A stretch of DNA of 61,475 bases, the filler included, from Basidioascus undulatus (lineage: Eukaryota), in NCBI GenBank assembly GCA_000826855.1. It is 10 parts of 10 records of this genome, joined end to end, with 100 filler letters (N's around TTAATTAATTAA, not from the genome) between each part and the next. Parts side by side here need not be neighbours in the genome. Positions count along the whole stretch, not along the records: positions 57,538 to 61,475 come from JTLS01002281.1; 9 more parts are not named here. The stretch is one strand, 5' to 3'. The notes beneath the pieces were generated by a model. The model was given only the letters and a program-made list of their open reading frames with translations. It had not been told where the DNA came from and ran no database searches. Made by a program: the position numbers and the translations under genes. Positions 1 through 61,475 of this stretch are shown here, piece by piece (positions within the stretch are counted from its first letter, which is position 1; every line of letters starts with the position of its first letter).

Positions 1-1385
1 GAGGGGAGAGGGGAGGCACGCACGCAGATCGCTATAGGCGTGCCGTGTAAAAGGTGCTGAACGATATGGTGCGACTCGAGGTTCTTGACCGTCTTGCATC
101 TGATGTTCGTTCCCGCATGCAGTCAGTCCCTTTCTCAGCAGCGCGAAATCATTGAGAACAACAGTGAAGGCGTTGGTGAAGACATACAGAAGGTTCGAGC
201 TCAGGCACAGTTCCAAGCAGATTCGCTTCTCCAGCACGACTTCGAGAGCCCGTGGGGAGAGGAACGTCGCGTGCCCGAGTCGGTCGGGGCGGCAGAGCGT
301 AAGAAGCTCATACTCGATCTGCTCCTCGTCGGGGGTCTGAGGTGCGGTCTGATGGGCGACGAACAGCGAGTCAGAGACAGAAGAGAAGGATTTGATGGGG
401 GGGGAACGAGAAGACAAGGAAGCGAAGGTGATTGGCGTACCTCGTAAAGGTGCATTGTGAGACCTAGGCCGGCAGCCTTTACCCGCGCGAGAGCAGGCAG
501 CAGTTGACGGACGTCGTTGCCCTACAGAAAAGGAGACATTTTTTCCAACAGCACTTATCAGCTTCAGGACACGGTTAAGCATCAAGGAGGTCCAGGTCAT
601 GCTTCAGGACATACCGTGGTCATGTCCCCGCAGAGATCTACGCCCATGACACGCTCGCCCTCCTCCTTCAGCTTCACTGCGAGCGCCACAATCTCATCCG
701 CATCCGCCGCGCTCATCCTCCTATCCACGGACACGATGAGCCCGACGCGCGAGGCGTCGCCGCCCAGTTCGTCGCGCGCGAAGTCCGCCATGGCGTGAAG
801 GACGGCGCGGAGATAGTCCTCGCGCGTGACATGCGTGGTGGATACGGCGCGAGGCGTGGTGCGGAGGTCGAGGTGCGTTGCATCTGCGCTGGCAGTAGAG
901 TTCGGAGGAGGAGAGAGGAAGAGGCGGAGGACGGAAAGTGTGGCGTGGTAGATTGCGGTGGGGGTGGACGTCAACCTGGGCGACAGCATCATGTCAGAAA
1001 AGGGGCAACTGGTGCGAGGAAAGGGTGAGTAAGGTGCATACGCGTATATGGAAGGGAAGAGCCCGAAAAAGTCTCCAATCTCCTCCAGTACCACGCCGTC
1101 TTCGAGCCTCCTCAGCCCGCTCTCGACCGCCTCTCCCTCGCCCACAAGCGGCAAGCTCTCCTCGCCGGGGAACGCGCGCCGATCTCTTCGACGGGCAGCG
1201 AGTTCGCGCAGCGTCTCAACGGGTATAGACCCGTTGAGGTGAGCGTGGAGTTCGGCGCGGTGCGGGAGCGTGTGCAGGAAGGAGAGCTGGGAGGGCGTGA
1301 GATGCTGGAGCGCTGCGGGACCTGGCGCGAGTGGAAGGGAACGTAGAGGGTCGGTTCCGGTAGGGAGCGTCTCCGTCGGACACAT
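1..1385 (-). CDS. ADAL: Adenosine deaminase-like protein (ADAL/N6-methyl-AMP deaminase type), multi-exon, 3' end runs off the window
   Basis: Spliced translation gives ELHAHLNGSIP (metal-binding), HLDLRTTPR, GVDLCGD, LTMHLYE, DRLGHATFL and LELCLSSN. GT-AG introns at about 1041-976 and 614-522. Confidence 0.85.
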
Positions 1386-1606
1386 TGTAGAAGGTGACTG
1401 GGAAGTGGATGTGCAGGTGCGAGAAAGCAACCGACGGCGGACGCTGCTTTCTATTTGAGTCGCGGAAAGAAACCGCCGCAAGCAGGGTAGTTGACCTAGT
1501 AGCAGCCAACAGGGAAAACAAAAAGAAACGTCGGTGACAGATCGGCAATTTTCATGTTAACGGAATGGGGTAGGAAGGTTGGTCGTCGCGCACGTACTTG
1601 CGTGAC

Positions 1607-1616
1607 AAAAAAAAAA
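1607..1616 (-). terminator. Pol III oligo-T terminator of tRNA-Pro
   Basis: T10 run on the minus strand, 4 nt downstream of the tRNA 3' end. Confidence 0.85.
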
Positions 1617-1620
1617 GATA

Positions 1621-1706
1621 GGGCCTGACCGGGAATTGAACCCGGGACCTCTCCCAAACTGCTAGAACAGCCCTAAGGGAAAATCATACTACTAGACCAT
1701 CAGGCC
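1621..1706 (-). tRNA. tRNA-Pro(AGG) with a 14-nt intron (1657-1670)
   Basis: Full cloverleaf: GGCCTGA/TCAGGCC acceptor, TTCCC-TT-AGG-G-[intron]-T-GGGAG anticodon arm, CCGGG-TTCAATT-CCCGG T arm. Confidence 0.95.
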
Positions 1707-2221
1707 TTAAGGGAAGCGGGCCAGTCCATATTTTATAGTCGGATATTGCCTTTCATGGGGAAGCATTTGTTGAATCTGGACGGGCTCTGCAGTCTAGACA
1801 TCTATGATCCCAAAAAATTCTTCATTCTAACTTCTTTTAACAGTAACCGCCGAGCTCAAAGTGCAGTCCCGCTTTGTCCGGTTCTACTGGCTTTGACTGA
1901 TATATTTGCAGCCGGAGTGCCACTGTCCAGCAATGGTCCAGCACTGTCCACTTGAAGCTATTAGTTTTAACTGGTACAGAGCGTCCGCTACGGTAGTTGG
2001 TGAAAAAGAACGGCGCACAGACTGTGCAGTAGTCGATGGTGAACCAGCAGCCACGTGCGGACGACGCGCCGGCCTGCGTGTTTGTCGACTCTTGCTGCGA
2101 GTTGAGTGACTTTCGATCTTGAGGGTCCTTCTTCGCCTCCGCTCCTCGCCTTGCTTCCCTTTCAACCCGCTCCTTCAACAACATCCACACACCAACACAC
2201 CCACACTCCTTCATCTCATTC

Positions 2222-5200
2222 ATGGCTCTATCATCCTCCCCCTCCTACCCGCCCACATCCACCCTCGGCCTAGGCCGGCCCTCCATCCTCGCCGCACCCA
2301 CTTCCCCCGCCCGCCCCCGCGCCCGCCGCGTCGCACCCTCCCCCAGCCTCGACAGCCTCACAGGCGACGACGACGACGACGACTCGTCTACCGATGAGGA
2401 AGCTTTGCCGATGCCAAGTACCCCTAGGCAACTGAGGAGGGGCACGGCGTGGAGAGAGCAGGAGCAGGGCGAGGAGGGCAAGGCAGAGAACGTACAGGTG
2501 TTTGTCCGGTACGTCCTTGTCGTTGTGGGACGTGAAGGAAAGGGAGCTGATGGGCAAATGGAACAGTCTTCGACCGTCACACGTCTCTGCCGTGGCTTCA
2601 TCTTCATCCTCCTCCGCTTCCTCCTCTGCACCGTCCTCCTCGCTCTACACCCTCGATGCTTCCACCGGCCAAGTCGTCCTCGCCGAACACCACCCAAACG
2701 TTGAGAAGCGGAGCGGGGGGAAGCCTGGCTGCGCGCAGGGCACGGAGGAAGGCGGGCAGTACCGGTTCCAGTTCGGTGAAAATATCCCATACTGTTCCCT
2801 TTCCCTTGCGGATTGCTCACGCGACCGGGCACCCAGACGGCCTCCTCCTCCCCCCCGCGCAAACGTCCACCCTCTATGAATCAAACATCACCTCCCTCAT
2901 CCGCTCCGCCATGAAGGGGTTCAACGCAACCGTTCGTCTTCCCTTTCTCCTCTTGCAGTTCCCAGACTGACCAGTGATCCCAATCCACGATAGGTCTTCG
3001 CCTACGGCCAAACCGGCTCGGGGAAGACGCACACGCTCACGGGCACGGAGGACGAGCCGGGCATCATCCCGCTAGCGGTGGAGCAGGTGTTCGAGGAGAT
3101 CTACGACGTGCGCGCACCCCATTCTTCCCTCTTCCTTTACACTTCCTCTAGTGGCTCACGCCCGCTGTGCCTCCCAGAACCCCGACCGCGACTTCCTCCT
3201 GCGCGTGCGGTACGTCGAGGTGCGTCGCGTCCAGCAACCGCTCGCCTATGTCGCCCGGCGAAGGACTAACCACGCTCGCTGCTGTTGCTGCAGATCTACA
3301 ACGAGAAGATCCGCGACCTCCTCGCGACCCCCTCCGTCAGCACCAAAGGGCTGCGAATGCGGGAAGACAAGCAGGTCCGTTCCTTCCTCCCTCTTCCTCT
3401 TCCTCTTCCTCTTCCTCTTCCTCTTCCTCTTCCTCTTCCTCTTCCTCTTCCTCTTTCTTTCTTATCTTGACTGGAGACTGATCCATCCCTCGTCCCGCGC
3501 ATAGGGTAACCCCTACGTCGAAGGCCTCCAGGAGGTGATCGTCACGACGCCTCAGGAGGTCCTCGCGCTCAAGGAGCAGGGCGAGAAGAACCGCCATGTG
3601 GGCGCGACGGACTGGAACGTGCGTTCAACCCTTCTTCCTTGTTTCTTCCCCTTGCTTTCTTCTTCCTTCTACCCCTTCTTCTTTCCCCTTCCTTTCCCGC
3701 TCGCCGCTGAGCTCCGCCCCCGGTTCAAACGCACAGGCGCACTCGAGCCGCTCGCACTGCATCTTCCAGATCGTCAGTTCCCTCTCCGGTTGTCAGACCT
3801 CCCCCCTTCCTCGCTCCATGCAGTTGACACTGCGAAAATCACCCGTGGCAGGTCATCGAGTCCTCCGAGAAAGTCGGCTCCCCGCAGCTGGGCGGCGTCC
3901 CCGCCAGCCCCGCGCCAGGGCAGCGCACCGCCACGCGGAAGAGCATCCTTGTTCGTTCCAAATCCTTACTCTGTGCCATACAAACGTGACCTTGCTGATA
4001 TGATGGCTCGGGTTTCTGATGGCAGAACCTCATCGATCTCGCCGGCTCGGAAAAGGCTGCGAGCGACTCGAACCGCCGCATCGAGGGGAGCAATATTAAC
4101 AAGTCGTGCGTCCCTCCATTTCTCACCCAGCTTGTTTCTGCTTCCTTGCTTGACGGCGCACTGCGTGGTGATGACCCTCCAGCCTTCTCGCCCTCTCAAC
4201 GGTCATCTCCGAGATAGTCAAGACGCCCAAGCCGACGCACATTCCGTTCCGGAACTCCAAGGTCTGGTTTGCTTCCCTCTTACCCTTCAGCTCCCACCCT
4301 ACCCTACTTTCGGCAGAGACTGACGTTGTGAGCATCCGGATGATCGCAGCTCACCCTCCTCCTCAAGCCCTCCCTCTCCGGCGACGCCAAGGTCGGCGTG
4401 GTGTGCACGATAGCGGACGGGGTCGAGTTCGCTGGTGCGACGCTCGACACGCTCAAGTTCGCTGTACGGCAACATCCTTTTCCTCTTCTTCCACTGTCTT
4501 ATTTGTCGACTCACACGTTTCGTTACCGACAGCGCACGATCAAGCGCGTCAAGACCGAGGCGAAGCGGGGTCTCGTGCGTCTTTTCTCTGTCTGCAAAGC
4601 GGTGAAAGCACCGACTAAAGCAGATGGTTGTGGCGCAGGTCCTCGACGGATCGAAGGACGCCCTCATTCAGCACCAGGCATCCCAGGTCCGCCAGCTCCA
4701 GCGCGAGGTCGCGGCGCTCGAGGAACTGCTCGACGAGGAGGTGCAGCGCGCGCGGGGAGAAGAGCGCGAGAAGCAGGCGGCCGCTGTCAGTCTTCCCTTT
4801 CAACACCCCTCCCCCACTCCTTTTCCCTTATTCCCGCCCGCATGCTCATCCCACACTTTCCACGCAGCACCAAGTCGAGATCGCGCGCCTGCGTGCCGAG
4901 CTGGAAGAAGCGAAGAAGCCGATCTTGAACGCTCTGGCCGTGGGCCCATCCGCGCGCCGCAAGTCGTCGCTGCTCGGAGGACAGCACGGCCCGCTCCTGG
5001 GCGGCTCGCGCCGTCTGTCTGATATGGGCCTCGGGCATGGAGCGCCGGGGTTCCGCGTGCCGAGCGGCCCGGGGCGGAGGGTCATCAGCGGGATCGCGGA
5101 GGGGTCGCCGGCGGTGGGGAGCGTGGAGAAGGTGCGTTCTGGGGAGAGGGAGTTTCCCACCGTTTGATGCGACACTTGCTGACCGCTATTAGGTTGGATG

Positions 5201-6913
5201 GGTACAGGAAGCCGCCCTCGAGAAGGAGCTCGAGCAATCCCGTGCCGCGCTCGGGGAGAAGGAGCGCCGCGTTGCCGAGCTGGAGGACGAGCTGCGCGTC
5301 CAGCGCCAGGTAGAAGTCGAGCGTGCCGCCGCACTGCGACGCGAGCGGGACGAGGCACGGGCGAAGGCGCTCAAGGGCGCGGACGAGGACGCCCAGCTCG
5401 CGTTCCTCCACCGCGAACGGGACGAGCACGCGGCCGAGGTCCGTCGGCTGCGCTCCACGCTGGATAGCAACAAGAATGACGCTTTGGGCGAGCTCGTCCG
5501 CGTCCAGCGGCAGAGGGACGAGCACTCTGCGGAGGTGCAGCGCCTGCGGGCGGCGCTGGAGAACCTGCGCGACGAGGAGGCTGGGGAGCTCGTGAGGGTC
5601 CAGCGTCTGGCGGACCGCCTGCGCGCGGAGCTTGACGCTGGCGAAGCTGCGGACGGCGAGCACGCCGCGGAGGTCCAGCGTCTTCGGGCCGCGCTCGAGA
5701 GCAGGCGGGCGGACGAGGCGTCGGAGCTCGTCCGCGTGCAAGGGCTGGCCGAGCGACACGCCGAGGAGGCCCGGCAATTTCGGGCGGAGCTCGACGCACG
5801 CTCGTCGACGGAGGCGGGCGACCTGGCGCGTCTGCAGGCGCAGCTTGACGAGGCGCGCGCGATGGCGTCCAAGGCGACCGCGTCGCTTGCGGAGCGCGAC
5901 GCGGCGCTGTCTGCGCGGGACGCCAAGATCCGGACGCTCGAGGCGCGCCGGCAGGAGGAGGAGGCTGAGGCGGGGAACGTGAACGTCGTCGGGCGGATGG
6001 AGGAGTACGTCGAGCTCCAGGCGAAGGCGGACGAGCAGCGGGAGACGATCGAGCGCCTCCAGGCGGAGGTGGGCAAGCTCAAGGCCCGCCCGCTTCCCGA
6101 GCCCAAACCCGCGACGACCGCCGCGCTGGCCATCCCGACTACACCGACGCGCACGCGCAGCTTCGCGGACCGCCCGTCGAACGTCGTGATCGTCGCTACG
6201 CCGACGCGGTACGGCAGTGTGCGCGAGCACGTGCGGTATGAGGGCGCGGGGTCCGGGGCGAGGGAGAAGGACTGGGAAGAGATTGCTAGGCTGAACGAGG
6301 TCGTTCGGAGCCAGCGGTGAGTTGCGGAGTTGCTTCGAAGATATGCCTGCCTGGTGCTTGGAGCTGACGCCTTGCCTTGCCTTGCTTTGCAGCGACACCA
6401 TCGCCGAGCTTCGCAAGGATCTCGCTCAATGGCGCAGCGTGCGTCCTTCACCCTATTTAAGTCGCTTTGTGCTTTGGCTGACCCTCTGCCGTTCCCGTCC
6501 CACAGCAACTCGCCGCCCAACAAACGCTCATCGAGTCCCTCATCGGCACCTCCTCCTCTTCCTCCTCTTCCTCCTCCGGCCCCCCTCCCGCACCGACCTA
6601 CCCCTCTTTCTCCCCTCTCCGCGCAAACATCTCCACCCGTCCCATCTCCTCGCCCGCACCCTCCGAGCTCGAGCCCCAGCAAACCGGCTTCCGCACTCCG
6701 ACCAAGGCGTCGTCTGCCGCGTGGACAGCCGGCACGCCCGAGCCGCTCCCCGCGCACGCGGGCCTGCGCAGCAACAGCATCCGCCGTGGACCGCGCAAGA
6801 CGATCGAGCACGACCTCAAGTTCCTCGCTTCCACTAGCCGCGTCGAAAAGTCAAAGACGCTGCTCAGAGCTGACAGCCCGAGGACGTCCCGCCAGGGCTT
6901 CAGGCCATCTTAG
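2222..6913 (+). CDS. Kinesin motor protein, kinesin-7 (CENP-E/Kip2-like), many exons, long coiled-coil tail
   Basis: ENVQVFVR, P-loop [70 protein letters not shown] is typical of kinesin-7. Stop TAG at 6911-6913. Confidence 0.9.
3391..3453 (+). repeat. (CTTCCT)n microsatellite inside a kinesin intron
   Basis: About 10 tandem hexamer units visible directly. Confidence 0.9.
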
Positions 6914-7307
6914 GCGCGGGCTGAGTTGACAGGCTCCCCCTCCCCACTTTTCGTATTCTTTTGGCTTCAAGGTGTGCGCTGGCCGCACTTGCTGATCTCG
7001 ACCGCACTCGCATCGCACCTTCCCACCGTTCAGTCTGTCTTTTGTCTTGTCGCTGTTCCCTCATTCGATTTTTCTCTTCGCCTCAGTTTGGACGCTTTCC
7101 CTTGCGCTGTATCGAATGCTCTGCGATGATGACATCCTGTGACAATGATGTCGTGTCTGTGGGTTAATGGCAGCGAAGGTCGTTGGCGAAAACCTGTTCG
7201 CGACCATCTTACGCGGCCTTGCTTCGAGTACATGCATGCGACATAGCAGCATTCACGTGGGCAGTAACAGCATGTAATGGTCGATAGTTCAACATGCGAT
7301 GTGACAG

Positions 7308-8529
7308 CTATGCATCCTTCGTCGCACCCAGGCGCCTGCCCTCCTCGTCGTAGACCTGGATGCCACAGCGCTCCAGCTTTAGACTCATTCGAACGGCCCA
7401 GGCAAGGAGGGCATCATCGCGAGTCAGCTCCCATGTAAACGGTCCTGAAAGGGGGAGCCGCAGCGTGACCATGTCGAACTTCTGCCAGGGGGCCGTCGCG
7501 AGTCCGCCAAGCATATCTCCCGAGAGACGTGCGATATTCGAGATATGTTTTCGGGAGGGCTCAGTGAGAGCCGTCAGAAACGCAGTCGGAAGCTCAGACA
7601 GTCTTGACGGTGCGCTAAGGGCAAGCCGGAGCGTGCGAAGATTCGAGCACACCGCGAGCACGGGAGCAAGCACTACTTGCTCGTCGCCTTTAGAGCAAGA
7701 AAGCGCACATTCTGGTCGTGACATTTGAAAAATGAAACGAGGTGCTCTGCGGTGTTCACTCGCACGGCCACCGAAACCACGCTGAGTGCCGGGAGTACGA
7801 CGGCCGAGAGCGCTGGAGAACCGAAAGCCAACGAGAGCGGTCGATTTGAGGTAGAGATTTTCGAGACGAGGCATGTCCAAGGGCATGGACTCGGTATCTG
7901 GAGCTCCAAACGCGACGCGCTTACTTTAAGGTATCGAAGGCCCTTAAAGCGGTTCAAGACGAAGAATAATAATCCCGCACTGGTTACGAGCGGCAGCTTG
8001 ACGTGAACTTCGAGGGAAGTGAGGCTAATGTCGCAGCTGCGGCTCATCGTGTCGAGGAGCTGCAACCCAGAACGGTAGCCCTAAGGCCCTTGGGTGGAGC
8101 CTATGGCGCTGAAAGCCGTCAGGTGGCCAAGGAGCAGCGCAAAGGAGGTCATCGCGGTGAGGTCGAGCGAGCTGGCCGCCAGATCTTCGTTGATGCAGAC
8201 GTTGACACAGCGAATGAGAGCGGCCATATGGAACATTCCGCTTCTCGAAGGTGAGGAGGCTCTCATAAAGGCGCTCGATCGAGACAAGAGACCGGAGGGT
8301 GATCGTTTCGAGGAAGTGACGCTGGGCAACAGGCTGTTGGCCAAACCTCCCCACTCAGTAATAGGGCTTAGACAACGGTTGGGGGAAAACTTACGTATAG
8401 CTTCTTACAGATCAAGGGGAGAGCATTGCGCGTCGCCACCGCTTCCGCGCTCGTGTCGTCGACGGTGGCGAACGCAAAGGTGCGCAGAAGAATCTCGTCG
8501 GGAAGGGCCAAGATCGGGCTAAGGGTCAT
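7308..8529 (-). pseudogene. F-box/LRR-like gene with frameshifts
   Basis: Exon 1 MTLSPILALPDEILLRTFAFAT...LPLICKKLY ends at a GTAAG donor. Leucine-rich segments (LTSLEVHV, LRYLKVS, PRLENLYL, NLRTLRL) are spread over several frames. Confidence 0.55.
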
Positions 8530-8930
8530 GTTGGAAGAATCTCGGTATGACCGGGAATATCAAAAAGTTGCGAAGCTGGTCGAGGAAGGAGCTCGGCGTA
8601 GGCGGGCTGTGAGACGAGTGTGGTGGCGGTAGCTGGCCAACCCGAGGGTCAACCCCTGAGCGGTGAAGAACGTTGTCAGGGGCTCATGTAATCCGCATCC
8701 CAGAAGTTTCACTTTTTGTCTCGTACAACAAACGTAAGCTGCTTATGCATTTCAAACTGCTTTTGCCTAATGACTTGGACAAGTTGATTCTACTCTCAAC
8801 CTGGCTGGGTGCTGCATGATTCAGAGGCGAGTGCCGCAAATGCGCGGTTCACAAACCTTCACGGCTCTGGGAAAATGCAACAGAACCAAAAGGACTCTGG
8901 TCATATTCCTTTGTCTGCACACTGATACGT

Positions 8931-11560
8931 TCACTCGCTGTCACTATAGCGCCCAACAACCAGGGGAAGCTGCGCCCCTTCGGCCTCCCTGCCCTTGACT
9001 TTGGTAAGGAGGCTCGGGATGAAGGTTCGTGTGATTTCCGGCCGGTTGGGCGGCAGCTCGAAAGTGTCTAGAGATAACTGTGTAAGTGGCTTACCCAACG
9101 ACTTAACAATGGTATGAGCTTCGACCGACAGCTTGCGACGAGGGTTGCAATCACCGTCTAGAGTAATATGGCTGCGCCCGTAAGTATTGAATGCACACGG
9201 AACCAATGACCTTCTTTGGGCCTACCATCAACTCTGCGACAGCGAAACGATACCCCAGACAGATTCGGGGTCCGGCTGAGAAAGTTACTGCTCGATCAGG
9301 CTCTCAGACTGTCAGATAAACCCTTAATTTGGCGTCGATATGGACAAAGTGCGGAAGACGCACAAATGTTGGACCACCCCTGCAACCGCTCCCCGCTGTA
9401 GCCTTCATACCTTTCCAGCCACCTCTCGGGACGAAAGTGCATGGAGTCTGGTCCCCAAAGTGTCGTGCTGACATTCGCGCCAGTGCTGGAGATGGAAATG
9501 GACGTTCCGACGGGCACGAAGAGAGATTTGTGCTCCTTTCCGGAGAGACCGACGAGGGGCACCGCGAGCGGGAGGGTAAGATCGAACGCAGCCTGGGGGT
9601 GGTGAGAAAAGGCAGCCGGTCAGAGCAGTTCATCAGAAGACGACGGCAAAGATTGGGAGGTGGGACATACAGCTCGGATTATTCCAGGTGCCGCGCTTTC
9701 TATACGAAGTGTTTCGGCGACAACTGCACTGAGGTAGCGAAGCTTGTCGAGCGCTGCGTAGGAGGGCTGCTGACCGAGTGATCGGACCTCAGCCCGCAGA
9801 CGGTGCTGGACGGAGGGGTTTTGGGCGAGGCTGGTGTGATTTTTTTCAGAATCAAGTCAGGCCTATGGAGGTGGTTTAGGCTCCTACTGGTACAAGCCCC
9901 CCGCCACGCTAGCAGCGGTGGTTTCCTGCCCTAAGCTCATCAGTGAAAGCAGCTGCAGGATGGGTGCAGCAATAGAAACGAACGTGTCCCGCAAAGCTGT
10001 TCCACGGGAAAGTCAGAAAGGCTCAGGTCTTGGATAAAGAGACCTTTCTCACAATATGACACACATCTGGTCCATTATCACATCGTCGGACAGATCCTTT
10101 GCCCCGTCGGCGGTTACTGCATATGAACAGGTAAGCAAAATGCTCAGTGTGGTCCCTCAAGGCACCCTTTGAGCTGTGAGGACTGGGTGCTGACCAATGC
10201 GCGACAGAAGCTCATGTTTGTGCGCTGCAACATGATCGGCATGGCGTCTGGCCTCGCCAAGTAGCGGACGCGCCAGCGTGGTCATTGAATTCTTGATTTG
10301 CAGTAGCGGAGCGAGGACCCAGACGGGCAGGCTGAAGAGGTAGGGCACGCGCTCGAGAACAAAAAGGGACTGTACGGGTATCGTTAGAAAAATCCCCTGA
10401 CGTACTCCAAGAAGGGAAACAAAGCCGACATAGTATTTGTAGAGGGAGGAGATGCGGGTGGACTCCTGAATTGCATCGAGGATCGCGCATGGCTTGCCGG
10501 AGACGGTGCTGAGCTTGACACCGAATGCTGCACCGATAATGATGTCGAAGCTGAAGATGATTAGAATACCCAGAATTTCCGCTTGTGAGTTTCATGGGAC
10601 CCAAAAACGACAAAAACGCACGTCACAGAAGACGCCCATCTTCGGGCGTCCATCAGGACCGGCCCATCAAAAGTCAGGGCATCCCACTCAGCCCGCAGCT
10701 GCAAAGAAAGAATTCAGCACAGATTATACACACAAAGTCAAGTCAAGTATACCAGTATTACCTCTGTCAGTGTCTCATACATCACCGGCAGTGACGCCTC
10801 GGTGGCTTGCGCCGAGAAGCTTGGATTGAGAATTCTGCGCATCTTGCGATGCTCCTCGCCGTCGAGAGCAGCTGTGTGTTTATTTCAGCTCACTTTTTCA
10901 AAACAATCATAATAACACGAGAATACAAACCCAAGTTCTTGCTGCCGACAAACTGATGGGAGGGTAATTATCAAAGCCGCTAAGCGCAGGTGAAGAAGGA
11001 CTTGCCAGAGCATGTTGAACCTGGAGGTTAGAAGGCCGAACAGTGCTGTATGGTTCCTTGATGAGAAGGTAGTTGACGGCGGCCGGGTCTTTGACACAGC
11101 ATTCCTCATTAGTATGGAAGTCGAGTAAATCGAGTAACCGTGTAGCTTGTAGCATAAGGACGTGCCCGCAATGATCAATTTGGGCCCCGATCCGAAAGCA
11201 CCGTCGTATCTGCCAAGAGAGCTTCTGTTTCAGAACAATCTAAAGCTTTTGCTCGTCAAAGACTAACCTGAATACCAGCCCGTGCTCCTCGAGCCACTCT
11301 CCCTCCGTCTGTTGAACGTCTCCGACACGCAACTTGCGCTCATGGCCCCATACAAAGCTCTCGTGAGGCTACCAACACAATTCAGTAAGTACTTGGTTAG
11401 AGCTAGATTAGGGGCATATAGGATGGCTCACAGGTCCCTTCACGTCTGCGAGTGCTTGCTTGATACGCCAACGGCGCAAGACGCTCGGAATGATCCTCAG
11501 ACTGGCGAGACACAGGAGCACGGCCTTGAGGATGATTGTGGTGCTGGGGAGGTGGATCAT
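8931..11560 (-). CDS. Cytochrome P450 monooxygenase, intron-rich
   Basis: N-terminal TM plus GPPHESFVWG, I-helix GQETT (~9920), ETLR (~9710), FRPERW (~9430), heme motif FSAGPRICLG (~9250-9283). Confidence 0.9.
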
Positions 11561-14500
11561 GGTGTGGTGATAATGCACGGAAGAGAGAAGCGGCCATGAA
11601 TGTGAAAACAAGAACATACTTAACTGATTGAACGATAGCGTTCGGTTTGTCAGTCACCACTGCAGATCTGCACAACGCTGCTGACGGCCGTTCCTAGCTC
11701 CACCACAGTTCCCTATCCGCATGCGGGTCACAAGTTCCTCACCAGCTCGACCGCCATTCTTTTGTTCAGGAAAAATGTTTTGCAGAGTTACACGGTGCTA
11801 GCTGACGATCCCAACATCTGGTTGCCGTTGCAGCTTGACGCGTGATTCTAAGAGGGGTGCGGGTAGGCACCAGCGAAAGAGTAGTTATCTGGGTTCATAC
11901 TGAATGCGGAAAATGGCTCTTATTCAGAATTGAATCCTCGGTTGCCGCAGACTTTCTCGTTGCTCGCCGCCTTGTAAGTTGACACGCTCGCCGCTTACAG
12001 GTACATTGAAACCTTTTAGCTGCACATGTGACACAAACTCGTTTGCGTGTTCGAGTGGTAAAGGTGATACTACTCTTACCGCATTGTACCACTATGGATA
12101 TGATGCTTGGTTGATCTGCCGCTTAATCCGGAAGAGACTGCGCCCGCCACCGCGGCAGGCCGCCCCTGCATATAATAAACATCCCCGCACAGAAGCAGCT
12201 TTAAACGTCACATCTTCCCAAATGTTAAATTCAGAGCTCACAAAGATTAAACGGATTAAACTAATGGATATTCGGTTTCGCTTGTATCCTGACTATGAGA
12301 GGAGAATATCTGCACTCTGCCGTATCCTTCTCCCCTCTTCTCACTGTCTGCCAAAAAGTAATCGTCCTCCAATAAAGACACTCATTCTTACCATAATTTA
12401 CGTACCGATGCGTACTACCTTTTTTATCTTCGCTCTCGCTCGCACGACGGCCGTCAATGCACTGCAAGGCCTTGGTAGGCTTATCGACAACATTGCCGAC
12501 ATGTTCTCCCCGGACTCGGTCTGAGGAAGCATTGCGACATGTATAAGTATGATGGATTGACGAAGCCTTGCCTACCGGGCTCATCGTGCATCGGCGGCCA
12601 ATAATGTGCCCATGCCGAATTCGTGAGATTGTCAATCCGCTAGAACATGCGGACATTCCGTTGCTGACAAACAGTACGTTTCGCGGACAATAAAGACCAG
12701 AACCCGACTCTCTACTTGAGTTTTGCAGGCGACGACTCCGGCAACCGTGTCGAATACATCACGACAACGTCCCTTTCGAAACGCTGCAAAGCTATGCTGG
12801 TGAGCTTGTTCAAGACAATTTTTTTTTGCGTCCAGCTACAGTGTTGACTCGATTTTTGCAGTGGGCTCACACCCAATCTCCGAACATTGCGACTGACTGT
12901 GTTTGCGAACGACTTCGAACCAGACGGTCAGAGATGTTTCCTTCGCATCACAAATCACCGAGCTGTGCCCTCTAGGAGTCGGTGAGTCTTTCTTCTCAGG
13001 CTCGCCATATTGATTGGCCACCGAAACACCAGCGTGTCTGAAGGAAGCACTGGATAATTACTGGATTTCTCTGTAGAGGACTACAACTTCAGGAACGAAA
13101 CTGTTCCAGGACCCATCGGTATGGGGACAGGCCGTGCGGCGTTTGGTTTAGCGTTCCGCATTCTATACGATTGGCTTCTGCATGTTCAAGCTAAGTTGTT
13201 TTATGTCCTATGACTTCTGCCTTGGTGGGATGGTTTGGAAGGCTTACGGGTTGATGTCTAGTTTTCTCGTGTCAATCGGCAGTTCTGTCTTCTTCGCTGC
13301 CTTTGTGTCACTGCTTACGCTCGTCCTGCCTCTTACCTGAGCCCGAATGGCATTCCGGGAATTCCATAAGTAACTCCTTATAATACAGGCTGAACTACCG
13401 CCCCATAGATGGTCGCTGGTCGCTGGTTGGTCAAACTACTGGTGAACCGGAAACATGGATCAGTGTCACCTCGTCAGTATTCCGCTTTCCGCAGTATGCA
13501 CCTCAAGTGCCTGGCAGTGCCGGTAATGCTGTAAATTATCCGAGAGTTATGAGATATCTGAAGTGTTAAGAGGGATGGGCAGGAAGCTCAAGATCTGGAG
13601 CCCCTTCGCGGTGCATGGCGGATCGGTGTTTTTCTGCACTTTGCCCGCCAGAGTGTTTTGTGTACTCGTTGTTTGCCTAATTATATAGGACGTAATGCTT
13701 TGTAAAGCAATTCATGGAGAATTTGTCGAGCACTCAAGGTGTAAAAATCTGTTTGCGCAACCCTTCAACGGCGAAGGCGGTCGACAGGGGACGGGGACGG
13801 GCAGGGGATGACATCTGCACGGAGGAGCTGAAACTGTTGGAACCCTGGAGCCCCTCTCAGAAGAACGAGGCTGTGTCCTTTTTTCCTTTTTGCTGGTCAA
13901 GCAGGGGAAGCTGAATGCTGCAGTGACGTTGAAGAAAAAAAGGCAAACGACGGAAGCTGAGAGCGGGCAACGCAAATTTGGGCGAATTGATCGACGCGTC
14001 TGCAAGGTTTGTAGATAATTGATTCAGGAACTTGCAGGAACGTGTTGAAGTGCACACGAGGCGGTAGGGGATGCGGGACCTGGCGTTTGAGTCAATTGGG
14101 GTCCTCTGGTCACTAGCCGCGTGTCTTGGCCGCGTTCCAAATGCGCTCCTAGCCAGCCGTCCGCCGCTCCGCCCGCCCTTGTCCTCGTCTGCGCTCTTTG
14201 CTTCTGCTCCTCATCACCTTCCTCATCCCCGCGTCGCCCGGCTTTGGGGCTCTCGCTCACTCGTCTGCTAGCTCGCCCGATACCCCGGCGTACTCGACAC
14301 TGGCAACGACGACGCGACTGACGGGCTCTCATTGATCATCCACGACCACCTTCCTTTCGAACAGACACTTGCCCCGGGCGACGACCACAGCCCGCACCTT
14401 CGTTCATCAAGCTCGCTCTTTCCTCGGCCGCACACTCACACACCGCACACTCTATACCCTCCGTCACCTCATTCGACGCTTGACGCATCGACATCCGCAC

Positions 14501-14570
14501 CCATCGCATCTCTCGCACTTCGCACCTCGTAATCGCCCACTCGACCCTCCCATCTCAGCCTTCCCTCGCC

Positions 14571-16428
14571 ATGACCTTCCAACATCGCGTCCCCGATCCC
14601 CGCGCACACACCAAGCGTGGTCAGTAGTTCTCTCCAGGCGGAGGATAGGAAGCGGGCAGGAATGGGCTGTGCCGGGAACAGCCGCGCTGGGGATTCCGAG
14701 CTAGACCAAGCACAACTCCCTCCCGCATTCCACAGACAACGCGCTTATCCCTCATCCCGCCCCTCTCCGCAGGCTGCCAGCTCGTCACGTACCCCACCGC
14801 GGGCTCGACTATCGCGGCGCAAGACCAGCTCACCGTCACCTGGGACACGGACTGTCTCAACTCCCTCGGTTCTGACGTCTCCGGCCTCGCCATCACCGTC
14901 AGCATCCCCTCCGCGTCGAACCCGCGTGTGCACGAGTTCACGGGCGTCAAGGCGTCCGCGGGCTCCACGGCGATCAACGTCCAGCCCAAGTGGTGGAACA
15001 ACACCGCGAGCGTCAACGCCAAGCTTGTCTTCTCCGACGAGGACGCCGTTTGGGAAACCATCGGCGAGAGCGGCCAGTTCACGTTCACGTACGACGCAAA
15101 GGCGTACTCGAGCGTCGTCACCGACACCGCAAGCGCCGCCGCCGCGCTCAACACAACTGCTAGCGAGGACGGGACGACCTACGAGTCAGTCGCGAACCAG
15201 TACAACGGTGGCGGCCTCGCCAAAGGTTCCATTGCCGCCGCCGTTATCTTCCCGCTTCTCGCTGTCTTCGGCGCCGTCGCTGCGTACGTCATCTGGACGC
15301 GCAAGAAGGAGGCCAAGAAGCGTAAGCGCTGGTCTCAGGTGCGTTCTCCCCCTTCCTCACCCCTCTTTTCCCCCTTCTTCCCATCCTCATGCTCGTCCTC
15401 CTGCCTCTCTAGCACGTCGATAAGCGCATGTCGCGCATCTCCACCGACTGGCGTCCCTCGATAGGCGGCTCCGGCGGCCCGGGCAGTGCGAGCGTGCGCA
15501 ACACGCGCGCGTCGTCCTTCTTTGCGCGCCCCAACTCGACCATGGCCGCCGAGAACGGGTCCATCAACTCGGGCTACTTTGGCCAGGGGGACATCGGCGC
15601 GGGCCACGGCGACCGCTTCTCGCGCGCGGACGAGTTCAAGTCGATGCCCTCGCCCGAGATGCGCCAGACGCGCACCTCCGCATTCTTCAACTCCGCGAAC
15701 GGGTCGAACGGGCGCATGTCGACCTTAGGCGACAACGCCGCCGCGCGCCAGAGCCGGATCAGCTTCGCGCCCGTCGAGGCCGGCCAGCGCCAGTCGCGCG
15801 TCTCGTTCGGCGACGCGCTCCGCCCGACGTCCACCATCTCAAACGGCGGCGGGTCCCCCACCCACCCGGTCACGACCGTCTCGATCCCGCGCAGCAGCCC
15901 GCTCGCGCGCGCGAGCGCGATTGCGACGGACGACCTTGCGCTGAGCCCGAGCCAGGTCCAGGGCCCGAGCATGCTCAGCGTCGAGGACCTCACGCGCCCG
16001 CGCAGCTACGTCGAGATGAACGCTGAGCGCGAGAGCATGGACGGCGCGTTCAGGAGGGAGATGCTCAACATGCCTGCTGTTGCCGGTCAGTCCTCTTCCC
16101 CTCCTTACCTGGTCTCCTCACCGCCTCTGACGTTCACTCCCCCCACACAGCCATCCGCACCAGCCGCGAGTCCCACTCCCCCTCCTCGGACATCTTCTCC
16201 CCCGCCATGACGCCCATGGGCATGGCCGCTGGTCCGAACCTCCGCCTCCCCGCGAGCCCCGCGCCCAGCGCCAACAGGCTCACCGTCGCCAGCATAGGGA
16301 CCAACAACCCCTTCAGGCAGAGCATGCTAGAGGCTGCGTCCGCGTCGTCGGCCTCGCCCCGCGAAGGCGCGAGCGACAACCGCGCCAGCTACTTTACGAC
16401 CGCTAGCAATATCGGCGCGGCGAAGTAG
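14571..16428 (+). CDS. Single-pass membrane protein with Ser/Thr-rich ectodomain and disordered cytoplasmic tail
   Basis: Four exons with GT-AG introns. VQPKWWNNT in the ectodomain, TM IAAAVIFPLLAVFGAVAAYVIW followed by basic RKKEAKKRKRWS, then DKRMSRISTDW. Start codon uncertain. Confidence 0.65.
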
Positions 16429-17550
16429 CGGGCGTGATCCCGCGCCACAGCCGGTGCTGGACGCTATTTTGTTTCTCTCGTTTCGGATTGACTCGTGATT
16501 GTGCCCCTCCTCACCTCAACTTCTTCGCTTGACCTGGCTGGACTGGACCCTTTTGCCTTGCTTTCTTCTCTCCCAACCGCACCCCGCTTTATTCTGCCTG
16601 CGCCCTTGTTACGTTTCATCATGTCCGTACCCTACCTTGTTGTGTCCGTTCTAGTACCTCCTCTGTTTCTTGCTTTCTTGTCCTAGTCGCTTACACAGTC
16701 CTCTACTCCCACGCCCCAGCCGAGCTTACACCCTCTCCCCACCTCACCTGTCCTCGCCTGTTCCGTCCGTTCTCCGTCCCTCTCATACGAAAACCATGTG
16801 CCCCGGTGGACTCGCTTTTCGCACATACGTCAGCTCGTGTTCTTGTTTCTGTTCTTGTTCGTCCCTCCTCCCATCGCTTGTCGCTCGTCTCGTCCGCTCT
16901 TTGGTCCGTTCCTTCCCTCGCTGTTTGAGGGAGGAACGCCAGCTCTTGCCGCTGCTGCTGCTGTATTTGATTGATTAGCTTGTCTTGGCTTGCGTGCATT
17001 AGCTTGTGCGGCTGGCTTGTGTGTGCCGTTCGGCAAGCGCTTATTCAACAGAGAAAGCGGCAGCCCACTGGTTTGGACAAATTAGGCCTAATCGGCACGG
17101 TTGGGCTGGTTCAAGTTGCTGCTGTGCGTGTATGTCGAGGAGACTGCCTGGTCCTGTCTTCGCAGGTCTTCGTCGCTTGTTTTTAAGCATGTGAAAAGGG
17201 CGGACTTGGTATTCGGTACCTCTTCGGTTTTGCTCGTCCTTGACAGCTGGCTGCATTCCATGGCAAGCTGACAATTTGGCAGGTTGAGCGAACGGGCGAA
17301 CTCACGGAGGAACCACCTCGGCAGCGCAGCGGGCTCGGCGGCGAGCACCTGGGGGTCTGAACTTGATTGGGTTCAAAGGCTGTAAGAAGCTCTTGCATGT
17401 GCGGTCAGGTTGCCACCAAACCGCCAAACCGCCATCAGCTCGACGCATACTTCGTCGCCCTCCTCCCGTGACCGGCTTTCCAGCACTTCCACTTCTTCGC
17501 ATTTCCTGACCCAAGCCTACTCCAGCTTGACCATCTTTTCGAATACTAGA

Positions 17551-18478
17551 ATGATCGTCCCGCAACTTCCCTTCGATGTTCACAAATTATCAATGATGAG
17601 GTCGCTCGACCCTCGCACCCGAACGCGGACACTCGTGACAAGGCCATCCTCGAATCGGGCTATGCTCTGCCTCGTCTCTCGCTCATTCCACGAGCTTGGA
17701 ACGCCCGTGTTGTACCGGGTTGTGATCCCTCCCACTCTCAACGTCTTTTTCGACCCGGCACGGAGCGTCTACCAAGCGCTTTGGGCAAACCCGATGCTCA
17801 CAGCATACATCAGGTCTCTCGTTGTTGGGAACGAGACTCGGCAGTATAAAGAGTGGAAATGCTTTGAGGAGGACAGGCACAAGCAGATAGCTAAAGCATT
17901 CACGACGAGCCCAGTGCCGTTGCAACGTCTCGCTGTGTTTGGCGAAGACTTGTGGGATGTGCTCTCGAATCTTCCCAAGGTATTCGAATTCAAGGAGATC
18001 GCATACAGTCGGAAAGGGTGGCCCCTCATGCTGTTGAATTGGAACACCTCCAGCCTCTCTCATATGACTCTCACGACATCCGTTTCGAAGATGGGCGCAT
18101 TGTCCAATCCTCTTATCGTCCGCACATCTCTCGCATCTCGCCTTCTGCCCGCGCTACTTCAGCCCTTCTGACTCTTACCAGACAGACTGTGGCGCCACAG
18201 CTGCCGGACGTCTACATTTTTCTGAATTGGCGCCAGCGTTGAAGAAAATTATCGTGATAGATTCCCAGACGTATCCGCTCCTTTGTATCATCAAAGACAG
18301 CGGAGATGCGCTTGATCAGGGCATCCCGATGCGGCAGCTTCCCCTCCATCAGGAGGTGGCACGGATCACTATCTTCGCCTCAGCGCCGGAGACAGAACAG
18401 GTCTTGGTGACTCATCGAGAAGAGTGGCTGAAAAAGCACATCAGCGAAGGTACGCTTTGGGAGCTTGGGAGCGCTTGA
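17551..18478 (+). pseudogene. F-box-like gene, reading frame apparently broken near 18170-18230
   Basis: PQLPFDV...LCLVSRSFHELGTPVLYRVV F-box-like motif. The continuation is in another frame. Confidence 0.5.
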
Positions 18479-19782
18479 GGCAGTTCACGGCGACATGTTG
18501 GTTGTGGTGCATTAGTTTGTCCTGTAATGACATCACGCCCTGCACCGTGACTACAGAATGGGTCCGGTTGCTCTGATGCACGCCTCGTTTGCCTCGTGTG
18601 CAAATCCTGCGAGACTGCAAAGTACCCTGCGAAGCAGTAAAGCAGTGAAGCTGCTGTTTTCTGTGGTGATCATTGCGCTACCTGTTCATAAGTCATCTCT
18701 ATTAGACACTACTCTTCGGTTTCCCGATATGGAATTGCTCATGGCAGTCTTCCTGGCCGCTGCACCGCCAAGTGGTGCAGCGGAGGGCGGGTGGAGTCCT
18801 TCAGCTTTGTAATTTATCAAGTCGGTCGCAGTCTGCAATCTGCTACCGTACAGTCGTTGTTCAGTTTTTAACATGATTTCCCGAGCTCAAAGGAACATGA
18901 TGAGTCGGACGTCGACTGCTTTTCCGCCTCGCTCCGGCCTCAGCCTCTTAGACTCCTCTTCCACCCCCTAGCACTCGATCCAACATCCACCACTCTCCCG
19001 GTGGGGCAGTTGAGTTGAATCCATCCGTCGAGCTGAACGGGTACCGCTTGTTCTCGCGCTGCCAGGCATTGCAAGTGATGTAGGCCGTCTGGCCCGTGTA
19101 GTAGACGTCCGCGTGTCTGTGGTTCGGTATAAGCCCATGTTGAGACGAGTCTATATCTGAAGAACAGGAAGTTTGAGGTAGACGTAGACGGCGGTGCCGA
19201 GCGTCGCGAAGACGTTGACGCCCTTGTTCCTCGCGCACGGCCCGCACGCGGAGCACTCGTAGCGCGTCGGCGTGTGGTCGGCCAAGTAGCCGTTGAGTGT
19301 CTTCGGTATAACCCCCCATCTTGGTGTTTTACACGCCATGTTGCTCACCCCAAGGAAGTCTCGAGCACCTGTCACGGGCAACGCGAGGCGCAACGCCCTG
19401 AACATCCGGCTTCCAAATATCTTGAGCTCTGCAGTCCGTTCATGGGTTGCCCACAGCGAAGAGGTCCTCCGAGAAGGGTGTGTAATCAGCTCCGCAAAAT
19501 CCACAGAAGAGCGCAGGCGCATGCCATGCAACGCGTGAAGGCTGCGTGAGTGTCGATCGAGTGTGTGCGCCGCGCGATGACGGCTGTATGAGTCGATCTA
19601 TAGGTCCATAACAGGTGTATCGAAGGGGTAAAGCCCAGCCGAGGGACTCGAAAAATTCACAAGGAAGATTGAGACAGGTTAGCACGCAGATACCGGCACA
19701 CGCACTCCGCGCCCGCACGGCCAAACCTCAATTGCAGCTCATATCACCCTCAATCTGTACCCTCAATCTGTACATGGGCGCA

Positions 19783-20315
19783 TCAGCTCGTCTTTTTGGA
19801 TAGCGCACCCTCGCTTGACGCGTCGCCGGCGGGAGCGGGAGCGAGCGAGGGGAGCCAGGTGTTGGGGTGCTTGTTATAAGCTGGCCAGGGCGGGACGACG
19901 ACCTGCATATCGGAGGGGATGAGCTCTAGGATAGGCATGGCCGAGGCAGGGGAGAAGTGATGGTAGATGTGGACTCACTGCGAGCGCAATGACACTTCCC
20001 AGCCCAAACAAGCCCATGACCATGTCCACCCGCTGTAGCACGAACCCAACCAAGAACGCAATGACCTGCCGGTCCCGCCCCGCATCCCAAGTCAGCTTGC
20101 CCGCCCTCCCGCGACTTGCCAACATTTAGACGCACAGCAGTCGCAACAATGACGAGATGCTGAAGCTTCTCAGCGCGCTGCTGGCCGACAAAGTCCTGCC
20201 CGTCCGCCAGTCCCGAGTAAGCGGCTGGAGAGTGGAATCGGAGTGCGAGCAAGCGCACGATAGGCCCCTCGAACTTGTTGGAGATGAAGGCAATGGGGTC
20301 GGACGTGAGAGACAT
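19783..20315 (-). CDS. SPC1: Signal peptidase complex subunit 1 (SPC12/SPCS1)
   Basis: Spliced product EGPIDFVGQQRAE...VIAFLVGFVLQ...VVPPWPAYNKHPNTWL matches the SPC12 pattern (DF.GQ..AE and VPPWP.YN.HP..WL). Confidence 0.9.
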
Positions 20316-20509
20316 TGTGAGCCCGCGGAGAAAGAAAGAGTGGGAAGGGTAGATGGTGGGAGCAGGGCAGATGGACATCGGTCGGTGAGAGCGAGCTAGC
20401 GAGGGCGCATTGGCCCGGATGCTTTTGGACGCGACGCATGAACCGCTCGCTGCTGCGCCTGATTATGGAGATGGTTGATGTTTAGTAGGAATATCTGCCA
20501 GCGCATATC

Positions 20510-20599
20510 GGCCTGATGGTCTAGTAGTATGATTTTCCCTTAGGGCTTCTGTAACTAGCTGTTTGGGAGAGGTCCCGGGTTCAATTCCCGGTCAGGCCC
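20510..20599 (+). tRNA. tRNA-Pro(AGG) with an 18-nt intron (20546-20563)
   Basis: Exons identical to the 1621-1706 copy. T5 terminator at 20610-20614. Confidence 0.95.
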
Positions 20600-20720
20600 T
20601 TCAGTGGTCTTTTTCATCATTATGAGTTTTCTCACCCCCACCCATGAGCTCAGAAGCGTTGCACTCGAGTTGAATATTTTTATCCACTGTTAAAGTGCAT
20701 TCTCTGCGTTTCTTTCACGT

Positions 20721-21977
20721 TCACAGTAACACGAAGTAAGTCGTTAGTCGTGACCTGGCCGTGAAGGCATCACAGTCCTCTTCTAACGCCGCGTTTTCCG
20801 AATGCCAAAGACACGCCTCGTGAGCGCTTGCACCGACCCAATTCCAACGCACGCGGTCCATATCGGCGTAGACAACCCAGTGAAGACTGGGCAGAAGAAC
20901 ACGAGAGCGCAACGACAGGAACTTCATGTCAAGGGGCAGCTTAGCAGCCGTGAGCCCGCCAATACTTATAAGCTCAAGTAGCGGATGCCGGATCTCGATG
21001 TATGGTGAGGAGAGATCATGCCAAATATCAGGGGCGAGTTGACGAGCTTGGGACAGGCGTGACGAAGGTGGGGCAGTCAGGGCGAGGGGTCCGTCTTGGG
21101 CGATTCGAAATCGAAGAGTCGTGAGATGGCTCCCAAGGTGTCGCAAAACATCCTCGAGCTTGGGACAGGATGTAGCGGCAGGTGCCAGCTCGAACAACAG
21201 GGAGGTGCGCGCGTGGGTTTGAATGCGGAGTAGAGTCGCTCACGATTAAATGTCTAGGACGTCAAGATCAGGAAAATGGAATGCTTCAGCGAGAAGATTC
21301 GAAACATCCTCATTGGTCCAATCAAGAGTAATGGCGAGCACTTTAAGCCTTTGAAATCCCGAAAGGAGTTTGAAGAGTGTCACGGGTGAAAGTCCGATGT
21401 GCGTGTTCCGGATCTGTCTGAGCATTGACCTCGATCCCCGAGGAAAGTTTGAAAGAGCTGAGAAGAGCTGACGAGGATAAGACTATTCTCGCCCCGCATC
21501 TCCAACGACTCGAGGCCGTCGCAGAGGCCGATGCGGTCGCAGAGGCCGATGAGCCTGCAGAGGTCAGTAGTCATGGCGCGACTGGCAACGACATCGAACC
21601 CCGCTTGGCCGTGTGGGCCTGCGTCCCAGTCATGCCATGGAGTCGAGATGTGTCGGGTGTGTGAAGTGTGCTGGAAGCCACCCGTGCGGCTGAGACAGAT
21701 GAAGGAGGAGCGCCTCGAGTTGAGACGGTCTGCGGACTAATACGGACCGGTAAAAGTACGGCGTTGCGAGCTCCTGCAACATGAGGGGTTCATGGGCCTA
21801 AACCATCGAGCTGAACTGAAAAGGGGAAGATAACCTACGTTCCATTCTTTGCAAACAAACAGAAGCAGTACTTGGTTCTGCCCACAATGTGCACCACAGT
21901 CTTGAGTGCGTTGGCGGTGAGGCGGTAGCGAAGGCGAAGATGTGTCTGAGAAGCTCGGGCAATAGTATCACGTTCAT
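20721..21977 (-). pseudogene. F-box/LRR-like gene with frameshifts, between two tRNA-Pro genes
   Basis: MNVILLPELLRHIFAFAT, then (shifted frame) LLFVCKEWN, intron, ELATPYFYR, then LESLEM and LTTLRF repeats. Confidence 0.55.
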
Positions 21978-22392
21978 TTTGTTGTGTGTCTTTCAGTGGA
22001 GAGACTCGATGCTGTGTAGTGGAGATGAAAGATGAGGGCCAAGCATCAGCCAAGCCTGGGCAGGAACGCAGCGCAGCGCCCATGTCCGCTGCCCGGTTAA
22101 CCTGCGGGCTTCTCTGAAAAATGTCCGCCTGCCGACTGGGTCCAAAGACGTTGAAAACTACTCAAGGGGTTGCCTGGCTTGCCGCACGGCTTGCCTGCTA
22201 TTGCAGTGGGAGTTGTCGACGGTCGCCTTGGAGGATCGACCACATCATGAAAGACAAAATCAACAATGGCTTCAGTAGTACCTAGCTCCGGAGAATACCA
22301 ACAGAGCTCCTCTCCGCCACGGAAGACGCCCAGCGCACCTTCGGCAGCCGGTGAAGGAGAGAAAAGGAATCTACTTCGGGTGGCAAAAAGTG

Positions 22393-22478
22393 GGGCCTGA
22401 CCGGGAATTGAACCCGGGACCTCTCCCAAACAGCAACAGTAGCCCTAAGGGAAAATCATACTACTAGACCATCAGGCC
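22393..22478 (-). tRNA. tRNA-Pro(AGG) with a 14-nt intron (22429-22442)
   Basis: Exons identical to the other two copies. T5 terminator at 22385-22389 on the minus strand. Confidence 0.95.
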
Positions 22479-23399
22479 AGTGAAAGAAGTTTTCTTTTTA
22501 ATATAAATAGAGATGTCTCTCAAGAAGTACATCTGACACTGAAACGAATACAAAGTGTCACTGCCATGGCCAAGCTGACGGCAAATGGAATTTGAAAAGA
22601 CTAGAACCATTGCGCGATATATCCAGTAAAGTACGTCCCTACGGAAATGTGCATTTGAACAACTCGTGCATGCGGGAGCCAGTGGGCATGCGGAAGCCAG
22701 TGGTCCTTTTTGCTCACGCCAACCCGTCGACAACGCACAACATTCACATCATCACAGTGTACCTGGATATAGAAAGCAAGATTGGTTTCAGGCTTATGTA
22801 AAAGCTAACGTCCATAGAAAAGCCAGATGGTGCAAATGACTGTTCCAACGATCGCGGCTGTCGATTGTTTCATGTGCAGCATTGTCGGTAATAGATCTCG
22901 AAAGCGGTTGAGATGGGGATATTCAGCAACAGTTATGACAGGGCTTAAAAGAAAAATAAAGAATGCAGCAAAGAATGCATTTACTGATTTGAATGCTGAG
23001 CAACGTGTCGAAAGGACATTTGAACGTGGTTTGACCGCAAAAAACGCAAACGAATGTCGTCTCGCTCACCTCACTACGCTTCACCGGATCTGATGTACAT
23101 CTGCTTTTAACCCCCTTGTTTATCCGCTGAATTTGACGAACTTTCACCGGGCCATGTTGCCAATTGATGAGCGCCCCGCAAAGGCGACAATGTAGCCCCA
23201 ACCGGTGCCCTTTCAAACGACACCACGCACGGGAGAGCCCACAACAAATGCAGTTCATTGTTCATTGTTCATCTTCCATCATCCCTCAAAACCATCTACC
23301 CCTGCCCCCCTCCCTACTCCAGACGGATAGCCGGGTCCTTCCGATGCAGCTCCTCCGCCCGGCTCGTCCTTGCCCGCCTCTTCCAGCTCGTCGCCCTCC

Positions 23400-23795
23400 T
23401 CCTTCGTCTTGTGCACCGTAAAAGAAAGGGATGTACCACGACCCCGTCTTGCCGCGGTCGATACACACCTGGGTGTCGGTGAAGCGGAAGCCGATGTGGA
23501 GCGAGTTCGCGCCGTCGGCGGAGGACATCTAATCACCGCCGCGGAGTCGGTGGTGAGGTTCCCGGACGCGGTGAGGTTGAAGAGGACGTCGAAAGCGCCC
23601 AAGCCGACGAGCTCGACCTCTCCGGAGTCGGAAGAGGGCGTGGAGGAAGAGTGCAGAGTCAACCCATGGATCGAGTCCATGGAGACGGGCGTCTGCTTCA
23701 GGACGTAGCCCCCACTGGTCGGGGTTGTACGACACATTGGCGAGCGTGAGCTCCCGGGCGAGGGTCTGCGCTGAGCGCCAGGGGGAGGTCGGAAC
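23400..23795 (-). pseudogene. Glycoside hydrolase family 32 (invertase/inulinase) relic, one exon, two frameshifts
   Basis: VPTSPWRSAQTLARELTL resembles the GH32 blade-5 motif. It is followed by YVLKQTPV and IDRGKTG..PFF (C-terminal beta-sandwich-like) in different frames. Confidence 0.7.
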
Positions 23796-24995
23796 CTGCA
23801 GGGGAGCGCGAGAGAGGGAAGATGCACGGCTGCTGTTCAAAGTGGCCGGGGCACCTCTGGAGATTGTGAGGGGGAAAGGAAGAGGACACATTCATTAGTT
23901 TTTACGTCCTGCTCCGACTGACTTCCACCGTGATGCGAAGCAACTGTGGAAGGCAGCGTCACAGCGACACGGAAAGGTTCGTGAACTCTTGGCTGCCGAC
24001 AGTTTCTGCCTTTCAATTCTGTGTTGCCCCACATACATCTAGGCACCTGATCGAACAGGAACTGTGCTAAATGTTCGAAATATACGCACAAGGACCAGGA
24101 GGGCGCCGCACGAGCTTCGGATCGCGACGGCGAATTGGCGAATACGGCGGAGTCTCTCCGGTCCGAACTCCGATTGGGAGTCGGAATTTGGACACAACCC
24201 GAGGACCCACTTTTCGAATTGAAATGAAACGGTTGAGATATCGAAGACGATCTGCTGGCAACAACAAGAACTGGGATGGAGTGGTGCAGGCAAACCTCCA
24301 TGAAAGTTCGGCCGTGCGCCCTGCAACAGAGATGAAATGTCCGCCGCGACAAGAACAAGTTGGTTTAGTGACAAATTCTCGTGCGGCTTGCTGGAACGGA
24401 GCTCCTGTGCAGACCGCAGAATTGTGTTCTGTTGTGAAGTCCAACTGTCACCGCCAGTAATTCTATTATACGGAGATGTGTCGTATACGCATTCCTGTCT
24501 ATTCTGCCCTTGGAATCTTGCAGAGCTGTAGGCTATACAAGAGCGCATCTGACAACTTGCCTTCCCACGCTCGTAGGTAAACAATATCTAACACGCTGGA
24601 CAGCGAACGGCAGGGGTATCAATCAAGTAACAATTCACATATTGTTAAGTAGTGTAGCAAATCGAAGTTGGTTGTGGAAAATGAGGGGGTATGGAAGTGC
24701 GGAGCACTGCGCCAGCTTAACGCTTCTCACTGCCAATGCCTAGAGCTTCTTCGGCATGGTAGTGCGCTAGGTGGTGGTCTGGGCGTGTCACAATGCGGTT
24801 GGGGTAAGCGACAGCTCAGGCAACAGAACTGCCCGAAGCGCAGCATCAACCGCACCTTCTTCTCCTGCTCCTTCTTCTCGTCCTTCTTGTCCTCGTGCTT
24901 GTCCTCGTACCGTTCCTTCTTCTCCTCCTCCTTCTTCTTCTCGTCCTTCTTCCTCACGTCCTTCTTCTTCTCGTCCTCCTTCCTTATCTCAATAT

Positions 24996-25095
24996 NNNNN
25001 NNNNNNNNNNNNNNNNNNNNNNNNNNNNNNNNNNNNNNNTTAATTAATTAANNNNNNNNNNNNNNNNNNNNNNNNNNNNNNNNNNNNNNNNNNNN
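24996..25095. other. Artificial contig linker N44-TTAATTAATTAA-N44. Also at 29056-29155, 33116-33215, 37174-37273, 41232-41331, 45286-45385, 49339-49438, 53389-53488, 57438-57537
   Basis: Identical 100-nt spacer carrying stop codons in all six frames, repeated nine times. Confidence 0.97.
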
Positions 25096-25649
25096 CTCCT
25101 CCGCTCCTCCTCCGCCCCCAGCCCGCCCAAAAAGCCAGGGACCCGAAAAGCCAGTGGAAAGCCCGACTTACCGTTCAGCGCGATATTGACCATCCGCTCA
25201 TGGGCCTCCGCCTTGTCCGTGGTGGGGAAGTGCAGCAGCGGCGCGCGCTCGCCTGCTGCAATGCCATGCAGCCGGTTGAGGACGTCCGAAGGATAGGATG
25301 ACTCAAGGAGCGCGTCGACCTCCTCGTAACGGTCCAGGAGCGCATTTTGGCGGCCGTAGAAGGCGCGGAGCTGGTCCGCGTACCCCATCCGCCATGTCCT
25401 TGTCAATTGCGTTGCGAAAGAATAATAAGGGAAGGCAGGCGTGGGGGTGGGTTGGGGAAGGGGGGGAGAAAACCCACGCACCTCCCGATTCCTAATCCGC
25501 CCCAGCTCTTCCTCGCTCTTCCGGGCATACTCGTACTCCCGCGCAGAGGGTATAACCATTCGGTGCACCTCCGACAGGTGGTGGTAGTGTCTACGTCGGT
25601 CGCCCCCCGGGCCGGGCGAGGTCGTGCGCCCGCGGAAGACCTCGTTCAT
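25096..25649 (-). CDS. Cation diffusion facilitator (Mn-CDF/MTP-like) transporter, 5' exons only
   Basis: RKSEEELGRIRNRE-LRAFYGRQNALLDRYEEVD...ERMVNIALN matches the N-terminal pattern before TM1 of fungal and plant MTPs. Truncated by a gap. Confidence 0.7.
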
Positions 25650-26860
25650 GTTCTCTCGCTCTCTTGCCTGTCTGGTCTGGTCTGGTCGGGGCTGGATGGG
25701 AAGGCAGGGTGGTGGGATGGGAGGTGTGGGGAGGTTAGGAAGACATGGGGGTGGGTGAGAGGATGTTGTGGGTGGATGAAAGAGGAACAAGGTAGATCAG
25801 CCGCGGGCTAGCGCGATTTCAAAAGTTGGGGTTCGGCGGCAGGGGAAGAGGCACGTGCAAATGATGATGTACGGCCGAAGAGGTGCAAGGGACTGAGGAG
25901 GTCCCGCGAGGCGTGCGAGGCCTGGAGGTGTAACAAGCTTCGGTGGGATTGTTGAGGGAGAAGAATGTTTCTGGGATGCTGGGATGGAGGTGCGACAGGG
26001 AGGAGGAGGAGGAAGTGAAGCTGCAGCGTGCGGCGGGGCGACGGTGGGAGCGGAAGCTTCATGTTCATGGCAGCGATGGGTTTTGAGAAACTGTGTGAGG
26101 AGGGTAGGGTGGCGGACGCTGTTGGGGGTGGACCTGCTTTACTTTCAGCTTGGATGGCCTTGATCAGCCAGCCGTAAGCGAAAGTGTGGAGGGCGAAGGA
26201 GACGGCGGGGGTTGCGTTGCCAGTCCGTCCGGGGGCAGCCTGTTCAAGCATCACAGCACCTTGGAGCAACTCTAGTTCTTCATCCAACACCTCTAGGGAA
26301 ATATCCCCGAATACAGAATATTCCCCGAGCTTGCAGGCTCGCGAGTCCAGCCCATGGAAACGCTCAGGCTGCAGGCAGCAGCATAGTGAGCTGCCGCTTT
26401 GAGTGAGTACAGTCCGTACATCTCTTCATTCCAATGCATTCATTCGACAGGAAGCCGCCTCGAGATATGCAGCGCAGTGCAAACCCGCTCCTGTGCAACA
26501 TTTGCCTGACTGCGAGGGAAACTGCGAAACTGCCCGCATCCATGCAGCAACGGTCGCCCCGACTGTCTCCGTGCGTTATAAAAGTGCATCAGTCGTCCCC
26601 TAGTACGGCGCCCCAGTCGGGTTGGAATGTCGGCGAACCAGGTTCAAGCAGCGTCGTTTCGTAAGTTGGACCCAAGAGTGCACGCTTTCACCATTCCCCT
26701 CGCTTCCCTGCCCACACCCGATCCCCCCATCCGAACCGCCAAAACCATACGCACGGCCAAGCTTCAGGTATCTCCCAACTCCCAGCCCCGATAAATACCC
26801 ACTCTCCACACTCCCAGGGTATTGCCCTCTCCCCCTCTCTCACCCTCCGCCCCCGGCCGC

Positions 26861-27415
26861 TTAGTCCTCAAGCAGCACCACCTGCACCCCATCGTCCCTG
26901 GGCGAAAGCAGCAGCTCCGCATCGAACGCGACCTGCCCCATCCCCCATCCCCCACACCACCCACTCTATCAGCTATCTCCCCTCTTCCCTCTCCCCCTTC
27001 CCCTCTCCCTCGGCACCAACGCACCTTCTTCTGTCGCTTCGCCGCCTTGAGCGTCCCATTCAGCGCCTCCACTGTCCAACCCCATCGTCTCAGCATACAC
27101 CTTGAACAGTTGAAGGTAGGGAGGAAGAAGGGGAAGGTGGGAAGGTGGGAAGGTGGGAGGAATAGAGGGGGAGGGAGGGGACGGACAAGTGTTGCTCGTC
27201 AGATCGTCCCGCAGGAGAAGACCGTATGCGACGCTCCATTGCCCTTGGGAGTTTTGGGTGCCGAGGCGCTTGATGGTGTCCTGCTCCGTCTCCCCTGCCT
27301 GATCAGTCTCTCCCGTGCCCAGCAAGCGACAGTATGGGGACGGTGCGTGAGGAGAGAGGGTAGGAGACGGCCGGACTTTGAGGAACTGGATCTCGGACTC
27401 GGTGTTGAGGACCAT
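26861..27415 (-). CDS. Costars-domain protein (ABRACL-like)
   Basis: Spliced product MVLNTESEIQFLK-IKRLGTQNSQGQWSVAYGLLLRDDLTSNT-EALNGTLKAAKRQKKV-FDAELLLSPRDDGVQVVLLED*. Confidence 0.9.
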
Positions 27416-28079
27416 TGTGACGCGTGGGGGTGTTCTGTGGCGTGAATGTGGCTGGTGCTTGTGTAAGAGAGAAAGAGGAGGAAAGTGAGATGAGAGGGAG
27501 AGCAGGAGAGCGGACAGCGAGCTGGGACTGGACGTCAATCGCGACGCGCCCGGTGCGCGCGGGCCGTTTCCCTTACCGCGAGGCTCGTCGAGCTTGCTTG
27601 CCCTCGTCGCTGTCTGTTCTTCTCGCTCGCCGCTCGCCGAAGGGCGCACTAAGCACGTCGCGCACACAGACGCAACGAATAGCGCTTGGGAGTCGTTGCC
27701 GTGGCTGATACCACCGCGCTCCGAGCTCAGAGGCGGATCGCAGGGAGCCACGAAGGTCCGGTACGCCCACTCGCTCGCGGTTTGCTCGCAGGTCCCGGAG
27801 GAGGCACGGTGAAGGCTGAAGTGGGCTGGGGGAAAGCAGACACAGGCATTTAGATAACCCCTCGGAGGTCGACATACCCGCATACCCCTGTGCATCGCAC
27901 CAAGCGAGCAGCGCCCTGTCGGACGCCAGCCCGATCCCTTCTCCCTTCGCCCTTCGCCCTTCGCTTTCTCTTGGGCGCTCGAAGAAGCGCGTAGTCAAGG
28001 GTGAGTGTTGATCTTTCTCGAACGCGACTTTCATCAGTGGGAAAGGGCGAAGTGGAAGCTGTAGTATCTGGCGTTGGGA

Positions 28080-29055
28080 TTGAGAGCTGCACCGTTGAGG
28101 AATGCTGAGTTGGTGTCCAGCTGGTGGATGTGCCAGTCGTGGCAGGCAGCGAGGGCGAGGAGGATGCGGAGCGAGGAGAAACAGAGGACAGGTGAGAATG
28201 TCTCCTTGAAGTCGAGGCTGGGAACTTGAGCGAAGCCACGGATGACGAGGCGCGCTCCTGTGTTTGACGATATTGCCCTGAGCGTCATGCTTGAGGGCAA
28301 AGACCCACTTAGGTGTGAGGACCTTGCGGTTCCAAGGCATGGTCGCGCGGAGGACAAGCTCGTATGTTTGCATGTGCACCAGCAAGTCCATCTCAGCCTG
28401 ACAGGCAGCCCCCCATTCGCGAGCAGCCGGGCCAGAGAGAGCTGCGTGCAGTGTGGCCGGGGCCCAGCTGGGAAGCGTGTAGAGGTTGAGATCAGAGGAG
28501 CAGGCAGTGGCAGAGAGACCCTGGTGTGAAATGTCGGCAGGAGTGTCCTCGTCATCTGAGATGATGTCTAGTGGGTCGTCAGACGAGTCTGAGTCGGTCT
28601 GCGCTTCCCCCTCTCACTCAGGTGCCCCCACTGGCTCCGGCTCCTCTGAGTGAGAGCTGGCAGAGGCATCAGGCGTATGTGGTTAAAGAGGAGGTCCATA
28701 GGGTGACAACAGTGCTGATGAGGAGGACGAGGATGAGGGAGAGTGTGAAGCGGAGGACAAGATTGATGACGAGGATGAGGATGAGATTGGCGGAGAGGTG
28801 GTGCTTTTGGCGGAAGAGATTGGTGTGACATCATCAGAAGCGGGGAAGGAAGACACTGGAGCTGGAAATATGGAAGGGACCAGAGGGCTGTTTGTCACCA
28901 TCCTCATGCATGGGCATGCCGTCCTCGAAGAAGGAGACGTCGCAGGAGAGGGAGATACAGCAGGCGATAGGGTCATAGATATCGATATGCACACTTCTTC
29001 TCTTCATTCAATTCTTTCTTGTTTGACACTTAACACACTTAGCCTTGACTCCGCC
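28080..29055 (-). mobile_element. Degenerate Ty1/copia retrotransposon pol fragment (start of RVT_2)
   Basis: KWVFALKHDAQGNIVKH, frameshift, ARLVIRGFAQVPSLDFKETFSPV...WHIHQLDTNSAFLNG. Homology ends abruptly after AFLNG. Confidence 0.9.
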
Positions 29056-29559
29056 NNNNNNNNNNNNNNNNNNNNNNNNNNNNNNNNNNNNNNNNNNNNT
29101 TAATTAATTAANNNNNNNNNNNNNNNNNNNNNNNNNNNNNNNNNNNNNNNNNNNNATTGATGATAGGCCGGACGTGATTCGGTGGACTGTGTTCGAGACC
29201 TGCCGACCCCAAACATGTTTCGGTTTTCAGGCGAAAGTGTCAACAGGGACTCGCATATATGTCGTGAGAGCAGAATTTGGGCATCTTCGTGTCACAGCCA
29301 AAGGGCCACGCGAAGCTCTCCTCCGTTTCCTGCACGATCCCCTCCTTGTCCCTCGAAATCCGACCCACGGTTTTTGTCGTGAAGCGCACAGCGGGGCCAT
29401 GCAGCTCCCAGACTTCTTAAAGCGACGGACACACCGAGGCGAACACCTCGGCCGGGATCAGCGCACGATGCTCTGGATGCGTGTGCCAGCGAAGCTTCTA
29501 TTTCCAAGCCTTCGAAGTTAATTCACCCAAGTGTCGCCAGCGGTCTCTGTGGCAACCTG

Positions 29560-30127
29560 AAGCGCGAGCCGGCAGGTGGTCCAAAGCATCGAAGGTGTTC
29601 AACAGGTCCCCCTCATTAACGCCATGTTCTCATGGATCTAGAATAACTGGATCACCCTCCGAATGGCCCTTGGCCTCAGGGGCCTCCTCGCAGACCCGTC
29701 GAATAGCAGGCAGGCGCTCCGCCTCGAGCTCCGGCCCATCAGCTTCGATGCGCCTCGCTTCAAGTTGCTCGAATACGAGGTCCTCTCAATTGAAGAGGCA
29801 GACAGGTATCTGAGGCAAGTAGGGCATGAGACCGTGTTTCAGGACTTGGAAGACTTCCGGCGTAAGTAGGCTTCGGCTCAACTTCCTCATGCACCCATCA
29901 TCCTCAACAAACCCTCATCTGCCCCAGAAGCGGGAACTAAGGGATTGTCGGTGCACATGGCTCTGCTTATCTTGGAGCTTGGCCCATCACTTACGGCTTT
30001 CCCGTGGCGGCACCGATCGAAGTGGCCTGGAGAAAGTTACCACTGGACTTGCTGCAGGGCAGGGACTCGTGGTGGGACTGGTTCAAGGCTGCACAGAAAT
30101 GAGGAGGCTGGGTACCCTGCAAACCTA
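29560..30127 (+). pseudogene. Decayed paralog of the downstream MYND gene
   Basis: ALGLR..DPSNSRQALRLELRPISFDAPRFKLLEY aligns by eye with ALGLRENSSNSLRCGLRIELRSVSL..PNFELLQY at ~30950-31055. Confidence 0.5.
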
Positions 30128-30603
30128 GTGGGCCATATATGATTCCTGAATCCTGTAAAAGCATGCGGCAGTCTTAATTTCAACGCTGTTTACGCCTCGT
30201 CGGCTAGGTTTGTTCTATCGATCTCCAGCTCACCCTACTCTGACTCCGCGACTCGTCGCAGGCAGTGTTGTTGTTGCTGAGTGTTAAATGAAATATCAAT
30301 CTGGACACGGCTGCTGATTCCTTGAGCGTTGTGAGAATGGACCCTCACGTGCTCCCCTTGCTGGGCCAGGCTGGTGTGACTGTGTCGTATTGTTGCTGAT
30401 GTGTGGGCATGAGGAACCCTCAGGCTGTCATGAATCTCCTAAATCTTGTCATAGCGACATCCCGGAGTACGAGCTGTGTTTCCGCAGATCACCGTTCATC
30501 GTTCTTGCTGTTCGCCGCCGCGGGCGCTGCTCTTGCCTCTGCTCCACCACCATCAGCAGCTCGTTTGCTCCAGAATCATCCACCGCCAGCTCTTCTTCTA
30601 GCA

Positions 30604-31369
30604 ATGTCCAACAGCGCGCAGTTCGCAAAACCGTCTCTTTCTGGCGGTTTCCGTTACTATTGCTGGAAGCGCCCGGAGGCGGACGGTGCGAAGCATCGAA
30701 GGTGTGGGAGGTGCTTGGAGGGTGAGTCCGGTCTTTCACTGACTCGGTGGTGTGGGAACGCTCACCTTTTACCCCCGCAGTCTCGTATTGCTCGGAGCAG
30801 TGCCAGAGGGCAGACTGGCCGTCGCACAAGCCCAGCTTCACGCACAACGCCGCTTTTCGGCAGACCCACGCCGAGCAGGTCCTCCTCATCAACGCAGTCT
30901 ATGGCTGGAACGGCCAGCACACGCTCGCTCTCCGTATAGCGCTCGGCCTCGCTCTGGGCCTCCGGGAAAACTCGTCTAACTCCTTGAGATGCGGCCTCCG
31001 AATAGAGCTTCGTTCCGTCAGCTTGGAACCCCCAACTTCGAGCTTCTGCAATACCACATCGCCGAGATGGAAGGATTGGAAAAGGCGGAACTGGAGCGCT
31101 CTCGGCAGAAGAATGCGACAGCTGCGCTTCGTCCCCCCTTCCTCTTCGACCGAGGCTGCGCTGACGCTGCGGAAAAAAAAACTGAGTGGTGATGTTTGAG
31201 GGGCACACGGAGGACCTGGCTGGAGGCTGGGGGGATGATGTTCGGCGTTCCCCTGCAGACACTGAGCGAAGAGGCCTGGAAGGAGCTGCCGCCGCAGTTA
31301 CCCAGCCCAGGCTTGGATGGGACGTGGTGGGATTGCTCAAGTTTGCACCACAGCGGGAATATGGATAGT
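30604..31369 (+). pseudogene. MYND zinc-finger gene, degenerate
   Basis: YYC...RRCGRCLE, intron, VSYCSEQCQRADWPSHKPSF. First and last Cys ligands are substituted, and there is a frameshift near 31030. Confidence 0.7.
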
Positions 31370-32446
31370 TGCCCATATTTAGGGTGGATTTACATTATAC
31401 AAAAAGAACATGGCCGCTTGTGTTAGCTATGTCTGTTGCTCACAAACGTCAATTTTGCATTCAGCCGTCTTCTCTTGTCTTGTCGGGGGTGGAGAGCGAC
31501 CTTGGGGCGTGGAGCTATTCAAAATTTCAGCTAAACACAAAAGTAATCGAGTTCTTCATTCTTCACGTCGTTGACGGGGTGCAATGAGCAACTCGGCGCC
31601 TTTGCAGGGATCGACAGCATCCCAGCTGAAAAAAGGAGCTCGCCATCACCCGCAGGCTTGAGGATTTGAAAATATTTGAAGTTCATGAATCCTGCAACTC
31701 AGGGCCAATAAAAATGAGAGAAGCCGGGCATCCAATTAGATCGGGGCCCGGCTCGCTCGCCGCTGAATCAATCCTTTCACGGTCCTTTTGCTACGTCGGA
31801 AAGCTACTGAACCAGGACGGAGTAGATCAAAAGCGGCTGAAGAAGAATTTTAACAGCCGTAGGTTACACATCTACACATATCGATCATCTCCCTCCCCAA
31901 GCCTCGTCGAGGGCCGTGAAAGCAGTCAGTGCACCGCGCCCGCAGCCGCACGCACGACAATAGGTTCATGCCGGTGTACAAATAGGAGTCGATATAAGTC
32001 CGCAATACATAATCGATCGAGGGTTATTCTCTTAAAAAATGCGAAAGGAAGCTCCGACCGTTCTCGGCGTTGTCCCAAACTGAGGCGTCACAGTCCCGAG
32101 CGTTAGCTACAGACACGCGCCTCATTAACACCGCACCTTGCGCGATGGTACGAGATGCGAAGCTGAATCATACGAGAACACAACAAAAAACCAAAATAGT
32201 CATGTGATGCAGAGGTGCGAGTGATACGAGTTTAAGACGGGGTATTATGCGGCGCGAAAGGTGGGGGGCGATGCGGGATTACAGTGCAAGATATGCGGAA
32301 GTGCGAAAGTGCGAAGCCTTGAACGAACGGAGCGTCCAAGATAAATGCGAGAGAAGGGCGAAGATGATCGTAAATCGTGAGATGTCGTAAAGATGCGAGT
32401 CATGACCGATAGAAAGAAAAGGAAAAGACAGCGAACGACGTCGACA

Positions 32447-33115
32447 CTACTCCTTCGACCTCCTCCCCGCGCTCGCGCCCACGAGAACCACCTCCCTCCG
32501 GCTCGGCGGGGCGGGCCACTCGGTGCTGATCAGACTGCTAGGGATACTCGCGACGCTGCCCGTCCCCGATCCCGACCCAGAGCCCGACGCAGAGCACGCG
32601 CTGCTCCCGCTGCGCGGCCGCCGCTCGTCCTCGACGCTGTCGCGCATCCACGGGCGGACGGGCACGGGCGGGAGGTCGAGCTCGAGCCCCTGAGGTTCGT
32701 GCGTTGGGGGAGAGGAGGGGGCGGGGAAGACGAAGACTGGTTCGGTGGTCGGGATGGCGGTGCGTGTGGGGGAGGGGTTGAGGGAGAGGGACGACCCGAC
32801 TGCGCGGGAGAGAAGGGAGAGGCGGGTCGAGTCTGTGAGGGAGAAGAGCGAGGCGCGGCGGCGCAGACGGCCGTGCGAGGACTGCGCGCGAAGGCGCTGC
32901 GGGTCGGAGTCCGCGTCGGGTTCCTCGGGCTCGGCGGCAGCGGTGGCAGAGCGGAGGGAGAAGAAGGAGCGCTTGGCACGCAGGAAGTTGCGCAGGCGGG
33001 AGGTGCCCTCCTTCCTGGGTCCGGCGGGGGCGGTGCTGAGTGTGGGGTCAGGGAGGAGGAGGCGGGGGTGATCGGTGCGAGGTTGGCGGATGCGCGACGG
33101 AGGGCGAGGATGAGC
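32447..33115 (-). CDS. 3' end of a Ser/Pro-rich hypothetical protein
   Basis: GC-rich open frame from the gap to a stop at 32447, followed by UTR-like sequence. No domain recognised. Confidence 0.4.
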   Translation of the reverse strand, partial: AHPRPPSRIRQPRTDHPRLLLPDPTLSTAPAGPRKEGTSRLRNFLRAKRSFFSLRSATAAAEPEEPDADSDPQRLRAQSSHGRLRRRASLFSLTDSTRLSLLSRAVGSSLSLNPSPTRTAIPTTEPVFVFPAPSSPPTHEPQGLELDLPPVPVRPWMRDSVEDERRPRSGSSACSASGSGSGSGTGSVASIPSSLISTEWPAPPSRREVVLVGASAGRRSKE

Positions 33116-35134
33116 NNNNNNNNNNNNNNNNNNNNNNNNNNNNNNNNNNNNNNNNNNNNTTAATTAATTAANNNNNNNNNNNNNNNNNNNNNNNNNNNNN
33201 NNNNNNNNNNNNNNNACGAATTCGCGTGAGACGTCGCGGTCATCTGGATGGTCGCTTCCTCCCTCTCCTCTTTCCTTCTTCCGCACCGCGTCGCCCTCCC
33301 AAAGCCGTCCTCATCACTATCTCACGGGCGCCCCCCCTCCCCCCTCGAGACTCCGTATCGCACTATGATCTTCTCTATACTTCCTTCTTTTCTTCCGGGC
33401 ATCGTGAGTTCTCTCGCTCGAGTGAAGAGAGGCAGCGCTGACGCTCTCCAACCCTCAACGCGCAGCTGTTCTTTCTCCCTCGCACCGCACATTATGCCGA
33501 CCCTTCATTAGCAAAGAACACATCCCAAGCACACGACCCCCTCACACACCCGCACGACCGCACACGAGCCGCGATGACACGCACGTTCTCCGTTCTCCTC
33601 CCTCTCTCCGTCCCGTTACATCTCCAGCACACACACACACATACCCCTGCACCCCTCCTATCGACGCCCAAGCGGGCGCGCGAGGGACGACGCGCTGCGT
33701 GTGCTGGCCAGACTGGACTCTGGCGCTCCCTTTGTCTCCCTCCTCTCCGCATCCGCGTTTCGATAGCAGGCTGCCCCTTTCTTCTCCCTCGCATCACAAC
33801 GCCCTCGCATATGCCTGAACATTGGTTCCCCCTCCGTTTCTCCTTCCCTTTCTCATTCCCTCCTCGCCCCCACATTCCTACGCACGCATCAACGACATCG
33901 CCATGACGAATGAGATGCGAACGACCACGATCTTCCCCTTCCTTCCCCACCTAGCTAGCTACTTAGCATCTGTTCTTCCCTCCCGTGTTGTGTCCTGCCC
34001 TGCCTGTCATGTCGTAGTCGTCTTGTTGATAGTCATACCTACTTAGCTAGCTCCTCGCTTTCTTACCTATCTTGTCCACCAGACTTTTTTGATCCTCTAC
34101 CGCCTCGATACCTGTTTTGGAAGAAATGTACCGCTTTGCATTTTGAAAGCGTTGTGCCCAAAGTCGTGTGTCAGTCCGCAGAAACAAGCCGAATGGGTGT
34201 TCGCCATGCTGAGCTTGTTCTGTTATTCTTTTAACTCGACGATACCGTGCCTGCCTCATACCCTTTCGGAAATGCACCTTTTGCAAAATGAGTGTGGATG
34301 CGAGCACAGCTCGTACGCGTGCAATCGAGTCAGTACGACGTGTGCAGAATTCAGCAGAACGGAAGTTCGCCCATGCTCAGGAACCGAACGACCTTTGAGA
34401 GTACCGGGGGAACGGAAAACACGGAGCGCGCAACAGAGGTGGGTTTGATCGTCCACGCCTTGGGGTGGGTGCCCCAGAAGAAACTCTCGCTCGAGTATAC
34501 GGACGGACACCTAACGTTGCAATGCACACCTTTTCGCAAACGGGGCAAGGGACCAAGCACTGTGGTACCGGATCAATTATCAGAAGGCCGATGGGGCGGA
34601 ATATGTGGAGCTGTAGACGCGTTGAAGCGGGCGACAGCCGAACGCGAAATGCGTTCGCCGGTGTACGCGGCTGTGCCCGTCGTACGAGACCATCGTACGA
34701 GGAGGCGAACTGGTCTTCATCAGATCCCATATTGCCACTGTGTTCGAAAGGTTTTTAGGTCTCCCCATTCATCTGCTGTTGAGGACGCAGCATCGTTGCG
34801 CAACTTGCTGTGAGCGTCTCGCTCCGCTGCAGCGCAGAACAAAAGGTAACTGACTCACTGACTTTTTTGTTCCCGCTCTCAGCTTCTTCGATCTCAGCCT
34901 CGCGTCACCATACTTTTTGAAACTCCTCAATCTCATATGTGGACCCGCACTCGGTCGTCGAGCGCGCGGGCGTCGGAGCAGGCGGAATACGCTGGGCTGG
35001 CGGGGGCTGGGATTGGAACGGCGCCGGAGTGGGGTGGAGATGCGAGCGCTGGTGAGTGAAAGGTTCTCTTTGGTAGCGGGACTTTTGGGGATAGGAGGGA
35101 TAGGTGTGTTAATCTCACCTAAAATGGGCGCGCA

Positions 35135-36282
35135 GGAGGAGCGTACTCAGGACCGGCCGCACCCTACCGGCGCCAGTCAACGCATTCTGCTGTGGGTGTG
35201 CAGCCTGCCCCGCCACCAGCTCCTGGAGCGTACCATCAGTTCCATCAGGCACACTCCTATATATTCACCTCTAAATTTCAACTCCTTCGCCAATGTGCTC
35301 ATACACATCCCTTGTCTCTTCAGCTGGCGAGGTTCGCCCCGCGCGAGCAGCAGCCCCACCGCAGCTCACACGCGTACGCGCCCGAAGAGGGGTACCACAG
35401 CCAGTCGCTTGTGCGTTTTTGCTCTCCCTCATATACTTGTAAAGTCTCTCGGCTAATCGCGAAGTCGATGGTAGCTCTACACCGCCCATGCTGAACATCT
35501 CAAACGCTACTATTCTCAGCAGCAGCAACCCCACACTCCACCCCCGCTCTCTTCTCCCACCGAGGACAGCTCTTACGAAGACCCCTCCAAATTCTACGCC
35601 CCCCCGCCGCCCAGTGATGTCCGCACGGGCGTGTACGACACTGAGCCTGTCGCAGCCGTAGCCACGCCGACCGTCGCGCTACCAAGCCAGTACGCCCACG
35701 GGCACGGCACGGGGGAGCCGCTCAAAAACACCCAAAAGAATAGTCTGGGCCCGGCCCCCAAGGAAGACGCTGAAGCCGAGATGGTCAAGTCGGAGAAGGG
35801 CGGCGGAAAGGCACCGGCACCGGCAGCTTCGAGCAGTCCTGCCGCTGCAAAGGAGGATGAGTCGGTGTTCTCCTACCATGTCTCGATGTCCACCGTGTTC
35901 TCACATATAACCTCACTTCTTTCAGGGAGGTCGAGCTCGAACGACACACCAAGCGAATCAGGAACGAGAAGGAGCGCCGGGACGCGCTGAAGAACAGCTA
36001 CAACGCGCTGCGTGCGGTCCTCCCGGGCGATGGGAGTCTGACTTTAAACAAGGCCCAGACGCTCTACAAGTGTATGTTTCTACCCATCCCACACCCCTTG
36101 GCTTGTCCGTTCGTTCTTGTCGCTAAAGTTGGGGCGGGTCGCGGGGCAGCGGTCGCGCACATCAAGGAGCTGCGGAGCGAGTCGGCGGCGCTGAAGCTCG
36201 AGCTGGAGGAGGTCCGTCAGGAGATGGAATATCGGAAGAGGTGCCTGACCTCTCCTGCTTCGGGTCTTTTCCAGGGACGCTG
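35135..36282 (+). CDS. bHLH-ZIP transcription factor (5' end uncertain)
   Basis: KRIRNEKERRDALKNSYNALRAVLP...LNKAQTLYKSVAHIKELRSESAALKLELEEVR across introns. Confidence 0.8.
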
Positions 36283-37863
36283 ATCCGATTCACCGTCGAC
36301 AGTTGTCTTTTCCCTGAGGACGACTCTTGAATTGTTCACGGTTGGCGACGGCGCGCTTCCTACTTTTGTGTCCGCCATTGGCGGCCGTTTTTACAACTTG
36401 CGGTCCCACTTTGCTGAAAGGCTTGATAATAGTATGATGCATTTGCTTGCGCTTTGTATCGAACAAGGGTACTTTATTGAACTCTGCGTCCTGCTCTGCT
36501 GCGTGTCAAGACTTCTGAGCTTTGAGACCAACGACTCCGCAAGCGTGCTAGCCGTCCCTCGGGAACCGTACGACTTGTGAGGCTTAAGCTTAAACTGCAT
36601 GCCAAGAGCTCACATGGTAGTTTGAATCGTACATTGATTCGCATGTCTAGCTCGTGGAAAGCGGTCAGGTACCAAAGACTGAGACTGCACGCTGCAAGTC
36701 GAGGCGCAGCTTCCTCTTTGCCTCGCGGTGCCTTCTTCTCCGGATCCACAGCATCTATGATCATAAATTTGAAGTCACATCGAACACCACTCTCAATCAG
36801 TACAGGCCCGGCTTGTCTCCTCCAAGTAGCTCCACAGTCAACCACCACGAGCGGCAAGCCTTCCACCTCACGCCAGGCTACAGAGCAACTCCATGACTGA
36901 GACCCCCAAGTAGTGTGATTTATACTTAAGGCTGTCTTCTTACTGGCTCCTTTATATCCGTCTGCACCGTCTCTACAACTCGGGCCCAGTTTGACTTGAC
37001 GACAAGCCGCCGGCCTTCGCAACGAGCTGGGCAACGTTCGGCGAGCGGGATAGCACGCGCGGAGGTCGGCGGCTTTTCGTCCATAGCAAGCTCACTGAGC
37101 CTCTCGGGCTGAAGGTATCTGGAGGATCTTCGCTGTATAGGCTGCGTCTTCTCTCTTGAGCGGGCAGGTCACTNNNNNNNNNNNNNNNNNNNNNNNNNNN
37201 NNNNNNNNNNNNNNNNNTTAATTAATTAANNNNNNNNNNNNNNNNNNNNNNNNNNNNNNNNNNNNNNNNNNNNGCGTCAAGAGCAATCGATACGAGAGTG
37301 AAGAGGGCCAAGCGGATGGGGGAGAAGATGTTGGTTAGGAAGCGGGTGGTCAAGTAGGGAGGCGACGAGGCTAGGGGATGTCGTCGGCGACAATGGGGGG
37401 CTTCGGACTGGGAAGTCTGCGGCCTTTGTGTTAACAAGATTCCTTGATGCTATGCGCACTAGGATTTGAAAGTCCGAAGAGGACACAAGGGATGACGGTC
37501 TGTAGACGTTGGTGGACTCGGGCGTGCCCATACGGAAGTGGAGACGCAGTGGCCAATGTCTACCAATCTTTCCGCTGCTTGCTGGTCTCTTCTCCCTTTG
37601 CCTTGCAATCTGGCATTGTAAAACTTCCTCAACAGCTTTCGGTTCTTTTCTTCACCCTCCAGCACCCTTAATAACGATAAGTATCCCCCCCCGCAATCAC
37701 TCCCACAAGCGTTAAATGACGTCAGCTACGGGGTCCTGGTACGAGCGGTGCCGCACAGGTGGCTTGCTGGCTCGCAGGCCTTTGCACCTTTGCACTCGAC
37801 CATAAAGACGGCTTACACCGTTCTCTTCCCCCCCTTAATCACCCACACAGCAACCTACCAATC

Positions 37864-38620
37864 ATGTCCGACTACACGCAGCAGGAGACCCCCCTTCCCG
37901 CGACGCACTCGACCGAGGCGGAGGCTAGCAGTGTCAAGGAGCTCAGCACGAGCGACAGCGTCAAGCAGGCGGTGCGGATCCTCTCTTTCGCAATCATAGG
38001 AGTTGTGCTTGTGCTGGGGCTAGGGTTGATAAGAATGGGTGTGGGGATAGACGAGCTCGTCGAAGCCTTCTGTGATCTTGTACAACACGCCCAGCGGTAT
38101 CGTTCGTCTTCTCGTCTTCCTCTCTGGACAACCCCTTCAGTTCCTGAGACTGATCCATTCCCCAAACGCACAGGGCCTGGGCGCGCTCATCCTCGGCGTC
38201 AGTCTCCGATCTTTGATATATGCAGTGGGAGGTGGGACTGAGGCTGTATTTGCGGTTCGAACAGGTCTACAAAACCGTCGCGGCCCAGGTGCAGGCGGTC
38301 GACTTCTACTACGTCGACGCGGACGCGCACCGCGAGATCGCGGAGCAGTTCCAGGCGGCCGAGGCGTTCCCGACTATTCAGGTTTACAAGGACGGGAAGC
38401 TGCTGCGTCAGTGGATCTTCGACCCTTACCGCTTAACATCGACGACTGATGAAGAACTACCCGTTGAACAGAGGCCGTCAAGGGCTTGTCGGACATCGGC
38501 AACCTGCAGGTGCGTACCCAGAATATTTTCGGTAGAGTTAGGGGAAACAGGCAGGGATACTGACCCCCGTTACCCCGCAGTCGCTGATTGGAGAGGTCCA
38601 GAAGAACCACGCGTAGAGTA
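37864..38620 (+). CDS. Thioredoxin-fold protein without a visible CXXC
   Basis: VYKTVAAQVQAVDFYYVDADAHREIAEQFQAAEAFPTIQVYKDGK matches the C-terminal half of the thioredoxin fold, including the cis-Pro motif PT. Confidence 0.65.
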
Positions 38621-41367
38621 TTTGTCGAGGACAATAGGCGTGAAAGAACGATTCAGTTATGGATACTTGAACACTTTCTCGCCATGTAGATTGATTCAGA
38701 AGGGAGGACGATACGCTGCATAGACTGAAGATGCTTGACGGGTCTGTTTTCATGGGAGTAAGTGAACATTGTTGACGCTACGCCATGCCTCCTCACTGAA
38801 CGACATCGCCTGCTATCCCCTCGTCTTACCTTCACGCTGGCTTGGTGTCCTGAACTTCACTCTAGAGTTGATGTAAAGCAGCGAAGTTCATTTGCGCCAG
38901 TAGACACGCGGATACACAGAAGAAGGGAAGGTCAGGTGCCAGCCCCGGCACAGCCCTTGCCTCCCATCGAATCCAGTTCTACTAATGAGGCTTGCAGGCG
39001 TCTGAGGCAGAGTATGGGCGATGAGAACTTTCCTCGTGTACGCGAGTCTCTGTGAGGACGTTGATGTTGCCGCGCGCGGGCAGCGTGTGGCGGCTACGCC
39101 CAACGGGGCCGCTAGCGGAACCATGGTGGACGTATCTCGAACTCGAGAAAGTAGTGCTGGTAAACGGGACTCGCCCGTCAAAAGACAGTATAGCCACTAA
39201 AAGAATAACAATAAGACCTACGATTCGGCCGCGTACAGCTTGAGGTTCGTCATGGCACCTTGACGACGAGGCAACAGGCGTCATGAAAGCGCGGCCTCAG
39301 CCTCAAAGATGATACGCACGGCAAGCCGTAATGCATCTCATAGTTGCTATTGGAGGATACGGTCCGGGATCATAAGCTCGATAGCCAACCTCCACCTGTC
39401 AAAGAAAATACTGACCGCTGCGATCGTCTGAGCAAGCCAGAGAACAGTGTGAGCCGCGAGCTTCACAGTCCTAGGACGCCTAGGGCTTATATTCATCTGT
39501 TTCCAAAGGAGCGTAACAATGTGAGGTATAGTTAGAGGCGTGGCACGTACGATAGGATTCAAGTCCTGTATCGCCAGAACGACGCAGATAGCTCACACCA
39601 GTCAACCTCAAAGCGCAGGCAAGTGAACCGCGCGGAAGTCCGAATAACGCTGATTCAAAACCCTTCCATTTTATTTCCCAGACCAAGGTGGACTGCAACG
39701 GTAAGAGTGCATGATTGCGATGAATTGGTCCGAGGCTGCGAGAAACTGCGCTATCGATAAGCGGTTTTACGTGTAAGTCGTTTCCTGTACAACATTCTCT
39801 TTAATACTAAATAGCCCAAAATGTTTTCTTCTCCTTCGGGAACCTAGCTGGTTGCAATCGGTGGTGATGTCCGACTTCCATTTTTTGGGATGTACTGCTT
39901 GAAGCACTGACGACGGTTGCTTACGCAGGTTACCAAAATCACAGGGTCCTCAACAACATGTGAGCGACACACCTCCGCCGACATAGCCCGAGCGGCATCT
40001 GAACGCACTTCCCCGAACTCCAGCCGTGTTCTTTACTGTGAGTGGACGTTGTGCTGAGCTTCTGGATAGTGGCTGATGAACACCCCCCACACAAAGCCGT
40101 CATTTAGGATATCGTCATCGGAATGATTTGCTTGTACACCGTTTCAGCGAGCTTCGAACCGGGCCAAAGTTTGTATGAAGGCTTATCCTCGACAACACTT
40201 CAGGGCTAAGCTTGGATTACGCCGTCAAGATGACGTGATCTTCTCTGGGATCAGACGGCCTGGTGCGCTCATTTCTCAGTAAACCGTGGTCGGATTCGTA
40301 CTGATGAAACGGCACATGCAGGGTTACCTCTGCCGTTGTGGTGGTCTTCAACCGAACCTCTTGTTCTTCTACATGGCAGAAAGCGTGCCTACCGCCCCAT
40401 CTCCTCAGTCGGCCGCTCTTTGCACTCGCATGAATCGACTCGACTCTGACAAGCCAGCCAGGCGACTCAGCTGTACTTCGCTTCGTCTAGCTTTCGTCTC
40501 GAAGTCGATCCGAACGTTCCCCACCTGTCCCTCCGCTCATCACGTCTTCACTCACTTCCCGGGAAGACCGGGGTTGATGGAAGCCAAGCAGCGGCAGCCG
40601 ACAGGTCGATTGCAAGATCGTGCGGGCCGGCAAAACAATCGCTAACGTGGTTCATTGATACGCGCATCGGTCTCTGTACTTGGAAGAGTGGCGCCTGGTG
40701 GCCCGACATCCGCACGGCCGGTGTAGCTTCGTCGAGCCCCGGGTCGCTCGATGTTATGTGCTGGCATTGGGCCTGTCAGGCGGAGGGACGATTTCGAGCG
40801 GACTGTGTCTCGAGGGGCAGGGGGAGGATGGCGCCCGAGGCGTTGTGTTCGTGCAGACGGCGCATCATATCGTTGAGCTTTTTCTGGTTATCAATGGCCG
40901 TAACTTTCTTCTCGGAGGGCTGGTGTTCTCACAATAATATATCGGAGGGTGACGGCATTCCACGGAAATGTAGGCTGCGAAACGCACAACAGGGATGCTG
41001 CCACCTTTGACTGTGGAACGGTTGGAAGATATTGTGTCTTCGGAGGGCAAAGTACGGTACTGCAGCACGGTGGGCATCGGACGCGAGGAGGTCGACAAGT
41101 GATTGGAGAGCCACAGATACTTTGCAAGCAATTATGAACTCTCTTGAGCACTGGGTGTCAGGATCCGGCAGAGCGAAGCAGACCGCAACGGGGGCTACCC
41201 GGGGCTTGTGGGGGCAATGGTTGATTACGAGNNNNNNNNNNNNNNNNNNNNNNNNNNNNNNNNNNNNNNNNNNNNTTAATTAATTAANNNNNNNNNNNNN
41301 NNNNNNNNNNNNNNNNNNNNNNNNNNNNNNNGAGCCAGAGGGTGGGCGAGCCAGAGGGTGGGCGAGC

Positions 41368-43759
41368 CTAGCCGTTGATGGCTTGGAAGACGGACCAGTA
41401 TGCCTGTTCGCCATTTCGCGCGTGAGCATGTGTCCAGACGGACGCAGCGGCACGTGCGCATGTAGGGACAAGGGGCGCGGAGGGGAGGCATGGGCTGAAG
41501 GCTTACCGCGTATTCCTCCGCCGTCATACTGGATGTCTGCTCATCCGTGATTTGCGAAAAGGGAATCATGAGGCCGCCGACTGTGTCCCCCCAGCGCATG
41601 AGCACCAAACGCCCCCGCTACCGCCGCCACGCCCGCGCAAAGACGCACCGGACACGAGAGTATCGGGGTCCCCACCCCCGCCGCCACCGCCGCCGACTTC
41701 CTCAAAGTCATCATCATCATAATCATCATCGTCGTCATCATTCACCCCATTCGCCCCTCCCACCGCCGCTCCCGCCGCCGGCGCCGGCACAGGCGGCGGG
41801 GGCATCACCTCCTCTGTCGGCTCAGCCTTGACCTTGACGCGCTTGAGCTCGGGCGAGCGGCTCGCGCCCGCGCCCGCGTTGTGTGGGCGGCCGCGCTTGC
41901 CGTTCGCGTTGACATGCGGGTCAGCGAGGGGAGCAGAAGGAGCAGCGGAGACTTCCTCGAAGTCGTCTTCTTCGGAGGAAGAGGACGCGTCTCCCCCTCG
42001 GCCGGAGAGCGAGGGCGTGGGCGCGAGGGAGGTGGAGGGCGAGGCGGAGGCGGAGAGGGTGGCGTAGTAGGAGGAGAAGTCGAATGCTGCGGGGGGAGAA
42101 AGGAATGCCGATCAGCGCGGTGAAGGATGTGAAAGAGAGAGGAAAGAAAGGGTGCGCACTTTCTGAAAGAGACGAGACGTCCGGCTTGACATCCTCGCCT
42201 GCGCTCGCGCCTGCGAGCGCAGACGTCGACGGTCGCGCGCCCGCGCCGCCCGCGCCCTCGCGGTACCCCAGCGAGGTAAGGTCGCCCGAGATGGTCGAGC
42301 GGAGGTGCCAATCGGGGAGGGCGTTCTGCTGTCTGTTTCCCCGCACACCACACATGATATCGTTCAGCACGGCGCGCACTGAGAGAGAGCGAGTTCGAAA
42401 GAGGGACAGAGGGACAGAGGGAAGGAGGGAAAGAGGGAAAGAGGGGGACGACGGACCTCCTGGCCTCTGCCTCCTCCGCGAGTTTCCGCGTCCGCGTCTC
42501 CGCGTCGTCGTTGACGAGCTCGACCCGCACCTGCGCCTGCTGCGCCTGCCCGCGCCCTCCCTCGCCCGCGATCGCGAGCCCGTCGCCTGCCTCCGACTGC
42601 GGGGCTGCGGCCATCTTGACGTTCTTGTTTACCCAATCGGCGACATTGAAGCTGCACTCATCCACACCGAGTCAGATCATCTCGCCCATACGGGAGCGGG
42701 CGGACGAAGATGGGAAAGGGATGAGCGACGCACGCAGGCAAGACCATGCTCTCCGTCTTCTTGAGTCCGTCAACGACGACCTGGCTCTGCTTGAGCAAGC
42801 GCGCCATCCGGTCCTTGCTCCCGCGCACGCTGTCGGCGTTCTCGTTATCCACGAGCCCGTACCCGCACACGTCGCAGAGGAACGTGTCGAGCGAGGCCTC
42901 GAGGTGGAGGACGTCGAGGCCCGAGAACGACTTTTTGCACGTCGGGCAAATCCAGCCTTTCTGGTCCAGCTCCTGTTGATCCCGGAATGGGGAGACCGTT
43001 CAGCATGCTCGGGGGTTTTGTGTGATGAAGAGGGTAAGAGAGTGAAAGGGAAAGGAGACGGACGTTGCGCAGCTTCGAGTCGATGTCGGAGCGGATCTTG
43101 TACATCCGCCATTTGACAACATCAACAAAGAGCTGGTAGTCGATGTACCAGTACGTCTTGGGGAGCGGGCGGGGGTTCGGCGGCTGGTACTCGTTCCGTC
43201 GGTACCTGGCACCCGGGACCGGCATCTCATGTCCAGCGACGGCGAGAAACGGGCTTTCGAGATGGGTCTGCTAACGACACACGCACATGGACACGAGCTT
43301 GTCCGCGACCAGCTTGGCGACCACCTTGGTCGTGTCCTTGACGGGCAGCCCGATCCGCCCCGCGAGCTCGCCGTCCTGCATACTGGTTTGGTTTGGAATT
43401 CGCGGGCGGCGGCGGGGCGGGAGGAGCGAGGGCGCGAAGGGACGACAAGATGGATTCATGATGATGCACGAGGGAGTTTCAGCGTGGGTTGTTCGAAAGT
43501 ACCGGAAGATGATCAAGTGAAACGAAAAGAGGAGAGAAGCAAGCAAGAGTCCCCTCCGTCGTGATCGGCTCCTCACTGAACCTCCCCAGCCCTCCCGCCG
43601 CAAGTAAAGCTACCGCAAGCAAGAGAGCGCCAAAAGCAGCACTTACGCTTCCTTCCTGACGAGCTGGTCGAGCACGACGGTGTATCGCGGGTCGTAGAAC
43701 GCGCGGCCGACGTTCTGCACGAGCAGCTTGAGCGTCCGCTGCTCCTCGGGCGTGGACAT
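41368..43759 (-). CDS. TFA1: Transcription initiation factor IIE alpha subunit
   Basis: LVQNVGRAFYDP, KTYWYIDYQLFVDVVKWR, zinc ribbon CPTC...CDVC, QQNALPDWHLRSTISGD, acidic C-terminus ending MTAEEY-AYW. Confidence 0.93.
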
Positions 43760-45461
43760 CGCGGGAGGCTGGGCAGGGCAAGGAGGCGGACTGGCGCAGG
43801 CTGCTGCTGCTCGTGCTGGAAGACGAATGAACGCCTCTGCTGCTGCAAGCTGCTGGCGGGCTGGACGCTAGGAAGGGCCGGGAGGAGGACGTGATGAGGT
43901 GAGACGGAGGGTGGCAGTGAGCGCGGGAGACGAGAAGCTCTTGAAGCCTGGACAAAGACTTGAAGCGTTTCAATACAAATCAGGGAGGCCTAACGTTACG
44001 TAAGCTCGCAGTGCGTCCTTCCACTTACACAAACTCGCACAGGTCTTCTCCAGCTGTCAGATACCTTCTCGGCTGTATGTATTTTGTTTTTTCAGCACTC
44101 CAAAATGCCAAACAGATCGGGAACTCAATCCACCCCTCAGCGCACCAACAGCCACACCACACGGTGCACCGTCTTCTCGTCCTTCTAGCTTCTTCCCTCT
44201 TATCTTCAACTGGCCAAGCGGTCCTCCACGACCTGGCCCCGACTCGGGACTGCATGTCCAACCGGCACGCTCAGCTCCTCATCACCAGAACGTCCAAACT
44301 AACCCCTTGCTCGCCCCCACGGACGTTCGGCCGAGTAACCCAACATGCACCACGTCCCCGCAATTCACCGCCGCATCAAACGCCGGCCATGCGCCTCGTT
44401 CCACACTTGCGGGGAAGGAAGAGGGCCAAGCAAAAACGCGAGGAGACGGTCATAACGGTGCAAAGCATGCGCCAGCCAGCCCAATCTGGCCCGACCCCCT
44501 CCTCCACTAGCCCGGCCCGGCCCCCCCCTTCGCGACTTTCCCGCTGGTCGACCTCGGCGGCCCGATGACGGTCAACCAGATCGTGCTTGCCCGGATGGGG
44601 AGCACGGATCCCGAGTCGTGCGGGTATGTGAGCTGCGGGGGGCTCGCGATTGGGGAGGACGGGAGCGTGGGGGAGTGCTGAGCTTGGATATTGTGCGGCG
44701 CTTGGGTGGGACGGTTGTTGGGACGAAGGCGGCTCATGCATATCTTGGAGCTGCGCGACTGACTCGCTTGCCGTACGGTTCAGTTAGAGGGGGGTACGCA
44801 GTCTCATACCTCTCTTCAACCTCCCTCAAGGGATAGCATTCCAGAATCTCTTGCTCCATATTTGGCTGCTCGGCTCTCCGTCGAGCGGACTCGGGCTTTC
44901 ATGATAGGCGCCATTTCGTCTCTGCTGCGAGCCCCGTGGCATGCGCTCCTGGTTATGGGAAAGGCGGAATTGCCAGATAACACGAAGGAAATTCTTGATA
45001 GAGAGACAAGGAAATACAGCGGGACTGCAACGCTTGAAACGGTCGACTGCATCTGCGTCTACCATCCTGAGCGCCTGCTCGCTTCCTGCCTTCACGCCCT
45101 CCAAGAAACAGTAACAGATTCCAGCATGTAAAGTTGTATATCATTTCTGGTGCGTTTTCACCTTGCCATCAAGGCATCTCAGGCACAACCCGGGGCGATG
45201 CGACTGCCAACCAACCTCCTCGAAGCTGCTCAGTGCGCATCAGCGAGAACGACCTCGCGCCGCGCTCCTTTCCTTGTTCCCCATCNNNNNNNNNNNNNNN
45301 NNNNNNNNNNNNNNNNNNNNNNNNNNNNNTTAATTAATTAANNNNNNNNNNNNNNNNNNNNNNNNNNNNNNNNNNNNNNNNNNNNACCCTGCACACCGCT
45401 CTAACGCACCCACACCTCTCCCTCCCGCGCCCCCTGCCCCTCCCCCCCTCCTCCCGACCAG

Positions 45462-45724
45462 ATCTCGCGCTCCTCTTCGCGCGTTACCTCGAAGCCGGAC
45501 GCACCCTGAACGTCGCGGACTGGTTCGACGCGTTCTGCCTTGCGCTTGAGGACGAGAAGCACGGGGCGTGCACGGAGGAGGAGCGCGAGGAGGAGTTGCA
45601 GGCAAGGTTCACGCGCGGGGTTAATGAGCTGGATTGGATGGGGTACTTGAAGAAGACGGGGCGGAGGAGGGGGTGCGTGGGGAGGACGGTGTTCGCGCCG
45701 CTGGCGGAGGAGGACGGTGTGTGA
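45462..45724 (+). CDS. ORC3: Origin recognition complex subunit 3, last exon (winged helix)
   Basis: DLALLFARYLEAGRTLNVADWFDAF...LQARFTRGVNELDWMGYLKKTGRR...RTVF. Confidence 0.85.
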
Positions 45725-46231
45725 GATGAATGGGGCGATTGCGAAGGTGTTCGTGCGGTTGATGCTTGTGGACGGTGGTCTGGTATCTCTGGTATCAGCT
45801 ATACTGAGGAAGGGGTGCGGAGCATGCGGGAAGGCAGCTCCATGTGAGCGAAAGACTCAGTTTAAGAGACGCGACTGTCGGCCGTCGGCTCGGAAGGTGG
45901 CAGAACGGGAGAACGCAAATTGCAGCTCCTCGTTCCTCTTCGCAGTCGACAGTCGGGTCTCTCGCGACAGACACATGTCCACGGCAAGCAGCGAGTAGGG
46001 CAGGCAGCGAGTCAGGCAAGCAGAGGGTAGAGCAAATACCAAGAGACTACATTTGTACATCACGCACGAGAGCGAAACAGAAATCGAGAAAGACGAAGGC
46101 GATCCGGTAGACGATAAAAATGAGTCCAAGGGGTTCCGCAGCAAATGGGACAATGGATGGATTCAAGCAGAAGTGGAAAACAAATGATAAGAATATGATT
46201 AACGCGTCCTCAGCGAATATATAGTAACTGT

Positions 46232-49200
46232 TCAAGCGTCCTCCGACGTGCTCAACCGGCAGAAGAGCGGGGCCTTGAAGCTAGCGACCGAGCTGGCGGT
46301 GCTGTCGCGGCGCTCAAGGCCCGTCGCGTCCGTCGCGACCGACATCTTGCTCATGACGGAGAGCTGGCGCTTGACGAGGCCGCCGACAGCGAGCTGCTGC
46401 GCCTGGTGCTCCCAGCTGCCGGTGCTGTTCCAGCTCGCCCGGTGGCCGGGGCTCGACGCAAAGTCCTTCAGCGCCTGGCTGCGCGACTCGAGCGCGGCGA
46501 TCTTGGAGCGCACGCCCGCGGGCAGGATGACGGGCGGGGGCTGCGACTGCAGGCCCCGCGAGCGCTGCGAGGAGTTGCGTGACCAGAGCTGGCCGGCCGA
46601 GGAGGGCGCTGACGCCTGCCGGGGCGAGTGGAGAAGCCCCTCCTCCAGGATCGTCGACGACTTGGTTGGCGCGCGAGCGCCGGACGTGAGCGCGGGGAGA
46701 GCTACTGCTGCGCGGCTCTCGGGCCTCCACCCCGATGGAGAGGTGGAAGGGCTCGAGTCGTCGGTGTCGCCGCCGGAGGATGAGACAAGCCCGGGCGTGT
46801 CTGAGGACGCGTCGCGGGCCATAGCGGAGGACACAGGCTGCGCGCGGCGGGGCGACGGGGACGGCTGCACGCGAGCGTAGCGAGACGCCGGAGAAGACGA
46901 CGGCCCGGCCTCGGCGGACGACGGGGTGCGGGTCTTCGAGAACGCGTGCGGAGAGAAGGAGCGGGAGTGGACGCGCAGGCTGCCCTTGATGGGCGTCGGC
47001 GACTCCGTCTGCAGCAGGGGCGTCGACGCCTTGGTCGGCGTCTTGGTCGGGGAGACCGGACGGAGCGGGCTGCGTGCCGGAAGCGCGGGCGGGGAGAACG
47101 CGCGCGAGGGTGTCCCCGAGGGCTGCGGCTCGGCAGGACTCGGCAGGGGCGACTCCGCGCGATGATGCCTCGGGGCGAACGAGTCTTGCATCGACTCGTC
47201 CGGGGGTGCGAAGGGTGGGTCCTCGGGCTCAGGCGACGGCGAGCGGCTCCGCGCGAACGGGTCGGAGAACTCGCTGGTCGGGGTCTTGTAGCGGGACGCG
47301 TGCTTGACGATCTGCCTCAGTGCCTCGGCATCGTCGACGTCGTCGTCCTTGATCGGGCCGAGGTACGCGAGGCTCGAGTCCGGGTCCTGCGCCTCAGTCG
47401 GACCCTGGACCTTCTCGGCATCCTCGTCGTCGAGATCGATTGCAGTGCGGGGCGGCGAGGCCGTCGAGCCAGCGTCGCTGTCGGAATGGATAGCCTGGAA
47501 GATGCTGTTCCGCCGGGCCTCGGCGACCGAGCTCGACGGCTTGCGGTCCGCCGCGAACTCGTCGTCGTCGTAGCGCTCGTCGTCCGACGAGTCGCTGTGC
47601 TCCGTCGCGGACGCGATATCGTCCAAGCCGCTCGGGCCACCCGACCGGCGGTACGCGCCAATCGCGTCGTCGAGCGTCGCGTCAATCAGGTCGAGCGACT
47701 GGCGGCGCGGGGGCTTGCGCGCCGCCGCTTCGGCGGTCTCGGGCTGCACGCGGAAGGAGCTGGACGGGGCGAGGCTTGCTGCGACGGATGGAGACTCGCG
47801 GAGCGCTTCGACGGACTTGACCGCGACCGAGTGCCGGCGCTCTTCGATCGAGCCCGGACGCACAGACGGGGCGGGGCTCGGGTTCGGCGAGGGCGGGAAG
47901 GCAGTCGGAGGAGGATCGATGGAGAGGAAGTTAATGACGCGGACGGGGATGTCCACGACGACGTCGGTCGAGAGCGAGGCCGAGACGGCCACCCGAAGCG
48001 AGTAGGAGACCTCGATGAGGCGCGAGCGCGGGATCGTAAGTGCGTCAGGCTGGGGAAAGACAAGGCCGTCAGTTGCGGGTTGCGGTTGAACGAAGCGGCT
48101 GCCTACGACGTACCGGAATCATCAGCGAGTACGAGAACTCGACCTTCTCGCCGGCGTCGACGCCGCGCCACCAACCCTTGGCGGTCACGTAACCCTTTGC
48201 CCCCTTGCCGCCCATCTCGAGCGTCTCCTCAGCAATCTTCTTGCGCGTCGTGGTCGTCTGGCACGCGTCGGGGTCCTCCTTGTCGATCGCCGCCGTGCGG
48301 AGGTACGCGCGGGGCTTGAAGACCGTGAAGGTGCGCGTGAGGGTGAGGTGGACGGACTTGACCTGTCGAAATTACAAGGAAAAATACGGTAAGCAATGCG
48401 CGGATAGCTAGCGGGGAGTGGGGACGCACCCGCTTGCTCGTCTCGTTGTTAATGTTGACCATCACGTAGCAGCGCTGTCCGGCGACCCAATGCGGGCGGT
48501 GGATGCTGGCAATCAGGTGCACCTGGCCCTTACCGCCAAGGAAGAGCGCCTTGCTCGCGGCCTCCGAGATAGGCGCCGGCGCAGGGGCGAGCACGGCCGA
48601 CGGCGAGAGGAGGGGGTAGATGGTAACGTGGCGGTAGAAGTGGGCGATCGAGCGGTCGGTCGAGTTGGACGCTTTGAGGTGAACCGAGCTGATGCAGGGA
48701 AATGCGTAAGCATGGCAGTTTCTCAAATGGAGATCGCAGCTTGAGAATACGCACCCAATGACGATGTACCGAATCGTTCCCACCTTCGACTTAACCGGCC
48801 CCTTCGCCCCGCAGCCGATCGGCAGGCGGACGTAGAACGGCAGCGACAGTGTGCCCTCCTTGCCACGGTAGTAGCCCTCATCGTCGGGCGGGCCGTACCC
48901 GGGCGGCGGCGCAGACAGCACTGGAGCCGCATGGTGGTAGAAGACATGACGAGTCTCGGTAGCTTGCAGGTCTGCAGAAGCCGAGACGTAAGCATTAGGC
49001 TGAAGAAACCGAGGCGTGCGATGTCAACTCACCCTCAAACCCGACTACGCGAACCTTGCCGAGGCCCCACCACACCTTGTCGCCGTGCATCTTGATCTCC
49101 ATGCGGCCGCCGACCGCGCCGCCCTCCACGACGACGTCGCTCTCGAGGACGAGGTCGACCTCCGCGCGCGCCTTTCCGCGCGCCTGCTCCAGGACAAGCG

Positions 49201-49338
49201 AGTTCGAGTGCGAGCTGGCGAGGCGGCGATCCGTGCCGAGGACTGCGCGGAGCTCGCGCGCGGAGTGGGAGGGCGGAGCGTTGGGTGTGAGGAGCGTGGG
49301 CTGGCGGCCGAGATCGCCCTGCGCCGAGCGCGAGGGGG
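46232..49338 (-). CDS. Arrestin-domain protein with a long disordered tail, 5' end in a gap
   Basis: VVVEGGAVGGRMEI, LPFYVRLP, IRYIV, LFLGGKGQVHLIASIHRPHWVAGQRCYV, RLIEVSYSLRV...IPVRVINFLSIDPPP. Confidence 0.8.
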
Positions 49339-49438
49339 NNNNNNNNNNNNNNNNNNNNNNNNNNNNNNNNNNNNNNNNNNNNTTAATTAATTAANNNNNN
49401 NNNNNNNNNNNNNNNNNNNNNNNNNNNNNNNNNNNNNN

Positions 49439-51408
49439 TCAGCGTCTACTTTCCCTCCATTATCTTCCCCCTCTCCGTCCTTCGCACCAGCCCAAGCGAC
49501 CTGCCGCCCGCCCTGCACCGCAACTTCCACACGCCGCACCAGCGCGGGGGCGGCGCGCGGGGCAGAGGTATCGTAGATCTCGAGAGTGTTGTCGGGGAAG
49601 AGGACGGCGAGGCGCGGGAGGGCGGGGTGGCAGGCTATGTGTGTTGGAGTGGCGGTGTGGGGGAGTGAGGTCAGGGACATTGGGGGTGGGACGTTGGCGT
49701 GCGCGAAGGGAGTAAGGAGGGTGCGGGCTGGTGGTAAGGGTGGGGGTGTGAGTATGGGAGAAAGAATGAGGGAGGGAGGGCGAGGGAAGACCCACGACCA
49801 TCGATCACTGCTACGAGGCCGGAGGACGGCGCCGAGGCTGTGAGGGAGGGCGCGGCGTGCGTGTCCCAGGTGAAGGTGTGGGTGGTGAGGGTGTCTGCCA
49901 TTCTCCCACAACTCAGCTCAACTCTGCACTGCAAAGCAGAGAAGGGAAAAGAAGGAGCAGCGCACCTCGAGTCGTCACGCTCAGATGGAGAGTTTTCTCC
50001 GGGTGCCACGCGATCGAAGTAACCCCTTCCCCGTCTACTCGCATCTCCGCCTTGAGGTACCAGTGCCAGTTCCCCATGGTATACAGTTGGACTGTCCCAC
50101 CCTGCATCAGCCCCTCCTCTCTCTCTCTCCCCGCCTTCCGAACGCACCGAAGTCGCCGTCCCCCTCCTCCCCTTCCCCAACGAGCGCCAACACCTCGCCG
50201 CCCACAGCCCAGCGCATCTCCCTGACCCTTCCCCTGGCCCCAGCGCCGCGCACCTCAAACTCCCCATGCCTCAGCCCATTCCGCTCAAAAAAAACCACCT
50301 CGCTCCTCTGCTTCCCCTCCCCGCCGCCCTCGTACCCGTACCGCTGCACAGCCGCAATGAGCGGTGCCCCGCCGCTCGTGCGCCAGGCGAGGGGGTGCTC
50401 GAGCCCCGGGAGCGGAGCGGACGTGGATTGTAGGGCAGCGGTGCGCGAGTACACGCGGAGGATCCGCCCCGAGGTGGAGGGGGAGAGTGCGTCGAGCGTG
50501 GAGATGCTGAAGTACGCGGAGTCGGGGCGCCAGGTGATGCGCGGGAGGCGGTCGTCGTAGGGCGAGGCTACAGAATGCACTTGGGAGGAGGTTCCAGCTG
50601 CCGCGGCCGCCTTGCCGAGCGAGCCGTGGAACTGCGTGGATTTCGACCCCCAGCCGACGTTGATGGGCTCGTCTGCTCGGGGGAGGGGGTGAGTGTGAGA
50701 GAGAGAGGGGGGAGGAGGGAGACGGCACCGACCTTGGCCGAATTCGGAGGAGCGCAGGGGCGACTCGGAGAGGACGTCGAAGGAGGACGTCATGAGGAGG
50801 ACCTTGTCCGCTGCGCTGACAAGCGCGAGGAGCTCCTCGTCCGGACTCCATGAGGCGGCCAGCACGCCGGGTTCGACGGTCCCTACGATGTCGGCCTGTC
50901 ACAAACACCCACCCCATGATGCCGTTTTCAATGAATGAAACCAGGACGGGAAGAGGGAAACGGCGCACCACCGGCGGAAGGTCGTCGGATACGGCGATGA
51001 GCGCGATGTCACCTGAGCGGGTGATCGCGCAAAGGGAGGCATCGGAGGGGATGTAGAAGAGCGAGACGAGCTCGTGTGGCTTGGACAGGCCGGCGGGGGG
51101 AGTTTCCGACGAGGAGGGGGTGGTGAATGTGCAAAGCAGCTGTGCGGGCCGGCTCGCCATTCAGCTTGTCTGTCTCCCTCCTTCGATCCAAGAAGGATAT
51201 GAAAAGAGAAACGCACCTCGCTCTTCTCCTCGTCCTCCCGCACCCTGACGATCCCAACCTCGACCATACCGCCTCCCTCCTCTTCCGTGCGCTCCCAAGC
51301 GACGAACGTCGACCCGGACTCGACGTCGATGCACGTCGCGCTGAGCGTACCGCTCGTGGGAACGGGTATCTGCGATGTGTCGGATGATAGTTGCGTGAGA
51401 GACCGCAT
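49439..51408 (-). CDS. ELP1: Elongator complex subunit 1 (IKI3), 5' part
   Basis: ASWSPDEELL, NVGWGSKSTQFHGS, ITWRPDSAYFSIS, VVFFERNGLRHGEF, VQLYTMGNWHWYLK. Truncated by a gap. Confidence 0.95.
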
Positions 51409-53488
51409 GATTGCGGGCGTGAGAGGGCGCAGGTGATGGGTTGGTGGAGATTTGGAAAGTTGGGAGGCAGCGGCGAGAGAAGACGGTGAGCCGGGAGAGC
51501 GGGGTGCGGCGCCAAACAACTGAGGATGGGCAGGCGCATTGCTCGCTTCACCGAATGCGAGCGGTATCGCCAGCACACTTTTGCTAGAATCTGTTTCATA
51601 TAAGACTGATAAAGGGAATAGCAGCTTAATTCAAGAGCCTCATTGCGTCTTGTTGTCTGGCTTGTGTCATTTGTGAGTCGCATACAACGCGACACGGCAG
51701 AGTCACCGCAAAAAAACTGTTGCCATGGACTGATCCGGACCTCACACAACTGCTCTGGAAATTTTATGACCTCGCACCATGGAGGACGCATGTTGACTCA
51801 GAGACTCTGGCCTTTACAGCGAGCGAGTCACTATCCAATCTCAAGCTGCATGTGTGCACGCGGCAGTGTACGCCCATATATATCGACGCCCATGTATATC
51901 CACATTTGGTTGCAGTCCATGAAGTGACGGCAAACGACTGCTGAGCTGATATTGAGAGTTCATCACCGTAAAATTTCACCTGGCAGCTGCACTGCAGTAG
52001 TGCAGTCCTGCCAGCCACCTCGCTGAGCGGCTGCTTGCACTGCCCGATAACGACATGGACGTGTTCAACTCGCGACGCGCCCTATTTCTCTCCTCACCTC
52101 CCACCTCCCTACCCTCCTGCCATAGAAATACTCACACCAAATCCCATCCCATCGATCAAACATCCCCGCGTGCATGCCCTCCACCGTCCGCCCCAAGCAT
52201 ACCAAGCTTCCCGGCCCGCCCTCCCTCGACCGCACGCATCGGCGCGCACCTCGCCCTTCGTAACCTCATTTCGACCTGGCCGTACTGCACGGGTGTCATA
52301 GACGACACCTCCACGGTCCGGGGGCTCTGCGCCGAGAACATGCACCCGAACGAGAATCTTCGCGTATGTCGCCGTCGAGACGCGCTTTGCGCTCGTCCGC
52401 TTCTCGCCGCTCTGCGCGCTCCAGCCCGAACTCCTCCTGGACGACCTGTTCGGCGCAGTCAAGGGGTCACGAAACATGGTCAAGTTTTCCCCGATCGAGA
52501 TCATCGTGTTCCAGCCCTCCCCACGGGGGGAGTTCCCAAAGCGTCGCGGATCGATGGACCCAGAAGTTTATAGCCTTTACCGAAGACCCCCGAGCAGGGC
52601 GTGCCCCTGAAGCTGTACATCCACCCCGACAAGCTCAACAGAGCCCGCTCTGGCTCGATTCGGCGAACGGGGACGATCACCGTCCTGCGCGCGGCGCGCT
52701 CGTCCATCCTCACGCTCGACTCCTCTGCCGAGACCAACGAATCCATGCCTCGAGCTCTGTACGAGCTCCCCGGGTTCATGTGGATATTCACCTCCCGGAT
52801 CTTGCCTGAAGTTCACCTCCAATACTCGGTCGACCGCCCCTGCCCGCCGACCCCACCTCGACGAGACCTCCCGCCTACTCGTGCAGCACAGCAGACTCCA
52901 AACGCTGCGGGAGCAGCTCCTGCCTTTCATCGATGGCCTCGCCCCCGGTAATCTGGACGTTCAAAAGGAAGCAAGGATACGCGTGTTCAACCACCTTGTG
53001 CAGTTGGAAGGGGCCAGGGACCTGTTCGGTGTGCGGGGAAGTTAGTGCGGCGAGGTGCCAGGAAATCATTGTCCGCGACAGCGATATGCCCGTTACGGAG
53101 GACAGATGCACGGGCTTTTCATGGAGTAAGGAGTCTGTTCGGACTTGTTGTACCTGTGTAGAAATAGACATTGCAAGCTGCCCATATGCCGACTTAGTGA
53201 CAAGCCGAAGAAGCGAGAAGGCGCGTGCTTGCGCTCACAACCTTCACCTTTCCCCTTACCCAGCCTACAACACGCAACCGCCTCGCCGCGTCCCACACGC
53301 AGCCTTTCCGCAGATCGCACCTGGTTCGCATTCTATCTTCCCTCCGGCCCCTCCCTATACACATCCTTCCACTTCCCCCCCAGCGCCTNNNNNNNNNNNN
53401 NNNNNNNNNNNNNNNNNNNNNNNNNNNNNNNNTTAATTAATTAANNNNNNNNNNNNNNNNNNNNNNNNNNNNNNNNNNNNNNNNNNNN

Positions 53489-55137
53489 TCCTTCTCCTTC
53501 TTCCGCTGACGCTCCTCCTCCTCCTTCCGCTCAGCCTCCGCAGCAGCGCGCTCCTCCTCATCGCGCCTGCGCTGCTCCTCCTCCTCCGCGCGACGTGCCT
53601 CCTCCTCGAGGCGCTTGCGCTCCTCCATGGCCGCACGGAGCTGGGCGAGGGCCGCGTTCGGTTTCTTGCCCTTCGGCTTCTCCTCGACCTTCGGCTCGGC
53701 AGCCTTCTTCTTCTTCTTTTTCTTCTTCTTGTCGGCTGCGATGGAAAGTAATGGTTCACGAAATTAGTGAGTCAGGACGTGTGATTAAAACCGAAAATGT
53801 CAGGATAGCGCGTACCAGCGCCACCGGCACCGCCCTCCTCGTCGCCCTCCTCGTCCTCTCCAGCCTCGGCGGCAGCCTCGGCCGGTTCAGCCTCGGCGGC
53901 AGGAGTAGCCGGCTCGGAGACTTCGGAAGGAGACGCCTCGGCACCGGCCGCAGCCTTCTTCGCGGCGGCCTGCGCCTTCTTCTTGGCCTGCGGTGGCGAA
54001 CGAGACGTGGGATGAGCACACTCCTCTTATTGAGAGGTAGTAGAATCTATCGCAAACCTTCTCCTTCTCCTTCTTCACCCTCTCCTTCTCCTTCTTGGAG
54101 AGCACTGCGCGAAGAGCAAATGGGTGAGACCGACACCTCCGGCTGGGAATGCGAGCGGAAACACGTACATCGAGGGGCGCCATCGTCGTCCTCCGCACCG
54201 GGCTCCGCCTCCTCCTTCGCGGGCTTCGGCGCAGGCGAAGCTGGCTGCCCCCAACAACCTCATCACGTCAGCCCCACCATAACCAACGTCGAGCCTGCCG
54301 CAGTCCGCAAAACGACGGCGACCCACCTTTGCCTCCTTCTCCACCTTCAGGTCCTCCACCTTCTCCGCCAGCTCGTCCACCTCGTCCTCGTCCTCGTCAG
54401 CAGCGGCCTTGCCCTTCTTCTTGCCGCCCTTCTTCTCCTTCTTGCCCTTCGCCTTCTTGGGCTTCTCGTCGATCGCCCACTCGTCCTGCATCACCACGCC
54501 ACCGCAATGAGCCCCCTACTCCGCCCCCAGACCCCCGTACAATGCGGGTGCAATACGTACCTCGGCAGACGCAGCAACGCCACGTGAGGGCGGGGGCACA
54601 GCGGCAGCCTCGGTATCAGAACCCTCGCCAGGGGGCGCGCCGTCCTCGAAAGCGGTCTCCTTCATGCCCTTCTTCTTCTTGTCCTTCTTGGAGGACTGTT
54701 TGATGGCGCTCTGTTGCCCCCCACGCTCATTCGTCAGCGCCGCCTCCCCTGCGCGCCATCTCTACCGCCGTCTGGACACACCATCAACCCGCCAAAGTCC
54801 TCCTCCTCATCCTCCGCCTGGACCGGCTTCGGCGCCTCCGGCTCAGACTCGGGCTGATCATCGTCGTCCTCGCCCACATCGAGCGCGGCGAAGCCCGAGA
54901 ACGCGCCGACCTTCTTTTTGCCCTTGCCGCGGGCGGCGGGGGCAGGAACGTCTTCGTCCGAGGGGAGAGCAGAGTTCTCGAGAGAGTTGGGGATAGACTC
55001 GCCGGCGGTCTCCCTGTACAACAGACTCACGTCAACATTGATCTGCTCGCTGGTGGTGTGAAGTGGGAGTGGGAGGCGGAGACTCACCAGTAATCGTCGT
55101 CATGCTTCTTCTTGTTCCCCTTCTTTTTGGGCGGCAT
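53489..55137 (-). CDS. FUN12: Translation initiation factor eIF5B, charged N-terminal region
   Basis: MPPKKKGNKKKHDDDYW, EEDFGGLMSAIK, VLSKKEKERVKKEKEK, LAQLRAAMEERKRLEEEARR. The GTPase domain is not in this contig. Confidence 0.8.
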
Positions 55138-56486
55138 TGCGTGTGCTGGAGTGGGGAAAGCGTGTAGCTATGTGTGTTAAGCCCTCAGGTGGGTAAGGAA
55201 GGCGAGGGTGAGCAAGTGGTGGCGAGAAGGAGGAGGCAAGTTCCAGAGGAAGCGAGGAAGCATGTTGCCTGCAATTGCTGCTATCGGTCAAGCATTGACT
55301 TCTAAACACCGATATTACATGGGCCGCCTCCGTGCGTCTTCCCCTCCCGCCACCATTCCCTCGTTTATTTGAGCTCACGCACCGCACACTCTTTTACGTG
55401 ACCTGCTCCAGTCGATCGCAGATGCCCGCACAGTGCGTTGGGCCTGCGCTCGCGCTTCCTGTCCGCATTGTGCGCGCTCTGCCATGCCTCTAGGCGACCC
55501 TCTCCCTCCTATGTCTCCCACGTCCCACGGCTCCCACAGGCCTCGGTCCGCCTCCTCCTTGCGCGCACACACACTCCACACCTTTTTCAAGAAATCCTGA
55601 TTCCACCCGCCCCTTCCCCTCGATTGAGGACAAGTGCGCGCTCAAAGTGTCCTTCACGGACGAGTCCGGCAACATCGACCACAGCGCCAGCAAAGGCAAG
55701 GGAAAGCGCTCCTCGCCCTGGCATGCACCCCCATCCGACGCGGCTACGCGCACGTCCCCGCGCCCAAGCCCACGCGGGGGTTCAAAGCCGCGCCGGACGC
55801 GTGCCTCGCGCAGTACATACAGTATCTCGGGCAACGTCCACCGCGCGCGGAGGATGATGCATGAGGCTATGAGTGCGGAGGTTGGTTGGGCGTCAGCAGG
55901 GTGGGAGGAGTGCGAGGGGTGGAGGGGAAGGGAGGAGCGGGAGGCGAGGGAACTTGCGGGGAGGGAGAGGAGGAGGGCGAGGGCAAGGGCAAGGGAAGGA
56001 ATGATGGGAAGGCGAAGGACAAGGGGAAGAGGAAGTGGGAGAAGGACAAGGATGGGAGGAGGACGAGAACGCGGTGGGTGAGGAGCTGGTCATCTTGCCG
56101 GCGTACCATGATGACCCGCGGCAGATGGAGGGGTGGAAGGCATACACGGTGTGGAGTGTCCGGGGTGCAGGTGGCCGATTTGAGGGGAGGTGAGGAGGGA
56201 ACGCGGGTGACTCCTTGTGATTTAGGGCGTAAGGATTAGGCGCAATGCTGTAGGGTGTGCCCCCTTCTGGTTTCACCATAATATGAACAAACTTGGTCCC
56301 ATTGACCTGCATGCCGGAAGCTGGATGGAGATCACGGTGAAACCAGTTCATGGATCATACATGCACCTCAAATCAGAAAGCACAATGGCCAGTCTACCTC
56401 TGTTAAGCTGCACCCTATGGTTACAATGTAGCCTGCTGAATGAATCGACAATAGCTGGTGGGCTCCGCATGTAGAGCTTTCTTGCT

Positions 56487-57437
56487 TTAGAGGAAGGGCT
56501 GCAGTTGGGCCACAGGCTCCTTCATTAGTGCTACAGATACAGTGCTGTGCTGCTGTGCTGAGACTGCATGAAGTGATAATGTAGAATTATCTGCTGTCAT
56601 GTCTTCCGTGTGGATGCAAACAGCCTTGACCTCCTTGTTGGCAATGAGGTCCCAAAGGTAGTAGTGGTACTGTGTCTGGATGTGCTTGCTGCACTGGTGA
56701 AACACTGACTTCTGAGCAAGCATGTTCACACCCTAGTTGTCACCAAAGAGAACCATTGTCTTGAGCCTCTTGGTTGGCTCAGTGGATGCACAGTTGGTCT
56801 CAGAGAAGAAGGAGCAGAGGAACATGGCTTCCTTCCTCCAGCATTGATAAGTGCAACATACTTGGACTCTGTGCTGGAAGTGGAGACTGCTTGCTGGACA
56901 CCCAGAAGATAGCACTGCTGGCAAGGAGGAAGACATCATGATGGTGATAGGCCTGTGTGGACTAATCTACTTGTTGTGATGAAGTGCTTCCCACAGGAAA
57001 CCTGAAGCAACAAGATTTGATATTCATAAGACTGGCATGATCTGCTGGAGGTATCTAATCAAATGGCCTGCTCAAGATCCCAATTTGTAGAATGTCTGAT
57101 CTGTCAGAGGCAGTTTTCACACATGGAAACTGCTGCCTTTCTTGTCTTCTTGTTATCAATGTCGCTTTCTTCCCCTTCATCCAATTCCTCTCTATTTGGC
57201 GCTTTACTTTGTCTCCACTCTTTGCCCTCCATCCTTTGCCCTTCTTTCACCTTTTGATTGCATGTGACTGCATTGACCTTCCTGATCACATTGTCCACTT
57301 TCCTGCAATCACATTGTCTACTTGTGTGAGGATACACCCTTTGGTGGAGGAAAGGGTGTAGCCAAGGACTAGGGAGTGAGAGTGTAGGACTAGAGGAGAT
57401 GATGGTGGTTGGGATTCAAGTTGGTTGAGGGCCAGCC
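56487..57437 (-). mobile_element. Heavily mutated Ty1/copia RT-RNase H relic
   Basis: LFGDN*G...VFHQCSKHIQTQYHY.WDLIANKEV..VCIHTEDMTAD (copia RNase H) and ILTQVDNVIAG (degenerate YVDD region). Contains stops and frameshifts. Confidence 0.8.
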
Positions 57438-57539
57438 NNNNNNNNNNNNNNNNNNNNNNNNNNNNNNNNNNNNNNNNNNNNTTAATTAATTAANNNNNNN
57501 NNNNNNNNNNNNNNNNNNNNNNNNNNNNNNNNNNNNNAG

Positions 57540-57612
57540 ATCAGGGGGTTGCAGGTTCGATCCCTGCGTCGGTCACGGCCGGCTGGCTCAATGGTAGAGT
57601 ATCTGACTACGA
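57540..57612 (+). tRNA. Candidate circularly permuted tRNA-Arg(ACG): 3' half (nt 38-73) at 57540-57575, 1-nt spacer, 5' half (nt 1-37) at 57577-57612
   Basis: The halves assemble into a full cloverleaf: acceptor GGCCGGC/GTCGGTC plus A73, D arm GCTC-AATGGTA-GAGT, anticodon arm TCTGA-CT-ACG-AA-TCAGG, variable loop GGGTT, T arm GCAGG-TTCGATC-CCTGC. Confidence 0.75.
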
Positions 57613-57615
57613 CTC

Positions 57616-57621
57616 TTTTTT
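57616..57621 (+). terminator. Pol III T6 terminator directly after the tRNA-Arg 5' half
   Basis: ACG-A-CTC-TTTTTT. Confidence 0.75.
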
Positions 57622-57858
57622 GCATGTCATAAATCTGTCGCATTCAGAAGATAGCCCCCTACAAAACATTATGTTGCATTTATAGTGAAGTAGGTGTCCC
57701 GTTGTTGTCCATCATGCTCCAGACAGCGGCCAGGTCGTCTGGTGCAGTTTGCCCTTCAACCACTACTGTCATTCACGACGCAGAGTCCGCCCGGATCTGC
57801 TCCTTGCGCTCATCTCTCGCATCGTGTTCTCACCTACAAAATCAACTTTTCGCACATC

Positions 57859-58829
57859 ATGTCCATCTCGATCCCACTCGACATAGTCGGTAGGGTCGCC
57901 GAGCAGCTCGCCACTTCCTCCCACCCACTGGCGGACGGGCGACCCCCCGAGGTCGTGGAGACGCTTCTTGCGCTGACACTGGTTTCACGAGACGTAAGGG
58001 AAATTGCTTTGCCCCACCTTTATCACTCAGTGTGCGGGTCGTCGGCCCTGTCGCTTACCGGTGCGGTCCCGCCCTCCGGACGGCCGCTGCACCTCTTCGA
58101 GTCGCTATGATCAACGAACTCTACGACATGATGCTCCCGCTCTCGGAATCGGGTCGTCGCAATGTTTTGCGGAGGTTCGAGGAGGCCTTCGACGCTATGC
58201 TGCGAATCTGGGCCGCCTTCTCATTTCGTTCGACTGGTTGGACCTCTTCGAGCCACACCCCGAGCGATGGAGTATTGGTGACAAAATCATCACTCCTGTA
58301 GCGTGCCCCAAGCTCGAGGAGGTAGCAGTCATCAGTCTAGGACCATCGCCTGCTGTTAGCGAGACGAGCTGGACTTCCACTGTGTCGCTACTTTGCGAAA
58401 TCGCGGCACAGCCGGCCGCAGCTACTCTTCGTCGGCTCTGCTTCACCTTGCGCAAGGCGTTCTGGATCAATGAGAAGTTTCACTTCCGCGACTTACCTCC
58501 TTGACTCACCTCGTCCTGCTACAAGCAGATTCCTCTGCGATATTCTCACAAGGTCTAGATATTCCGGCCTTTCTCGCTATGCCGGTTCTGGAGCATCTTC
58601 TCGTCATGTACCCCGACAACATGAGCCCTCGTCGTCGTTTAAGATCTCTCCATGGTTCTTGCAAAGGCAGAAGCCTTCAAGTGTGAGTACGTCGGATCGC
58701 AGGCGTCCCGGGTAGAACTCCTGGGATTCGGCAGCGGCGGTAGGTGAAGCGGTGCTAGACGCGTTGCTGGACGGTACAATATGGGACATGGAGGGCATGG
58801 CTTTGGCGGAGGTGCTGGGGACGGACTAG
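57859..58829 (+). pseudogene. F-box/LRR-like gene with several frameshifts
   Basis: MSISIPLDIVGRVAEQL...LLALTLVSRDVREIALPHLYHSV, then CPKLEEVAV, TLRRLCF, LTHLVL and VLEHLLV in shifting frames. Confidence 0.55.
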
Positions 58830-59066
58830 CCCGATGGAGGACACGCATCGCTGGTAGCTTGTTTCTTGGGTCGTTGTTCGCGGGGACGGCGGTGGTGGTA
58901 TGTGGGAACCTGGCTTGTTGACATGACTTCAGCCCTTCGTCTAGCTTCGGCAGGTCTATACATCACATATAATTATTTTCAGTCAGCATAGGGTGGTGTT
59001 TTGGTGTCTGTTGAGCTCGCGTACTCATCCAAGTTGCAGCACCAGACAGCAACCTAGCAGGTTTCA

Positions 59067-59106
59067 TGAAACCTCAATGCAACGGCTGAAACCTCAATGC
59101 AACGGC
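59067..59106 (+). repeat. Perfect 20-bp tandem duplication (TGAAACCTCAATGCAACGGC x2)
   Basis: Seen directly. Confidence 0.9.
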
Positions 59107-61475
59107 CCGTGGAGCTTTCATGTTATAAATGGTGTTAAAGGCGCCAGATGAGCAGCCACACTTGTGCGTAGGAGCAACCCAATGTAAAGTAATTCTGGAC
59201 CGGACTGCCCGCATCGACGAAGCTCGTATACGAGGTCATCGTGCGCTTGCGCTTCGCGACTGTCGACCCCCCTATGGGCCTCGCACAACCTTCAAGATTT
59301 GCAGTACAAGCGACCAGAAGACCCCTTCTGGCTCGTCTCATTATCAGTGTCGGTAGCTTCAGGGGAATGGAGCTCAACAGTCGATCTCTGTGGATCGCAG
59401 GGTGCTATCGTGGACTCGGCCGGGTGGTAGATATACTAGCTTCAACTGGAGAAGGGTATATATACAAGGTGAAGTTTATACAAGTGCCCACGAAGCCTCC
59501 TTCTTCACAGGCCGCTTGCTATGCAGCTTACTGTAAGGATCCGTCGCAGCACCACGCGTGCGCGGACGCTGAAGCGACGGTTGGGTGGGCACAAGACACG
59601 GTTGAAACGGCCAGAGTACTTTCAGTTCCTCATGAATATGTGTTTTAGGAAGAGCAGCCAAGACGCAAGAGTGAAAGCCCATGGACAGCCGTTGTCCAGC
59701 CATGCAGGACAACGCGGAGGGCAGTTTCAGGCTTGCACGTGTGATTTGGGCCACTGGAGCAGGCTCCTTTGCTGCCTTGAAGAACTATGCATGTTAGTAA
59801 GAGTTCAGAATTTCCTGAACATAGCCAGTTTTACCTTCCGGCTTGGCTCGAGTGTGCGGCCTAGCCAGCCTGTACACTGTGTTGAGCCAAGTGAACGCGA
59901 AGTGGCTGAACGAGGCACTCGACAGTTTTCATGTAATGCCGCATTAGTTCTGAACTGTACATCAATCGGTCTACACGAAGGTCTGCAGCGGGTCGACTAG
60001 GCTCGACGCTGTTCGCCATGGAAGTTTTGAAACGGCAGCGACAGCTGAACTCGCTCGAAATGTGGTTCAACTACCTCACGAGCGCCTCTGTGATGCTCAA
60101 ATGTCCACCCGATATCATTACTATATTTCAAGGCTTTGAACTGAGTGAGGTAGCGAAGACACCAACAAGCTTGACCCAGCCGTTTCAGTCACTGCCAGCC
60201 AGCCGATCCGACTTCCAAGCCTCTCAGGACCGAGGATTTCATGTTAACGGAAAGAACAGTGATGTTCCAAAACGAAACAGAACTTGCTGTTTCGCAAGGT
60301 ATTTCGATGCCCGAGCTGCCGGTCGAGCTCGAGCGATTGGAATGCCTCCGAGATCGCAGCGCGTTGGAATGCTGACCATCAACCGTGACGACCTCCCCTC
60401 AGTCCCTCAAGTCTTCTCCATTCTCCGCCCGCCCTCCTCTCCTCCTCGTCCTCCCAGTCTTGTCCCTGAATCCTACACCGGGCAGCTTAGATTGGGATTG
60501 TGCAGCCCGCTCGCTCGGATAGAGGCAGCGCAGCAGGCCCCTCCGCGGAGATCGAGCTCGAGGTGCGTGCCTTGACCTGTCTTGTCTTGTCTGGCTGCTC
60601 TGGCTCTGTACTGGGACCTGGCTGCGCCTGCACCGGATACGGAAGTCAGAGGTGTTTGGGTGGCCATCTGCACATGTGAGCGCGCTCAGGGGATACTACT
60701 GGGCCTGCCTGCTCTCCACCTCTGCTCAAGCTCCGCACCAGTCTCCGCCCGGACCTCCCGAGATGCTAGTCCCCATTCGATCCATCTCCATGCCCACCAC
60801 CACTCACCCACACACACCACCACGACACTCATACTCAGCAGGGAGGAAGAGGATGCTGACATGTCTGCGGCCGATGGCAGCCCACGCGATGGAGCGCCCC
60901 TCCATCTCGTACGAACCAACGCGCCCCGTCCGCCGCCAGCCGTCGCAGGACGAGTGGATCGTCCTACCCGACCCGACCCCGCAGGACGAGGCTGAGGAGT
61001 GGGACCTCGCCAGCCCGCGCGGTCGCAGACGCTTCAGTGCTAGGAGCAGTCTCGATCTCCTCAGGCGTCGGCCGAGTCGGAGTAGCGGCGCTGTGGGAGA
61101 GGCGGGAGGCAGCAGTAGGCCCGGCACGGCGCCGGAGATCGGGTACGGCGGGATGATGGGCGCGAGCGTGTCGACGCCGACGCTGTTGGGCAGTGCAGGG
61201 CGGCTCCTTTATCCCACCCCCAAACGCGCGAGCTCGCCGTCCCCCCACCGGAGGTCCACGACGCCCACGCCCACGCCGTCCGGGTCCTCGCCGACATACT
61301 ACTCCCCCACCTCGACCTTCTCCCGCCTCCTGCACCCCGCGCCCCCACTCTCAGCGTCCTCTGTGCCCCCACCTCGCCGCAACTCTCGCTCGGCCGACAC
61401 GACCGAGCCTCTGCCCACGCTGGAGCACGCGTCCTACTCGCCCTATTCACCCTACACCGGCCTGCCCCCTCCCCC

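Follow-up and report, generated by a model that had tools for sequence, protein, structure and literature searches.

Circularly permuted tRNA genes, in which the tRNA's 3' half precedes the 5' half, are reported in the available portions of two reviews, of 2014 and 2026, only from some algae, nucleomorph(s) and archaea (PMC3978253, PMC13578239). As the pathway is outlined in the first of these, transcription from upstream elements runs to a T stretch, an endonuclease cuts the motif formed by leader and trailer, and ligation yields a circle (PMC3978253); RNase P and tRNase Z then remove the intervening sequence and CCA is added (PMC3978253). The sole published gene with a 1-nt linker also encodes the CCA, and the section describing it calls the removal of that linker unclear (PMC3978253). 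A literature search found no permuted tRNA gene in a fungus and no tRNA-related SINE of a basidiomycete with such a layout. tRNA-derived SINEs and tandem repeats are multi-copy elements with A-box- and B-box-like motifs, different flanks and a tail of variable length.

A rotated tRNA-Arg(ACG) at the start of a contig

The window analysed is a stretch of 61,475 nucleotides (filler included) from Basidioascus undulatus. It consists of ten contigs, one of 25 kb and nine of about 3.9 kb that are ordered from longest to shortest, with linkers of the form N44-TTAATTAATTAA-N44 between them across 24996-57537, so that adjacency across the linkers is meaningless. Inspection of the contig at 57538-61475 showed that it opens with AG directly ahead of A38, followed by the 3' half of a tRNA, a single C, the 5' half, CTC and a run of six Ts (Table 1). 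ARAGORN called no tRNA in the native order, and identified a tRNA-Arg(acg) of 72 nt with four regular stems when the sequence was rotated or circularised. The 3' half thus lies upstream of the 5' half, and rotation gives the full cloverleaf with its anticodon, a regularity far beyond chance. A reading made beforehand from the sequence alone (hereafter the sequence-only reading) had claimed this order, the pairing of all four stems after the swap and a break at the canonical 37/38 position; each was borne out, ARAGORN giving 7 acceptor pairs (2 of them G-U), 4 in the D arm, 5 in the anticodon arm and 5 in the T arm, with 57540 as A38 and 57612 as A37. Within the permuted unit the order of the boxes is B before A. 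The C of the linker (57576) could stand for C74. The same reading had described CTC and T6 behind the 5' half with no second 3' half, and the downstream 3.9-kb contig indeed contained no remnant of either half (scores of 11-20, against shuffle means of 14.5-15.0 and maxima of 21-25).

Table 1. Features of the permuted unit and of the tRNA-Pro(AGG) genes, in window coordinates
Feature	Position	Strand	Basis or remark
Leader end, AG	57538..57539	+	Last two bases before A38; G(-1) common to the other two leaders seen
tRNA-Arg(ACG) 3' half, positions 38-73, 36 nt	57540..57575	+	Sequence and ARAGORN
B-box-like GGTTCGATCC within the 3' half	57554-57563	+	Motif
Single C between A73 and G1	57576..57576	+	Exact unitigs spanning the junction at 16-18x single-copy depth
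tRNA-Arg(ACG) 5' half, positions 1-37, 36 nt, lacking position 17	57577..57612	+	Sequence and ARAGORN
A-box-like TGGCTCAATGG within the 5' half	57584-57594	+	Motif
Anticodon ACG	57609-57611	+	Within the 5' half
CTC trailer	57613..57615	+	k=31 contigs; spacer differs between copies (none, CG or CTC)
T6, Pol III terminator-like	57616..57621	+	Sequence and k=31 contigs; T3 to T5 in other copies
77-nt stretch, probably exactly common to at least one other locus	57538..57614	+	Coordinate arithmetic
tRNA-Pro(AGG)	1621-1706	-	ARAGORN with intron option
tRNA-Pro(AGG)	20510-20599	+	ARAGORN with intron option
tRNA-Pro(AGG)	22392-22478	-	ARAGORN with intron option

A 24-nt probe from the 5' half gave one match in metagenomes, an ordinary gene at a locus designated L001. 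This gene (565-636, minus strand) encodes tRNA-Arg(ACG), has no intron and lies on a metagenome contig that is eukaryote-like and very rich in AT. The rotated sequence agrees with it at 59 of 72 positions, including the complete D arm (15/15) and anticodon arm (17/17), with mismatches mainly in the acceptor stem. This match indicates that both halves derive from a genuine Arg-ACG tRNA, and the sharing of the whole D and anticodon arms indicates that this type of tRNA body is widespread. The junction pattern itself, a T arm followed after 14-20 unspecified letters by a D arm, had 0 matches in metagenome, genome and viral contigs. Among the arginine codons of two coding fragments of the window, CGC was the commonest (22 of 54, with CGT, CGC and CGA together accounting for 30 of 54), implying that a tRNA-Arg(ACG) is needed.

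Evidence for the host came from an exon-sized fragment of the Elongator subunit ELP1 at 50110-50898 on the minus strand (Pfam, E 1e-57). Its best 120 listed matches showed 45-54% identity and all the named ones among them were from Basidiomycota, in agreement with the fungal host assumed in the sequence-only reading. Only 3 of the 74 long open frames of the window had a Pfam match, as expected with intron-rich genes; a weak match to adenosine deaminase was found at 600-1556 (minus strand), and a copia-type reverse transcriptase fragment at 28037-28567 (minus strand; RVT_2, E 8e-18) shows that the genome carries LTR retroelements. Three near-identical tRNA-Pro(AGG) genes are located on the 25-kb contig, with introns of 14-18 nt at position 37/38, which shows that this genome has both ordinary tRNA genes and splicing at 37/38. 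In both of the two tRNA-Pro genes inspected, out of the three in the window, a T5 run follows 2-10 nt behind the ARAGORN call. When ARAGORN was run without the intron option, the first tRNA-Pro gene was missed and the other two were labelled Lys(ctt) and Glu(ttc).

Copies, flanks and leaders in public reads

Logan k=31 contigs of three public runs (X1, X2 and X3, representing two samples) were matched to positions 57538-58137 with a threshold of 90% over roughly 30 nt, including matches down to 30 nt. The contig is contained completely in X1 and X2 and partly in X3; the first two runs are possibly the source of the assembly and hence are not independent samples. In X2 and X3 the loose ends considered cover every partly matching contig (8/8 and 2/2); a further 66 contig pieces and 3 loose ends lie outside the set considered, and a filter may drop records. 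In X1, the A73-C-G1 junction was contained in an exact unitig (57546-57598) with a depth of 298 compared with 16.1 for single-copy sequence (about 18 copies), and a variant of the junction with one mismatch had a depth of 175 (about 11 copies). In X2, where single-copy sequence has a depth of 40.1, the corresponding values were 650 (about 16 copies) and 473 (about 12 copies), and in X3 a unitig at 57568-57612 reached 60.7 against 2.8 (about 22 copies). Additional variants of the junction carried 2, 5 and 7 mismatches. Based on depth relative to single-copy sequence, the permuted unit is present in about 22-30 copy-equivalents, of which about 22 have the same sequence over G66-A37. Summed depths of 1,800-11,400 were rejected as copy numbers since the 30-nt overlap of adjacent k=31 unitigs makes them count more than once; the summed depth bins of X3 are exact sums of its five contigs. 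The permuted order is therefore real DNA present in multiple copies and not an assembly glitch, and the concern about misassembly voiced in the sequence-only reading is answered by the presence of the junction in k=31 contigs of three runs, in at least five variants and at multi-copy depth. The locus in the window belongs to a genuine family of units derived from tRNA-Arg(ACG), which has about 22-30 copies in a basidiomycete genome.

On the right-hand side the contigs diverge after A37, and a T run begins 0-3 nt later in at least seven different right flanks. Loose ends were located behind 57612, 57613, 57618, 57619 (two contigs) and 57620 (two contigs), in addition to the present locus. T5 follows A37 directly in one class of contigs and after CG in another, and five further contigs have a CTC-like spacer and T3-T5. 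About 11 of about 22 copies have a run of only T3-T4, a short one by the standard of Pol III terminators in fungi. Beyond the T run the flanks are unrelated, except for one pair with an agreement of 0.77, so that in this respect the copies are dispersed as those of a SINE are (about 22-30 copy-equivalents, at least seven right-flank classes). One flank contig of 874 nt has about 9x single-copy depth and another about 3x. The base following the T run is G in five of six flank classes, this locus included; chance, descent from a common source or a preference in insertion site could account for it.

The start of the assembled contig can be accounted for by arithmetic. In X1 and X2 alike, the contig carrying this locus at single-copy depth starts at 57585, which at k=31 places the first locus-specific base at 57615. 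The distance from 57538 to 57615 is 77, the same as the sum of the parts (2+36+1+36+2). The contig start was thus probably set by an assembler leaving a repeat vertex at k=77 and does not mark the boundary of an element. If so, its position 2 nt before A38 is a coincidence of lengths and carries no information on the upstream side. A check of k=77 through overlaps between contig ends found none among the 10 contigs. The sequence-only reading had given the contig start correctly as 2 nt upstream of A38; taken as an element boundary, it is probably not one.

Two left flanks were seen among the listed contigs, compared with at least seven right flanks, which fits a repeat that usually continues to the left of 57538. 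In one of them the similarity ends just before G(-1), and the sequence ahead of A38 reads G-T-C-G, C-G. Its resemblance to a diverged D loop with TTG lacked significance, since the score was reached in 680 of 2000 shuffles. It also carries ACCACGA 23 nt before A38, matching the end of the 5' half at 6 of 7 positions; this was rejected as a sign of an ordinary intron-containing copy because the match is too weak and no such joint was reported. The other left flank belongs to a diverged copy whose similarity starts from position 43, with a T5 run 19 nt farther upstream. A different arrangement was found in a 93-nt contig of X3, equivalent to about 12 copies, which consists of 57568-57597, then TTG, then 57538-57597. 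Here AG-A38 is preceded by TTG, a 5' part comprising G1-G22, the C and the end of a 3' half, giving a tandem register of 63 bp in the copies that this contig represents. For about 12 of about 22 copy-equivalents, conservation thus reaches well beyond A38 on the upstream side, and for this part of the family the prediction that no 5' half would lie upstream fails. One simple tandem duplication of 63 bp (TTG to G22) inside a permuted unit would yield such a register. ARAGORN called no tRNA in the 63-nt unit. An A box stands ahead of a B box solely where the truncated 5' part lies upstream, as in this 93-nt contig.

Ordinary-order copies were sought in the listed contigs of X1, X2 and X3. These contained no joint of A37 to A38, either direct or across up to 40 letters, and no leader before G1 or trailer after A73. 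The threshold of 90% over about 30 nt could miss an ordinary gene whose acceptor stem differs. Within that scope, these contigs give no sign of the ordinary Arg(ACG) gene whose existence the sequence-only reading had asked about.

The sequence-only reading had further predicted a leader of the type GTAG-AG that would pair with the anticodon loop. The leaders of two other copies come close, with G-T-N-G opposite C32-C35 and a 2-nt overhang before A38, so that three of the four central pairs are possible; G(-3) is present in both leaders seen and able to pair with C32. However, the lowest-energy structure of leader, anticodon loop and trailer of the 93-nt X3 contig is an extended rod (-10.9 kcal/mol) and not a bulge-helix-bulge.

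Repeat family or working genes

Probabilities for the explanations considered here are judgements from a rough tally of subjective values, starting from a prior of 1:5 against a fungal permuted gene; the tally was adjusted after a first pass, two values being changed and an item for the T run added, and both passes came out near a guess by eye. It is very improbable that the unit is an artefact of assembly or reads at a contig end, or one ordinary gene with a partial duplicate at this locus. The feature does lie at the very start of a 3.9-kb contig in a fragmented draft, and X1 and X2 may have supplied that assembly, but a different assembler (k=31) recovers the junction in three runs, multi-copy, with at least five variants and at least seven right flanks. 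A duplicate at a single locus is opposed by the AG before A38, which rules out an intronless upstream copy, a point on which the sequence-only reading and the present analysis agree, and by the lack of a 3'-half remnant downstream. Some other tRNA-like non-coding RNA of the Y-RNA or YrlA kind, with a looped acceptor end and with paired RNA ends in place of the anticodon arm, is unlikely. YrlA (RF02553) was the sole Rfam match, covering T arm, closed acceptor and D arm (30.3 bits, E 0.001), and the leader of the 93-nt X3 contig can pair with anticodon loop and trailer into a rod. However, the match stays far below the gathering score of 69 and is one that any permuted tRNA would give, the sequence of the anticodon loop is kept intact, and the long Ro-binding stem is not visible.

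The choice therefore lies mainly between a tRNA-derived repeat of Pol III type, SINE-like and/or partly tandem, and a working family of type II (37/38) permuted tRNA-Arg(ACG) genes. We favour the repeat as likelier than working tRNA genes, with a confidence that stays a little below an even chance; the working family is a tentative reading that we hold to be less probable though far from negligible. Working genes would be transcribed by Pol III through leader, 3' half, C, 5' half and trailer up to the T run. Cuts by the splicing endonuclease behind A37 and ahead of A38 would be followed by ligation of the ends into a circle by Trl1, and RNase P would open the circle before G1, the C being trimmed or kept as C74 and CCA completed; an A box ahead of the B box could come from the truncated upstream 5' part. 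Rotation yields a perfect tRNA, with D and anticodon arms identical to those of an ordinary Arg-ACG gene elsewhere, and this flawless cloverleaf speaks for genes and weighs against a repeat. So does the form of the copies: about 22 are identical from G66 to A37, conservation stops exactly at A37, and a free spacer and a T run follow, as in a Pol III gene family, and this locus, with T6 3 nt after A37, resembles the tRNA-Pro genes of the window. Arginine codons that need a tRNA-Arg(ACG) are common, which counts against a repeat, and the contigs listed for X1-X3 contain no ordinary-order copy, whereas a young repeat should sit beside its near-identical source genes; an ordinary gene with a different acceptor stem may, however, escape the threshold of 90% over about 30 nt. 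The introns of ordinary tRNA genes at 37/38 imply enzymes that cut and join there, and the other leaders offer G(-3) to C32 together with three of four G-T-N-G pairs, but the lowest-energy fold of leader and trailer is the rod. Maturation would also not be easy: with a linker of 1 nt, the 6-bp acceptor stem has to be closed by a 4-nt loop, at which RNase P would have to cleave, and about half of the copies have only T3-T4, the linker and the short T runs both counting for a repeat. Conservation upstream into the truncated 5' part differs from the free leaders of ordinary tRNA gene families, and together with the 63-bp tandem register and the embedding of copies in larger repeats (flank contigs at about 9x and 3x) it points to a repeat, as does the absence of any permuted fungal tRNA gene from the literature found, which leaves working genes without a fungal precedent. 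For the repeat itself, on the other hand, neither target-site duplications nor a LINE-type tail could be shown. The suggestion of a functional permuted gene in the sequence-only reading thus stands as regards the real order, the multi-copy state and the T run behind A37, and is weakened by the truncated upstream 5' part, the 1-nt linker and the T3-T4 runs.

Both joints of the unit, A73 plus one C to G1 and the break at 37/38, are RNA processing sites, suggesting an origin at the RNA level or from a head-to-tail dimer. For the favoured repeat, a founder may have been assembled out of processed pieces of tRNA or pre-tRNA, or may go back to a head-to-tail dimer, before spreading. In composite copies, the A box of the truncated part and the B box of the 3' half could drive Pol III, the T run would end the transcript, and the product would be a tRNA-like RNA and not a decoding tRNA. 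A reverse-transcribed mature tRNA was considered as the template and is less likely, because A34 is kept and is not G; inosine at position 34 would be read as G by a reverse transcriptase. A reading as an LTR primer-binding site was also rejected, as the copies have different flanks and the complement of the 5' half is not bordered by an LTR end.

The family represents either a novel type of tRNA-derived repeat or the first family of rotated tRNA genes in a fungus. A repeat of this kind would be an unusual one. With processed tRNA ends as its building blocks, it would illustrate the origin and spread of head-to-tail tRNA joints, which have been proposed as the first step towards permuted genes. 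Permuted tRNA genes, if confirmed as such here, would be the first in fungi (opisthokonts) and the first multi-copy permuted family. If they work, the route through a circular intermediate would also operate in fungi, with their well-studied splicing enzymes and easy genetics. On the layout of the sequence it is conceivable, at odds clearly short of even, that this basidiomycete obtains its essential tRNA-Arg(ICG) only from a multi-copy family permuted at 37/38, through a circle made by Sen and Trl1, with the C serving as C74. Standard tRNA finders are blind to permuted tRNA genes, and with working genes of this type a tRNA missing from a fungal annotation may hide a rotated gene.

Comparison with permuted genes, YrlA and SINEs

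As described in the available portions of the sources, type II (37/38) permuted genes of Ostreococcus, Micromonas, the Bigelowiella nucleomorph and Cyanidioschyzon merolae share the order of the halves and the position of the break with the unit reported here (PMC3978253, PMC13578239). According to the same portions, the algal genes are also alike in the T stretch after the 5' half, in not encoding CCA and in the regular rotated cloverleaf. They differ in having linkers of 7-74 nt in the cases given there, compared with 1 nt here, and in being single genes, compared with about 22-30 near-identical copies, some with a truncated upstream 5' part; the present family, moreover, has a fungal host. 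The permuted tRNA-Tyr(GTA) of Thermofilum pendens likewise has a 1-nt intervening sequence and is, in the passage describing it, an archaeal single gene with its break at 59/60 (PMC3978253). There the acceptor loop is larger because CCA is encoded, as far as that passage details the gene.

YrlA (RF02553) resembles the unit in its permuted tRNA-like order of T arm, closed acceptor and D arm, but it is a bacterial family, and the present unit retains the halves of the anticodon loop. tRNA-derived SINEs are alike in their multi-copy state, A- and B-box-like motifs, varied flanks, occurrence of some copies in larger repeats and variable tail. In contrast to those elements, the unit has a tail of T and not of A, a length of about 80-110 nt, and rotated halves that together make one complete tRNA.
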